Below are positions 1-64,000 of a DNA stretch of 64,000 bases, piece by piece; within the stretch, counting starts at the first letter, position 1, and each line of letters opens with the position of its first letter. A program made the position numbers and the translations under genes. The notes below the pieces were generated by a model. That model was not told where the DNA came from and ran no database searches. It saw only the letters and a program-made list of their open reading frames with translations. The stretch comes from Cyanidioschyzon merolae (taxonomy: Eukaryota): NCBI GenBank assembly GCA_000091205.1, contig AP006500.2; one strand, written 5' to 3'.

Positions 1-1338
1 GGCTCGAGATGTGCAAGGATGAACTGAAACCGATTGCAATCGGCTGGTCACAAAGGGCTACGATGCGTCTGCGCGCAAGTGTATGTATACCCTCTATGGT
101 CGTAGAACGCTGATCGTTTCACTGGTATGTACCCGCCCACAATGGAAACGAGAATTGAAGGCACACCTCAAGGCTATTGTAACTACTCCATTGCGAACAA
201 GGTCATCATATTCGTGTTTGCAATAGTCTCGTTTGTTCGCGTCTACATCGGCAGCATGAAAGAGATCGTCAGAAAGCGCATGCCGTGCATCGACGCTGTC
301 TTCACTCAGATAACCGCCGTATGGGCGCTTGTCGGAGAAATCCTCTTAACCGTCGCAGTGGCAGCGGGCACTTCTCGCAACAGAAACCGCTGCCGGCTTT
401 TCCCTGGATTGAATTCGGGTTGCTTTTGTTCGCATGGATGATAACGCTCGGGCGTGTCTGAAGATGCCAGGAGCGGGACACTCGTGAAGAACGATCCCAT
501 TCCGATACAGCTGGGGCCCCGAAACCACTTCCGAGTCCCTGACGCGTTTCCTTCCGAAGGGGAGCACAGCGAATGGCCGGCAGACCTTGAACGTCCAGTG
601 CGGAATAGCGGACGCTCTCCCGGATGCTGGCAACAATCGCGCCAGTGAGAGTCGTTGGTTTGTGTAAACGATCCTACACCTTAAAAGAACTGAAGCGTTC
701 CTCAGCGTTCCAGGTTATGTGGATTCTGGCCAGGCCTCCTCTTTTCATGGAGCAGGTGTCCTGGAAAGAGCGTCCTCCCTCAGAGATGACGCCAGGAGCA
801 CAGACGCACTGTAGACGAGACCAGCTTCCCAAGTAGTCCTATTTGTGTCTGGTCCCCTGATGCGAAACGCGATACCCATGTCTGGGTTTGATGACATTGT
901 CCCAGAGCTCCACGGCCGCTCAGCAATTACATATCTCACTGGATGTGTGTCAACGTAGATGCATCGCTCCGGTGGTGACAGGTCTGCAGGAGGCGCACGC
1001 GCGCGCACAGCGGCCGATCTCGCGCACTGACCGAAATAGCCCACCGAATGGGGGAGAGCGCCCGCGCGCTCGCCGCCGCAGCGCGCGCACGGCTGCGTGC
1101 GTGTCCCCGATCAGCCGGCCAGTCGTCCAGAGGATCGCACCAGCGTCCGATTTGGAAGCGGCCGCACACCAAAATTGGCCTCGGATCGATTTAGGCAGTA
1201 GGTCATTCGCGGCCTGTGTCTCTCCGATCATGAAATGAACTAGTTCGGTGTTTTGGCATTTAGCGGGTGTGCTCTGTGCGGCTTTGATTGCGACAGGAAG
1301 CAATTTTGCTTTGGAACCGTAACCGTGAACCGAAAAGA

Positions 1339-2031
1339 ATGCAGCGGTACGTTACAACAATACTCAGCGTTCTTTTGCTGTGTGGGCTGCTTTTCTCTGC
1401 TCCAGGAGCGATCAGAGCGGAGATCGAGTTGAGTCTGGTGGAGCTACCGCTCGATCTTCACCATTCAATGCCGAACTACCCTTCAGGAAACTTTCCGGCG
1501 CCGTCGCCGCTGCTACCGCACCCACCAGTGTATGACGAGAATCGCACCGCAACACTCATGCTGACTGGAGCGCAGGTGCAGAACAGCAACAACGCCGGCC
1601 AGAACGACTTCGGGGTCGGGGGTGAAATTACGTTCAGCTCGGGAATCAAGTATGCAACTGTGTTCCCAAATGAAGCGCCTGGAACGTTCAAGGTTGTGAA
1701 TGCTACAGAACTACTTTCCAACATTTCCTTCGCATACTTTGTGTACTACAAGCATCCACTGGCACAATACGCATCGCTGAATTTCCCAGCAAGCAACCCG
1801 GTAGCGAGCCTCTACCAGCCTAATCAGCGTAGTCCGAACTATACTGCCGGGGCAGTGGTGATCAAACAGTCGAACGTGATGCCGTCTTCGCACGGGTCGA
1901 TCTACGTGAGCTTCAATGTCTATGACCCACAGAACACATCCCGCGTCCCGAACATCCCGAGCAGTCTACTGGACATGGGTGTTCTGAGCATCTTGGATGT
2001 ACCTTGCTCGGGGGCTGGTATCGAGTGCTGA
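1339..2031 (+). CDS. Small secreted protein, paralog A of a three-member family in this window (signal peptide MQRYVTTILSVLLLCGLLFSAPGAIRA; several N-x-S/T sites; C-terminal VPCSGAGIEC)
   Basis: Uninterrupted ORF. ATG at 1339 read directly from the sequence (the track ORF begins upstream at 1288). Hydrophobic N-terminal signal-like segment. Clear protein-level similarity to ORFs 2957..3667 and 55602..56321: shared PP[VT]Y-x-N-RTAT-x-ITG, ATV[FY]P, G[ST][FY][KR]-x-[VI]N-x-T-x-LL, YY[KA]-P-[LI]A, F-[DN][VF]-x-DP-x-N, LLD[MF]GV and VPC-x-GAGI-x-C blocks. No match to any family I can name. Confidence 0.6.
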   Translation: MQRYVTTILSVLLLCGLLFSAPGAIRAEIELSLVELPLDLHHSMPNYPSGNFPAPSPLLPHPPVYDENRTATLMLTGAQVQNSNNAGQNDFGVGGEITFSSGIKYATVFPNEAPGTFKVVNATELLSNISFAYFVYYKHPLAQYASLNFPASNPVASLYQPNQRSPNYTAGAVVIKQSNVMPSSHGSIYVSFNVYDPQNTSRVPNIPSSLLDMGVLSILDVPCSGAGIEC

Positions 2032-2956
2032 CATAGGGATCGGGTTACATTCTTTTCATTGGCTTCATCGCAGGGTGTGCGTGGATCCACCGACAACCAC
2101 TCGCATGTGGTCGTCGTCCAGCACCAAGACGCGAACACGATGCGCATTCGGTTCCGAGACATCGTCAGCAGTGTGTTGGATCGGTTCTGTGAAAATTTTG
2201 GCAAGTAAAATGATACTGGCGTTTGGGGTTTCCAGAATTGATTTTACGGCGCACGACAAGTAAACAGACGAGCGTGTCGATCCATGTCGATGTGATTCGT
2301 CGCCACGCACGCAGAGAATCTCGTTGTTCCTTTCAGATTCAGATGAGCACATCGGTAGTGACTTGTTTGGATTCCACGGACCAGATGCCTAGAAAATGGC
2401 ACACGAGCGTTGGTCAAACGTCCAAAAGAGCTAGAGAAGGAAGGATTTTCAGCATATCCGCGGTGTCTCCTGTTCCACAATTCTGGTATTCTGGTCTTGA
2501 TGCACGCTGGTCGGGGTTTCAGCGATTGCCCTCGTGCAACATTTGCATCCACAAGATCTGCGCGAAGCATGGATTCTCCTATAACGTCGTGAAGTTTCCG
2601 CACCGAGTACCAGAATGTGCCTCAGAGTGCCTGTGCTGGTATTCGGCACCTCGTGTAGCGCGCATACCAGGAAGCACCGCCAGATCAGACGCTGTCTCTG
2701 TAATCCAAATCGGGTTTCTTTCGGGTGCGCCACGCGCGCGGCAGCTGCGTGCAGCGCGCACGCGGACACGTGCACACTCGACACCCAATTTGGACACTAC
2801 AGAGGACCAGGCTCGGGACCGTGCCAGACCGGGATATCCACTCTGTGTGTAGCACTGGACCGCTGCCAATGCGAAAGCTCGTGTGCAATTGCATTTGTCT
2901 TGATATCCCGCTCAGCCAGGGTGAGTTACAAAGATAGTGTTCATTGCGCTTGTACA

Positions 2957-3667
2957 ATGTCTCGCCGACACGCATTGGGTAGCGTTGTATTGCTGGTGTT
3001 GCTCCTCGTGGGAATTCGATGCTGCATATCCGCAGCTGTTTGGCCGCGTTCAGAGATCGACACGGCACTCCTGGAAGAGGTGCTCGGGAGCGTTCGCGTG
3101 ACCGAGTCTCATGATCATGAAAGCATGGAAGGTGTGCCGTCGCCACTCCCGTCGACACCACCGGTTTACGATATGAATCGCACCGCGACTGTGGTCATCA
3201 CAGGTACGCAGGTTGTAAACAGCAACGGTGCCGGGGAGGGCCCCTATGCCTACGGGCTGGGCATCAGCTTCTTGTCAGGAATCCGCTATGCCACGGTGTA
3301 TCCGAACAACGATCCCGGGAGCTTCCGACTCATTAATGCAACAGCTTTGCTGAAAAACAACTCCTTCTTGTATTTCATCTACTACAAGTCTCCGATCGCC
3401 CAGTACTCTGCAGAGAACTCTGCCGGAAGAGCTACCGTTGCGGATTTGTACACTGAAAACCAAACGAATCCGGATTTCGTGTCCGCAGCGGTGATGATCA
3501 AGAGGCTGCGCACCACCACGGGCAATCATGGTGAGTTCTCGGCCACATTCAGCGTGTTCGATCCCCATAATACGTCCGCATTGCCGAACATACCGAATAG
3601 TTTGCTCGATTTCGGCGTTTTAGGAATACAGAATGTGCCATGCGAGAATGCCGGCATCAGCTGCTGA
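2957..3667 (+). CDS. Small secreted protein, paralog B, tandem to paralog A (signal peptide MSRRHALGSVVLLVLLLVGIRCCISAAVWP; C-terminal VPCENAGISC)
   Basis: ATG at 2957 read from the sequence; the track ORF extends upstream without an obvious coding reason. Same conserved blocks as paralog A, about 45-50% identity by eye over roughly 180 aa. Same orientation as A, separated by about 0.9 kb. Confidence 0.6.
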   Translation: MSRRHALGSVVLLVLLLVGIRCCISAAVWPRSEIDTALLEEVLGSVRVTESHDHESMEGVPSPLPSTPPVYDMNRTATVVITGTQVVNSNGAGEGPYAYGLGISFLSGIRYATVYPNNDPGSFRLINATALLKNNSFLYFIYYKSPIAQYSAENSAGRATVADLYTENQTNPDFVSAAVMIKRLRTTTGNHGEFSATFSVFDPHNTSALPNIPNSLLDFGVLGIQNVPCENAGISC

Positions 3668-5456
3668 GCCGCCCACGCCGGCTCCGATATGACGTCGACA
3701 GCGACGGATAGGGAGGTACACGCGTGACGCGGCTAAAATTGCTGCTTGAACGTTACGGAAAGATACAGATAAAACATGGAATGTTGCCTAGACGTGCGCT
3801 GGAGAAGCAGGTTCTTCTACTCGAGGTAACTGGTCAGACGCCAGGGGCGAGCTGGCGCTGCAACTCCAGGTCCGCGGTTAGCTCGATAGCCGGCCTCGCG
3901 GTGAATCGCATATCTGCTGCGATCCGCCTTCGACTGGTTTGCTGAAGCGGGGCAAGAGTTCGTACCCCGAAACACCAAGCTGTGGACGGCCTTTGCTCTC
4001 ACGGGAGCATGATGCGGCAGTCGCACGCACGATCTCATGGTCACCGCACATAATGCACCGAAAAGCGGGTTGTGCAGCGTTCTCTTCAGCGCTCTGAAAG
4101 CGTTGAACAGCGTTCAGGCAATATCTCTCAGGTTCCAGAAAGCAGATGCTTGTGATGGCAAGCGTGCGTACAAAGAAGCTTCTTGTCCCGGACGAGAATC
4201 TAAAAGGTATTTCGTCCAGCTGATCAACATCCGTAGACGCAGCATGCATTGGAGCCGCGCTCTGGACCACAGCTGAGGCATCGTCGGCCATGCGAGCCTC
4301 ACTGCACCGTGTCGAGCGTGTGCGGCACACGAGCTCCGCAGCAAATCCAAGGTATGCTCAACAAGTTCGACCCGGAGCTGTGCATGGATGTGCTCCCGGA
4401 TCCAGTTAACAATCGCGTAATCGCGGAAGCGCTCGTTCGTGGCAACGATCATAGACCTTTTAAATACGCCATGCAACTATCGAAAATCGTACTGTCGAAA
4501 ACTGAATCAAGCATGTCTATCGCGAACTTGAAATTCCAAGCTCAGACTTTGCGATTTGTTCGTATTTCAGAAGACGCACATGTGCGTCGCTCAGCATGGC
4601 TTAGACACATCCATGTATACGTTCTGCATTGAAGCAGAGTTTCGGGAGATACCCACGAAAACGCGAGATTGACGAGTGCCGCAAAGCGAAAGAATTGAGA
4701 CCTCCAGCCCGACATGCCATACGAAGATTTTGCAGAAATCTCCCTCGGCAATCGGGAACCAGGGTCTTGATCCCTGCAAGCGGCGCCAGTCTCGACCGTA
4801 TTCCAGACTCAGTTAACCCAGAGAAGCCGAAACGCGCGTGACGCGCATGCCATCGGGTGAAATCCCCTCGTGTTGCCTGAAAGCGAAACAAGCGTCTGCC
4901 CGCGTACGCACTCAAGCCGATGCACGTTGCGCAATCGTGAAGCCGTCGTGTCTTCGTCTAGCAACATTGGCGACGCACCCCCAGCGTCGCAGTGAGCACC
5001 TGTAGCGGGCTCGGGACCCCGCAGGTTCGTTGTGTTAAGCCTCTACGTCATGGACAAACATCGTTCTGCGGTCGATGGAAAGCCAAATGGCCTCTAAAAA
5101 ATAAGAAGGGTCGACTCGCCTGGATACTGGCAGTGTTCGCGCTCCCCCGGGACCAGTTCGATACAAGAGTGTTGCACCAGAGGGACCGCAGGATAACCGT
5201 ACGCGTTGCATCGGTACCCGACATTGCCGGGTGCTCCGATGGAACACATCTCCGCCCGGGCACGATGTCCAATATTGTCCAGCAGGCGATCGCTGCCCAG
5301 CATTGCACCGGACACGCCTGACGATGCCAGCTGGCGCGCGACCCGATCAGACACGCTCGATGAGGCTTACGCAGAGGAACGCCCTGTCGAACCGCACCAG
5401 CGTTCGCTTCAACGCACCTCAGTAACCGTCCGTAGTGAAGTTGCGACTGCTCAAAA

Positions 5457-6170
5457 ATGGCCCTGTCGTGCTTTTGTGCCAAACGTACTTTCCAGAGCTT
5501 CGATCGAACGCCCCTTCCCGAGTATGAAGAGAACAAGAGGAAAGTGAACGCGATTGAGAGCTCACTGGGGCGTCTCATTCGCGACCTCGAAGCGGTTCAA
5601 TCAAACTGGGTTCGGTTGGGTGACGTCTTGAAAGCGTTCGCATCCGATCTCAGCGGCGCTCTACCTGAATCAAGCAGTGAGAACGTCAAGGATACGTCAG
5701 AGAAGCTGGCAAAGTCCAGCGAGGAGGTCGGGAACGAGTTGCGCCAAACGCTGACGGCGGAAAAAGCGTCCCCCTCGAGTAAGATTCTCAGTTACCTGAA
5801 AGAGTTCCGTAAGCGGCTTGCAGAGTGCAAGCAAAAGTCATCCAAGATGGAGAACCTGGCGAAAGACTACGACGCAAGACGGGCTGTGGTCGATGACAAG
5901 GAAAAGGCGAACACTCCCGAGCCTAAGCTGCAACGCGTTCGTGATCTCATGTATGAGGCGGAGATGAAGTTCCGTGAGGCCGAGAAGAACGTGCTTCAAC
6001 TGCAGAAATCCATCATAGATGACGCACCGTTTGCGTTCGAGGCAGCGATGGTCGGTCTCGCAACCATTCTGGCCGATCGGTCGCGTCTCTTGCAGGAGAA
6101 AGGTACGACATTTCGCACAATTCGCGACGCGCAGCTGGATGCAGTTCTGAAGCGCATCGATTCAACGTGA
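5457..6170 (+). CDS. Hypothetical charged, coiled-coil-rich protein (237 aa), possibly BAR-like; no family assigned
   Basis: Clean 714-nt ORF with an ATG start at 5457. K/E/R-rich, helical-looking composition. Coding-like codon usage compared with the GC-rich noise ORFs around it. I recognise no diagnostic motif. Confidence 0.4.
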   Translation: MALSCFCAKRTFQSFDRTPLPEYEENKRKVNAIESSLGRLIRDLEAVQSNWVRLGDVLKAFASDLSGALPESSSENVKDTSEKLAKSSEEVGNELRQTLTAEKASPSSKILSYLKEFRKRLAECKQKSSKMENLAKDYDARRAVVDDKEKANTPEPKLQRVRDLMYEAEMKFREAEKNVLQLQKSIIDDAPFAFEAAMVGLATILADRSRLLQEKGTTFRTIRDAQLDAVLKRIDST

Positions 6171-8218
6171 TAGGCGTGCTTTTTTCTCAGGTCATGACGG
6201 GACCAGCGGGCATCTGCAGTGCACTGATCGCGGGGGCAGCAGCCCGTTGGCATCCCATGCAGTCAAGGCGCACTTCGATATCTCAGAACGCGGGCTATGC
6301 AACGGATGGCGCGAGCGCTACCACTGCTTCGCGTTCGCCTGGCGCTTGGAAGACCCAGTGCAGGCGTTTCATGCACGCCTGCACATTTTGACTTGGGTCC
6401 TGGTCAGGTCCAGTCGCGCAGGCCGGCGCCAATAATGCTTTGAATTCATTGAGACTATCTTTGGCGTGGATGCAGTAGCGTAAAAGTACCAAAAGATGGG
6501 ATCGGTAGTCTGGACCGCTTCGCCCCGTGAAATGAGCGCCGGCACATCGGCGGCTCCAAATACCCCAGATGGTTTGTATCCTGGGCGCCGCGTACAGTAC
6601 GTGGAGCCACGCTCTGCAGAGATGCTCACACACCGGTCCCGCAGTAAGGAACCGATCCATATCATCACCCGTGCGAGGCAGTGCGAGCAGCGTATGCATG
6701 TTGGTCGAGTTGCTTCGCTGGGGCCCATACCCTATGCAAATCAGGCCGAGGAGCACTACCGGCGGCACGGAGCTCTTTCATCTGCGAAGAGTTGCTGCCC
6801 GGTGTGCAAGTATTTCGCGCCGGGAAGCGCCCAAGTCAGCGCTCGGCACGCCGCCTTTCACGTCCAGAAACACGACCAGTACTTTATCGAATATTCACGC
6901 CGGCACCAGCGCATTCGCCGTATTCGAGCGCAGACGGATCACGGCACCAGCGAGATCGCGCTTGCCGCTGGGGCGCGTACTGCGATGCGGGTTCGAGGTT
7001 CATACCACGTATCGCCGCCAGCGGTACCGGCATTTCACTGGAAGCGATCGCTGCGATGACGGGAGTGTGCCTCTGAGACTCTATTCCATGCAAACAGAAG
7101 AGACCGGAGCCTCTGGGAGCATCTCCCGGGCGACGTATCATGGCGCTGCCGTCGAATGCCGTATTTTGGGCGTCCGCAGAGAGAGACGAGGATTTCGCAT
7201 TCAGGCCGAATCGATAAATTGACGATACAAGTCTATTGTATTTTCGGCATGAGCTTTTGAATCAGTCACCAGGCGAAGCTGTTGCGTATCTCGCCCCGTC
7301 AATCCAGCGGCGCGAATTGCTGCGCATACGCGTTGCCTCGAAATTGAAGATGCATGATCTGAGCAGGCTGCACCGAATGAAAGGAGATACCTGAAGCCTT
7401 GTTCATGTGCACGAAATCAGAATGTCAGTTATTGAACGAAATTCTGTTCGAGAATATCCCGATTCATATTGATTCCGGTGACGTTAAGCATTCCAGCTGC
7501 CAAGTGTCGAATACACCACTCCGTACCTTACCAGAGAGTCCCGGAACGACGTGGGGATCCCGAATCTCGCTTTGTTCCAATCCGAATCGCAACAGTATGC
7601 ACCTCAAAAATTTCGATATATAAGTCGAAAGACTGTAACAGTGCGATCCGTTCCCTGTTCCACGCCGTACTCTGGCACGGGTGTCATTCAGTACACAAAA
7701 TCCGTTCTTGCCCAGAGGCACCTGGGAGTGCGCCTCCAGCGCTGGCGCTGCTGCTGCTGCTGCGCACCACGGAGGCGTTTCACCGATCTCTTTTTTTAAT
7801 TTCATTGACAGAACGTTTACCTGGGCCAGCGTTCTCCGATTATGCGCATTTTTCTTTTCTTACTATTTTTGTGTGTGTTTTTTTCAGTGCGCGCCACGGA
7901 GGCGTTTCACCGATGCGCACGGATCGCGTAGCGCGGCGCGTGCGAGCGGGAACGCCGGCGCTGCTGGGGTGCGTGCGTGCGCGCGCGCGTCGCCCGTCCA
8001 CGCCGCGCATCGTGATGCTTCGGCGGCCTTCAGGGGCGCGCGCCCGCCGCCTCGCCGTCCGGGGCGCAAACTGCCCATCATCCTTGGGGACGACGATCAT
8101 CGAAGCTGGGCGCTGGCGTCGACGTGCCCGTTCATATAGAGTGTGCGCTGTGGTATTGAGTGAACATCGACTCGTGTCGGGCACAAGGCACACACCAAAT
8201 AAGCTTTCAACACGTGGT

Positions 8219-9628
8219 ATGGCGCCGCGAAGTGGTTTCGTTCCAGTAACTGGAGAGCGGCTGCTGTGGCGGTCGAGAGGCTCTCTGGGTGGTGTACCCT
8301 CGCGGGGGCTACCTCCTGATAACCCAATTCGGAGCGGAGGCTGGGGTGCGTTCTGTTCGCGCCGGTTCTCTGAGCGGGCGTGTCCCGCGCGAATTTTGCG
8401 CTGTACTCCTGCGCGCAACCGGGCAAGCTCGCGCAGGGGCGTACTCAGCCTTCGAGCAGAGGAGGACTATTACGCAAGGCTGGGTGTGTCGCGGAACGCA
8501 GCTGCGGACGAAATCCGACGCGCTTTCCGCCAAAAGGCGCGCATGCTGCACCCCGACGTCAACAAAGCACCGAACGCCAAGGAAGAGTTTCAGAAATTGT
8601 CTGAGGCGTATGAGGTGCTCTCGGACGAGAACCTCCGCAAGCGCTACGATATGTTCGGTGAGGCCGGTGTGAAGGGAGCGGCGGCGAGCTCTGGTGGCGG
8701 GCCCACCGGCTTCGCGGACTTTGCGGACCTTGGCGGTCTGGGTGATATCTTTGACCAGTTTTTTGGGGGCGCGGCTTCTGGTCGTGCGCGCGCCCGGCGT
8801 AGCGGTCCCGAGCCCGGTGAAGACCTCCGACTAGACCTCGAGATAGACTTTGAGAAAGCCATTTTCGGCGGCGAGGAGAAAATACGAATCAGTCACTTGG
8901 AAACCTGCGAAACTTGCAGCGGATCCGGGATGCGCCCGGGTTCCTCGCCACGAATGTGCACGATGTGCGGCGGCGCAGGGGTCGTGACGCAGGTTGCGCG
9001 GACCCCGCTAGGCGCTTTCCAGTCGACGCAAACGTGTCCGAATTGCCGCGGGGCAGGAGAAGTAGTCGATGAATACTGTGGCACGTGCGGCGGGCGAGGT
9101 CGTGTACAGACGCAGAAGCAGCTCATGCTCACCATTCCCGCTGGGGTGGATGATGGCTCCAGGCTACGTGTCCGCTCCGAGGGCGATGCTGGTACCCGCG
9201 GCGGGCCACCCGGTGACCTCTACGTGTACATCAAGGTTCGTCCGCATCCCGAATTTCGCCGAGAGGATCTCGACATTTATTCGGAGTTCACCGTGTCGTA
9301 CCTCGACGCCATTCTCGGTCGGCGCATACGTGTGAACACGATTCACGGCCCTGTGGAGGTTTCGCTTCCGCCGGGTACGCAGCCTGGCACTGTACTGCGA
9401 ATTGCCGATAAGGGTGTACCGAAACTGGGATCGCCAACACGCCGTGGACACCACTACTTAACAATCAAGGTTAGTATACCGAAGCAATTAAGCGATGCGG
9501 AGCGAAAGCTCATCGAAGAATTGGATCGCCTTCGAAAGGAGGATGCGCACCAGAACGGCTCCGCCAGCGGAACAGATGACAAGAAACGGGGAGGCATCTT
9601 CGGAGGCTTTGGGCCTAAAATGAAGTAG
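8219..9628 (+). CDS. Type I DnaJ/Hsp40 chaperone with an N-terminal organellar presequence (J domain, G/F-rich linker, 4x CxxCxGxG zinc-finger repeats, C-terminal substrate-binding domain)
   Basis: J domain [62 protein letters not shown] including the HPD motif. Gly/Phe-rich stretch. Zinc-finger repeats [24 protein letters not shown] and CGTCGGRG. The upstream part of the ORF is R/S/A-rich and presequence-like. The start is uncertain: in-frame ATGs at 7913, 8015 and 8219 are all possible, and the track ORF start at 7469 is a TTG. Confidence 0.85.
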
Positions 9629-10598
9629 CCCTCGCTGACGGTTGCGAGTCGAGCACATGAGGCGAGCGACTCCATCTTCGTTCGTGGCCTGCATAAGCGC
9701 GACAGCGACTGCCCCTGACACCAACGAATATGGCGTTGGACAGGATGCCACGGCGAGTCGATGCGGCCATACCTGTTGCGTTTCTTTTCTGGCACTCCCT
9801 GAGCTTGGAAGATTGTCACAAGAACCGTATTTCAATCAGCAAGCTGTAGGGCGTGAGCGAGCACGAGCATGTGCGACTTGCTGGCCGGTGCATTTCCTTT
9901 AACCTCATCGCTGCAGCGCCTCGGTCAATGCACCATCAGAGGGATACGCATGCGTCTGTAAATGTCGGAAATCAGGTCGTGTGCCATGGATTCGTCATGA
10001 TGCCTTTTGGGGGCACCATGTGTACGACGAGGTTGGTCAGTGAGGCACGAGGCCACGGCTTCGCCTGTGGCGATTGCATCCGCCGGTGCCGCATGCCGCT
10101 GCCAAGAATAGTTGACGGGAGACAGATCCGGGCCTGTGGGGGCGTTTGTCACGCGGAGCGTCTCGCCCTGCTGGGAAGCGGAACGTCTAAAGTGTCAAGA
10201 AGCTTCGGTTTTAGCGGCATTGGCAAAGAAGTTGTGGCACTACGCGCAGTAATGGAGAACAACGCGACACGATTCGCCTCTACGAACAGCCCAGGAACAC
10301 CGTGCCCAGTGGATATGCAGACGGCGTTGCAGCGTTTCTGGGGTGGTAACGGTACCCTAATCATGCCTTGCGTGTGGCGAGAATCCAACGCCCACTCTCC
10401 TGGCCGCTGATCTTTTTAAATCGAAAATATTCAGCGTTCCAGCACAATACCCACACGGAGTACTTAATGATTTCCTCGAAAGTTCACTTGAAACAAAGAC
10501 GCTAGACGCTGCGGAAGCACGAAGCATTGGCGGATGTTGAGCGGGGCGCTCCAGTCTCGGTTCAGAAGCTGCGCGCGCGCATTGGTACTATACGGGAG

Positions 10599-10625
10599 AA
10601 ACACACACACACACACACACACACG
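10599..10625. repeat. (AC)n dinucleotide microsatellite
   Basis: Run of about 13 AC units read directly from the sequence. Intergenic. Confidence 0.9.
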
Positions 10626-12914
10626 CCATAGGCAGCTTCTCAACTTCGATAGCCTCGCCATGAGAAGTTCGATCCACAAAACCTACATAAATCTCGTGCA
10701 TGGTGCTCTGTTCCGCTCTCTTCTTCTCTACCTGTTTCAGCGTACATCCCAGCCCATAATGCGTGTACGTTGTCCTGAACACATTGATGGGAATCGTGTA
10801 GAATCGTTTCCTGCACTCGTTATACGATGTCGTCGATTGCGCGTTAGTGCAGCGCTTGTGCGCTCAAATACGTCCATGTCGTTGACAACCACCATGAAAC
10901 AACGCGACTCGTCAGTACTTTAGTTTTTCGGCTCCTTGAATAAGTTGGAAGAATGCGCAAGTCGTCTGGGTGCGCGCAACCGAACGCGTTGGCGAGACCA
11001 GCACAGACTCAGGTACTCCTGGCAAAAATCGTCTGCGTGAGGCAGTTGGACGCTCATACAATCTCTGAATAAAGCGCGCACAGCATTGTCCTCCAATCGA
11101 ACCGGTCGCCAGCGCGTAGAGAAGGGTCCTGATGGCACCAGTCCTCTTTTCGCTCAGCGTTGTGGCGTCCACCGTGCCCGTCTGCCCGTAAAATCGGGCC
11201 ACGGAAAAGTCAAAGAGCATTGTCTACGTTTTTGTGCTCAGGTCGTTGCCAATGTGCCTTTGATTTAGAGGTACGGAAACGGCGATGACGTCCTTCAACC
11301 AGGGATCTACGCTTAACGCAAATTCTTTCTCTTCATCTACTGTGGACGATGAGAAATATGTTTTGTTCCAGGGCTGAGGCCTAGTTTTGTGAGAGTTCGT
11401 GCAGATTGGTATTCAATTGGTCTCTGTTGCTTCTGTGAGCTTCGTTCCGCGTCATGCAAACATGAAACCACGAGCGGGCTTCGCGAATAATCTTCGCGAT
11501 GTTCCTTGAATGCATCATCGTCGCTCTTTAAGACTGACTCCTTTTTCCTTTTCTTGTTTCCTTTGCGGGATCACATAGATGTGAGCGCTATGCGCCATCC
11601 CTGGTTTTCACTCGGGAGGTGGATTTCGTCGATGGAGAATGGTTCTGAATTCCGCAAGCTGTACGGATGTATCTAGTTTTGCTCAAGTACCTGTTCGTTA
11701 CGTCCTCTGTCGCGAGCACGCCCATGGTCCGAATCGTCTCTTTCCACCGCCACCCGCGCACGAGCAGAGAAGTAACATAGCAGCTCAGGGCTGGCGAAGT
11801 TAGAGAGCGATTTGGAGGAGTATGGTGTTCCAGATGCAAACGACTCGTTTATTGATCCGTGAAGGCAGAATGCCATTTGACAACAGAGAAGAGGCCTTCG
11901 ATTGCATTGGACAGGCTAGACAAGGCAGCCACGAAGCGCAGCTGAGTGCTAATCCCAAATGCACACTCGTTGACCCTAGTAGAGTGGCAAAATTCGATTC
12001 GGCCTACGAGCAGGGCAGAGAAATGTGCGAAGAAGAAGCCACGTGTCGTGCATGGGCGAAGGATGAAGCGTAGAACGATCCTATCAGTTCGGCGAGTTGT
12101 TAGCGACCACAGGATCGCATGGCGGCAACAGCTTAAGATGTCGTCAATTTTGCGTGTTTCTTGTTAACGAGCAGCAGTTTGCCTCTCTTTTCGTACCCAT
12201 GCACAGGTCTTCCGCGTCTCCTGAACGAAGCCTCTTCGAGCGACATGAAGACCGTTCGTTCGTCTCCTGTGGATTCGTAGTTCAGTACGAAATCGGTAGT
12301 GTCTTGATCGACGCTCGACGGTTTCCCATAGGAGCGCGTTTTCTTCTGTGTCCGTTGGTGTCTCTTCATCATCGGTCACATCAACTGTACGGAAATATTA
12401 TATTGTGTAGCTTGTTTGGTATTATTTCTAAGAGAGCGTATGGCGTCGATCGGATTGATGAGACGACATTCGCGTGACTCGAGGTTCATGAGTTTACTGT
12501 CTTGGGTACTCGACCTTCAGAATAAAGACTAGGCGAAGAATGGTTCGTGCAGCAGCTCACCGAAGCACGACTGACTTGTTCAACTGAGACTCGTTCTGGC
12601 GAGCTCATCGTGACAGCGTCAAGTCTTCCCGTAACCTCTCTCCAGTCTCCAAGATACGTTCCTATTACTGAAACCCCGCGAGAGACAAAAACCAAAACAT
12701 TGATCGACGTGCTGCTACAGGAGCTCCAGCAAACACTGCTGTGCATATCTGACGCGTTACCGCTCCCGCTCCAACACGTCTGCGCACTAGCAGCACTCGA
12801 GGCCTGGCGCCTGCGCGATGCCGCCCGTGCTACCAGCACCACCACCAACACCAACACCGCCCTTGCAGCGAACTGTATTCGACTCCAATGTGCTGCAGTA
12901 CGCAATCGCTTGGC

Positions 12915-12938
12915 TGCACTGCACTGCACTGCACTGCA
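12915..12938. repeat. (GCACT)n pentanucleotide microsatellite, about 4-5 units, next to a CCA/CAA-rich tract
   Basis: Read directly from the sequence. Lies about 350 bp upstream of the Hop/STI1 start. Confidence 0.8.
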
Positions 12939-13272
12939 CGAACGGCTGCAAAATACGTTGCCCGTATCTGCGGGGCGCCCTGCAGTGCCCCGCCGATCTA
13001 TGGCACACATCTCTGGCACCGCCGGCGTGCCGGCATCCGTCGACGCCCTTCCCGAATGTTCGCCTCGCCGGCGAGCGCTGAGATTCTGGTACAAAACGCC
13101 TTATCCATCATCTCCGTGAACGGCGTGCGTCCTTCGCGTCTGTGGCGAACAATCTGGGATTTCGACTCGTGCATCAGACAGTGTGAAGAGAGAACCTACG
13201 TCCTGACATCGCTTTGCGGAAAATAGCCCTCCTGAGCACCGCTTGAACGAATTTTGCAGGCTTGGTGGCAGC

Positions 13273-15084
13273 ATGGTGGAGCCCGGAGCCGACGGAGACG
13301 CCGCACTTGCCGAGCAACGAAAGCAACAGGGTAACGAAGCATTCGCCGCCAGAGACTTTGACGCTGCAGTACGCTACTTTTCGGAGGCGATTGAGCTGGA
13401 TCCATCGAATAACGTTTTGTACTCTAATAGATCAGCGGCCTATGCGTCTATGGGCGCATACGAGGAGGCTTTGGCAGACGCAGAGCGCTGTATCGAGCTG
13501 GCGCCGCAGTGGCCGAAAGGATACTCTCGTCGAGGTGCAGCGCTCGCTGGTCTGGGTGAGTTTGATCAAGCCGAAGAAGCCTACCGCCAGGGTTTATCGA
13601 TCGATCCCGATAATGCTGCCCTGAAGAAGGGTCTAGACGAGTTGGCGCAGCTGAGGCAACGAGGTCCAGACTCGGGAGCAGGCGCTGCCGGGGGTTTCCC
13701 CGCGGAGCTGTTGCGAGCCCTGGCCACCAATCCGCGGGCGCGAGAGCTCTTGCAGGATCCATCCATTCTAAGTGCTCTCCAAGGTCTGAACGATCCGTCG
13801 AAACTGATGGAGGTTTTGCGCAACCCGAAAATACAAGAAATTTTCAATTTGATCTCGGGAACGCAAGGGCAAGCGTCACAACAATCGTCGTCGTCATCGA
13901 TTTTTGGAACGGACGCAGGTGGCCGTGATATTGAAGGCGCTCCTGGTCATGAACAGGGAACAGACGAGACATTGAATGCATCAGCGCCTGGTGACAATGT
14001 CGAAGCTGCATCAGAAGCCCCGAGGGCAGGCCCGGAGCAAGCTGTAGCGAACGGCGATACCGCCATGAACGCTGCGGATTCAGATGATGACGGCGACGCT
14101 GATAAGTCTAGTAGAGCTGAAGCTGAACGCGAGAAGGAGCTTGGTAACGCCGCATACAAGCAAAGAAAATTCGAGGAGGCATTGAAGCACTATCGCAGAG
14201 CTCAGGAGCTCAACCCGCGTGAGCTTGTGTACATCTTGAACGAGGCAGCGGTCTACTTTGAAATGAAAGATTATCAAAAGACAATAGAATTGTGCCAATG
14301 GGCGATCGACCGCAATCAAGAGGAGAATCTCGGAGCCGATTTCCCGGTCATTGCGAAAGCGTACGCGCGGATTGCGAGCGCCTACGACCGCCTTGGCGAT
14401 TTTGATGCCGCGATCAAGGCCTACGAGAAGTCGCTGGTGGAGCACCATGACCCACGCGTTGCAATGAAGCTTCAGGACTGTCGTCGGCGAAAGAAAAAGC
14501 ACGAGGAGGAAGCCTACATTGACGAGGAAAAGTCACAAAAGGCGCGCGAGGAGGGTAACGCTGCTTTCAAGGCAGCTGACTTTCCCAAGGCCATCGAGTG
14601 GTATACAGAGGCACATCGTCGCAACCCGCGCGACCCGGTGCCGCTCTCGAATCGCGCCGCCGCGTATATCAAGCTCGGAGAAATCCCGTCAGCGCTGCGC
14701 GACATCGACAAGGCACTCGAGCTTGATCCGAAATTTGTTCGCGCGTACGTGCGCAAAGGCCAGGCGCACATGCTCATGAAGGAGTATCACAAGGCGCTGG
14801 ACGCCTACGAGAAGGGGTTGGAATTAGATCCGAACAACGCGGAGCTGCGGGAAGGCTATGCCAAAGTGCTGGTTGCGATACAGTCGACCGATCATGATCC
14901 TGCGCGCGCTGAACGAGCCATGTCGGATCCAGAGATTCAGTCCATCCTCATGGATCCGCAAATGGGCATTCTCTTGAAGAATATGGAGAGCGATCCATCC
15001 GCTGTTCAGTCAGCAATGAGCAACCCTGGCGTTGCACGTAAGATCCGTAAGCTGATCGCGGCAGGAATCATTCGAACGGCGTAG
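13273..15084 (+). CDS. STI1: Hsp70-Hsp90 organising protein (Hop/STI1), a TPR-repeat co-chaperone
   Basis: 603-aa ORF. The N-terminal TPR1 block QGNEAFAARDFDAAVRYFSEAIELDPSNNVLYSNRSAAYASMGAYEEALADAERCIELAPQWPKGYSRRGAALAGLGEFDQAEEAYRQGLSIDP is diagnostic of Hop. There are further TPR2A/TPR2B blocks and DP-repeat regions (SDPEIQSILMDPQMGILLKNMESDPSAVQ). ATG at 13273; the track start at 13243 is a TTG. Confidence 0.9.
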   Translation: MVEPGADGDAALAEQRKQQGNEAFAARDFDAAVRYFSEAIELDPSNNVLYSNRSAAYASMGAYEEALADAERCIELAPQWPKGYSRRGAALAGLGEFDQAEEAYRQGLSIDPDNAALKKGLDELAQLRQRGPDSGAGAAGGFPAELLRALATNPRARELLQDPSILSALQGLNDPSKLMEVLRNPKIQEIFNLISGTQGQASQQSSSSSIFGTDAGGRDIEGAPGHEQGTDETLNASAPGDNVEAASEAPRAGPEQAVANGDTAMNAADSDDDGDADKSSRAEAEREKELGNAAYKQRKFEEALKHYRRAQELNPRELVYILNEAAVYFEMKDYQKTIELCQWAIDRNQEENLGADFPVIAKAYARIASAYDRLGDFDAAIKAYEKSLVEHHDPRVAMKLQDCRRRKKKHEEEAYIDEEKSQKAREEGNAAFKAADFPKAIEWYTEAHRRNPRDPVPLSNRAAAYIKLGEIPSALRDIDKALELDPKFVRAYVRKGQAHMLMKEYHKALDAYEKGLELDPNNAELREGYAKVLVAIQSTDHDPARAERAMSDPEIQSILMDPQMGILLKNMESDPSAVQSAMSNPGVARKIRKLIAAGIIRTA

Positions 15085-16329
15085 CGTCCAGGAGTCATCA
15101 GCGCTCGCGGTAACTACGGTAAACACACCTTGGTCTCGCTGAACGACCACGAGGCGCTTGCCTGTGTCTCACGAACAGGAGCCTCGCGCAGCCAAGCGTC
15201 GCTCATATCCCGTGCGCTATTTCTCAACATGGTGCCTGCTCAGCATCCCTTGTGCAGTGACGAGTTATGGATGCCAACTGTTCTTCCGCGAGTCAGCCTC
15301 GTCGACGCACCGTTCGCATACGAGACGCTACGATGCTCTCGTAAGCGTCTACCTACCTGGATACCCATCAATCTACCTACCTGCTTTCCTGCTCGCCTGT
15401 GTGAAGTTGCAAAGCTTAGTGCAGTGACTGCGGGTATATGGACCCGGATGGAGCGCTGGTCTGTGTAAAGAGTCATCAGGTCGAATCTAGTCACAAACTA
15501 TTTATTAAAGAACAACTATCTTAAGGCCCCACACACCACGCCGGCCTAAGAGGTCTAGTTTTTCCAGAGGAGCACTGAAAGTGGATTAACGCCGGGTGTT
15601 TGGGCGACGGGGAAGGAAGCCCACACCAAGGACCTGGACCGTAACGAACGGAGGCGCGGAGGCAGGAGCAGCAGAGAATGATGACGAGAGTTCTGAGTCG
15701 TTATCCGCTGCTCTCGAAACAACGCTGAAGGCTCCGTCGCAAATCCTGGATCCATACTCGAACTCGGGCTCAGTTTTACCTTCTACCATGGTTACCTACC
15801 TCAACTGTGGAAACAGACTCGGCGGATACTTTGGAAGACGGCTGGCGGTATGTTCGCGGTCGAAGCTAGAATAAGCGACTTACCCGCCTATGTGTTTGGG
15901 GAGCGGATTCGAAGCCACTGAAAGGCTGGTTCCTAGACTGTTCCCAGTGGTTGAGGGTAGCTTCACGCGTCCGGAAAGACAAAGGTCGCATTCGAATCGA
16001 CCTTGACTAATGTACTTCTGATTCTACGCTAGCGCTGCGGCAGACACGCAGTGAACGACTGGAATGCAGGAGGCAATGGTGGCGTGTGCTCTCACACACC
16101 CCGTGGAAGGTGCGTCTAAATCGACAACGTATCTCTGGAGTACCGCAGCGTTACTCCTATTCCCTTATGCGCTACGACTCGATAGGTTTCGCATCATGGA
16201 ATATTAGCGGGACCGCCTCGGTATTTAACTACGAGATATCGAATTACTAGTAGAGTAAAGAGGAACTAATACAAGTCGAGGACTCTACAATAGGAAAAGA
16301 GACCCAACGAGGTACGGAGAAGGAGACAC

Positions 16330-18700
16330 AGAAACCTCATGATCCCCTTACATGCAAAATAACCAGAGAAAGCAGCTCAGGAAAGAGCCCGAAGAAGAAA
16401 AAGACCAGCAAGAAAAAAACAGAAGAATAGAAAGAAGAACTCCCAAACGAGCCCATCACAAGGTATCCCCCGAAAGGGCACCCCTGCGGGAACTCGAGAA
16501 AGCCGTCGCCAAACCCAGGCACCTACTCACAACGCTGAAGATCCGAAAAGCCGTGCATGCAAGTCTTTAGACCAATTGGCACGCGAGTTTGTAGATGAGA
16601 ATCAGAAGATCGCCAGAGAACTGGGACTGCTGGCACCAGAACGCAACAGTTGCAATCCGCAGTACCTGAAACGACGTACCAAAACTCGGATTGATGAATG
16701 CTACCGAGTCTATAAGATCGTCAACCGCACCGCCATACACGCCAACGCCGGAGACAAAGAAGCGAAGGCAGCGCTACCGGCGCTACAGGCGCAACATGAG
16801 GAAGCTATCAAAAGAACGAAGAAACTTTCCAGAGAAGACAAACGAGAGGATCGAAACCGCAGAATCGCCTCCCTGACGAAATCTATGCTGGAGAGCACCA
16901 CCGAAGATGAGACCTGGCGCTACATCCGATCGAGACTGAACCCACCAAAAAAGTGCTTGGGGTTCACAGGAATCGTTTACAAGGAAGAGCTGAGGACGGA
17001 GCGTGCCTCAGTGAACGAGGCCTGGACGGACCACTGGACAGAGCTGCATGAAGACGCAACTGGGCACTGCCAAGACCGAATCTATTGGCTCCAATATGCT
17101 GCAGAAGTAGCACGCCTCGAACCGGTACCGGAATGGAACGACCCAATCTTCTGGCCTGAATCTGTCCGGACCCTGCTATGCTCAAGCAACCGCAAAACAC
17201 CTGGCTTTGACGGTATCCCTACGGAGTGGATGAAACTGGTGACCCCAAAAGACGGGACAACAGGGACACCATCGATACCAGATGAACCTGACACAACGTT
17301 AGGTAAACGCCTTGTGGAGCTCATCCAACGCATGTTCGAAGAGGCGTACATCCCGGATGTATGGAGGGCTGCCGAGGTCGTACCGATCCTCAAAAAGGAC
17401 TCCAACACACACACACAGACATGGAAACTACCGGACTATGCGCCTCATCCCGTAAATCATGAAGCTACTTTGCGCCATCCTCACGAACCAGATCCAGAGG
17501 CGCCTCGAGGAGCGCAAGTTCCTTGCCCCAGAACAGGCTGGATTTCGGAGCCGCGAGGAGTGCATGAGCCATGCTCTGACCCTCATTGAAGTGGCGCAAC
17601 GTCGCTCCATTAGCGATCAACAACCAATTTACGTATGCTTCATCGACTTTCAAAAGGTTTTTGACACGGCCCCGCATGAGGCTCTATTTCTGAAGATGGA
17701 ACGAGCCGGAGTCTCCGGAAAGTGCTTAGCGTTCTTCCGTGCGCTCTATGTAGACTCATGGATGCACATGCGACTGGGCGACGGCTCAAGAATCCCTTCG
17801 ATAAGGATCTGCCATGGACTGCGACAGAGCGACCCCGCATCCCCGCTCCTTTTCAACATCTTCATCAACGATCTGCTTAACAACTGCAGACAATACGGGC
17901 TTGAGGTGCCGTGGATAGACTGTGGAGATGCCCGATGAGGAGCCCTCACATAGGAACCGCCTCGCAGGCCTTCTATTCGCGGACGATGTCGTGCTGTTGG
18001 CACCCGCCCCGGAAACGCTCGCGGCAAGCATGCAACAAATCAGCGCCTGGGCCGATCGCTGGGAGATGAGCATAGGAGCATCGAAGTGCGGCGTCATGGT
18101 CATCCATGGAGACTCGCAGCGCATTCGCAGTCGCTCGTGGCGGTTGCAGAATTAGGAAATTCCGATCGTGGAAAAATATCGCTATCTGCAGGGTCTGTCT
18201 CACGCCGACGCTCGACGAAAAGGCACACGTTGACGAGATGATCGCCAAGATGCATAGAGGTACAGCGATCGCACGCCCATTCCTATCCGACCCCTCTATC
18301 TGCATAGCAATCCGTACGAGGGCACTAAGGATGTGTATCATCCAGCCTGCGAGCTGGGGTGCTGAGTGGTGCGGATTGAAGCACCCAAATGCCTCGCCTC
18401 TGCAGACAGCCGCCAACACGGCAATGCGACTCGTTGTTGTTGGATGCTCAATGCAGAGCAGAGCAACCACCGCGCTGACACCCGGACGTGAACTCCAAAT
18501 ACCCTCGACAGAAGCGATAGCAGCAGGCTACCGGGCATGTATACGGGCCAAAGGGCCCACTATGCGCACATGTTTGAGTCGGATTTTCATGCAGACCCCA
18601 ACGCACCGCAAGAACACTTGGATGAAATCAACGCAGATTTGGTTGGAGCGCCTCTTGGGCGAAAATGCGCTCCCCAATCGTTCCCCAGAAATATAGAAGG
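16330..18700 (+). mobile_element. Non-LTR (LINE-like) retrotransposon remnant: reverse-transcriptase domain split over at least three reading frames, apparently 5'-truncated with no AP-endonuclease domain upstream
   Basis: RT motifs in order. Domain 0/1: PGFDGIPTEWMKL...IPDVWRAAEVVPILKKDSN (ORF 16576..17589). Domains 2-3: KLLCAILTNQIQRRLE...EQAGFRSREEC...IYVCFIDFQKVFDTAPHEALF (ORF 17459..17938). Domain 4: HGLRQSDPASPLLFNIFINDL. Domain 5: LLFADDVVLLAP, FADD in place of YxDD (ORF 17922..18155). Thumb: KYRYLQ...RALRMCIIQPASWGAEWCG (about 18170-18360). The frame changes between segments mean it is not an intact ORF. The 3' limit is uncertain; an A/G-rich tract at about 19655-19685 could be the tail. 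Confidence 0.75.
16576..18520 (+). pseudogene. Frameshifted reverse-transcriptase ORF2 remnant of the LINE-like element
   Basis: The same RT motif series as above, requiring at least two frame changes, near 17400-17460 and 17930. An A-rich, low-complexity 5' region at 16337-16450. Confidence 0.7.
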
Positions 18701-20032
18701 CTCCCGCCGCCTCAAGCGAACGGTCCAAACAATATGGGAACGTAGACACGGTACCAGTCGCGCCAGTAACGCCGGCTTGACTCTATACCGGAACTGCAAC
18801 CTAGCGTACACATGCAAGCACTGATGGGAGGCGCTGGAATTCCCGGGGCTTGCTCGAGGTACCCAGTGGCTCGCCAAAATCCGCGTTGGTGGCATCTGGC
18901 TACCAGCACCGTCTCTAAGCCGTATAGGAACACTGGAATCGCACTGGGAATCACACTGTCCCTGCTGAGGAAACGAGACCCCCCGAGACGCTGACATATT
19001 TAGGCTTATAGTGCCCGCGCTGGAGACAGGAGCACAGCGAGTTCCTTGAAAGACACTAGCAGCTGGGCATCGCCGTGATAGTCGAAGGCCGGACACTCAC
19101 TCTGAGTGTAGCACTGGCAACTGATGGTCCGCTAACCGAGCCTCAGCGCTCATTAGTGGCGAACAAACTCACACCCTACCTTCTAGGCGCAAGGTCCAGC
19201 GAATCGGATACGCACACGGGTTTAGTGCTCTCTACGCCTACCCACTGGTGGGTGTCAAGCACAAACCCGCATTGCCAACCAACAACAACGCATTCCATGC
19301 ATGATCACGGAGGAGAGAGGCGGCTCCCAGGATATATCCTAACAGCCAAGTTTCTCCAGCGTGTCGTGCAGCGAAGGCAAGCCTGCATCCGCAGGCTGTC
19401 CGAGCACAAACTGACGACGAGACCCGACTCTACGTCGGATGAAGCACGCCTCGAGCCGACGCCCTCTGTGCTATAGAAGAGCCGTTCTAACTCTATGACT
19501 CGTTCGTACCAAAGGTAAACACGCAATTGCGGATGATTTGGACAGTCAATTGGCACAAGATAGGACGTGTGAAACCACCAGAGTATCCTAGAAGAAGTAT
19601 AGCTAAAGTGACTTGAAGGAAGGTGTCGATGGGTGGATACTTCACCGCGCACTGAAAGAAAAGAGAAAGAAAAGAAAAAGCGCACAATCGAGGAACGCTA
19701 CCCGATGGGAACGTTTTGTCTATGAAAAAATCCGCCACCGCTTGGCGGATGCGCACGCCAGGGGAAACGGCGCTCCAGCAACAGCGATTCGAAAGCGGCA
19801 GCGGATCCGCGCTGTGGCAAGGCGATCGCGCACGCGCGCGCGCGCGCTCACTTCAAACCTCGCGCCTGATTGCTCCTCCGAGCGCTGGGCATCCCGTAAC
19901 GAGCTACGCAACTTGCTAACTTGGGGTTTTCACGAGCGAGCTTCCCAGGGCTGAGCTGAACTGGTGTGCTGCACTTGCACCGGCTCGCGTACTGTTCTCT
20001 GCGTGGTGTCCCTGTCTGGCGCTCGCAGTGAA

Positions 20033-21316
20033 ATGAGCTCGCGGGGTTTACAGACGGGCGAAGTTGGATGTGACACACTTGCATCGGACGCACCTGACGA
20101 GCCAGCCTCAACGTCATCATCATCTCCATCGTCGTTTACTAGACCCCGTCGAAACGTCGCGCACGCTCATAAGAATGCAGCGAAAGGGAAAGTGCTGGCG
20201 CCAGGCAGGTTTCACGAATTGTTTCGAAAGTATTTGCACAAGTTTCGAGGCAAGGCGTGTTATATCGACCCTGAGATGCCTGCGTCATGGGCTCGTGCAG
20301 CGCGGCGGGCAGTCTACGCTTATGGTGCGCGTCTGCAGCCGTATTTTGACGCTGCTCTGTATTGCGTGATCACCCATAGAGCGCCTGGTGATTGTTCGCC
20401 GACGCTCGAACGTGCGCGACGGTGGCGGATCCATCTTTTACATTGCACGGACGGTCGGGTGCAGCGCTGGATCCGCGTCGGCGAATACGCAGCGGAATGG
20501 GCGCTGGCTGGTCTGCGAGCTTCGGCTGACGTTCATTGTATTGGCACGGCTGACGGAAAAGAGAACACCCCTGCACCAGTTGCATCAAGATGGAGAAGAA
20601 GAGGCGTTTCGAGCGTGCCCGCCGTGAAGCCCGACATACTCAAGCTACCGCGAGCATCCGGACCCGAAGCATGTCTGGCCCCGTCGAATGATCCACACAG
20701 GAGCCGATGTACTGGAACTCCGTTGCAGTGGCCATCGCAGCATGCACTTGTTTGTACCGAGGTCTTGACGTTGACGCCGACGGCGTCGAACGCGCTATCG
20801 ATTTCCGGTGTGGAACGTATTGCCGAGGCTGGAGCGTCTGCAATCACACCTATAGCGACTGCCGCATCAGTGTTGCGTTCTGCACGCGAGACCAGCACCT
20901 GTCTAGAGCAAGGTGGTGCGGCGATGTCGGCGGAGGAACCGATGCATTCGGGTTATTGTGAGCTTTGCAGCACGAGATTCCAGCATTATGCCGTACACCT
21001 CAAATCCTCCGAACATAGCCGACGTAGCAGGCGCATTGATTGGCGTCCACTCGATGCGCTGGCTATGGCGATCTACACAGAGAGATTGCGTGAGCGCTCG
21101 AGCCTCGCGAGGGCGATTGCCGCATCCGTACCGGTTTCGCCGATCTCGAGCAGGGATAGCTCTGTGATTTCAGATATGTCTTCGAGTTTGGGTGCCGCTT
21201 CCTTTATCGCGAAGCAGCAAGCCGGCGGGAAAGGCTCCGAAAGCCCGACAGGACCATTGCTGTACGCCGCAGCTGCTTCCGAGGACAGCGTGCGGAATCG
21301 GCTACTAGTCGGCTAG
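20033..21316 (+). CDS. Dbf4-type (CCHH) zinc-finger protein, a possible DBF4/Cdc7-activator homolog
   Basis: The motif GYCELCSTRFQHYAVHLKSSEHSRRS fits the zf-DBF consensus GYCExC-x8/9-H-x5-H (human DBF4 has [22 protein letters not shown]). A basic N-terminal region might be a motif-N/BRCT-like segment. ATG at 20033; the track start at 19964 is a GTG. The rest of the protein is low-complexity and S/A-rich. Confidence 0.55.
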   Translation: MSSRGLQTGEVGCDTLASDAPDEPASTSSSSPSSFTRPRRNVAHAHKNAAKGKVLAPGRFHELFRKYLHKFRGKACYIDPEMPASWARAARRAVYAYGARLQPYFDAALYCVITHRAPGDCSPTLERARRWRIHLLHCTDGRVQRWIRVGEYAAEWALAGLRASADVHCIGTADGKENTPAPVASRWRRRGVSSVPAVKPDILKLPRASGPEACLAPSNDPHRSRCTGTPLQWPSQHALVCTEVLTLTPTASNALSISGVERIAEAGASAITPIATAASVLRSARETSTCLEQGGAAMSAEEPMHSGYCELCSTRFQHYAVHLKSSEHSRRSRRIDWRPLDALAMAIYTERLRERSSLARAIAASVPVSPISSRDSSVISDMSSSLGAASFIAKQQAGGKGSESPTGPLLYAAAASEDSVRNRLLVG

Positions 21317-22128
21317 CCGCAGAGGCAAAAACACATACGTACGTACATGCACACGCAGACGCACACACAAATACGTTGTAAATCAAGCGGCATGTCGTCG
21401 ATAGTTGGCTAAATATCGATGCCCGCTGCGCTGGCCGTAGAAAGTCGTAGACTTTCCCGAACATCGGGAAGAGGCAGCCGTATAGCGGTCGTTCGTGTGA
21501 ATCCAGGCGCCGTGGTTGCGTTGCGCGCCCCAGCACCAACATGCTACCTGTCGTGCCCAGTTTCCAACGCAGTGCACCTCGCACGAGATGGAACCGTACT
21601 GTTAGTCGCGCAGACGCACATGCATGCTATTGGGACTGTCCCCAGGGGCATGAACTGCGCATCACAACGAGCGGTGGTGTTCGAACGGAGCAAGCTACAG
21701 TGCCGTCTTCTTTCCGACGAATGGTGTGCCTGCTCAGGGCCCGTGTTCCGCCCTGGACCAATACACGTGTGAACACCTTCAGAGCATCTCGCGATGTAAA
21801 CGCACCCGTCACAGTGTACGCCTGCTCGCACACGCGCGGTGCTTAAGAAAACTGATGCGCCTTCTTTCAATGATTATGTTCATTGCGCATCTGTCAAAAT
21901 CCCGCATACGCAACTTGCCGGGAAGCAATTCAGCGTCCAATAAACGGTATCAGCGGGGCTTGTGCTCTGAAACGCGATAAAGACCGTGCGTTTCTAGACG
22001 CTCTCTGTTGCGCGCTTGTCTGCGAGTGATGCAATGAGTGGACGCGGATAGCTCAAAGAAAAATCCACGCAGGGTGCAAGCAGTTCGTTGAGGGATTCAG
22101 CGGCAACCGGCTTCGATCCGTGCATCCC

Positions 22129-22149
22129 AGAGAGAGAGAGAGAGAGAGA
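22129..22149. repeat. (AG)n dinucleotide microsatellite
   Basis: About 10 AG units read directly. Intergenic, upstream of the proteasome gene. Confidence 0.9.
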
Positions 22150-23002
22150 CAAAAGGAACCTTAAACACCTCTCGTCAACAAGGAGCCGAGTCTGCGTCCG
22201 CTCCTGCCGATGCCTGCGGCGAGCAGAGGCGACACAACCAGAGCGTTGCGTCGTGAAGCGGGAAACCCAGACAAACTCGCATCCGATTTGCCAGACCCCA
22301 TACTTCGAGGGATTGGATTCGATTTGATCGGGCCTAACCTACCTAGTTCATGATAAATCGTTCGCTCAACCTGCTAGATGCTCTGGTTGTGTGCCGCAGC
22401 AAGACCAACGAAAAAAATACGATAAAGCGTTGCTTGCACCTCGAGCTGACATCCGTGCTTGTACCACAGGGCGTTCCAGCCGCCTTGCGGTGTATTCCAC
22501 GTTGCAGCGATTGTCCATAATAGACGCCCAGTACACGATGAATCACTGCATCTAGCGTACCTCCCGACATGGTGATTGGCCTAGAAGAAACGGAGCGAGG
22601 GCGCGCTCGCACAGGATTCGAGTTGTCTCCCGCTATTGCTGACGAAAATCTCAGGTTCGGATTGTTCCAGTGATTTTCCTCCTCTGCATCCGAACAATAG
22701 CTTCGCCAGGACTCATAGATACACGCAGCGTTGCACATGCATCCACAGCGCCGCTAGACCCCATAGCGTCGCTGGGTGCACTGCGGGCTGCGTATCGCAC
22801 CTGGGATACTTTGTCGCATATCTAACGCACGCACGCATCAAGGGACGTCTGCGGCTGAAACGCAGGGTGCCGCTGCCAGGCGCTCCTCGGTACCGCTGGA
22901 AGGCACTCTGGAAGCGCAGGCCAGTACGCGCACAGAGGCGAAAAGAGGAACACGGGACTAGTGCTGCACCCGATCCGAGTGTTGTCGTCTTGTGTGCCCA
23001 AC

Positions 23003-23797
23003 ATGTCTCGCCGCTACGACCAACGCGTGACGACCTTCAGCCCTGAGGGGCGACTCTATCAGGTGGAGTACGCCTTGGAGGCGATTTCGCACGCCGGCGC
23101 CTGCCTGGGGATACTCTGCTCCGACGGAGTTGTGCTGGCAGCCGAGAGACGCAACCTGTCCAAACTCCTGGATAAAAGAGGTCGCATTACTCGAGCATCG
23201 GAGAAGATGTACGAAATCGATAACCACATAGGCTGTGCGGTAGCGGGTATCACAGCGGACGCAAACGCACTGATCCAGAAAGCGCGTCTTTTCGCGCAGC
23301 GCTACCTATATACCTATAACGAGCCGGTACCAGTTGAATACCTGGTTCAACAAATCGCCGACGCGAAACAAAGCTACACACAGTTTGGCGGATTGCGACC
23401 CTACGGCGTTAGTTTTCTGTTCGCGGGCTGGGACAGACACCTCGGTTACCAGCTCTATAACAGTGATCCCAGCGGGAACTACGGTGGGTGGAAAGCAATT
23501 GCGATTGGTCAGCACCATGCTGCTGCGAATAGCATGCTTCGACAAGAATATCCCGAGAACCCCGAGGCCATGCCGACCATGAAGGACGGTATGCGGCTGG
23601 CAGCCAAGGTGTTCGCTAAGACCATCGATTTGTCTATTCTCGATGTGGAGAAACTTGAGTTCACCAGGGTGTGTCCTCTGGATGCGTGCACGAACGCGAA
23701 CATTTTGTTTCACAATGTAAGTGATGAGGAGCTGAAAAGCGCGTTCGAGGAGGTGAAGCGAGAACTGGCGCAGGCGTCGGGCACGGAGAACACCTGA
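23003..23797 (+). CDS. PSMA4: 20S proteasome alpha subunit, alpha-3 / alpha type-4 (PSMA4/PRE9-like)
   Basis: 264-aa ORF. [51 protein letters not shown]...[12 protein letters not shown]...[20 protein letters not shown]...[20 protein letters not shown] matches PSMA4 almost block for block ([32 protein letters not shown]...). ATG at 23003. Confidence 0.92.
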   Translation: [264 protein letters not shown]

Positions 23798-24350
23798 AGC
23801 TGCTCGTGACAACGTGGCCTACGCGGAACGCCCAAGTCTTCACTACCAGAGCCTGGTAACACGAAAACACAACGAGATCAGACGAGGAATCCGTCGGTAT
23901 GGATTGCTGGTGCGAGAACGAACCATATCGCGTGCTCTACCACGCGCGGCATGCCACAGCGCACCTGGCCAGACACCTGTTTGCGGCACCTGGGTACAGT
24001 TTGGCACCAGCGACGGTCGCCTGCTACACATATTCTTCGACGCACGGCTATGGAACATGTCGCGATTCAGATAGAGCTGCGCTACGAAGGACGGTATCTG
24101 TTAGGGTTCCGCATCCCCTGCCGCTTCCATGCATGCCACTGCGACTTTGAGGTGCTTTCAACGCCCCCGCCAGGCGCTTTTACGCACGGACTTGCGTCCA
24201 TGAATGTAAGTGCGTACAGCGTTTTCCGATCGACCGAATGTTTACCTGAACAAGGTGATCCTCGATTGCACGATGATGATGATGATGACGATCGGCATCA
24301 AGTGAAGCATCTGCCAAGCCACGCCAAAGCCTCAGCTTCCATGTGCTAGC

Positions 24351-24415
24351 CATCACCATCACCACCACCATCACCACCACCATCACCACCACCACCACCA
24401 CCACCAGCCGCACTT
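24351..24415. repeat. Imperfect (CCA/CCATCA)n tri/hexanucleotide microsatellite; a (GAT)6 run lies just upstream at about 24272-24292
   Basis: Read directly: catcaccatcaccaccaccatcaccaccacc...ccaccag. Intergenic, with no supported ORF. Confidence 0.85.
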
Positions 24416-25377
24416 CCCGTTGGCGTAATACGTTCGTGCCCACAATCCTTGGGCAGATGCGTGTTCTCGGGGAGCGCTCGAAGTCATATCCAGCACCAGT
24501 GCTGATGCCGCACTCAATCAGAGGCGCTTTGGTGTTTACCGCTGATCAGCGAAACGAAAAACGTTTCACGACCATATAGGGTAAATACACATACCCACGC
24601 ATAGACGCCTACCGGCCTTTTTCGACTGGCCGCCTTCCAGCGGTTTCAGTCCATCCAGGCACACTTTGACGTGAGACGCTTCCCCCAGAAAGTTAGAACG
24701 CGTCAGCGCCTCCGGGCTCGTGTTCAGCGCCACACATCTTCTGGTATTGGTGGTGGCGTCAGGTCTCGGTTCACGAACTCACCAGTGCAAGCATTCCTCG
24801 AACTCGTACCCTGAATGCCACTACAGTCTCGTGATCATCCCGTCGGCCAAAGACCTTTTCTCGCCTATCTGCCCGCTTCTTCGCTCGATTGTCAACGAGA
24901 AGGGAATTTTTTCGCTCTTTTCTCGGGGAGCCAGCGATGACGACGCTCCCGGCTCCCTGACTTGCATGCCCGCCCCATTTCCCTCAGATTTTCTATTTCT
25001 TCAAATGAACGCACTTCGAGTACGTTCGCTATAAACCGAGAAAAAGCATCTGATGACAAGCACCTGGAGAAGGAACACCACTGCGTCGAAGGACTGTAGC
25101 GGACGTCGGTGCCTGCGGGCCTCGCGACGGAGCTGGAGCGCCCGTCCCGGCAGGCGGCAGCTGCGACGCGGCATCGTGTACGCCCGCCCCAGGGCATGCG
25201 TTCCGGAAAGCGTAGCCAGACGCTGACTTTCTCCAATACTAGTCGTAGTCGTAGCTGACGAGGTGCAGTGTCGACCCGTATACGCGTCCAGGTGTGGTCA
25301 TTGTTGGTGTCGCTCGTTTCTGGAAACGTTTCATTCAGTTCTACGTTGACCATAACTCGTAACGGTACCGCGGCTGC

Positions 25378-26406
25378 ATGTTCGTCAGCAGTGGGAACGC
25401 CTTCGTACCGAGTGGGAAACCCCTAACCAGAGCAGCTTCCCAAAGACGGGGCGCTCGTCACAAAAACCAGGTCTGTTGCAAGCTGCCGCTCGGTAAGAGC
25501 CGTCTATGGAACCGCTTGCTTGAATGCTTCTCACTACCGCCAGAGACGAGCTTCCGCAAAGCGGTACGCTGTCTGGGCCTCACCAACAGCCTGGTAATCA
25601 CGTGCTGGTGCTGTCTGCACGCTACCGTGGTCGCACCAGCGCTCGCTGTCAACGGTTTGGTGGACCACCCGTTAACGCAACCGCTGCGGAACAAATACTA
25701 TCTGGTTCGTGCTGGGGAGTCTATCGCAGACGCACGCGGGATGGTCGAGTCGAACCCCGTCGATAAGACCTCTATAGCAAAGTCGGGTTTGACGGCTCGT
25801 GGTGCCCAACAAGCTCGCGCTGCTGCCGAGCAACTGGTCAAGAAACTGGGCTTTTGCCAGCAGACGAGCCAGTGCTGGATCTGGCCGTCGATGACGCTGA
25901 ACGCCTATGAAACCGGTGAGATCATCGGCGACAAAGCCGCTTTGGGTCACGAACGAATTGTGCCCGAGTTTAGCTATCTCGACAAGAGGGGTCTCGGCGT
26001 GTACAATGGCAGCATTTCCAGCGACGTTATTCCGAGGCTGCATGCACAGGATCGTGCGGACGCCCAGTATCGACCACCGGCTGGCGATGACGGTACCCCG
26101 CCGGAGAGCATTTTTGACGTCTTCATTCGAGTACGGCAGCTGTTGTCGAAACTGGAAACGCAGTACGGCACCCAGGGCGCAGATGTGGTTATCGTCGCGC
26201 CCGATACCTACACCTTGAGCGTCTTAGAGTGTGTGATGAACGGTGAACCGCTCGAGCGATTCGAACAACACCTGTTCGCACCGGGCGAAGTCCATTTCGT
26301 TGCGAATCCAAAAGTGTTCCCGATACGCGACGAAACCTTACCCCACGAACGCGTGAACTGGGCCAATATCGAGAGCGTTCGGCACGGGAGCGCTTCGGGC
26401 GGCTGA
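25378..26406 (+). CDS. Histidine-phosphatase (phosphoglycerate-mutase fold) family protein, apparently lacking both catalytic histidines (a candidate pseudo-phosphatase)
   Basis: YYLVRAGESIADARGMVESNP...SGLTARGAQQARAAAEQL aligns to the PGAM signature LVRHGESEWN...GLEQAKRAG with His replaced by Ala. Later, GADVVIVAPDTYTLSVLECV aligns to the second catalytic region VLIVAHGNSLRGIV with His replaced by Pro. ATG at 25378. The N-terminus has a hydrophobic stretch (LVITCWCCLHATVVAPALA). Confidence 0.6.
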   Translation: MFVSSGNAFVPSGKPLTRAASQRRGARHKNQVCCKLPLGKSRLWNRLLECFSLPPETSFRKAVRCLGLTNSLVITCWCCLHATVVAPALAVNGLVDHPLTQPLRNKYYLVRAGESIADARGMVESNPVDKTSIAKSGLTARGAQQARAAAEQLVKKLGFCQQTSQCWIWPSMTLNAYETGEIIGDKAALGHERIVPEFSYLDKRGLGVYNGSISSDVIPRLHAQDRADAQYRPPAGDDGTPPESIFDVFIRVRQLLSKLETQYGTQGADVVIVAPDTYTLSVLECVMNGEPLERFEQHLFAPGEVHFVANPKVFPIRDETLPHERVNWANIESVRHGSASGG

Positions 26407-26697
26407 TGGAGACACACCGCGCACCCGGCACTCGCGGCTCACGAAGCGAGCTCCCAGCGAGAGCGCGACGCTACAAGAACGCGCACTGAGCGCACCTGGG
26501 CAGCTGCGCACTCGTCACACCCGAACCGTGCTCGCTGAGCCGCTCGAGGAGTTGACACGCGAAGCAGGGCGTGCACTCGGCAATGTCTAGGGCACGCGGC
26601 TACTTTTGTTTTCCTCTTTCGCAGATGGCCCCGGGTGCGGAGCATCACCGCTGCGCGATGGCAAGCGCCCGGATGAAACGCATCCGCAACGCATGCT

Positions 26698-27960
26698 TCA
26701 GCGGTACTCGTCATGGAGACGCCACATGCGTATCGCTCCATCATGACATCCAGTGAGCAGACGAGTCGCCGAGCGGTCGAACGCAATACAAAGCACGACA
26801 GCCGGTACGCGTGCCCCGACTGAACAAGTCACGCCTGAGGTGGCCTGGGGCGCAGCACTCTGGCTCTGCCAACACCGCTGGGCAGCGTTCCACCAGTGCA
26901 GTTGCCCGTCGAGGTCGCCGCATACCAACTGGCCATCTTCACTCACGGCAGCCGTGCTGAGGGTCGGCGCTGGTCCAGGAATCTCGTCCACGAGTTGCAC
27001 AGCGGGCAGCTTCCACATTCGCGCACCGTCGGCGCTCACGGACACGAGCCGCTCAAGCTCGCTTTCTGTGAGATCAGTCTCGAGCCAGCAGCTCGACAGG
27101 CCAATGACTGGCTTCGCATGGCGTGTGCAGACACCAGCGGCGACACCCTTCACAATATCCCAGCTTCGAATCGTACAGTCGTCGCTGGCGCTTAACAGCT
27201 GCGGTTCGAGTGCTCGACCAACAAGCGAACGCACTCCGCCCCGATGACCGCCTAACTCGTGGACACTGCATTGGCCCCCGACGCGGGTATCCCACACGCG
27301 AATCATCTCGTCTGCGCTCCCCGAGAAGAGTACATGTGTCAACCGCGGATGGACTGCGAGGGCGTCCACACTCGCCCGGTGACCTACCAGACGTAGTGCA
27401 ATGCGACCGGTACGCGTATCCCATGCGAGGACGCGTTTATCAGCGGCACCACTGTACAGAAGATGTGGTGCTGACTCCGCGAAACGCAGCACTCGAACGG
27501 GTCCCAGCAGCTGCGACTCGGAGCGAAACGTATGAACAACAAGCCCACTGGCCAGATCAAAGAGTCGGATGCTTCGATCCCAGACACCGGCTGCGAAGGT
27601 GACGTTATCGCTGGCGACATCAAGCGCAACGGGCCAGCTATTTTCCACCCAGACTTGTCTGTATAAAGTCCAGGGATACCAGGTGCTTCTGGTGGCCGGT
27701 GAGAGCGCCCATGTCGCGGCTGCCTGCACCACCACACCCGGACCGGTTCGAGGGGGTTCGTGCACCCCCGCCGCCGTTGCCGGTTGTGTCGAGAGCGTCC
27801 CGCGTAGCTTCGTCAGCCAGTCGGGTACATCTGCACCTGCTTTCGGTCGCTGAGGGCGCAGGGCGCTCCTCCCGGGCTCTCCGAAGAGGCGCTGTGTGAA
27901 CACGCTGTTCCATTGGACAAGTTCTCGCAGTCGACGTTCGTTTGACGCTGCATCGCTCAT
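26698..27960 (-). CDS. WD40-repeat protein
   Basis: Several WD repeats ending in WD/WN dipeptides: HRASVDALAVHPRLTHVLFSGSADEMIRVWDTR; LGGHRGGVRSLV...LLSASDDCTIRSWDI; HDGAIRMWRL. ATG (MSDAASNERR) at 27960; the track ORF start at 27996 is a TTG. Confidence 0.75.
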   Translation of the reverse strand: MSDAASNERRLRELVQWNSVFTQRLFGEPGRSALRPQRPKAGADVPDWLTKLRGTLSTQPATAAGVHEPPRTGPGVVVQAAATWALSPATRSTWYPWTLYRQVWVENSWPVALDVASDNVTFAAGVWDRSIRLFDLASGLVVHTFRSESQLLGPVRVLRFAESAPHLLYSGAADKRVLAWDTRTGRIALRLVGHRASVDALAVHPRLTHVLFSGSADEMIRVWDTRVGGQCSVHELGGHRGGVRSLVGRALEPQLLSASDDCTIRSWDIVKGVAAGVCTRHAKPVIGLSSCWLETDLTESELERLVSVSADGARMWKLPAVQLVDEIPGPAPTLSTAAVSEDGQLVCGDLDGQLHWWNAAQRCWQSQSAAPQATSGVTCSVGARVPAVVLCIAFDRSATRLLTGCHDGAIRMWRLHDEYR

Positions 27961-28652
27961 CCTGAGCGCAAGGCACGTGTCCCTGCGGAGGCGCAAACGC
28001 GAGCGGCAGCGTCACTTACTGCTTCCGTGAACGACGCCAAGAACAGTACCCGGTACCATGGACGAGCGGTAACTGAGCGTCTCCAAGCTCAGAGACCCAG
28101 TGAAGAAGCGGAAGCAGTCCCGTTGGCGAAGCGGAGACGAACCGAACGCCAGTCCATCCGTAAACGAATGCATCGATACATCGATCGGTGGCAAGTCGCC
28201 CGGTATGCTCCTCGCCCTGGAATGCACACTGCGTACTCGTGCGTCTTTCTGGGCGAGACGCTCAACAGCAGCAGCGGTACAAGGCAACGAGTTCGCGATG
28301 GGTAACGTGCGCTTTCCCGGAGTCGTTAGTTACGGAAACCTTGTGACGTTCAAGTAGGTCGAGTTCGCTCCAATGTATTCGAAACTGGACACGTGCACCG
28401 TTATTCATGGATAACAAACGATGTGCCGTTCGCTTGTGCGGTTGGACAAGTTTTATGGACTGGTGCAGGACACCCCTGCTCTAACCAGGTGCGTATTCGG
28501 GTCGAGTGCGTCACAGACACACCGCCTAGACACGACCTGGTGCGGTCTATGGTGTTGTTGTTGCTGTTGTTGTTGGCCTTATTCGCTGCTGCAGATGCTG
28601 AAGCGATGTCACTGCTTCGCCTCTAGTCATTTTAGGTATCGTACTGTTTCTT

Positions 28653-28765
28653 TCACAGCGTCGTGGGTGGTGCATGGACACCACCAGCATCATCATCATC
28701 ATCATCATCATCAACGTCGTCGTCGCCGTCGTCATTATCTTCACGAATGATGTTTTCAGCGAAGA

Positions 28766-28796
<31 letters not shown>

Positions 28797-31700
28797 CGGT
28801 GCTTCACGCAGCGTCGACTGGGTGCGCGCATCTACCAAACTTGCCCCAGCGTTCAGCAGGTTGTTTCCGCTGAGCCCCAGATGATTATCAAACTGCGCGC
28901 CCATGAGCGATTGAGCGCGTCCTGTGCGCTGGGTACGCAGGTTGACCGCACTCACGTCGGTCGAGTAGAAACGCCGACGAGAGCGCTCTCGTATGGTCAA
29001 GTCCACGTCCGACAGGCGCGAAACGTGACCACTCGAAGGCGCGTGGCTCCGAGCACCAGCGCCCAAGGAGCGCGGGCTCCGGTTCCACGGCATCCCGCCG
29101 CCAGGCAAACTCTCGTGAGTGAACGTATCACCGGAATACGTCATCGGGACTGCCTCGTATTCGCGTTGGTTCGCAGCGCGGCGCGTGAGTTGCACAAACT
29201 TGGGCTCAACATCATACGCTTGTGTCGGATGCGGTGTGCGTTTGCGATGCAAGACGCCGAACCACTCCAGTTCCTGTACAATAACTTTGGGTGACGGGAA
29301 ATACATTCGATTCCAGTGATGGATCAAAAGCGGTGGTGTCTCGCAGATGATCACACACAAGATGATGATCAGCCAAAGCAGCGGCTCGCTGAATATCCGC
29401 ATCGCGTTCCAGTATAGCATTGCTGCTAGGTCCAAGTCCACGGTAAAGGTTCGTGCACAGAATGCAGGTCCTAGCCAGAACCACAAGGTTGCGCTGAAAA
29501 AGTATAAGCAGAACGAAAACAACGTCCAGCGTGCTTGATACAGCGCAAGCTGCAGATGCACGACCACAACCAGCTCAGTGAAGCAAGTCATTTCGAAAAT
29601 GCTCTTGCCCAGCATTTGCCCGCCGTTTCCTGGACCGTCCGCGCGGGCATAAAAAGTCAAGTAGAACATGACCACCGACTGACAGAGCGCTGTGAAAAAC
29701 CAATAGGCAAACACTCGCCAACGTCCGCTGGTATTGCGTTGCCCGCTGCGATAAATCTCCGGATAAAATAGCGTGTACGCGGCAGACACTTCCTGATCCA
29801 GGGTCGCCAACACGATCACCGGTATGGATGTCAGGAAAACGTTGTACATGGCGCCAAGCCAGGGATTGAAGAACTGTGCTCCGCTGAACGCCGATTTCGT
29901 TGCAAACCAGATCTCGAACGATGCCAGAGCCGCATTCTTATAGATCATATACACCACAAGCTTGCTGTTGCGTTTGTAGAACCAGCGGCCGTGCACCAGC
30001 ACAAGACGCTTCAGGAAGCGAAACTCCCCAATCGAAAAATCGCTAGCGAGTGCAGCCTCCATGCCTTCGCGTCCAGCAATACCGACCCCGACGTGCGCGA
30101 CCTGGATCATGCCGACATCGTTCGCTCCGTCCCCGATTGCTAGCGTCGTGGCATGCGGGTTGTTCTCTCGCATGCAACGCACAAGTTCCGCTTTCTGCTT
30201 CGGCGTCATGCGGCAGGCAATGACGCATCGCGCATACTCGCTGACGCGCACAAGTTTTCGCCGCAAGCTCCCCTGCAGTGCAACATCCAGTACATCACCG
30301 CCCACCACGAGCGCCTTGGCGATCGCACTGACGCCGTCGACTTCGAGCGCCCGCCAACGCGCTTCCGCACAGTCCAGTTGTGCGTCGATATCGGCAGCAT
30401 CGCCCGGACTCAACACCACGATGTCCATGTTGCGGCCGAGCAAGCCCGATGAAAGACCCACGTTGATTGCCGTCTCCTGTTTATCGCCGGTCAGCATCCA
30501 GACTTTAATACCGGCGAAATAAAGTGATCGCAGAGTGTCTGGAACATCACGCTGCAGGTAATCGATAATGGCACTCACGCCGAGCAACGTCAAGTCGCGT
30601 TCAATCTCGTCCGCCAGCGCCTCAACTTGGCTCGCACGATTTTCCATCGAAGATGACGCCTCCGTATAGCGTTTCGCCCATTCGGCGTACAGGTCTTCGT
30701 CGAGATCGCGATAACCAACGACCAAGGTCCGCAGACCAGCGAGCGCAAAACGATGCACTGCCTGCTGAATACCGGCCAGAGCCTGTTCGGCTTTCGTGTC
30801 CGTTGAACGAGCTCGCGCACACATCACCGAGTCTGCGCCTTTGGTGTACAATCGAATGCGACCGTCGGGCTTCCGAACAACAATCGACATGCGCTTACGC
30901 TCGGATGTGAATTCGAGCACGTGCAACACTGCGTAGGTCACCGGCTGTTCGTCCTCGAGCAGAATCATACTCAGCGCGTTGCGGTCGTAGAGCGTGACGC
31001 CACTGTAGTGGGCAGCAATGACCAGCGCCCGCTCATCCGGACTCGGCGCATGGTACTCGATTTGTCCAGTGGTATCGTCGCGGGACGGGGCTACCGTGTT
31101 GCAAAGCGCAAGCAATCGGAAAAACTCCAAATCGTTCTCATGATCCCGCCGACGCTGCGTAATCTCTTCGCCGTCAACGTACGCTTTGGCGAATTCCATA
31201 ATGTTTTGGGTCATCGTTCCGGTCTTGTCGGTAAAAACGTGCGTGATCTGGCCAAGCTCATCGTTGAGCGTCGAGTTCCGGCACCGGGCTCGTGTACGCG
31301 TCTCCCAGCAGTACATATGGTCGTCAACGACAATGAAAATCGACTGCAGACCTCGAACGATTTCCATGGTAACGTAGAGCGAAATCGGAACAAAGTTCGA
31401 AATCGTCAAAAAGAACGTGAAAAAGCGGAGTACGACGTTACCCACGCTGTAGCGCTCATCCAAGTACCAGGTTTGCGACGGATGCAAGTGCCGGTGTGCC
31501 CAGACGCCGTTCAAGATGGTCAGAATTAACGCAATGAAAAACTGGATGCAAATGAGAGCGAGAATGAATCTCGTGATCGTTTTCTCGATGCGACCAACTT
31601 TGTGCGCTTCCCTTTTCAGATTCATCATGAGTTTCGTCTCTTTTCCGGTATAAACGGCAATGCCGATCACCCAGTCCGTGTTGCGCAGCACAATACCCCG

Positions 31701-32657
31701 CTGCAGCAAATGGTCCCGGGAGACCGCGCACTCCACCACCTCGCCAGTCGGGAGACCTGTTTCGTCGGGCACTTCGATGCGAGCGCGGCCTTCAAACTCG
31801 TACAAGCGCGGGTTCGGAGCCTCGCAGTGGAACTCACCGATCAGTGTCCGCAACTGCTTTGGTGTGAAGAGGTCGCGATTCAGCGGAATACATGACTTGA
31901 CTTTGAGATTCGTTTCGCCATCGATTGCTCGTGTCTCCACGAAGCATGTCCCATCAGGCGTGCTGGACGACAGCGCTATGAGGTCAGCAGGCACGCCCTC
32001 GTCACGGCGAACGACGACGAGATCCCCGACTTGAACGTCGCGCCAAGCTTTGACGTGACTTTCCGCGTCAGATGCAGCATTTCCACTGTTCAGAACTTCA
32101 ACAAGCGTCGCGTTAACACGACGATCCTCTCGATATCGCTTCAGGTCCTCGGCGAGCTCCTTTACGGCAGTGATAAAAATCAGAAAAGCCAGAGCCGCCA
32201 GTGTAGCGTACCGGCCAGCAGTAAACACCGGTGTTATCGAGGAAATGAGGTACAGGATACCGACTATAAGGAAATAGAAGTTGGCCGGCCGCAATAGCTG
32301 GCGCACCAGAAAGACTGGAACAAACGTCCACAGCTCGTACTGCGTTGTTGATATGTAGTTGCTCATGAAGCGCTGCTTCGCGTTGAACGTCGGGTTATTG
32401 AGACGTACCACACGCGGTTCCGTCGACCGTTGCCGCTCAAACAGGGGACGCAAATCAGGATCTTTCAGAAACTGCACCAGACCGGCGGCGGCTCGCCGCC
32501 ACCACGGCTGTGTCGCACTCGACGCAGTACTTGCTGCTGCAGGCGTGAACGCGCCAGCTCCGCCACCAACCCCCACGGTGGTACCGTTTAGCGAGTCATT
32601 GCCTGAGGCAGAGGAAGCGCTGTCACGATCTCGTGACGCCGATGCCTCGAACCTCAT
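28653..32657 (-). CDS. P4-type ATPase (phospholipid-translocating flippase) with a polyQ and polyAsp low-complexity C-terminal tail
   Basis: 1334 aa. P-type motifs DKTGTMT and GDGANDVGMIQVAHVGVGIAGREGMEAA, and the P4-specific region FLKRLVLVHGRWFYKRNSKLVVYMIYKNAALASFEIWFA...FNPWLGAMYNVFLTSIPVIVLATLDQ. Ten transmembrane-like hydrophobic segments. The C-terminus QQQQQQQQHPFF...DDGDDDVDDDDDDDD is encoded by the (CAT)n, (CGT)n and (GCT)n runs at 28690-28800. ATG (MRFEASAS) at 32657. Confidence 0.9.
28690..28800. repeat. Trinucleotide repeat block, (CAT)8 plus (CGT/CGC)n plus (GCT)9, inside the 3' coding end of the P4-ATPase; a (TGT/TGC)n run lies just downstream at about 28551-28575
   Basis: Read directly. 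The reverse complement encodes the polyD and polyQ tail. Confidence 0.85.
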
Positions 32658-35058
32658 CTTTCCAGGGTACCTCACGCAAACAGGAAACAAGACCGCTGAA
32701 ACGCGCACTCGAGGCAAACGACACGCATGCCAGACACGCAGCAGGCACGCATGCGTGTACGGCAGCAGCACCGCAATCGTGTCCGTTTTGTACTGGAAAT
32801 ACCCGCGCGCATCACCGATGCAGGCGTGCGTATACACGGTGTCTGTCCGAATGGGCGCGCGCAAGTCCGGAAGCGCTTGCGAATCCGCCTGCCGGTGCCC
32901 AGCGGGGGGCCTCGCGCACTATCGTGCAACTTTGGGAAAGGTCAGGATGGTTGAATCCGTACAGGAATCTCTTTATGCGTGCAGTGGCCATCGACACTTT
33001 CGGGACAACGTGCGATGACGCCCATTGAAACGCGCAGGCGTAGTTGTGCTGATCCGGTTCGGTGTCGATCACTGCAGCAGACGCACCAGTATCGTGGGCG
33101 CCGACCCGTGCCGCACGAGGTCGGCGTTTCGGACTCGGAGACAGGTAAGCTGGCGGCTGCTGTAACCTCGCACTGACTGGCATTCGGCTGAGGATTTTGG
33201 CTCGAGTCCGGACAAACGATGCCCCAGCGCATGCAGCTCATGTTCCAGAGCTTTTTCCGGCACCCGATCACTGCATCGAACCAGACCCCTGCATCCACAA
33301 TTGCAGTCGAAAACCAGGCAAGTGGCCGACACACCGCTCCAAAGAGTATCCCAACGTTTCACAAGCTCCAAACTAGGTTACCAAAAGTAGCATCAAGGAG
33401 TCCAGGCCGCAGCTTCGCTGGCGTATCGAGCATGCGAAAAATACCGACGCTGCGATGCTGTGCGCGTCATGGCAGCGTTTCGGCGCCATGGCGCATCGCA
33501 GCGTGCACGCACGACGCCGACTCTGTCAAAAGCACCCACAAGTCTGTCTCCAGTGTCCGCCAACGCCACCAGATGATCGACATTGTGGCAGCGTGCGCGT
33601 GTGAGGCGCGTACGCCACAAACGTAGAAAACGAACGCTTGTGAACGCTCGTGACGCGGCGATCTCAGCGATCATCATCACACCCGCCCGGGTGCGGACAC
33701 TGACTCGCTGAATACGACGCTAACGGTTGTTGCGGTGGGTGTTATTGAAGCCTGCCAGGTAGCCCTCTCTGGGGAACGTCCGAGCGCTGGCGGACGCTGG
33801 AGGCTTCTGCCCATGGGGCTACCTGAGCACACATCCTGTAACCCGGAACGGGGGCCACAGGCCTTCGAGCAGTGTCGCAAGCTCTGGCTGCACAGCTCGG
33901 ACGCGGCCGTTCCCGTGCGAAAGGTACCGAAACGCACCAGTGCACCGCAACGACTCTGGCGACTGTTTTGCTTGAGGGCGCCTGCTGAAAGCGATGAACT
34001 TGTGGAGCTAGAAATGCATAACCACAAGTGTGTTGGCGCAAACGGGGCTGGTACCCTTGTTTCTGCGAGCGAGGTTTCTGGTACAGAGGGCAGCGCCGAG
34101 GTTGAAGTGTCGCAGCGTACGGCTCCGACCTCAAAGCCGCGCACCACGCTACCGCACCGGAAACGGCGTCGACTTCGGCAAGAGATCGCCTCTATGCTAG
34201 AAACGTCGACGGAAACCTTTACGTTCTCCGAACCGATTCCGCTTTCATTGCTTGTAGAAGTCTTGGTCGAGAGCAGGGAAGTTTCCACGGCGTCAGACAC
34301 GCGCTTCCAGCCACTCGAACTTCTTCACTAAGACACCCGAGCGTAAAAGGACGTGACAGGCACAGTCACCTCTCGGTAGAAGCGAACTTGAATTGGTGTA
34401 CAGTGCTGGCACAGCCGCCCAGCTGACTTGGTTTGAGCACGTCCGCAGTCTTCCCTGCAGCATGCATGAAGATGGCGGCGGCTGTGAATGTACAGAGAGA
34501 TGGTAACGATGTGATAAAGGGTGCCATGGTAGCGCCTCTGTAATGGTCGGTGCATACTGGATGGACCACCGCGAACAGTACGTCTGTCTAGGCAGGCGCT
34601 CCCACTCGTAAAGGACTTGTGGATTGACTCGAGTCTTGCGTCACAGGACCTGTCGAGCTCCATGGCTTCAGAGCTTCCAGCAATCCAGTGTGGTGGCTCG
34701 TGGAGCAGCAACTCGTTGCTGGGTACCTTCCCTTCTCTGTAGCCGAGAGTGCCCCGCGTGCAGTGTAGTGCGCACTGGACGTAGAGCGAAGCGTATCCAA
34801 ACCATGAGGGCATGCAGCGATAGCACCGATCGACAGGGATATTGCCAGGTGATACGCCCCCTGCGCGCCAGTCTCCCAGATCGTATCGAACAGCGGATCA
34901 ACACACGATGACGCAAGCCGTATACGCATAGACGGATACAATATGCAGCTGGAAGAGCATCGTCGTTGTCGCACAGCTTTAGGGAAATCGATTCGGCGAG
35001 CCGCTACCGCTCCTATGCTCATCTAGCAACAGAGAATAACGACCTTGGCGAGGTCCGT

Positions 35059-36501
35059 TCAGGTCGCTGATGATGGTGCGGTCGCCTCCATCCAAGGCTC
35101 CCAAACACGCTCATAGACGTGCGGCCCCAGGAATCGCAGTTCGCGACGATCCAGTCCCGCTGCTGCCGGTTCATCCATGGATATGATGCGGCACCCGACT
35201 TTGACGCGGGCGAGATCGAGCATGCCGATACGCGGGCAAAGTAGTACGTCTGCGTCCCAGAGCATTTTCCCGTTCGTTTCAATCATGACCGATGTGAATT
35301 TGATGGATTCATCTGGTTTGGCGGCGATTTTGCGTGCCTCACGAATCTCATCATTCATTGGGTCATAGGGTTCGTCCACCATATTGTAGGCGGCTCGCCA
35401 GGCAGCCTCGTCCGCTGCGGCTTTGGCGCGTGCCGCAGCAAACGTAGCATCCTCGACCTGTTGCATGATTCTCTGGATTGCATCGAGTCGCTCCTGGGCC
35501 TCGCTGGATTCCTCGAGACCGTCGGGCATCACCACGATACCCCGTCCGCAGCCGAAATCGAACGCAGTAATCGCCGCAAGCACCCAGCGCCCGTCGCCGC
35601 AATCCCAGTGCACGAAAACATCCCCGGGTCGGGGTCGAGCAATACGCAACGCCTCGAAGAACCAGGCCACGGAAGCGTTCAGAAGTGATGCCTGCTTCGA
35701 CACCGAGACCCCGAAATCGTCGTAGAATCGACGAACAAATGCGCAAGTCGCTCGCTCTCGCTCCGCATCGAGTACGCGGTTCCCACTGAGCTTCTGCTGG
35801 GTTTCCCAGGTCATGTCGGGAAACTCTTGCACGTGATCGAACTCGGGGCCGGTTCCCTGCCATGGTACGTAGTCATCTGTGAAAATCGGATCAGTGAAAT
35901 AAATGGTTTGGAAGAAGCGCAGGCCGCTCGTATCGTTGTAGGCCCACTTGCGCGTGGGTCCAATGCGCCGTCCCAGTTCCTCCAGGATCGCCTCCGACAG
36001 CTCCCGAGGCAGCGCTTGGAAGAACGCGTCACGCTCAAGAATGTAGTCGGGGTCAAACTCTATGGGCGGGAACGGCTGCCGCGGCTGGTTCACCGCGAAC
36101 TCGTAGCCCGGTCGATCCCCCGCTGGCCAGTACATGTCGTGTTTCAGTTCGGGGTGCTGTTCCAGGAACTTGTCCGGCGGGATCGAGTAGTCGACGTCTT
36201 CTCGAATGAATTTGACGCCTTTCGAAGCGGTTTCCATGATGCGCTCCAGCTTCGCGGCTGCGGCCTTGTGATATGCGTCCCATTCGGAGAGAATACGGTC
36301 TACCTCGGCATCATCCATCGGTTCGATACGCCTCTTTGGGTCACCACTTGCATTCTCTTTGGCAACGTACTCAACAAGTTTGTCCAGAAAGACGTTATCC
36401 TCGAAGAGCTGAGAAAAGCAGGGGTCTGGCCGTCGGTAGGCCCGTTCAAGCAGTGCGACATAGAAAGAAATCGGAGGATGGGGTGGTCGCTTCAATATCA
36501 T
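35059..36501 (-). CDS. Conserved-looking hypothetical protein (480 aa from MILKRPP; up to 593 aa if the R-rich upstream extension is real); no family recognised
   Basis: A long intact ORF with balanced, non-repetitive composition and several Trp/Asp-rich blocks (WPAGDRPGYEF, VHWDCGDGRWVLAAITAFDFGCGRGIVVMPDGL). ATG at 36501; an alternative upstream ATG at about 36711. The track start at 36840 is a GTG. Confidence 0.55.
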   Translation of the reverse strand: MILKRPPHPPISFYVALLERAYRRPDPCFSQLFEDNVFLDKLVEYVAKENASGDPKRRIEPMDDAEVDRILSEWDAYHKAAAAKLERIMETASKGVKFIREDVDYSIPPDKFLEQHPELKHDMYWPAGDRPGYEFAVNQPRQPFPPIEFDPDYILERDAFFQALPRELSEAILEELGRRIGPTRKWAYNDTSGLRFFQTIYFTDPIFTDDYVPWQGTGPEFDHVQEFPDMTWETQQKLSGNRVLDAERERATCAFVRRFYDDFGVSVSKQASLLNASVAWFFEALRIARPRPGDVFVHWDCGDGRWVLAAITAFDFGCGRGIVVMPDGLEESSEAQERLDAIQRIMQQVEDATFAAARAKAAADEAAWRAAYNMVDEPYDPMNDEIREARKIAAKPDESIKFTSVMIETNGKMLWDADVLLCPRIGMLDLARVKVGCRIISMDEPAAAGLDRRELRFLGPHVYERVWEPWMEATAPSSAT

Positions 36502-37414
36502 ATTACTTTCATCGTGGTTCGGCGGTGAGGGTGGCTTTGTTTCCGCACGCAGTGTCCTGCGGAGCCGCACCGTCTGGACGTGTCGCCAGCAAGGGCGGCA
36601 TCCCGCGTGCTGCCTGTGCAACGTGTTCGGTCTTCGGTGCTTGCTGAATTCAGTGCAAAGGTGTGGTAAACGCAAGTCCACTATGAAGGCTGGTAGCAGT
36701 GCTCCGCTCATGAGGCGCACACGCACGTCGGCTGTGGAGTCGCTCCGAGCAGCTTTGCGTCCGGTTTCCCAGTTCTTCGTACGCAGCAGCCAGGTTAACA
36801 GTTTCCTCACAAGAGTGACCGAGGTAGAACGGTTTCCCACACTCGTTACGTTCTCTTCTCGAACAAAACCAACGCGATATTCTTCAATGAAGGGCGCTTG
36901 AGTCGCCAGCGGACGTCGGTGCCGTTGACACGGCCTGCTATGTGCTTGCTGAACGGCGATCGACGGTGATAGTCGTGTACCGCGGGCGAAACAAACGCTG
37001 ACGAAATCATCGTTCTAGCGGTAGTGGCATTGCATCCATGGAATGGCTAGGAGAAACATGGCATTCATGGATCGCTCTCAAAGAGATTTACTTTCAGTGC
37101 GTTGCATGGAATGAGCAGTTCACCAGCTGAGCGCACGCCCAGGAGGCACTGCTCGGGTGCGCCCTGTCGCAGTGCGGCTAGTCAGGATGCGGCGTCTGGA
37201 GGTGCACCACCAGTCCGCACCGCGTCGCTACGCAGCACGTCGTCGATCATTGCAGAGCGATAGGCGTGAACGCGGAACCTGCCGCAGCCTGTACCCGTGT
37301 GCTTGCTCGGACGTCGACGTACACAGGAACGCTTCGCCCGTATACGTACATATCCATATACAGGCATGCGACAAGACACATATATATACTGCATCCTGGT
37401 GTGTTTCGAGCTCT

Positions 37415-38797
37415 CTAGTCCACGAAAGCATCCAAGGTGCTATCCAGGCCAAAGGCACGCTTCACCAACTCAAACGTAGTCCAAGCGATCGCGCCGGCCG
37501 GGGCATGAAAAAGCATGCGAGGTACGAGACCGGCCCAGAGGCCGCGAGCACCCTCCTCCAGAGCCACTGCCCGGAACGCTACCCACATGTTCCGATAACG
37601 TCGTGCCCCTGCTTCGCCTTGCGTTTGGAGACGCGTTCGCACCACATCCAACGGGTTGGTCATGCCTGCGGCAGCCGCACCAGCGATAGCGCCACTCACA
37701 AAGTGCACACCATGCCGCGCGAAACCGTTTGATGGAGACTGCTGGCGGGTAGTCATGTCCTCGGACGAAATCAAAAGTGATAGCGCTTCACGGCATGCCT
37801 CGTAAACGCTAAAGTACGTTGCACTGAAAGGCACATTCATTACCAGCGCCGTGCTGTATCCGGCGTACAACGCGCGAAACCCTCCCTGCTCCCGGTAAAC
37901 TCGAAGCAAAGTATCCCATACTGAGCGGTAGTGTCGCTCGATTTGCATACGCTGCTTAACCACATCGAAAGGCGCCATGAGTCCATCGCTGAATACCGTC
38001 GCAAGTGCGCCTGCTGCAGCCACGGCAACCGGCTCCGACAAACCTCCTCGTCGTTCTGTCGTCCATGCGACTTCCGGTACGGAGCCACTACCACGAATAG
38101 CGGCTAAGGATACAAAGCGAGCTCGCAAAGCCTCATAGGTTGCAAAATAGACGGCATGTGCAGGACCTGCCGACAACGCCACTGCACCAACTCCACGCCA
38201 GAGCGCACGGAGACCGCCTTCGTCCCGCCAAATAGCTCGAACAGCGCTGATAATGGTGTAGCTGGCAAAGCCTGCCTGCCCATGATACGACTGCATCCGC
38301 GTCTTGACCAAGTCTACCGGATAAAGACAGATGTGCTCGGCAAGACCTGCGGCCCCGCCTGCGAGCATATGCTGGAGCGCTAGAGGCAAGTTGTCCTGCA
38401 AACGTGCTCTGGTGCTGGTGGTACGACCAAGTGCGTCACCGGCGCAAGCGTGCACCACTGGAGCGCGTCGTTCTATCTGTTCATGTGGTACACTGGTCTC
38501 GCTACCGACCGCGTTCTTTGGAGACGGTGCTGGCGGCTCTGCGAACGTCTGAGGTTTCCGTGGACACGTCGACTGGGCCACCGCCGCAGACGACACGGGC
38601 TCCACCGAAAACGCGCTTTCTCGTAGTGAGATCGTTGGCGATCGTTCCGCATGTACGGTTTGATGTCTATCCAACTTTGACGCGGCAGCGGGCGTACCAG
38701 TTTCAACCTCCGTTGAAAGACTCGGGCTCGAGCCGCTGGCGTTCCGTGGCCACGACACCGGCAACGTTGTACCCGCGCCGGACCGCCAACTTGCCAT
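37415..38797 (-). CDS. Mitochondrial carrier family protein, mitoferrin (MRS3/4)-like, with a long N-terminal extension
   Basis: Three carrier repeats with Px[DE]xx[KR]x[RK] signatures: LYPVDLVKTRMQS, MAPFDVVKQRMQIE and TNPLDVVRTRLQTQ. The second repeat and the following ALVMNVPF block resemble mitoferrin (NPAEVVKQRMQM...TMNVPF). The ATG at 38797 gives a presequence of about 150 aa; an alternative in-frame ATG at 38368 (MLAGGAAG) would give a canonical carrier of about 320 aa. Confidence 0.85.
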   Translation of the reverse strand: MASWRSGAGTTLPVSWPRNASGSSPSLSTEVETGTPAAASKLDRHQTVHAERSPTISLRESAFSVEPVSSAAVAQSTCPRKPQTFAEPPAPSPKNAVGSETSVPHEQIERRAPVVHACAGDALGRTTSTRARLQDNLPLALQHMLAGGAAGLAEHICLYPVDLVKTRMQSYHGQAGFASYTIISAVRAIWRDEGGLRALWRGVGAVALSAGPAHAVYFATYEALRARFVSLAAIRGSGSVPEVAWTTERRGGLSEPVAVAAAGALATVFSDGLMAPFDVVKQRMQIERHYRSVWDTLLRVYREQGGFRALYAGYSTALVMNVPFSATYFSVYEACREALSLLISSEDMTTRQQSPSNGFARHGVHFVSGAIAGAAAAGMTNPLDVVRTRLQTQGEAGARRYRNMWVAFRAVALEEGARGLWAGLVPRMLFHAPAGAIAWTTFELVKRAFGLDSTLDAFVD

Positions 38798-39974
38798 GAC
38801 TCTCTCGGAAGTCTCGAGAGTTCGCACCAAAGTCCTAGTTCTACAGCGTACCCCGTTACGTCCGAGGGTGCGGTCCGTACCCGAGCAGACGGACCCCGCC
38901 AGAACTGCCCCGCAGCGCCCGTTCGAGGGTTACGTTCGGCGACCGCCACGAGAGGCTGCAACTCCGGACCTCCCAATGCGGGCACAGGGGGAACGCTCTG
39001 TAAAGAGGTATTTGCGAGAAAGAAGCTGCCGTGTTCGCCCCGTGAAGTGTTAGGTCTGAGCTGGGGTTTCGGAGTTCTGAATGGAGGGTATCCCCATTCA
39101 GAGACACTGGGGGTGGTACACCGCAGGTTTCTACTGCGGCTGTGTTGCTGCCGGTGTCTACCTGGGCTACAGACGGGAGCGACACTGGCGGGAGCAGGGC
39201 GTCGGTCTCCGCAGTCCCCGCCAGCCGCCGCTCTTTTTTCTCGGGAAGGACCGTACGACGAAAGAGTACTTGGAGCAAAAAGGTGAGACCGGCAGTGGAG
39301 CGCTCACGCAAGGCGCTCCGCGCTCACGTCCGCAGCGCTAATCCACGTCGTTTGTTGTGTGCGTGGTGACGGTGCCCGGTGCCGCGACTGATGCCGTGTA
39401 AGGTTGGGAGGAAGAGCGCTGTAGAGGTAGGGAAAGATGGGACTGGAATGGAGAGTGCATTTTGGAAAACTGGGTTGCTAAGCCCAATTTCTAGAAGCAC
39501 GCACTGCGCTTTTGGGAGTTGCGACGCTCTCCGGGCAGGTAGCAGGCAAACGAGAGACGGAACCTTGACCTGTATCGTTGAACCCGGACGCGTGCTTGAA
39601 TATCGAAGGGATACAAGCCGCGCGGCCTGACACAATGCTTCAGGTGCAGCCTACGTCTTGACGTGGGCAAATCATGTGCATAGGCGTTGGGGGTGTTCGT
39701 AGGCGCTGTGCTCTATACAGGGACGCACATGCGTCTGGTGCGCGTTGCCTGGGGGCATGCATCTCAGCACTCGATGCGACGGATATTACGAGTCAGACCT
39801 GCAGTGATGGAAAGCCCATGTCGGATAAATTTTTCTGTTAGAGTTTCACACATGGGATGGATTATCGAGAATCACGCTCCACCGCATCGCATGCCGTATA
39901 CTGGAGGATGCAGCGCGCAACATTCACTGACGAAATCATGGTGCGACATGGGCACTGCGGCACGCGCCTAGGAA

Positions 39975-40210
39975 TGGTATGCATAACATGCAAGCACCAT
40001 AGGTACTGTGCATTTCTCTGGACTCTGTATCTTGGCTTGATATGGGCATCGTGATACCGATAACACGCAAGCACCATAGGTACTGTGCATTTCTCTGGGC
40101 TCCGTATCTTGGCTTGATATGGCCATCGTCATACCGATAACACGCAAGCACCATAGGTACTGTGCATTTCTCTGGACTCTGTATCTTGGCTTGATATGGC
40201 CATCGATGGA
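39975..40210. repeat. Minisatellite of about 76-78 bp in 3 tandem copies
   Basis: The unit gcaagcaccataggtactgtgcatttctctggactctgtatcttggcttgatatggccatcgtcataccgataacac begins at about 39991, 40067 and 40145, with 2-4 mismatches between copies. Confidence 0.85.
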
Positions 40211-40599
40211 GGCTCAACCGTATATAGGGTCTCGTCCGCCGCCACGCGATCATCGTCAGCTATGTCGCAGCATCTGCACGTCCATGCATTGCATCCTTGA
40301 CAAGCGTTCGACTGCTCGCCCCGAAAGGAATTTAACTTCACGGAGAACGGGGCAATGCACCTCGCCATACAGAGGAAACGCTCCCGCATATTGGACACGG
40401 CCATAGGCCAGAGCGCTAGCTGAAGATCATCCAGAGGTTCTGGGGGGAGTGCTCGCCACACCCGGTGTCAGATGAAAATGGAACACTGAATGGCTCGATC
40501 TCGAACTGTTTTTCGATTCCTCTCAAAATTTTCGTTTAGCTGTGAATACTCGACATACAGAGTGCAGCGTTTGAAGCATAAGGAGTCGTACGTATCGTT

Positions 40600-41330
40600 C
40601 GGATTCTCATGCGTCGAGTCTGAGTGGAACCCTGGATACGCTGCTGCCGGAATTCGTTGCGTCACCGGATTCAAGATGATTCGCGATGCCCTCGAACAAG
40701 GCTTTGTGAAGCTATCGATATCATCATCCAATGCAGACGTGCAAGCATGCACTCTTTTCCATTCCCTGTGCAAAGGTCGCTGAAATCATGCGATCTTTAG
40801 GATGTCGATCTATCCGCTTCCGAGCAACTGTTGGTCGCAGCAATTCACGCCCCCCGATTGACGAGGAAAGAAGATCGGCGTCGTCCGTTGACGTTTTCTT
40901 CACAAGCTCGTGCCGCAAGTTCACTTACTTTGCCACGTCAGCTATTCGATTCCGTTCGAGAGACAAATCACTCTCTTGTTGTGGCCGTCGACGACACCGC
41001 ATACGACAGCATCACCATACCGCTTATGGGGTTTGCTTCCAAGGGCTCCCTTCTCTTCTGTCTACATGGAAACGTGTCTTGGACTGGGAATCGAGTCATT
41101 GCAGTGATCGCTTCCAGAGGAACGTACGTCATCGCTCTGCTCCAAAGGAGCGTAGACGGATCGACACATCCCTACCTGATCCCTGGCCTGAATGATTTTT
41201 CCGTGACTCGTTTCATGATGGACAACATCTCTTTCCATACACCATCTGTTGAATGGAACAGCATGTGCTTGCGTATGCAGCGAGCAGCCTACCTGCCAAC
41301 TGGGTCGCTTCGAAAAAGCAGCCCGTGATC
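40600..41330 (+). pseudogene. Copy 1 of a diverged dispersed repeat; a degenerate, frameshifted coding copy of an unknown protein (paralog of 50908..51600)
   Basis: Three track ORFs in three different frames (40490..40783, 40731..41195, 40831..41328) together resemble the single-frame ORFs at 50908..51600. For example GFKMIRDALEQGFVKLSISSSNADVQACTLFHSLCKG matches GITMIHDAYEQGFVQWTIRSSNSSVQASILLDSLRKA, and FMMDNISFHTPSVEWNSMCLRMQRAAY matches FMMDKIAFHKSSLECNSVHLCMQRTAY. Confidence 0.55.
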
Positions 41331-42092
41331 ATAGGGCACGGCACCGGGCGCTGAGACAAAGGACGGCATCGAGGATTGCACGCTTTACCAGTCGAAGGCG
41401 TGTACAGCATGAATAAGCAAACGTTCACGCGCCACAGAGCGGCCCCCGGGAAAGGAAGCCTCGTAGACATCTGGGATTACCGGACCACAATCCAGCGTCA
41501 CCAGAGCGGTGGACGCACCCAGGATGCATACGAAGAAGATAAAAATCGCATGCGAAGCGTACATCCCAACCATCGACTATGCATCGAATGCGTTGTCCGC
41601 AGCTGGCAGCCGCGAAATCGGGGCATGCACGCTGCCATCATCACCCATGGACTGCTGACGATAAAGCAGGAGGCAAAAAGAGAGACCGGCGTTTCAGAGA
41701 CGGATCCAGGAAAGAGGAATCGGAAGCAGTCACAAAAAAATCCCGAAAATGGCAGATGCTGAATTTGATGAAAGTAGAAGGACATCAAATCTTTAGCATG
41801 TGCGCCCGTTTTCGTAGACCTGTTCCATTTCTTTCTGACATGCGCACAGCATCCCAGCGCGCTGCTACGTACTTGATACCCACCAAAGTGCATCTCGATC
41901 GCTGCAATACGTCGACCAAGACATTGAGGGCGTACCAAGGGCGCTGTGTTCATCACGCAACAAACCTGGGTCTGCGCCAAGAGCGCCTCCAGCGGCAAGC
42001 AACTGCCGCAGCTTCATTGTCTGAACCAGACCAAAACCGTCACGTATAGGTTGCAATGGCACTCGAACACGCCTTGCTCATGTCTACCTCGC

Positions 42093-43730
42093 TCAGGCTG
42101 TGATAGAGTCCAGGGCGGCTGTCTCCGCGATCCGACGTCCGCGGCTACCCGAACGGTATCCCGCAAGGAAGCGCTCCCACGGCATAATCGACTGGTGGCC
42201 GTCGCTCCAGTTCACGGCGAGGGCGTAATTCCCGACATTCATCATTTGCATCGGGTATATGTTGTCGTCAACTGAATTCGGATCCAGCAGTTGTTTGCCG
42301 GTACACTCATCCACGCATGCGGCACAACGGCACGCCCTCCGGAGTGCTGCAGGTTGAATGCGCTCCTCCATGTGATCCTGGAGCTGCACCACAATTTCAC
42401 GATGATCTGCATCCCACCTCGCTTGTGGGATGGGTACAGCTCCGAAGCGAACCCGTGCACATTCCTGAACGATGTTTTCGGCGATTCGGCGGTAGCATTG
42501 GAAAATTTCACTCGTCTCGGGGAGCGTGAGCGTTACAGGCGTTCCCGTATCGCCAGCCGCGTTGATCTCGGGCCATAGTGGCACTTGGAACGTGCTGCGA
42601 ATGCCGAACTCTCGCGATATCCGGGCGCTGTGCCCTTTTCCGAAGAGATCATAGCGTTTTCCTGTGTCCGGAGCAACGAAATAGGCCATTGACTCCACGA
42701 CTGCAATCGGCGGAACAGCCATTTTGTCTAGAAGCTGGATACCCTTCACAACGTCGGCGAACGCGAGGCGTTGCGGTGTGGTTACGACAACCGCTGCAGT
42801 GGCCTTCAGCACCTGGCCCAGGGTGATCTGAATATCACCAGTGCCAGGCGGTAAGTCCACCAAAAGGTAATCGAGTGAGCCCCAGTCGGTCTGCTGGATG
42901 AGTTGCGTGAGGAGCGAGGAAACCATGGGTCCTCGTAGCATCGCCGGATCTGAGTTGATGTAACCAAAGCTCATGAGTTTCACACCCGCACGCGTCAGCG
43001 GCACCATGAGCCCGTCTGGGGTCAGTCGAATCCGTTTCTCGTTGTGTTCGGGATTCACCATGATCGGCAGCGATGGCCCGTAGATATCCGCATCGAGAAT
43101 ACCCACTCGAGCGCCGAGCCTTGCCAGCACGAATGCCAGATTCACAGCTGTGGTGGATTTCGCTACGCCGCCTTTGGCGGACGTCACCAGAACGATGTTA
43201 GAAACCTGTGAAAGCGGATCGCGCGATCCTCCCGCTTCAGGTGCCGCTGCACTTGGCGTCTGGGCTGTTAGCCGTACGTTCGCACGCGTGACGAACGGCA
43301 GGCTCTCCGCAAGCCTCGTGCATTCCTCACGAAAACGCTCCTTAATGGGGCATGCTGGCGTCGTCAGCTCAACATCGAACGATACGGTTCCATAGTGTTC
43401 ATCACCTCCGAACTGTATATTCTTCACAAACCCCAGCGTCACAATGTCCTGCCCCAAGTCGGGGTCCACGACTGCTTTCAGCGCAGAGAGCAGTTGCTCT
43501 GTTTTATCTGCGACGCTAAGTGGACGCTCAGACTCGTTGGCACAACAGACCAATCGACGTCTTTGGGTTGAAAGCCTTACATTCCGAGCGCTTTTGACTG
43601 GCTGCCTGCAGCCGCTGCCCCAGTACCCCCTGGCGCACGCAGCACAGCCTGGTGCCCGCCGCTGCAAACGACCTGCCGCCGCGACACCTAACGAACAGAA
43701 TGCTAGACTTGTGACAGTGCCTTGCTCCAT
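42093..43730 (-). CDS. HCF101: HCF101-type Fe-S cluster scaffold (DUF59/MIP18-like, then Mrp/NBP35 P-loop ATPase, then a DUF971 C-terminal domain) with an N-terminal presequence
   Basis: DUF59: DKTEQLLSALKAVVDPDLGQDIVTLGFVKNIQF. Mrp Walker A: VTSAKGGVAKSTTAVNLAFVLARLGARVGILDADIYGPS. C-terminal DUF971-like: IVVQLQDHMEERIQPAALRRACRCAACVDE...YALAVNWSDGHQSIMPWERF. This three-domain architecture is characteristic of plastid HCF101. ATG (MEQGTVT) at 43730; the track start at 43796 is a TTG. Confidence 0.85.
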   Translation of the reverse strand: MEQGTVTSLAFCSLGVAAAGRLQRRAPGCAACARGYWGSGCRQPVKSARNVRLSTQRRRLVCCANESERPLSVADKTEQLLSALKAVVDPDLGQDIVTLGFVKNIQFGGDEHYGTVSFDVELTTPACPIKERFREECTRLAESLPFVTRANVRLTAQTPSAAAPEAGGSRDPLSQVSNIVLVTSAKGGVAKSTTAVNLAFVLARLGARVGILDADIYGPSLPIMVNPEHNEKRIRLTPDGLMVPLTRAGVKLMSFGYINSDPAMLRGPMVSSLLTQLIQQTDWGSLDYLLVDLPPGTGDIQITLGQVLKATAAVVVTTPQRLAFADVVKGIQLLDKMAVPPIAVVESMAYFVAPDTGKRYDLFGKGHSARISREFGIRSTFQVPLWPEINAAGDTGTPVTLTLPETSEIFQCYRRIAENIVQECARVRFGAVPIPQARWDADHREIVVQLQDHMEERIQPAALRRACRCAACVDECTGKQLLDPNSVDDNIYPMQMMNVGNYALAVNWSDGHQSIMPWERFLAGYRSGSRGRRIAETAALDSITA

Positions 43731-44969
43731 AGCGCTCCTCTTCTCAGAAATAGTGACCAGAAAACTTTTCGTATGGTAGCCGCTCAACACGAACAACTCG
43801 CGCTCAAAACCTCACAGCACCGAGTGCTTGGTGCAACGAACAGACGCTTCCGCGGACACAGTGCCCACACGAGAACGTCGAGTGCAGCTCGTTCGAGACG
43901 CACACACTGAGCCCTACCGCTACACACAAGGAGAAACTGTGGACACTGCTCAAGGCTGGTTGGCACCAAGCACACACCAAAAGGTAACAGCTTTCGTGCG
44001 GCTTCGAAGAAAAAGCACGCGTTGCGCTGCTGCCTTACGGAGGCTGCTCCAGCGGCTCGGGCGACGGCAGCGCAAACCGATGGCGTGGACCTGCGGTGCA
44101 CAAACGCACACGCGGTGGCAGTCCCAGAGTCGCAAAACGCCTACTCTTTCTTTTCCTGGGATCTGTCTGAGGACACAGACTCAATGGGACATTCTTCTGC
44201 TCGTTCTACTGCTGACTTTCGATGTTGTACGAGCGTTTTATGTTCATGTCCAACCTCGATGTGCCAAGTTCAACAACAAGGGTTCAAGGGATGCATCGGT
44301 AGTTTCGGGATTGAAGGACGCGCTTGCTGCTGTCGGGGTCGGAGCGCCCGCTATGCTGCGCATTTTCTGGTGTAGGCGCAATGAACTTAACCAGAATTTC
44401 CCGAATGTGCGACTGCGCTCGACACTGAACGCGGAGATCACGGTTGCTTCACAGTGACCTGTGCATCGCGTGTGCTCCATCCTGGTGTTCCCGCTCAGCA
44501 CAGCGGATGGATCCGTCTTGTGCGCCGCCGGATCCCGAGTCTTCCACGGGTGCTTGGCGAAACCCTTGAGGCATCCGTGCCGTCGTCACCACACGGCAAC
44601 AGACCGAGTTTGAGATCCCTCTACGGGCGACTGCTCGAGATGTAGCGATGGATGCATCACGGCCGCTAGCGCTTTGCAGAGGCAGCGCAATGTTGCGACA
44701 AGTGACGGGCGTTGGCTCCGGACAGCGCATACCGCATATGTGCGCACTATTCCCATACAATACCCAGACTTTGTGCAACCGCCATTCATAAACACAAGCT
44801 TGATGATTTACATAGCATTGGAGGTTTCGTTATCGAACACCTGTCCCCTGTGACGGACCGGGCAGCTTCGGCGTTCCGCGCACATCTACGGACACAATGC
44901 ACTGCCGCCAAACAACTTGTTGTTGCTTGCATCCAGGTCCATGAAAAAGCAATGATCGAGCCTGTAGGC

Positions 44970-45692
44970 TTATCGGGGTGGCATCTCAGCTTCGACGAGC
45001 TTCCCGCTCGCATACATCCATTTCCCGCGCTCTTTCACGAAGCGACTCCGTTCTATGAAGAAACCGAGGGCGCCTTCGTAGATGAGATTCGCACGAAACT
45101 GAATAAAGGATACATCGGGGCTCGCGGTCTTCTCATCAAGGACCTCCATACCCGGAAAGCGATACAAGTCGCAGAACTCCAGAATGTCTGCCTCCCAGCG
45201 GTTCCAGTCGTCCGTATAGTCCGGGTTTGTTTTCGAAGTGGTCCGCATGATAAACCCGGGTAAGCGATAGGCGAAAGCCGAGTATCGAGCACGCAAAAGC
45301 TCTTCTGCTTCTGCGGGTGCCTTTGAGTTCGTATGAAAGGGCATGCAGCAGTTCCGATACGTCCTGCCGCTCCCGCAAGCGCAGGGTATCTCCGGGTTTT
45401 GCGGGACGCGGTCTGAACGTGTTCGTTTCTTCCCAACACCATAGGAGAGGAAACCACCAAAAAGCGCACCACGGGGCAGAATGCTCCCCGAAAGATCGTT
45501 ATCTTGGTCGCGAGGCTCGTCAACGTTCCCGCCCCGGCAGGTAAGCTTCGGCACGCTTGAGCGACCTCGGTGGCGACTATGGCGCCCTGCAGCCGCTAGG
45601 AGACTCTGCCGCACAGCAAGGGCGCTTGTTCGAAGACCACGACATGGACTGCGCCCATACTTTCCCGAAAACCCCGCCAAACCGCAAAACAT
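44970..45692 (-). CDS. SEC-C motif / YchJ (UPF0225) family protein with an N-terminal presequence-like region
   Basis: SEC-C metal-binding motif PCACGSGRTYRNCC, followed by a YchJ-like NTF2-fold region (LLRARYSAFAYRLPGFIMRTT...DWNRWEADILEFCDLYRFPGMEVLDEK...FIQFRANLIYEG...FIERSRFVKERGKWMYASGKL). ATG (MFCGLAGF) at 45692. The upstream part of the track ORF (to 46052) looks non-coding. Confidence 0.65.
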   Translation of the reverse strand: MFCGLAGFSGKYGRSPCRGLRTSALAVRQSLLAAAGRHSRHRGRSSVPKLTCRGGNVDEPRDQDNDLSGSILPRGALFGGFLSYGVGKKRTRSDRVPQNPEIPCACGSGRTYRNCCMPFHTNSKAPAEAEELLRARYSAFAYRLPGFIMRTTSKTNPDYTDDWNRWEADILEFCDLYRFPGMEVLDEKTASPDVSFIQFRANLIYEGALGFFIERSRFVKERGKWMYASGKLVEAEMPPR

Positions 45693-47191
45693 GGGCCTGA
45701 CTTTGCCAAAAGTTCCACAGCACACTCGTTTACGCTGCAATGGAAGAGAGACGACATTTCCGATTGCGCTGGATCGCATGAACGACGCGCGAGCTGGACA
45801 CCTGCTCCGTCGACCAGTACGTATATCGAGTGCAGGAATCGATTGTATACGATGCCCTTTGATGCGTTCAGGACGATATACAAGCATCAAGAGCGCGGGT
45901 GCATGCCAAAACAGGTAGAGAGGAAGCTCGTAGAACAGAGACGGTTGCACGAGACGCTGCAGGGTAAGCTGACCGGACCTCACATGGCAAGGCAATCGTT
46001 GGTGAGAGGCTTTCCATGGCGGGATCCCTCCAGCAACCATACGCATAAGCACATTCTGAACCGAGACTTGATGCCTCGATCAAAATCCGGAATCGTCTCG
46101 TGGCTCCTTGGCGTCCTGCGGCTTTGCATCAAGCGAACTTTCGACGGAATCGTTTAGTGGTCCGTATGTGCATTGAGATGAAACGCTGCAGATTTAGGAC
46201 GAAAAAACTCAGTAGCGCGGAGAGGCGGCATTGTACGCTCCAATGGATCAAGGCATTAGGATGTTAGGGTGCAGCCTCCCAGAATAACTCGAGCGCCGTA
46301 TCTATTCACCAAGAACAGTTTCCCTGGGCAACTCGGGAACGATTACAGTCTTCCATCATTCGACAGTGTTGTGTTTACCAGGGACGATTCCGCTCACCAG
46401 ATCGGTCCTGGAGGCAGTGCAATTTTTTCACCCGAGGCAACGCAAGCGACAGCTCAGTTTTCCATGAAATGCTCTTCGGCTGTGTGCTGAAGCCGTAGCC
46501 GCTGGGGTCATGCCGCGTGCATCTGCACTTGCCTGCGGCCTGTGTTCACATATCGCGAGGCTGCATGAGGTGTCCGAAGCGGAACCTAGCACCTGAACAT
46601 GCACCTGTGCACTTGTTCCTCGCGCAGCCGATTTGGCTCTCAGCTGAGCTCTGTAAACTGCAATGCTCCCTTGGAGGACGCGGGTCGGATACGCGCTTCT
46701 CGCAAAGAAACCGCGGGCGATAATGGACACATGTGGCGACCGAGACGCACTTTTGCGGTCGAAGCGTTCACCCAGCAGATTGGGGAGCAGCAGGACCATA
46801 CCCGGCGCTTCCATATCCTCAAATCTTGATGAAGGGAACGCGTCTTGAATAGGCGGGTGTGTCGGCGGTTTGGGGACGCTGTGCAAGCCGCACAGCCCGC
46901 TCGGATTCCCCGTTGTACCGAGCCGTCAAAGCGAGCCACCGTAGACGCCCAGCGGTTTCGATGCAAGGCTCCATATGCCGTGCCTACCGCATTTCTTGAC
47001 TGAATCGACACAGATGGTCTACTTTCCTGGACGTAGGAGCTTGTTGGATAATCCTGAGGCACCCGCTCTGGCGTGCTTTCAGGAGAACGCATCGACGAGC
47101 GCCTGGAGCGCACCGCTGGCACCGGCTAGATGCATCAGCGGCATTAGAGTTCCCACACATACGATCGGCTTTATGGACCAAGTCGTGCCGA

Positions 47192-49219
47192 TCAGCGCGT
47201 GAGCTGATCCAATTCATCGACCAGAGCACCAAAGCGCCGCAGCGCCGCTTGAACCGGCTCCGGACTTGTCATGTCGACACCGGCAATGCGCAAGGCATCA
47301 ATGGGATCCACGCTCGATCCCGCTCGCAGGAAGGCGAAGTAGGCATCTCGTTCTGCCGTGCCGCCGCTGAGCACCCGCTCCGCAAGAGCGAGTGCTGCGC
47401 TGATCCCCGTCGCGTACTGGTACACGTAGAAATTGTAGTAGAAATGGGGAATGCGGAAGAGCTCCCATTCAATCGCCTCGTCGATACAAACGCCATCCGT
47501 TCCAAACCACTCTTCATTGAGTGTGCGATATGTCTGCCGGAGCGTTGCAGGCGTCAAGGGATGACCTTCCTCCGCCATTCTATGGATACGTAATTCGAAA
47601 TCCGCAAACATTGCTTGACGGAAGAGTGTACCACGTAAATCCTCTAGCGACCGGTTCACGAGATACGCCTTTTCCGCCCTGCTGTTGGCTTTCGTGCGAA
47701 AGAGATAACGGGAGTAAAGCTCCTCATTGAACGTTGAGGCAACCTCTGCGACAAAGATCGAATAGTCTGCATAGTGATAGGGTTGATGTTGGCGACTGAA
47801 ATGACTATGCATCGAGTGCCCGAGCTCATGCGCCAGCGTGAACGCGTCATTAATGTTCGCCGGGTCGTAATTATGAAGAATGTACGGCTCGCTGTCATAA
47901 CAGCCGGATGAATATGCGCCACTGCGCTTGCCTTTGTTCTCGTAACGATCCACCCAACGGCGTTCTCCGAGCCCGGCAGACGCGACCCGCAGGTATTCGT
48001 CTCCGAGGGGTGCCAGCGATGCCAGTACGGACTTGACAGCGTCCTCGTACGGCATGGCGAGGTCCACGTCAGGAATAAGTGGTGCATACATGTCATACAT
48101 GTGAATACGGCCGTCGTCCTCACGATCCACACCCAAGAGGCGCCGCCGTAGCGCAACGTATCGATGATGATGGTGCAGACCATGCTTGCGAATGGTATCC
48201 AAGAGGTTTTCGTAGACTTTCGTGGGGATCGCGTTCGGTGTCAGCGCCGCCTCGAGAGCCGAGCGATATCGTCGCGCTTTGGCATGGAACACATGCGTCT
48301 CGACCGCGCCCGAAAGCAGCTCTGCGAGCGTGTTCTCAAACGAACGATACTTCCCGTGAAGCGTCGTGAATGCGTTCCGACGCAGGGTGCGGTCTTTGCT
48401 GCGCATCAATGTGCCGTAACTCCCATGAGATAGAGCAATCGAGTTCCCCTGGCCATCCTGAACGAATCCAAAGTCAAAGTCGGCGTCATTCATCGCAGAA
48501 AACGCCCGAGCTGATGCGGACGTCGCTTTCGTCGAGGCCGCGAGGAGTGCCTCCTCGCTTGCGCTCAGTGTATGCGCCTTTTGTCGACGAATTCGCTCTA
48601 GGTAGTGCTTGTACGGCTCAAGGCCTTTCCCAGGTTCCAGATAGTCATTCGGCACCTCCACCAACTCCGGCTCGAGGAAAGATGTCTGCTCTGCATAGCG
48701 GGTGTGCAAGTCCACGGCTCGCGCGTACATGCTCTTGGCTGCTTCGTTCCGCAAGTCCTCATCGTGCAAGAGATGAGCATACGTATACACACGCTCAATC
48801 ACGCGGGCTATCCTCAGGTACTCTTCGAGAGCCTGGCGAACGGTTTCGGGTGACTGTGTCACGCGCCCACGGAAGGAAAGCAGCTTCTCCCACGGCCCTG
48901 AACATGCAGTAAAGTCCCGCTCCCACTCCGACTTGTCCGCGTATAGACGAGACAGGTCCCATTGATCGCTCTCGGGCACTTGATCACGTTCCGGAACACC
49001 GATGGTAGCAGTTTCGCGGGTAGCCACCGGTGCTGGTGAAAGCAAGACCCGCACAGCACCCGCCGTTCGACAAAGTGACTGGTGAACAGGCGAGATCGAC
49101 ATTGACGTGGTCCCTGGCATCCAACGAGGAGACCTAGTTCGGCGGCAACACTTTCCCCAGCGCTGTTGCGACCGGAGCAAGCTCGTTGACTGGACGATGA
49201 AAGACGGGCGATAACGCAT
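47192..49219 (-). CDS. pepF: Oligoendopeptidase F (M3B metallopeptidase, PepF) with an organellar-type presequence
   Basis: 675 aa. Zinc-binding motif HELGHSMHS with a downstream E ligand (VAEVASTFNEELY). M3B-like length and layout (…YENKGKRSGAYSSGCYDSEPYILHNYD…, …FYYNFYVYQYATGISAAL…). The N-terminal 80 aa are R/S-rich. First ATG at 49219; the track start at 49225 is a GTG. Confidence 0.85.
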   Translation of the reverse strand: MRYRPSFIVQSTSLLRSQQRWGKCCRRTRSPRWMPGTTSMSISPVHQSLCRTAGAVRVLLSPAPVATRETATIGVPERDQVPESDQWDLSRLYADKSEWERDFTACSGPWEKLLSFRGRVTQSPETVRQALEEYLRIARVIERVYTYAHLLHDEDLRNEAAKSMYARAVDLHTRYAEQTSFLEPELVEVPNDYLEPGKGLEPYKHYLERIRRQKAHTLSASEEALLAASTKATSASARAFSAMNDADFDFGFVQDGQGNSIALSHGSYGTLMRSKDRTLRRNAFTTLHGKYRSFENTLAELLSGAVETHVFHAKARRYRSALEAALTPNAIPTKVYENLLDTIRKHGLHHHHRYVALRRRLLGVDREDDGRIHMYDMYAPLIPDVDLAMPYEDAVKSVLASLAPLGDEYLRVASAGLGERRWVDRYENKGKRSGAYSSGCYDSEPYILHNYDPANINDAFTLAHELGHSMHSHFSRQHQPYHYADYSIFVAEVASTFNEELYSRYLFRTKANSRAEKAYLVNRSLEDLRGTLFRQAMFADFELRIHRMAEEGHPLTPATLRQTYRTLNEEWFGTDGVCIDEAIEWELFRIPHFYYNFYVYQYATGISAALALAERVLSGGTAERDAYFAFLRAGSSVDPIDALRIAGVDMTSPEPVQAALRRFGALVDELDQLTR

Positions 49220-50907
49220 ATGCACGCAAGTCCTTGCGCACGAGCGCTACTGCTCCAAATGTCTGGCAAGCTTGTGAGAGGCGGCAGGCCCTGATGCCTG
49301 CATAAGGGTGCAGCGTCTCTCACTGTATAAATTGTTCGTGTTTGTCATAGATTGTGTTCAATGGAACAAGAAACCTTTCGCTGCCACGGATGGTCACTAA
49401 ATACCCACGCACAGACGCCTCCAAGTCATTTTATGGCCGGGCACCTACGATCGGCTTCAGTTTCTACCTGCACACTTCGAGCCTGAGGGGTTGTCCCCAT
49501 GAAGTAAGATCGCGTCAACTCCACGGGTCTCAGCTACAGCACCGCACGTCTCCTGATATCGAGGGCGGCATGGAGGTCTTGGTTGAAGAACTCCTTGCGT
49601 GCATTGATGCCGGTTGAACTCACCAAGGCATGGAGGAGTCCTCGAACTCGTATCCTCTACTCCACGAAAACCTCTTCACCGTCATGTCGGGCAAACACTG
49701 TTGCTCGCTTATCTCCACCCTTCTTATTCTTCGTCACTTGCTCTTCTGCGCTCGATGGACGGCGGGACGAGAATTTTCTTCGTTCTTTCGTGGAACCCCG
49801 GGATGACGGCCCTCTACTACCGCCGACTTCCATCCCCGAAACTTTTCTTTAGATTTTTGTACGTTGGAAATGAATGCACTTGTTTATGTCCCTAGGTGAG
49901 GTCCGTCCCGGAGGGAGAGGGACTTTCGGGACAGAGACGACATGTGCACCGGTGTGCCGCCGTGTGTTGAACGCTTCAGCGATTCACCCAAAGGATCCGT
50001 CGGTACTTTTAACGATACAAAGCACTCCTTCAATACCGTTGAACCATGGAGCGTACCGAGGAATGAAAAGCAGCTCTATGCCGATCGAATCGCCAATAGC
50101 TCGAATGCAGCGGCAATGGTGAAATACCACGTTGTCCAATGGAAGGATGTCGCCAGACGCTAGTGGAAAAGTCGTCGATGATGCGACGAAGCGGTTGGCG
50201 GTCCTGCATGCGCCTTCTCTACGGGCAAAACTGAGGCAGCCAAATAATTCCACTCCAGCTAGACCAGGGGATGATATCGTCGTTCTCTTCGAATTCAATC
50301 GTACATTCAACTGGCTCCTTGCTCCGCGAATATCCGAAAACACTCCAACTGTTTGGTCCGAAAGACGTCTCATCGACTGGAAAAACAAACTGACGTCCCT
50401 CTGCTTCATTCCGATCGCGACGTTCCAGGAACACTGTAGCTGCGATTTCGGCGGAAGAAGGCTGTGTGTGAAATTGGACTCTGTTTTTGCAACCGTATCC
50501 CCGTGGTTTCGGTACGACACGAACAATCCGCTCAGAAGCAGAGACGCTGGTGTCAGCCTCTATCGTCGCTTTGCCTTTCGTAAGGAGATCAACTGGCCGT
50601 TTTCTACCATCGACAGCGAGCAGACTTGGAGAATATCCGGTTTTGACGAAGAGCGCGTATAATTGTTTCTTTCAGTGTTCCTAAAGCATCTGAGTACTGT
50701 GGTATGACTGACCTGATGGAGGAGTGCAGTCCTCCTCGCTCTGTGCAGTAAAGAGTATATATCTTATAGGCGATTCGTCTACGGTCGATGGGGTACATTG
50801 TACGGGGATTTCGATCCCCTGCTATGCACCGCAGCGGAAGTGAAACAGAAACGATTCGAAAGACTGGAAGGCGTACGGATTCATAGCCAGATTCAGGATT
50901 TTCGGTC

Positions 50908-51600
50908 ATGCCTTCCGCGTCGCATCTTGGAATCTTTGCTGCTGGAATTCATGACGACACTGGCATTACAATGATTCACGACGCCTACGAACAAGGTTTC
51001 GTACAATGGACGATACGATCATCCAATTCAAGCGTACAAGCGTCCATTCTTCTCGATTCCTTACGGAAAGCATGCTCGAATGACGTATTATTCAGATTTT
51101 GGATCTTTCTGTTTTAAGGCAACTCGTTGGTGCAGCCATTCGCGTCGCTGGATGGACCAGAAAACAAAACTCGTTGTCGCACAGTGACAGCTTCTTCACG
51201 GATTCATGCCTACAGTTCCCAGAATATTGCACGTCAGAGAAGCGGTTCCGTTCGAATCACAAATCCTCCACTCTTCATGGCCATCGATGAAATGGCATTC
51301 CACAGTAGCGCGGCACCTCTCACGGGATATGCTCCAAGCGGTTCCAGTTTCATCTTCTTGAATCGAAAAGGGTCTTGGACTCCGAATCCAGTCATCATGT
51401 CGTTCGCTGCCCATGGAGCGTGCGTCACCGCTTCGCCCGAATGGAGCCTAGAGATATCGACAGTTCTCGATTTGTTCTCCCACACTGATTTTGCTTCCGC
51501 TGCATGCTTCATGATGGACAAGATCGCGTTCCACAAATCCTCTCTCGAATGCAACAGCGTGCACTTGTGCATGCAGCGCACAGCGTACTCGACGATATGA
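50908..51600 (+). pseudogene. Copy 2 of the diverged dispersed repeat: a near-intact coding copy (one in-frame TAA at 51118-51120) of the same unknown protein as 40600..41330
   Basis: ORFs 50908..51117 and 51127..51600 are in the same frame, separated by a single stop. The protein-level similarity to copy 1 is higher than the DNA similarity. It may be a real gene containing a sequencing error or a recent nonsense mutation. Confidence 0.5.
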
Positions 51601-52261
51601 GCAGCCTGAACAAGCGCTTGATCGAAGCATACGGAAACGGGCCCGGAAACGAAGGAGTGCAACGAGGGGCGACTTTTGCATCTGTCAAGGGCACGTAACG
51701 AGTGATGACGCCAGCATTCACGCTGGATAGTCCAGCGTTTGGCGGAACAGGTGTCGCGGACGTATGGGAGCAACTCAGCACATCTAAGAGCCACGATTGC
51801 GCTGGACGCACCAAGTCTGTGTACAGAGACGGTGCGAATGGCAAGCACAGCATAGATCACTACTGCCATATGTGCATGAAGTGCTTTGACAACGGGTGAA
51901 AGCTACGAAATCGGGACTTGAGCGCTGCCATCAGCATCCTCGGACGGCTAATAATTCAGCTGGAGCGGAAGCAGAGACCAGCGAATCTAAACCCGGAGAG
52001 AAGAGACATGGATAGAAAGCACCCGCAGAACAACCCGAAAAAGACTTGTGTTGATGATCGGTGGACGAGTCCAACATTTTACGGGGTACGCGCGATTGAA
52101 CTACCCGAACCTGTTCTATTTTATGCTTACTTGGGTGTCGTGCGCTTTCGAGCATGAACGTGATGCGAGGCGCTTTCGGAACGCGTTTCTGCAGGGGCGC
52201 CGCGGGTCGGAACCCAGAAACGAACGCTTGAACACTTCAGTCGACGAGATCGTCGCTCTGC

Positions 52262-53977
52262 ATGACTGCAGCTAGTCCCGGGGTGTCTGTACCACCGTGG
52301 TACGGTAATGATACGGAAACCAGAGACCGCATTCTGTCAAAACTGCGTATGGCGAGGCGACGACCCGCCAGTCGAGACCACTGGCAGTTCGTTGTAAAGC
52401 GTTTACGGTTGTGGCTGGGGAGCGCGGACGGGAAACAGGTACGCCCTCCGTGCATGCTCATTCTTGATCTCTATCCGAACGGAGCTCTACGCGCTCATAA
52501 GTTTCCACCAAACGCAGTTAAAGACGGCAGGCTGGCAACGGCCTGGGAGATGCTCGAGTTCCTGCTGGATGAGGTTCTCACGCCGCAGCGCGAGAATGCG
52601 GCCAGTTTACGCCCCGCGAGCATTAGTTTTACCAATCGGAACATTGCAAGAGCGCTCGCGGACCCCGTTCGGTTTCTCGTTTGCGAGCAAGTGACGCAGG
52701 ACCTGCACGCACTGGTTTCCAGAGCAGGGTCTGCAGCGGCGGAGGCGGACTGCTGGAGCCCGCCTGTCCTCGCTGAGGCGGATGGCGTTCGCGAGTTTAT
52801 GCAACGTTTCGCTCAGAACCTGATCGCTAAGGGAAAGGGTGCATCGAGCACGGCAAGCGAGGCACCTGGTCTGATACAGGGCTTGCTCGCAGGCGGAGAA
52901 CGGCGCGACGGCCGTCCGGATAACCGGTACATTTTGCAGGCTCTACCCCTGTCAAAGTGCGAGCTCCTTGTCGGCCAGTACTACTGTTTAGCATACGCGC
53001 TCTTTCATCGAAAGCCCTGGGATGAGTTACCTGAGTCGTGGCTTTTCCGTGTGGAGAGCATCTGCGTTGAACAGGTGATGCAGCGGCCTGTGGCAGAGCG
53101 GTGGCGAAGGCACGTACGGTTTCTTGCGGTGCTCGGCGGCGAGACCCCGGGATTCGTTGGTCTACCGTCTGTCAGGGCAGCCCGTAAGCGATACGCCGCG
53201 AGTATGCGGCGCCTCAAGAAAGAGACCGAGGAAGGTTCGTCGACCGTATCAGAAGCGGAATCGCTAGACGCCCCCCTGTATCTGCCGTCGGAAGCCGTGT
53301 CGAGTGTGTCTGCGGATAGTATCCCTGACGTTGTTCTTTGCGCGTTTACTGGCCAGATCATTTCCGGTCCAAACGCAAATCGATGCAGCCGATGCAAGAG
53401 TGCTTACTATATTGACGAGGAAGCTCAGCGGGCAGACTGGAGCCGCCACGCCACTGAATGCGATGCGATCGCACAACTGAGTGCCTCCGCCGCTGCGGTG
53501 TCGTTGCGCCCAGGGGCACCAGAATGCCCTCAGATCTCGCGTCCATTCTGGCGCTATGCAGAGCTTGTCCATATCTATATGGAGGAGTCGTCGCTAACCT
53601 TTGACGACCTTGATGCGATCGAGGAGTATGCCTGGCCGGTTGCGCGTGACGCCCGAAACGGATGGCCTGTTCCCTTTGTAACCGTAGGCGGCCACGCGCT
53701 GCCACGGCCCAGCGTTGAACGGCCCAACCTGGAGGAGCTTTCCTGGATGATAGCTGTAATGGAGTGGATGCTGGAGCATCAGGGAATAGCGCGGCTCCGA
53801 TCTGGGATGCAGATGGGACGCTGGCAAAACGATTCGATTTCATCCAGCGCTGCCGCTGGGCAACAATCTGCACAGCACGTGGTTTTGCTTTCCGTTGAAC
53901 CGGTAGAGGATATGAAGCAGACAGCTATCAGTAGGTACTGCGCGGAGCCGTCGGCGAGCACCGCTGCCATTGGATAA
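52262..53977 (+). CDS. MYND-type zinc-finger protein (571 aa)
   Basis: CAFTGQIISGPNANRCSRCKSAYYIDEEAQRADWSRHATEC fits the MYND finger C-x2-C-x(7-10)-C-x2-C-x(5-7)-C-x3-C/Q-x3-W-x2-H-x3-C. ATG at 52262 confirmed. The rest of the protein has no recognised domain. Confidence 0.6.
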   Translation: MTAASPGVSVPPWYGNDTETRDRILSKLRMARRRPASRDHWQFVVKRLRLWLGSADGKQVRPPCMLILDLYPNGALRAHKFPPNAVKDGRLATAWEMLEFLLDEVLTPQRENAASLRPASISFTNRNIARALADPVRFLVCEQVTQDLHALVSRAGSAAAEADCWSPPVLAEADGVREFMQRFAQNLIAKGKGASSTASEAPGLIQGLLAGGERRDGRPDNRYILQALPLSKCELLVGQYYCLAYALFHRKPWDELPESWLFRVESICVEQVMQRPVAERWRRHVRFLAVLGGETPGFVGLPSVRAARKRYAASMRRLKKETEEGSSTVSEAESLDAPLYLPSEAVSSVSADSIPDVVLCAFTGQIISGPNANRCSRCKSAYYIDEEAQRADWSRHATECDAIAQLSASAAAVSLRPGAPECPQISRPFWRYAELVHIYMEESSLTFDDLDAIEEYAWPVARDARNGWPVPFVTVGGHALPRPSVERPNLEELSWMIAVMEWMLEHQGIARLRSGMQMGRWQNDSISSSAAAGQQSAQHVVLLSVEPVEDMKQTAISRYCAEPSASTAAIG

Positions 53978-55601
53978 TTGGGTAACTTGGTGGATCTTTC
54001 GAAGCCTGGATACAAAACGGCAGCGGTGCACTAGATGACGCCTGAATGGTTGCTTGCTCGTAAGCAGATGCTGCCCGCTCTACACACCATGGCGAGACGT
54101 TCCGCATATCATAAATCGGCACTCGCGCTCGCAGCTCGCCAGTAAGCTACCAACGATGCTTTGTCACCGTTGGTACGCACGGTTGCGAACTTGACCGCTA
54201 GTCCTCTTTCCCGCCTTGCTCTACCCGAAGTATTGGCCATAGTGCGATGTGCAAACGTCGACAACGGTTGGGAAAGCAGCCTCACCGTTCGTTTTTCTGC
54301 CCACATGAGTGGATCTACTATGCCACGCTTCAGGTCCTTGGTTGCCTCCAGGAAGACCCCGAGCTTGGGCAGCCAAGGGCTGTCTCTGGCACTAGAAAAG
54401 AAATCATCTGCGGCATTGGCGGTACTCGTGTTCACGTGCATGCAATGAGGTCCGTCACCAGGGTTCTTGGCATCGCAGTAGCCTCGGCGCTCGGTGCGTG
54501 AGACTCTATCGACCGCATGCCTCGTACACCAGGGAACATTGCTCTCGCGGGGTGGCGGCGCGTGACCACCTCTCCCGAAGAGATGTCGTTGGAAACTCGG
54601 CAACTGGCGAGACCCGTGCGCCCGGGTGCGTCTGGTTCAACTCATCGATCCGAAACCAAAAAATCCGCCACATCTGCGCACCAGAGTCTGGAAACCCCGG
54701 AATGCAACACCTGGCCGTACAGAATTCCAAAGCAGAATATCGGTGAGGTTGCGTGCCTCTTTCCATCAAGTTGCTTCTTGTGTAGGACTCGCCTCGATGG
54801 ACCGCAGCCGATGATGCATCGTTCGGCGGCACCCTTTCCAAAGGCCTTCGAGATGACGCACGCAGGAGCATGTCAAAACTTTTCTGATTCCGTACGGTAT
54901 CCGCGCCAGGGTCCATCCGGTGCAGCAGTAGATGCCCCCGGTAGGATCAGTACCCGGGAAACCGCGCCCACGAGCCAAAGTCCCCGCAGAAGATGTCCGT
55001 TCTGAGGTTCGTGCAACTCGGAACCATCTGGAACGTCCCGGACCGGGTGTCGCTTCCTTGACTGCTAGGGCACAGAGTGCATCCCCAAGATTCCTGGTTC
55101 GTCTCATCGATGCTACACCATCGGAAAAAAAGCCCCTCAAGGCAGCATCCGCCGCTGTGCGACACCGCATGCATGCACGGATGTGCGGCACACTTGTGAC
55201 ACATAGAGACACGCACGCACCGCGGCCTCGTGTCGTGACACGCGCCGCACGCACCCCACGCTGCGTGGATCGATGCGTGTCGGGCACGCAGGCACCGCGG
55301 CCGCGATGGCGCCCTGCGATGATTGCCGAATGCGACATGCGTGGACATGGCGCGGGCTGTGGCCCCTCTGGCGCGGGCCTTCGCGTGCGGATCATTCGTG
55401 GCCGATGACGGGGCAGAGGGCGCCCAGACACCTAATTTGGATCCAGGCCTGGGTGCGGAAAGGCCACGCTGGTGACGGCGCTCGCGACGACCTAGCACCT
55501 TTTTTGTCTTCGATGAGGGCTCTGGATCCAAAATTCCTGTAGAGTAGGTGTTTTGACTGTTTCGTTGGTTTTTAAAACGAGTACTTCATACAGAAGAGAA
55601 T

Positions 55602-56321
55602 ATGCATAGAAACAGCTTGTTTGTGTTAACGTGCCTTGCCTTGATTGTGCTTTGCAGGGCGAGCGCTGTGCCGACAGAACCCTTAGAGCAGCAGGAGCAG
55701 CAGCTGTTGCTGGTGCCGGACTCGCTTCTCGAGCGTCAGAGTTTCATCGGAGGCGTGGGTGAGAGTGTTGGATCGGGGTCGCCACCCTTCCCGTATCCAT
55801 CGCCGGCTCCGAACCCGCCTACATACAACTTCAGCAGGACAGCAACTGTTCTGATCACTGGCGCGAACATCCAAACCGATAACCACAGTCAGACGAACGA
55901 CTTTCGCGCGGATACGGAAATCATTTTTGGAGGTGCGTTGGAGCACGCAACCGTTTTCCCAGACGATGCCCTCGGAACATACAAGATCATCAACGGCACA
56001 GAACTGTTATCCAGCGAGCAGTTCATCAACTTTACGTACTACGCAAAGCCGCTGGCGTACTTTACCGCGACAGACTACCCAGTCGCCCGCTACTCTCTGG
56101 CCGCGAGACTCAACTCTCCTAGGGTCATCAAATTTGCGTCGAACGCATTAGCGCTGAAGCAGCTCGTCGCTGTTGCTCGCGGCAGTGACTTTTACGTGGC
56201 GTGGCGCGCTGTCGATCCTCTGAACGAGTCAAGCAGACCGGACCTTCAGGATGCCTTCTTTGATTTTGGTGTCATGTCCATCCAGAAAGTTCCTTGTACG
56301 GGTGCAGGTATAAGCTGTTGA
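55602..56321 (+). CDS. Small secreted protein, paralog C of the family at 1339..2031 and 2957..3667 (signal peptide MHRNSLFVLTCLALIVLCRASAVP; C-terminal VPCTGAGISC)
   Basis: Same conserved blocks: PPTYNFSRTATVLITGANIQ, HATVFPDDALGTYKIINGTELL, YYAKPLAYF, DAFFDFGVMSIQKVPCTGAGISC. ATG at 55602. Similar length (239 aa) and layout. Confidence 0.6.
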   Translation: MHRNSLFVLTCLALIVLCRASAVPTEPLEQQEQQLLLVPDSLLERQSFIGGVGESVGSGSPPFPYPSPAPNPPTYNFSRTATVLITGANIQTDNHSQTNDFRADTEIIFGGALEHATVFPDDALGTYKIINGTELLSSEQFINFTYYAKPLAYFTATDYPVARYSLAARLNSPRVIKFASNALALKQLVAVARGSDFYVAWRAVDPLNESSRPDLQDAFFDFGVMSIQKVPCTGAGISC

Positions 56322-57594
56322 TAGCTGGAAAGACGTCCGACTCGCCCAAGACTTTGCGGAACTGTTTTGACGGCTTGGATCGTGAGGGATGAAACCAAAT
56401 ACGTAAAGCGTGTTGTGTGATTGGGGCTCGTTTTTTCCAGAGCAGCGAACGCATCATGATCCGGAGCAGAGGTGATCTCGCGTCCCTGTCTCATGAGCGG
56501 CAACTTTCGGTATGGAAGACCCCATTTCTTGGGGCCGACCAGCGAGTCCGTTTGACGTCTCGCCAAGCGCATTCGCTGTGGTGGAATCCCAGTAGGTGCA
56601 CAGCGTACCCGACGCTGTGCGACTGAAGCGATCGCGAGCACCGCTTCTGAGCTACGCGACACCTCGGCTCACTAGGGCACGCTTCGGGTATTGCCTGTGA
56701 CGTAAACGGCCTTGAGGACGATCAAGCGCCCGCCTATCGCTTTCGCGCAGAACATGTGATAATCCGACCGACTCCTCGAGCCGACCGCCATCAAGGCACC
56801 GGGAACCCGTCGTGTTGCCGTGTGGCGACAAGCGCGGCGTATCCAGCATCGCAGCGAACGTCAAGGGCAGCGTCTCGACACTGGGGTGTCTATGTGCCTG
56901 TCTCTATCCGAACGCTATTCCAGACAGGAAGACTCGTCTGACGCTTATGGGACGTCCAGCGTCTATGGGCCCGTGGCCGACAATTCCCTGGTTACTGACA
57001 GTGATCGCGTGTCCGCCGGGGCTGGTTAGAATCATCGTTCTTACACCACTAAAAAACCCGACCGAGGCATTTGGTTTACGCGTCTGAGCACATACTTCAT
57101 ACCCGCGGAGCGCAGTGGCTCTTCGGAAGGAAACACCAGGAATTCATTCCAAAGCGGAGGCCCTCTTGCTCGCCTGTATTCTGCACAGGTGCAGGCGGCT
57201 ACGAAGCATTCTTCTACGCAACGAATCCGGAAAACTGAAAGCTTTCCGCCGTCTCTTGAAACAACGACATGGGCTCGCCTGTGCTGGTGGCCGAGTCCCG
57301 GTTCTATGACTCGCTTTCTCAAAAGCCAGGAAGCAACGCAGGCCAGTGCTCGCGCGCACCTGTATGTCATCGTAAACAGAGAGCCATGGGCCCGCTGGCC
57401 CCAAAGTCGGCAGACAACACGGGCAGTGCTCGTGCGCCCCTGCACGTTCTAGGAAACAAAAACCCCGGGTCTGAGCAAGCGCCACAGCACTCCACTGCAG
57501 TTCACTCAGAAGGCAAACCAACCGCGAGAAGACCACACAAACATACACACACGAAATAACTTTCCGCTACAAGGGACCCCCGCCGCGACCTTCC

Positions 57595-58041
57595 CTAGTC
57601 TTCGTAGACACGGCATTCGTCCGCCTCTGGGACTTCATTACAATACTTTTCCAACGGATCTTCCGACTGTTTGTTTGCAGCCTGGTGGGACCGCTCAGCC
57701 TCGAGTTCCTCGACGAAATCCCAGGCTACTTTGGCCTCCTTGCTTGCTTTCCCATATTTCTTCGCCGCATCTTCTGCGTTCTTGATAGCTTCCTGAATCT
57801 GAGTGTTGAGCTTTTCGTTCGCCATCCGCAGCGCAGCGACTCTCGTCGTTTTCCTCGTCCGCAAAAACGTCCGTCGCACGGCAAACGTTGCTCTCGTCTT
57901 GCTCACTGATACGGAAGAAAAGTGTGTGGCGTTCGAAGGTACAATCAGAAATGCAGCCTTCATCCCTTGAAACGTTACGGGTACAGCAGTCGCGCTGAAG
58001 CAAGATATTTCGTGCTGAACGCGAGCGACGGCGATGCGCAT
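57595..58041 (-). CDS. CP12: CP12 (Calvin-cycle GAPDH/PRK regulatory protein) with a plastid transit peptide; it has the C-terminal Cys pair but no N-terminal Cys pair
   Basis: The C-terminal half AKVAWDFVEELEAERSHQAANKQSEDPLEKYCNEVPEADECRVYED carries the CP12 core AWDxVEEL and the C-x7-C...YED C-terminus. The N-terminal 60-80 aa are S/T/R-rich (SNATHFSSVSVSKTRATFAVRRTFLRTRKTTRVAALRMA) with no preceding signal peptide. ATG at 58041; an alternative at 57963 (MKAAF). Confidence 0.8.
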   Translation of the reverse strand: MRIAVARVQHEISCFSATAVPVTFQGMKAAFLIVPSNATHFSSVSVSKTRATFAVRRTFLRTRKTTRVAALRMANEKLNTQIQEAIKNAEDAAKKYGKASKEAKVAWDFVEELEAERSHQAANKQSEDPLEKYCNEVPEADECRVYED

Positions 58042-59241
58042 TCGTCGCGATGTACGGGTGCTGCACGCACGCGCAGCGCCCAGACGCGATGATGAAGTTG
58101 CGATCGACGGCGATTTTAAAAACTGTATGAACCTGGATATTGTGGACTACGCCGTGTTTCGTCCGTGATGCACGACGTGTCCGCCGTCGTGCGCGCGCCT
58201 TCACGCGATGACTGGCGGCTGCCGCGCGCGAACGTCAACGGATCGCGCTTGGGCGAGCGATATAAGAGGCCAAGTCCGCACGCATAAGCATCCCATGCAG
58301 GCTACCTCCTTCCAGTGCCTAGTGGCTCTAGAGACGAGCGTTGTCTGGTAAGAACCATTCTATTGCCTTTTTGGAAGCGTCTATTGCATTCCGAACGATC
58401 GCTGAGCTGCTAATCGATTCGCGACGCCCCGGAAACCCCTCTATACCTTACGCGATCACTGAGTACGAGTCTTGACAGGAGCGAGTCGAGCACCTGCTAG
58501 CCTGAAAATACGCCCCGCTCGTGACAGATTACTGCCTGTCACGTGAAATACGCCTAGCTCGGCATGTGATATGCTCGTTTCGAGACCAGGATCCGAGCGG
58601 ACGCGGTCCACAGAGCCACTGAACGCCCATGCCCAGAAACTGTCTATCACAGCGGCAGCTGGAGCAACGATCCAGTCCAGATGCTCGCCACTCGGGAGAG
58701 CCTGCTGAAGGGCGGGCGTGACTTATTTGAAATCGCCAGACCGACTGCCGCATCGAAATTCTCATGTTACGAAGCTCACTCCGTCGCCTCTCTGCACACG
58801 GCAGCTGCAGCGCGGGCCAACCGATGACCGTACCCGTATCGAGTCGATCAGCGGAACCGCACCGAGCAAATGTTGCGCGGGGACGCGCGAGATTCTTGAC
58901 GGCGCATGCAATGCATCGCAGCGCACGCTGACGCGTGCGGGTCCGTGCGTCGAGCCGCTGATGATCCCCCCGTGCGGTAAGATGTGAACGAATGCGTTAG
59001 ACTAGAGCTGGCGTTTTGCGCTCGAGCCATGTGCCAAGACTCGTGACGCCCGCGAGACAAGTATATTCTTCAAGTGAATAACATTTTTCGACAACCACAC
59101 TGATCTCTACAGCGTCGCTGCTCGCTACGACTTGGAAGCAGTGCCGACTCTCTGTGACAGACCAAAATTTTTGCCGAAACATTTGGGCCCAGTTCTGCGA
59201 AAGAATCAAGCGGTTACAGGGTCTAGAGACTTGGTTAAAAT

Positions 59242-60375
59242 ATGTCCAGAACGGCAAATGTGCCCGTGGGGTCAGGTAGCAACAACCAGCACTGCGAGAA
59301 CGCGCTCTCGCGTGTTCAGTGGCGGACTCGGAACGGCAGCAGGGCAACCCGTGTGCCCGCGTTTATACTGGGACTTGCTCGGGTACTGAGCACGGACCCT
59401 GCGCCACGCACGGTTGACTGGGCGGCGGACGGGCAGCGTATTCTCGTTCTTGATCGCGACCGCTTCACGGAGCGGTACGTCCGCCCTGGCGGCGCACTTC
59501 GTGTGAGCTCCTGGGCAAGTTTCCTGCGCGTCATGACATACTTCGAGTTCGCTCGCCTGCTCGATACAGAGGAACACGACATCATATGCTTCAAACATGC
59601 AACAATCACTCGCACTTTTATGGAACAGCTCGCAGCATCGAGCACCGATCGGCCTAGCTGTGATAATATGCCGAAAAGCCGATGTTCCAGAGAGGCACGG
59701 AGCTCGTCCATTCGAGCTGCCCCTTCTACGTTGATCGTGCAGGAGCCAATTGAGGCGCTGAATGCTAACGTCATCCCCGCTGCTGCGGACTCGAATGTGC
59801 TACACGCTTCTCGGTTGTCAGGAGCCTTGTCGATCGAACGAAAGCGTGTCCGGAGGTCTACTTCACCGCGGCCGCTGGAAACATACGACACAGTGAATGA
59901 GCACGTGAACGCCCCGGTCATACATGTAGATCCTAATGATTATCCCAGAGCACTGAATCCTTTGACTGAGCCAAATCATTGGGAGTTGCGGAACGACGGC
60001 GGCGAGGACGATTGCTGGTCGCTGAGAACCACGGACGCTGACATTCCACCCGTGTTAGCGACCATGAGCGACAGAAACGGGAGGTTGCTCGACTGCGGAA
60101 CGCAGACTACGAGCAGATGCTATTCGAACGTTGGTAGCTTTGGGGAAGCGTTGAGGCTTCGGGCATGGACGACATCGAGCCCTCCTCATGAGCATCCATC
60201 GTCGGACGACATGAGTATCTACAAAGCGCACCTGATACAAGTGGAGAGCTGCCTCGCAAGCATCCGCTCTGAATTGCATAACATTGTCCATGCAGTCGAG
60301 TGGCTGAGAGAGCATCACGCGAATATATGTTCCTTTATGCATGCGCCTGGACAATCGTCTTCCAAATCGGCTTGA
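59242..60375 (+). CDS. Heat-shock-factor-type DNA-binding-domain protein (HSF-like transcription factor)
   Basis: VPAFILGLARVLSTDPAPRTVDWAADGQRILVLDRDRFTERYVRPGGALRVSSWASFLRVMTYFEFARL matches the HSF DBD pattern VPAFLxKL...P...I.W...G..F.V.D...F...VLP.YFKH.NF.SFVRQLN.YGF, with some substitutions. ATG at 59242 confirmed. Confidence 0.6.
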   Translation: MSRTANVPVGSGSNNQHCENALSRVQWRTRNGSRATRVPAFILGLARVLSTDPAPRTVDWAADGQRILVLDRDRFTERYVRPGGALRVSSWASFLRVMTYFEFARLLDTEEHDIICFKHATITRTFMEQLAASSTDRPSCDNMPKSRCSREARSSSIRAAPSTLIVQEPIEALNANVIPAAADSNVLHASRLSGALSIERKRVRRSTSPRPLETYDTVNEHVNAPVIHVDPNDYPRALNPLTEPNHWELRNDGGEDDCWSLRTTDADIPPVLATMSDRNGRLLDCGTQTTSRCYSNVGSFGEALRLRAWTTSSPPHEHPSSDDMSIYKAHLIQVESCLASIRSELHNIVHAVEWLREHHANICSFMHAPGQSSSKSA

Positions 60376-61165
60376 GCATGTGAGCCTTCGCTTGGTATTG
60401 GTGGTGTTGGTGGTGGATATACCGGATGCGGGTCTCTAAGAAAAAGTTGTTACGGGAAAAACGCACCAGAACACTCTAACAAACAAAATGAGATGTTTAT
60501 TCGATTGCGGGTACCAAGCCAGCGCAAAAAAAAGCGGCAAGATCTTTGGTACGCTCGATATTGACCTCTTTACCGCATTCCTGACAATCCATTGATCTTC
60601 ATTCCTTGGTCATTGCCGCTCTTAAATGCTAAAAACACTTGGGCGAAATAAAATCATGTGTTTTCGCATCATGCGACTTCAAAGAAAAGCGCAGGCGAGA
60701 TCGCGTGCCGAACGGACAAGCGAGACGGCGGCGCATCGCGTCGAACGAAACTCGACGTCAATGCTCGGCAGCGAGCATTGAGGATGTGGTGTTTTTCCAG
60801 GTTGTCTTCGCAAGTCCGGACGCAGAGGATAGCACCCCCCGCTGAATACGGATCTCGTCCTGTTGGCTTTGTTTACCAGATCTCGAGTCGGATTTCGGTT
60901 GAAAATTTCTCGGGACTTTCGCTTTAGTTAGAGACCTCCTTTACCGAGCGTTTCTGATGTATTACAGATCGTTCTTGAACGCGCTGCTCTCTTGGCAGCC
61001 GCGATTAAAAGCCGATAGCCTACTGCGCATTGATCGACCTTGAACACCTCCCGACGATCTGGTGCTCTTTCACAGACGGCGTCGTCCAAAGCACGTCCGC
61101 CAGCTGGCGTGCGGCATCCACGCGGGCACGGCAGCATCATCTACAGCGGCGCAATGCCTCTCGTC

Positions 61166-61789
61166 CTAGAGGGCCTGCGCGGTACTCGCCGACAGCGGTG
61201 GGCTATCACGGGTGAAATGCCCGCCCTCGCCCACAGGGCTCATGTTGCTCGTGTGCGCTCCGTTATCGCCAGAGCCGGTTGGCGACTTGGCCCCTGGTGA
61301 AGCATAGGTTTCTATTTGGAACGTGCGCGGGGGCCTCTGTTCCATAGAGATGCTAACGAGTAGCTTACCCGCATAGCGCCCACGCTTCGCGCTTTGCAGT
61401 TTCGCGGGGTAATGCAAGGTGTACCACATTTCGCACTGACCGTGCATATCGAGTTCGACTTTTGCCAGTGGTATGCGCACTGTCGCAATACGTTCGTCTT
61501 TCCCTGTGTTGAAGCAACCGCCACCGACTTTCATTACGTCACAGACTACAACAAAGTCGGGAAGTTCAAAGACATTCACGTCGCCACTCTCTTCAAGAAA
61601 CGTGTAGGGACCGGGGCTTTTCCGCGTCACTTCAATGACGTTGGTTGCAAACGTCGTATCATCGTTGTTTACGAGCGGCACCGAGGTGTCCAACCTAGAG
61701 CGCACATACACGCGTGTCTTTGTTCCTTGCTCGCTGAGGTCTCGAACGGCTTTAACCTGCACAACTACGCGGCGGAAACCTGACGACAT
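61166..61789 (-). CDS. Hypothetical protein with a C2-domain-like N-terminal region
   Basis: VVVQVKAVRDL...TRVYVRSRLD...NVFELPDFVVVCDVMKV...ATVRIPLAKVELDMHGQCEMWYTLHYP resembles a C2 beta-sandwich (L.V.V..A..L......D.YV.......NE.F.F.....L.V.V.D......IG...I.L.......WY.L). ATG at 61789 confirmed. Confidence 0.4.
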   Translation of the reverse strand: MSSGFRRVVVQVKAVRDLSEQGTKTRVYVRSRLDTSVPLVNNDDTTFATNVIEVTRKSPGPYTFLEESGDVNVFELPDFVVVCDVMKVGGGCFNTGKDERIATVRIPLAKVELDMHGQCEMWYTLHYPAKLQSAKRGRYAGKLLVSISMEQRPPRTFQIETYASPGAKSPTGSGDNGAHTSNMSPVGEGGHFTRDSPPLSASTAQAL

Positions 61790-64000
61790 GATAGTTTAAC
61801 TACAGTTGCGGGGAAATCTCCCGTAATCGCCCGCCCGGCAGCGCACGCGCACCGCAGGTCGCGAGCAGTGCACCGCGCCCCGTCGGCGGAGGCCGAGCCG
61901 CGCTCTCCCCCGTTCAGTGGACGATCCCGGGCCAAGGCAGCTGTCGGGGTGGCACGCCGGGCCCCCCCCCCGCCGGACACGTGTCCCGAGTTTGCTGACC
62001 TCGGTGCGATCGCGGCGCTGTTTTTGGTGCGCACCGCCCCCGGGAGCTACCAGTAGAGGCACTTGCACCGACGCTGCCAGATGCACCAACGCGAGACGAA
62101 AATGGAAGAGGTGTGGTTTGCGCTCACAGACGCAGTCGTTAAAGTTTGGATCTCTTTCTACTGTCATCAGCATCAAATATTACGAGGGATTGCTGCGACT
62201 GCTTCCTTCTCCTCTCGCTTATCTCTGGCCTTTGTATGCCGTTCACTCCGGTCCCTAAAACCTCGTTCTCAGCGGTTGAGCGAAGGAAATAGCAGCGGTC
62301 CAAAGCTGACTTCGTGCCATCCGTTTGTTCCCGACGCACTGCATGCAAGGATGGATATTGCGATGTACGTTTCGTTTGCCATGCTCACCTTCGTTGCGCA
62401 CAGCCTTGGTGCGCCTTTCGCAGCGGCGTGCCGTGACTGTGGTCAGGTTCTCCATATATCCACGAGACCTCGTCCTCCTCCGAGGTTGGCTTGTGGCGCG
62501 CGAAGGCTTGTTTCATCGCTTGCTACAGGCACTTGACGGGTTCAGAAAGCTCGTCTCGATGCCCTTCTCCGCTTCCGCGCCCGGTGCCGTACCCTTCGAG
62601 CATGGACTTGTTGTTGTGGGCGATCTCCTCGGCGAGTACGCTGAATGCCGCACTTGCTAGCACATGCTGTCCCAGTCGATAGAATAATTGTGGAACGTGA
62701 TGTTATCCAGAATGAAACATGTATCGGAAGGCACATAATCGCCGGAGAACAATTCGAGTAATTGCGATCCGCCTACGCTCCGTTGGTGCCAAGCGGTGAC
62801 GCGCGCATCACGGAAAGTGATCGCTGCGGTCACTCAAGTCCGAGTCCGTGAAACTTTTCCGTCCGAAAAGAAGACACGGGAGCCTGTAGGAGCATATCCC
62901 ATGAGACGTGTTGTGGTGCTGGCGTGGAATCCCGATTCGTGAATGGCTACAAAGAGAGTGGGATTTGTCTTCCGAGCGGAATCGGTTTCTTAACGTGACA
63001 AGTCCCGTGACCTTTCGGTACGAGCTTGGGAACAAGACGTCAATGAACGACATCGAGTTTTTCAGTCTTCAATCCAGTGGCGCAATTTGCTGTGTCGAAC
63101 AGTTGCCCCTTACGAGGAAAGATCGAAAACTTGAAGAATGTGTAATATGAGCATGTCACACTCGAACGGAAAGAAGAACACCGTATGGTTGCATGCATGC
63201 TTTGGACGATCCTCTGAGTTGTTTTATGGATCCTTGTTCGAGTACGTTTCGAATTATCTTGATAGCGGCAAAGTAACGAATTCCAGCGGCAACACGTCGA
63301 AGGAGCCAGTCCGAACAGACCACCGAATACCCCAAAACTACGCATGAATCCGTACGTATTTATTGCCGCTCTTCGAAGGCCGAAGCTGTTCATCTAAATA
63401 AGATCGGAAATAAAATAGGAAGCAGGAGCAGAACAAGTAGTCTAGGGTGCTACTTTCATACGGCACGCGCTGCCAGCGAGCGCCACCGTTTCGCGCAGCG
63501 CACGCACAGCGACACGCAAAGCTCAGCCAGCGAGCGCGACCGGCCGATCGCCAGCGAGCGTCCGAGGCGATGCGCCACTCGGCTGGCTAGATGCAGTGCG
63601 CGCTTCTGCGGATGGCACGGAGGCGTGCATGCAGGTGCAGTCAACGCTTCCGAACTGGCATCTGATACTTCGGTAAGGTGCGTAGCGGTAGCTGAAGGCG
63701 CAGTCCAGGTGGACGCCTGGACGCTGGGCGACGACTTTATCAGTTCGCGACTACGGAAGGACACTGCCGACACATAGCGCGAGACCGCAGGCAAGGCATA
63801 AAACGTGGCGCGCCTCTGACCAGGAGTGCCAGCGATACTATTGAGCGCTTGAGGCTTCTCTGGTAGCGCGCGGAGCCTGCGTCCAAAGGATAGAGCAGGA
63901 CTCCTAAGCCTCCTTCTCAATCGTCAAGCAGAGCACTACCGCACTGCAGAGCGCGTTCCGCTGAGACTCGTCGTGCGCGCCTGGTTGCAGTTTTGGCCGA

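Follow-up and report, generated by a model that had tools for sequence, protein, structure and literature searches.

PspA (iPSP1) of Hydrogenobacter thermophilus and PhoE of Bacillus are small, broad-specificity members of branch 1 of the histidine phosphatase superfamily, both bacterial and cytosolic, and their catalysis uses a set of residues in the order R-H-...-R-...-E-...-H. Two laboratory point mutants, PspA H9A (PDB 4ij6) and TIGAR H11A (PDB 3e9e), read RAA or RAG at the nucleophile site and keep the other catalytic residues; both mutants are inactive. At least one natural pseudoenzyme of the superfamily has been solved, the flea salivary acid-phosphatase pseudoenzyme (PDB 8gdl), which is a secreted arthropod protein of branch 2 and bears only a distant structural similarity to the protein described here. 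The plant proteins At5g62840 and Solyc03g114250, named 'phosphoglycerate mutase family protein', belong to the same orthogroup as that protein. A further known case offers an analogy of kind rather than of descent: TL29/APX4, an enzyme-fold protein of the thylakoid lumen exported by the Tat pathway, is entered in the table of a lumen review as 'peroxidase-like, associated with PSII' and not as an enzyme, and it has an unrelated haem peroxidase fold.

The protein described here, from Cyanidioschyzon merolae, differs from PspA and PhoE in being eukaryotic and predicted to be targeted to an organelle. At the aligned catalytic positions it has Ala for the nucleophilic His, Asn for the second Arg, Lys for the Glu and Pro for the second His; it also carries an 8-residue insertion after its RAGES loop and new residues at E197, D202, R204 and D276. 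Like the two laboratory mutants, the family to which it belongs reads RAG at the nucleophile site, but where the mutants retain the other catalytic residues the natural family has lost and replaced most of them. The gene lies in a window of 64,000 nt, the whole stretch of DNA that was analysed, and the DNA that bears it is nuclear DNA of C. merolae. The coding sequence and the predicted mature protein are placed as follows.

25378..26406, + strand: complete intron-less coding sequence, 342 amino acids plus stop (open reading frame list, match to the reference protein).
25648..26403, + strand: predicted mature protein V91-G342 (conservation starts here in all lineages; residues 90-342 have a pLDDT of 90 in the AF2 model).

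The product of the open reading frame is 100% identical to C. merolae 10D BAM82516.1 / XP_005538552.1 / UniProt M1UWD8, the reference entry of which is named 'hypothetical protein, conserved'. Five codons before M1 the frame is closed by a stop, and no further Met occurs until M122, so that M1 is the sole start that yields the N-terminal extension. Within the coding sequence, KYYLVRAGESIADARG spans R111, A112, G113, E114 and S115, with the A112 codon GCT at 25711-25713, and ADVVIVAPDTYTLSV spans P275 (CCC, 26200-26202) and D276 (GAT, 26203-26205). The neighbouring open reading frames encode a proteasome alpha subunit, a WD40 protein, a P4-ATPase and a zf-DBF protein; because these are unrelated eukaryotic housekeeping genes, the genomic context gives no hint of function.

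A sequence-only reading of this gene had proposed a PGAM/histidine-phosphatase fold in which both catalytic His are substituted, and the fold was borne out by a Pfam match above the cut-off, by hhalign, by an AF2 model and by Foldseek.

25699..26280, + strand: His_Phos_1 (branch 1) fold domain, residues 108-301 (Pfam, Foldseek, hhalign).

Pfam His_Phos_1 (PF00300) matches residues 108-301 with 29.8 bits (E = 6e-7), where the curated cut-off is 21.7, and the family profile aligns to Bacillus PhoE with an hhalign probability of 96.9% and to E. coli GpmA with a probability of 56%, in the latter case covering the N-terminal half. AF2 modelled residues 90-342 with confidence (pLDDT 90, pTM 0.85), and a Foldseek search of the PDB with the model retrieved PspA, dPGMs and GpgP at E ~1e-10. 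A profile was required to detect the relationship in the sequences of the PDB: the single-sequence search gave a chance-level match to EpxF only (E = 0.24). The best matches of the family profile were PspA H9A (4ij6, LVRAAESEW; 31.0 bits) and TIGAR H11A (3e9e, IVRAGETQY; 29.6 bits), with the corresponding wild types scoring lower, at 29.2 and 26.4 bits. The likeness to the histidine phosphatase family is genuine and not spurious. Membership of the superfamily holds for the fold and for Pfam; it does not extend to the catalytic residues, since both His and, as aligned, the Glu and one Arg are missing.

The positions at which the catalytic residues would be expected are listed below, together with their conservation in an alignment of the domains of 187 relatives.

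25708..25719, + strand: R111-A112-G113-E114, the RHGE motif with its nucleophilic His replaced by Ala (HMMER, hhalign, 187 relatives). R111, the first Arg, is R in 100% of the domains; position 112, the nucleophile, is A in 166, S in 13, P in 3 and V in 2 of 187, and never H.
25729..25731, + strand: D118, six residues past the nucleophile, canonically Asn (hhalign); acidic in 179 of 187 relatives (E or D in 96%).
25753..25758, + strand: N126-P127 of the family-specific TNPV.K loop, at an 8-residue insertion relative to PspA; N in 94%, P in 93%.
25900..25902, + strand: N175, at the position of the second phosphate-binding Arg (S..RA..TA motif); R in 46%, N in 17% and S in 16%.
25966..25989, + strand: E197-F-S-Y-L-D202-K203-R204, with K203 on the canonical proton-donor Glu (hhalign against PhoE, family alignment). 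Position 203 is A, P or K; the new conserved residues are E197 (E in 98%), D202 (D in 91% and E in 7%; D or E in 99%) and R204 (R in 99.5%).
26200..26205, + strand: P275-D276, Pro in place of the second catalytic His (P in 89% of the family, never a conserved His) followed by the new conserved residue D276 (D in 96%).

A112 falls on the His of the RHG motif in both the HMMER and the hhalign alignments (the latter against PhoE and GpmA). P275 falls on the second catalytic His by HMMER and by hhalign against PhoE; the GpmA alignment stops short of this region. Since no His lies within several residues of either A112 or P275, the loss of the two His does not depend on the exact alignment. The proton-donor Glu of the L.E..G.WEG loop is paired with K203 by hhalign; HMMER instead pairs E197 with the PspA Glu across gaps. 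The canonical Asn was probably replaced as well, with D118 at its position by hhalign, while the alternative HMMER pairing is N126 across the 8-residue insertion. By these alignments R111 is the one residue of the catalytic core that is retained in the C. merolae protein. Both substitutions that the sequence-only reading had proposed, RHG to RAG and the second His to Pro, have thus been recovered with profile alignments, which place no His at either catalytic position, and the aligned losses go further than it had stated, with the proton-donor Glu (K203) and the second Arg (N175) replaced too.

It is very improbable that these alignments mislead at the catalytic positions and that the protein is a conventional phosphatase or mutase of the phosphoglycerate mutase or PhoE type. 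This is how the source annotations name such proteins, and Pfam membership agrees with them; however, the two profile methods concur, no His lies near the sites, none is universally conserved in the domain, and the equivalog models for such enzymes failed by wide margins (NCBIfam dPGM_arch, 19.9 bits against a cut-off of 225; PspA, NF045917, 12.6 bits against a cut-off of 350). Moreover, the change of His to Ala found here is, according to the entry titles, the one made by experimenters in PspA H9A and TIGAR H11A.

Relatives were found in other Cyanidiales at 56-83% identity (E = 1e-84 to 1e-140) and, at ~45% identity, in land plants (E ~1e-50), charophytes, chlorophytes and a haptophyte. An exhaustive profile search gave 284 cluster representatives at E <= 1e-30, with members in red algae, green algae, land plants, a haptophyte and diatoms; among the minority of representatives that carry an organism name, all are photosynthetic eukaryotes, and the family is present in every lineage of photosynthetic eukaryotes sampled. 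The clade is marked by the motifs N.Y.LVRAGES, TNPV.K, VPE[YF]S[FY]LD.RG.G, DGTP.ES..DV..RV.QL.S.LETQY, [SA]PD[ST] and PGE, each of which is present in the C. merolae protein. Bacterial and archaeal relatives were sought in two scans of 185,579 GTDB species genomes (one genome per species) with family-signature peptides, a search whose sensitivity is limited to relatives keeping those motifs; pattern matches were obtained, none of which was confirmed by tblastn, and a prokaryotic, especially cyanobacterial, origin was set aside on this ground. The C. merolae protein belongs to a His-less PGAM-like clade, the At5g62840 orthogroup, for which these searches found members only in eukaryotes.

The land-plant ortholog is At5g62840 (Q9FM11 / AED97663.1) in Arabidopsis and Solyc03g114250 in tomato. 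Land-plant proteins are unlike that of C. merolae in having a clear twin-arginine motif, in keeping the second Arg and in possessing an extra C-terminal Cys pair. A proteome study of tomato chloroplasts gives the sequence of Solyc03g114250 in its supplement (...TTRRHLITS...VSHARGLFQMPP...YFLVRAGESEYE...IIVSPDSDN...) and lists At5g62840 as its homolog; the printed sequence has the RR signal, RAGES, VSPDS and all of the family motifs, and is plainly of the same family. The study identified the protein from 5 peptides (18 PSMs), in all 8 of 8 samples of the soluble chloroplast fraction, a fraction that holds proteins of the stroma and of the lumen, 59 of them lumenal. Its authors describe it as 'not reported by PPDB, SUBA4 or plprot', file it under glycolysis and class it as stromal/novel rather than lumenal. 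The protein is also absent from the list given in a 2013 review of the thylakoid lumen. Our search of the literature found no functional, activity, binding or localisation study of any member of the family, and At5g62840 occurs in it only as a glycolytic PGAM entry in tables. GreenCut2 contains two genes of the PGAM family, Cre05.g232550 (PGM4) and Cre06.g272300, for neither of which orthology is claimed here. What is already known is that the gene is annotated and what fold it has; a whole orthogroup that is devoid of the catalytic His, carries lumen-type signals and was found only in photosynthetic eukaryotes appears to be unreported. Judged by their residues, the database names 'phosphoglycerate mutase' and 'PhoE phosphatase' are probably wrong for this orthogroup.

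Both substitutions are present in all relatives examined. Of 96 close homologs, 92 matched the RAGE motif and 4 gave no match, and His occurs in the motif in none; RAGE itself was read in 83 of the 92, the others having C, S or A at position three, or S where the nucleophile would stand. The best 150 representatives at 50% identity likewise have no His in the motif. A compensating His elsewhere in the domain was also considered and rejected: the family alignment has no universally conserved His column, the most His-rich column reaching 64% and having Phe in the C. merolae protein. The remainder of the RHGE loop is largely kept, with E114 in 75% and S115 in 80% of the 187 domains. As the alignment reads, the canonical machinery was swapped early for another set of residues that has been near-invariant ever since. 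Because these new residues are conserved at 96-100%, a retained function that depends on the pocket is favoured over a decayed site. The proposal that the protein is catalytically dead can accordingly be kept for the phosphohistidine mechanism, where loss of activity is the likely consequence of the missing residues, and not beyond it, given how strongly the new pocket residues are conserved.

The same data bear on whether the C. merolae gene is a decaying pseudogene or an artefact of annotation, a reading to which we give next to no credence. Nothing speaks for it other than the missing catalytic residues. The reading frame is intact and its product fully matches the reference protein, peptides of the tomato ortholog have been detected, and orthologs in hundreds of species have the residues concerned conserved at 90-100%; by this conservation and by the proteomic data, decay is refuted.

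The N-terminal region lies upstream of the conserved domain and was divided as follows.

25378..25548 (boundary approximate), + strand: residues 1-57, presumed plastid (stromal) transit peptide; basic, rich in S, A and R, with Phe at positions 2 and 9.
25549..25647, + strand: residues 58-90, presumed thylakoid-lumen signal with the layout of n-region, h-region and c-region.

An N-terminal Phe is a mark of red-algal transit peptides. The C. merolae protein starts with MFVSSGNAFV, which fits this Phe-containing pattern, and its orthologs in the Cyanidiales start with MFVLS... and MEAAFV.... In the presumed lumen signal, an n-region with R60, K61 and R64 is followed by an h-region at about residues 65-87, of moderate hydrophobicity (peak Kyte-Doolittle value 1.66 over 15 amino acids), and by a c-region, A88-L89-A90, which immediately adjoins the conserved start of the mature protein, V91-N-G-L-V...P. 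The hydrophobic segment had been taken as a sign of association with a membrane or an organelle; targeting to an organelle stands, while the segment looks like the h-region of a cleavable lumen signal ending in AxA rather than a membrane anchor.

The layout recurs in the family. Among 239 full-length relatives, RR occurs in the n-region upstream of the h-region in 214, and a small-x-small site just before the mature N-terminus, by a lenient test, in 238. The signal region of the poplar protein (...INRRHLLTALSISISTSHLSIPAADA|RGLFQMPP) has the same layout as the C. merolae site, as is also visible in another relative (...VSRRMFLRTAALAGLGLV...AHA|MNGLRVFP). In diatom members an ER signal with an A|F junction is added in front, as expected for secondary or complex plastids; the C-terminal extensions of the long diatom forms were searched for Pfam domains and none was found. 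By these predicted features, the N-terminus of the family is built like a twin-arginine signal for the thylakoid lumen that follows a plastid transit peptide. The twin-arginine is absent in Cyanidiales, with F-R60-K61 in C. merolae and a single R in Cyanidiococcus and Cyanidium, and for the C. merolae protein it is the h-region, the AxA site and homology that point to the lumen.

A further feature of the mature domain may be relevant to the compartment.

25855..25875, + strand: C160...C166 (GFCQQTSQCW), candidate disulfide (paired presence or absence in the family).

Across the 187 relatives both Cys are present in 83, one only in 7 and neither in 97. This pairing suggests a disulfide between C160 and C166, which would fit an oxidising compartment.

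The reading that we consider probable is that of a His-less, lumenal protein of the PGAM fold which carries out no phosphohistidine chemistry and whose rebuilt pocket serves as a binding site for a ligand, a metal or a partner. The precursor would be directed to the plastid by its N-terminal transit peptide, and a second, cleavable signal, composed of the h-region and the A-x-A site, would have it transported across the thylakoid membrane to the lumen. The twin-arginine motif that this signal has in most lineages would route the protein through the Tat pathway, and the Cyanidiales would use signals without RR. The mature domain, of 28 kDa, would keep the PGAM fold and would have lost the nucleophilic His, the second His and the proton-donor Glu, and in C. 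merolae the second Arg too. With these residues lost, a phosphohistidine intermediate would not be formed and the protein would be neither a phosphoglycerate mutase nor a phosphatase of the PhoE type. The old active-site pocket would have been rebuilt with carboxylates and arginines (R111, E/D118, E197, D202, R204, D276), and these residues are predicted to line one pocket by their alignment to the canonical enzymes, not by measured distances. In the lumen, the rebuilt pocket may bind a small ligand, a metal or a partner protein, in the service of the photosynthetic membrane. The lumenal residence of the family, the absence of phosphatase and mutase activity, and action through the rebuilt pocket as a binding protein are separate parts of this proposal: the first is suggested by the signal layout and the second by the missing residues, and the third is our inference. 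The fold, the lost residues, the conservation through the family, the architecture of the signal and the chloroplast location of the tomato ortholog, on the other hand, are shown by the data. TL29/APX4 illustrates the kind of outcome proposed here, and the comparison is to be read with this in mind, since the lumenal location of TL29/APX4 and its association with PSII have experimental support, whereas for the His-less family the location is deduced from sequence.

The conservation that argues for a functional pocket would fit catalysis equally well as binding. The new residues on or next to the former catalytic positions are 96-100% conserved in red algae, land plants and diatoms alike, a level seen more typically in active sites than in scaffolds, and D276, D202 and E197 together with R111 and R204 might catalyse a lumenal reaction, such as a hydrolysis or an isomerisation, by Asp/Glu chemistry or with a metal. 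The Tat pathway exports its substrates in the folded state, and a cofactor or metal site assembled beforehand would be compatible with this. Against new catalysis of this kind, no cofactor-binding motif was found in the protein, and we know of no precedent for His-independent catalysis in the histidine phosphatase superfamily. We regard it as unlikely, and at the same time as a serious rival to binding.

R111 also bears on a different proposal, namely that the protein binds a phosphorylated metabolite or a phosphoprotein and sequesters or senses it without hydrolysis, in the manner of H-to-A traps or of pseudophosphatases of the PTP fold of the STYX type. R111 is invariant, E114 and S115 are largely kept, land plants keep the second Arg (position 175), and the top matches of the profile in the PDB are the H-to-A mutants of PspA and TIGAR. 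The phosphate-binding set is mostly gone, however, with Pro at the second His and a variable residue at the second Arg, Asn in C. merolae, and a phosphate group would be repelled by the acidic residues in the pocket (E/D118, D276, D202 and E197). This acidic character makes trapping of a phospho-ligand less likely, and we consider it distinctly improbable. Taken together, non-catalytic binding is the most likely function, new catalysis is a serious rival, a phospho-ligand trap is less likely, and a conventional enzyme or an artefact is effectively excluded.

A broader reading, which we put forward tentatively, is that the PGAM fold was reused after the acquisition of the plastid and was given a new carboxylate/arginine site, so that the protein would perform an unrecognised lumenal reaction, or handle a ligand or a metal, for the building or upkeep of the photosynthetic membrane; the diatom form would be held at the membrane and joined to a conserved tail in the stroma.

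For annotation, the consequence is that databases and omics papers place this orthogroup in glycolysis and that its sequence speaks against this placement. The family would be a clean natural case of a histidine phosphatase fold without its whole catalytic set in which the pocket is still strongly constrained. It appears to be unstudied, and the question of its function is directly testable, as C. merolae, Chlamydomonas and Arabidopsis all allow knockouts. A large part of the proteome of the thylakoid lumen is still without an assigned function, and a protein with lumen-type signals that red algae, land plants and diatoms have all kept, and that was not found in prokaryotes, would be a candidate for a role in the biogenesis or regulation of the photosynthetic membrane.

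Among the 187 aligned domains of the PGAM-like family that lacks the catalytic His residues, the alignment column of F295 (window 26260-26262) carries a His in 120, and no other His is fairly common in the family. This column is located in the C-terminal helix, which in canonical enzymes lies over the active site, and in land plants its His falls within the motif DLRRH. The C. merolae protein has Phe at 295 and a nearby His, H298, three residues on. Two Cys residues, C160 and C166 (window 25855-25875), flank the loop preceding the CWIWPS strand in this protein. Both are present in 83/187 family members, only one in 7/187 and neither in 97/187; since the two have been gained or lost jointly across the family, the alignment points to a lineage-specific disulfide candidate. 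Land-plant members have an additional C-terminal Cys pair, YKC..PP.C.

The genes and trinucleotide repeats around the studied gene (25378-26406, plus strand) are as follows.

Neighbouring genes and repeats, in window coordinates
19964-21316, plus strand, zf-DBF protein
22961-23797, plus strand, proteasome alpha subunit
24350-24406, (CCA)19 array, perfect to near-perfect, intergenic, about 1 kb upstream of the studied gene
26698-27996, minus strand, WD40 beta-propeller protein
28653-32864, minus strand, P4-type phospholipid-translocating ATPase (phospholipid flippase)
28688-28713, perfect (CAT)8.7 repeat, inside the P4-ATPase ORF
28771-28797, perfect (TGC)9 repeat, inside the P4-ATPase ORF

The WD40 gene is convergent to the studied gene and lies ∼290 bp from its stop; none of the four neighbours has an apparent functional link to it. 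The (CCA)19 array, which can alternatively be read as 4.8 copies of CCACCACCATCA, is the source of artefactual poly-Val, poly-Thr and poly-Asp ORFs at the same position. The (CAT)8.7 and (TGC)9 repeats are close to the 3′ end of the P4-ATPase gene and would give the C-terminal tail of its product short stretches of a single amino acid.

Family members are named 'phosphoglycerate mutase', 'broad specificity phosphatase PhoE' or 'phosphoserine phosphatase' in their source databases, and 'tellurite resistance protein' is the label given to pieces of the C-terminal extension of diatom members; all of these names look like over-annotation by fold or chance similarity. GreenCut2 lists two Chlamydomonas PGAM-family genes, Cre05.g232550 PGM4 and Cre06.g272300, both down-regulated under high light and singlet oxygen, and one or other may be the ortholog of the His-less family.

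Stramenopile (diatom-type) members, found outside the window by exhaustive profile search (the proteins P0249, P0251, P0258, P0265 and ∼50 others), are 450-1150 aa long. C-terminal to their His-less domain is a charged, coiled-coil-like stretch, followed in 50/55 by a Gly/Ala-rich predicted transmembrane segment, past which extends a tail of ∼100-500 aa that in many closes with an acidic motif similar to AMEEY[LM]N.DDGG..WL...L..I.DED. This C-terminal extension has no match to any Pfam domain. The layout of domain, transmembrane segment and tail suggests that in diatom-type members the domain sits in the lumen, anchored to the thylakoid membrane, and the tail is stromal.
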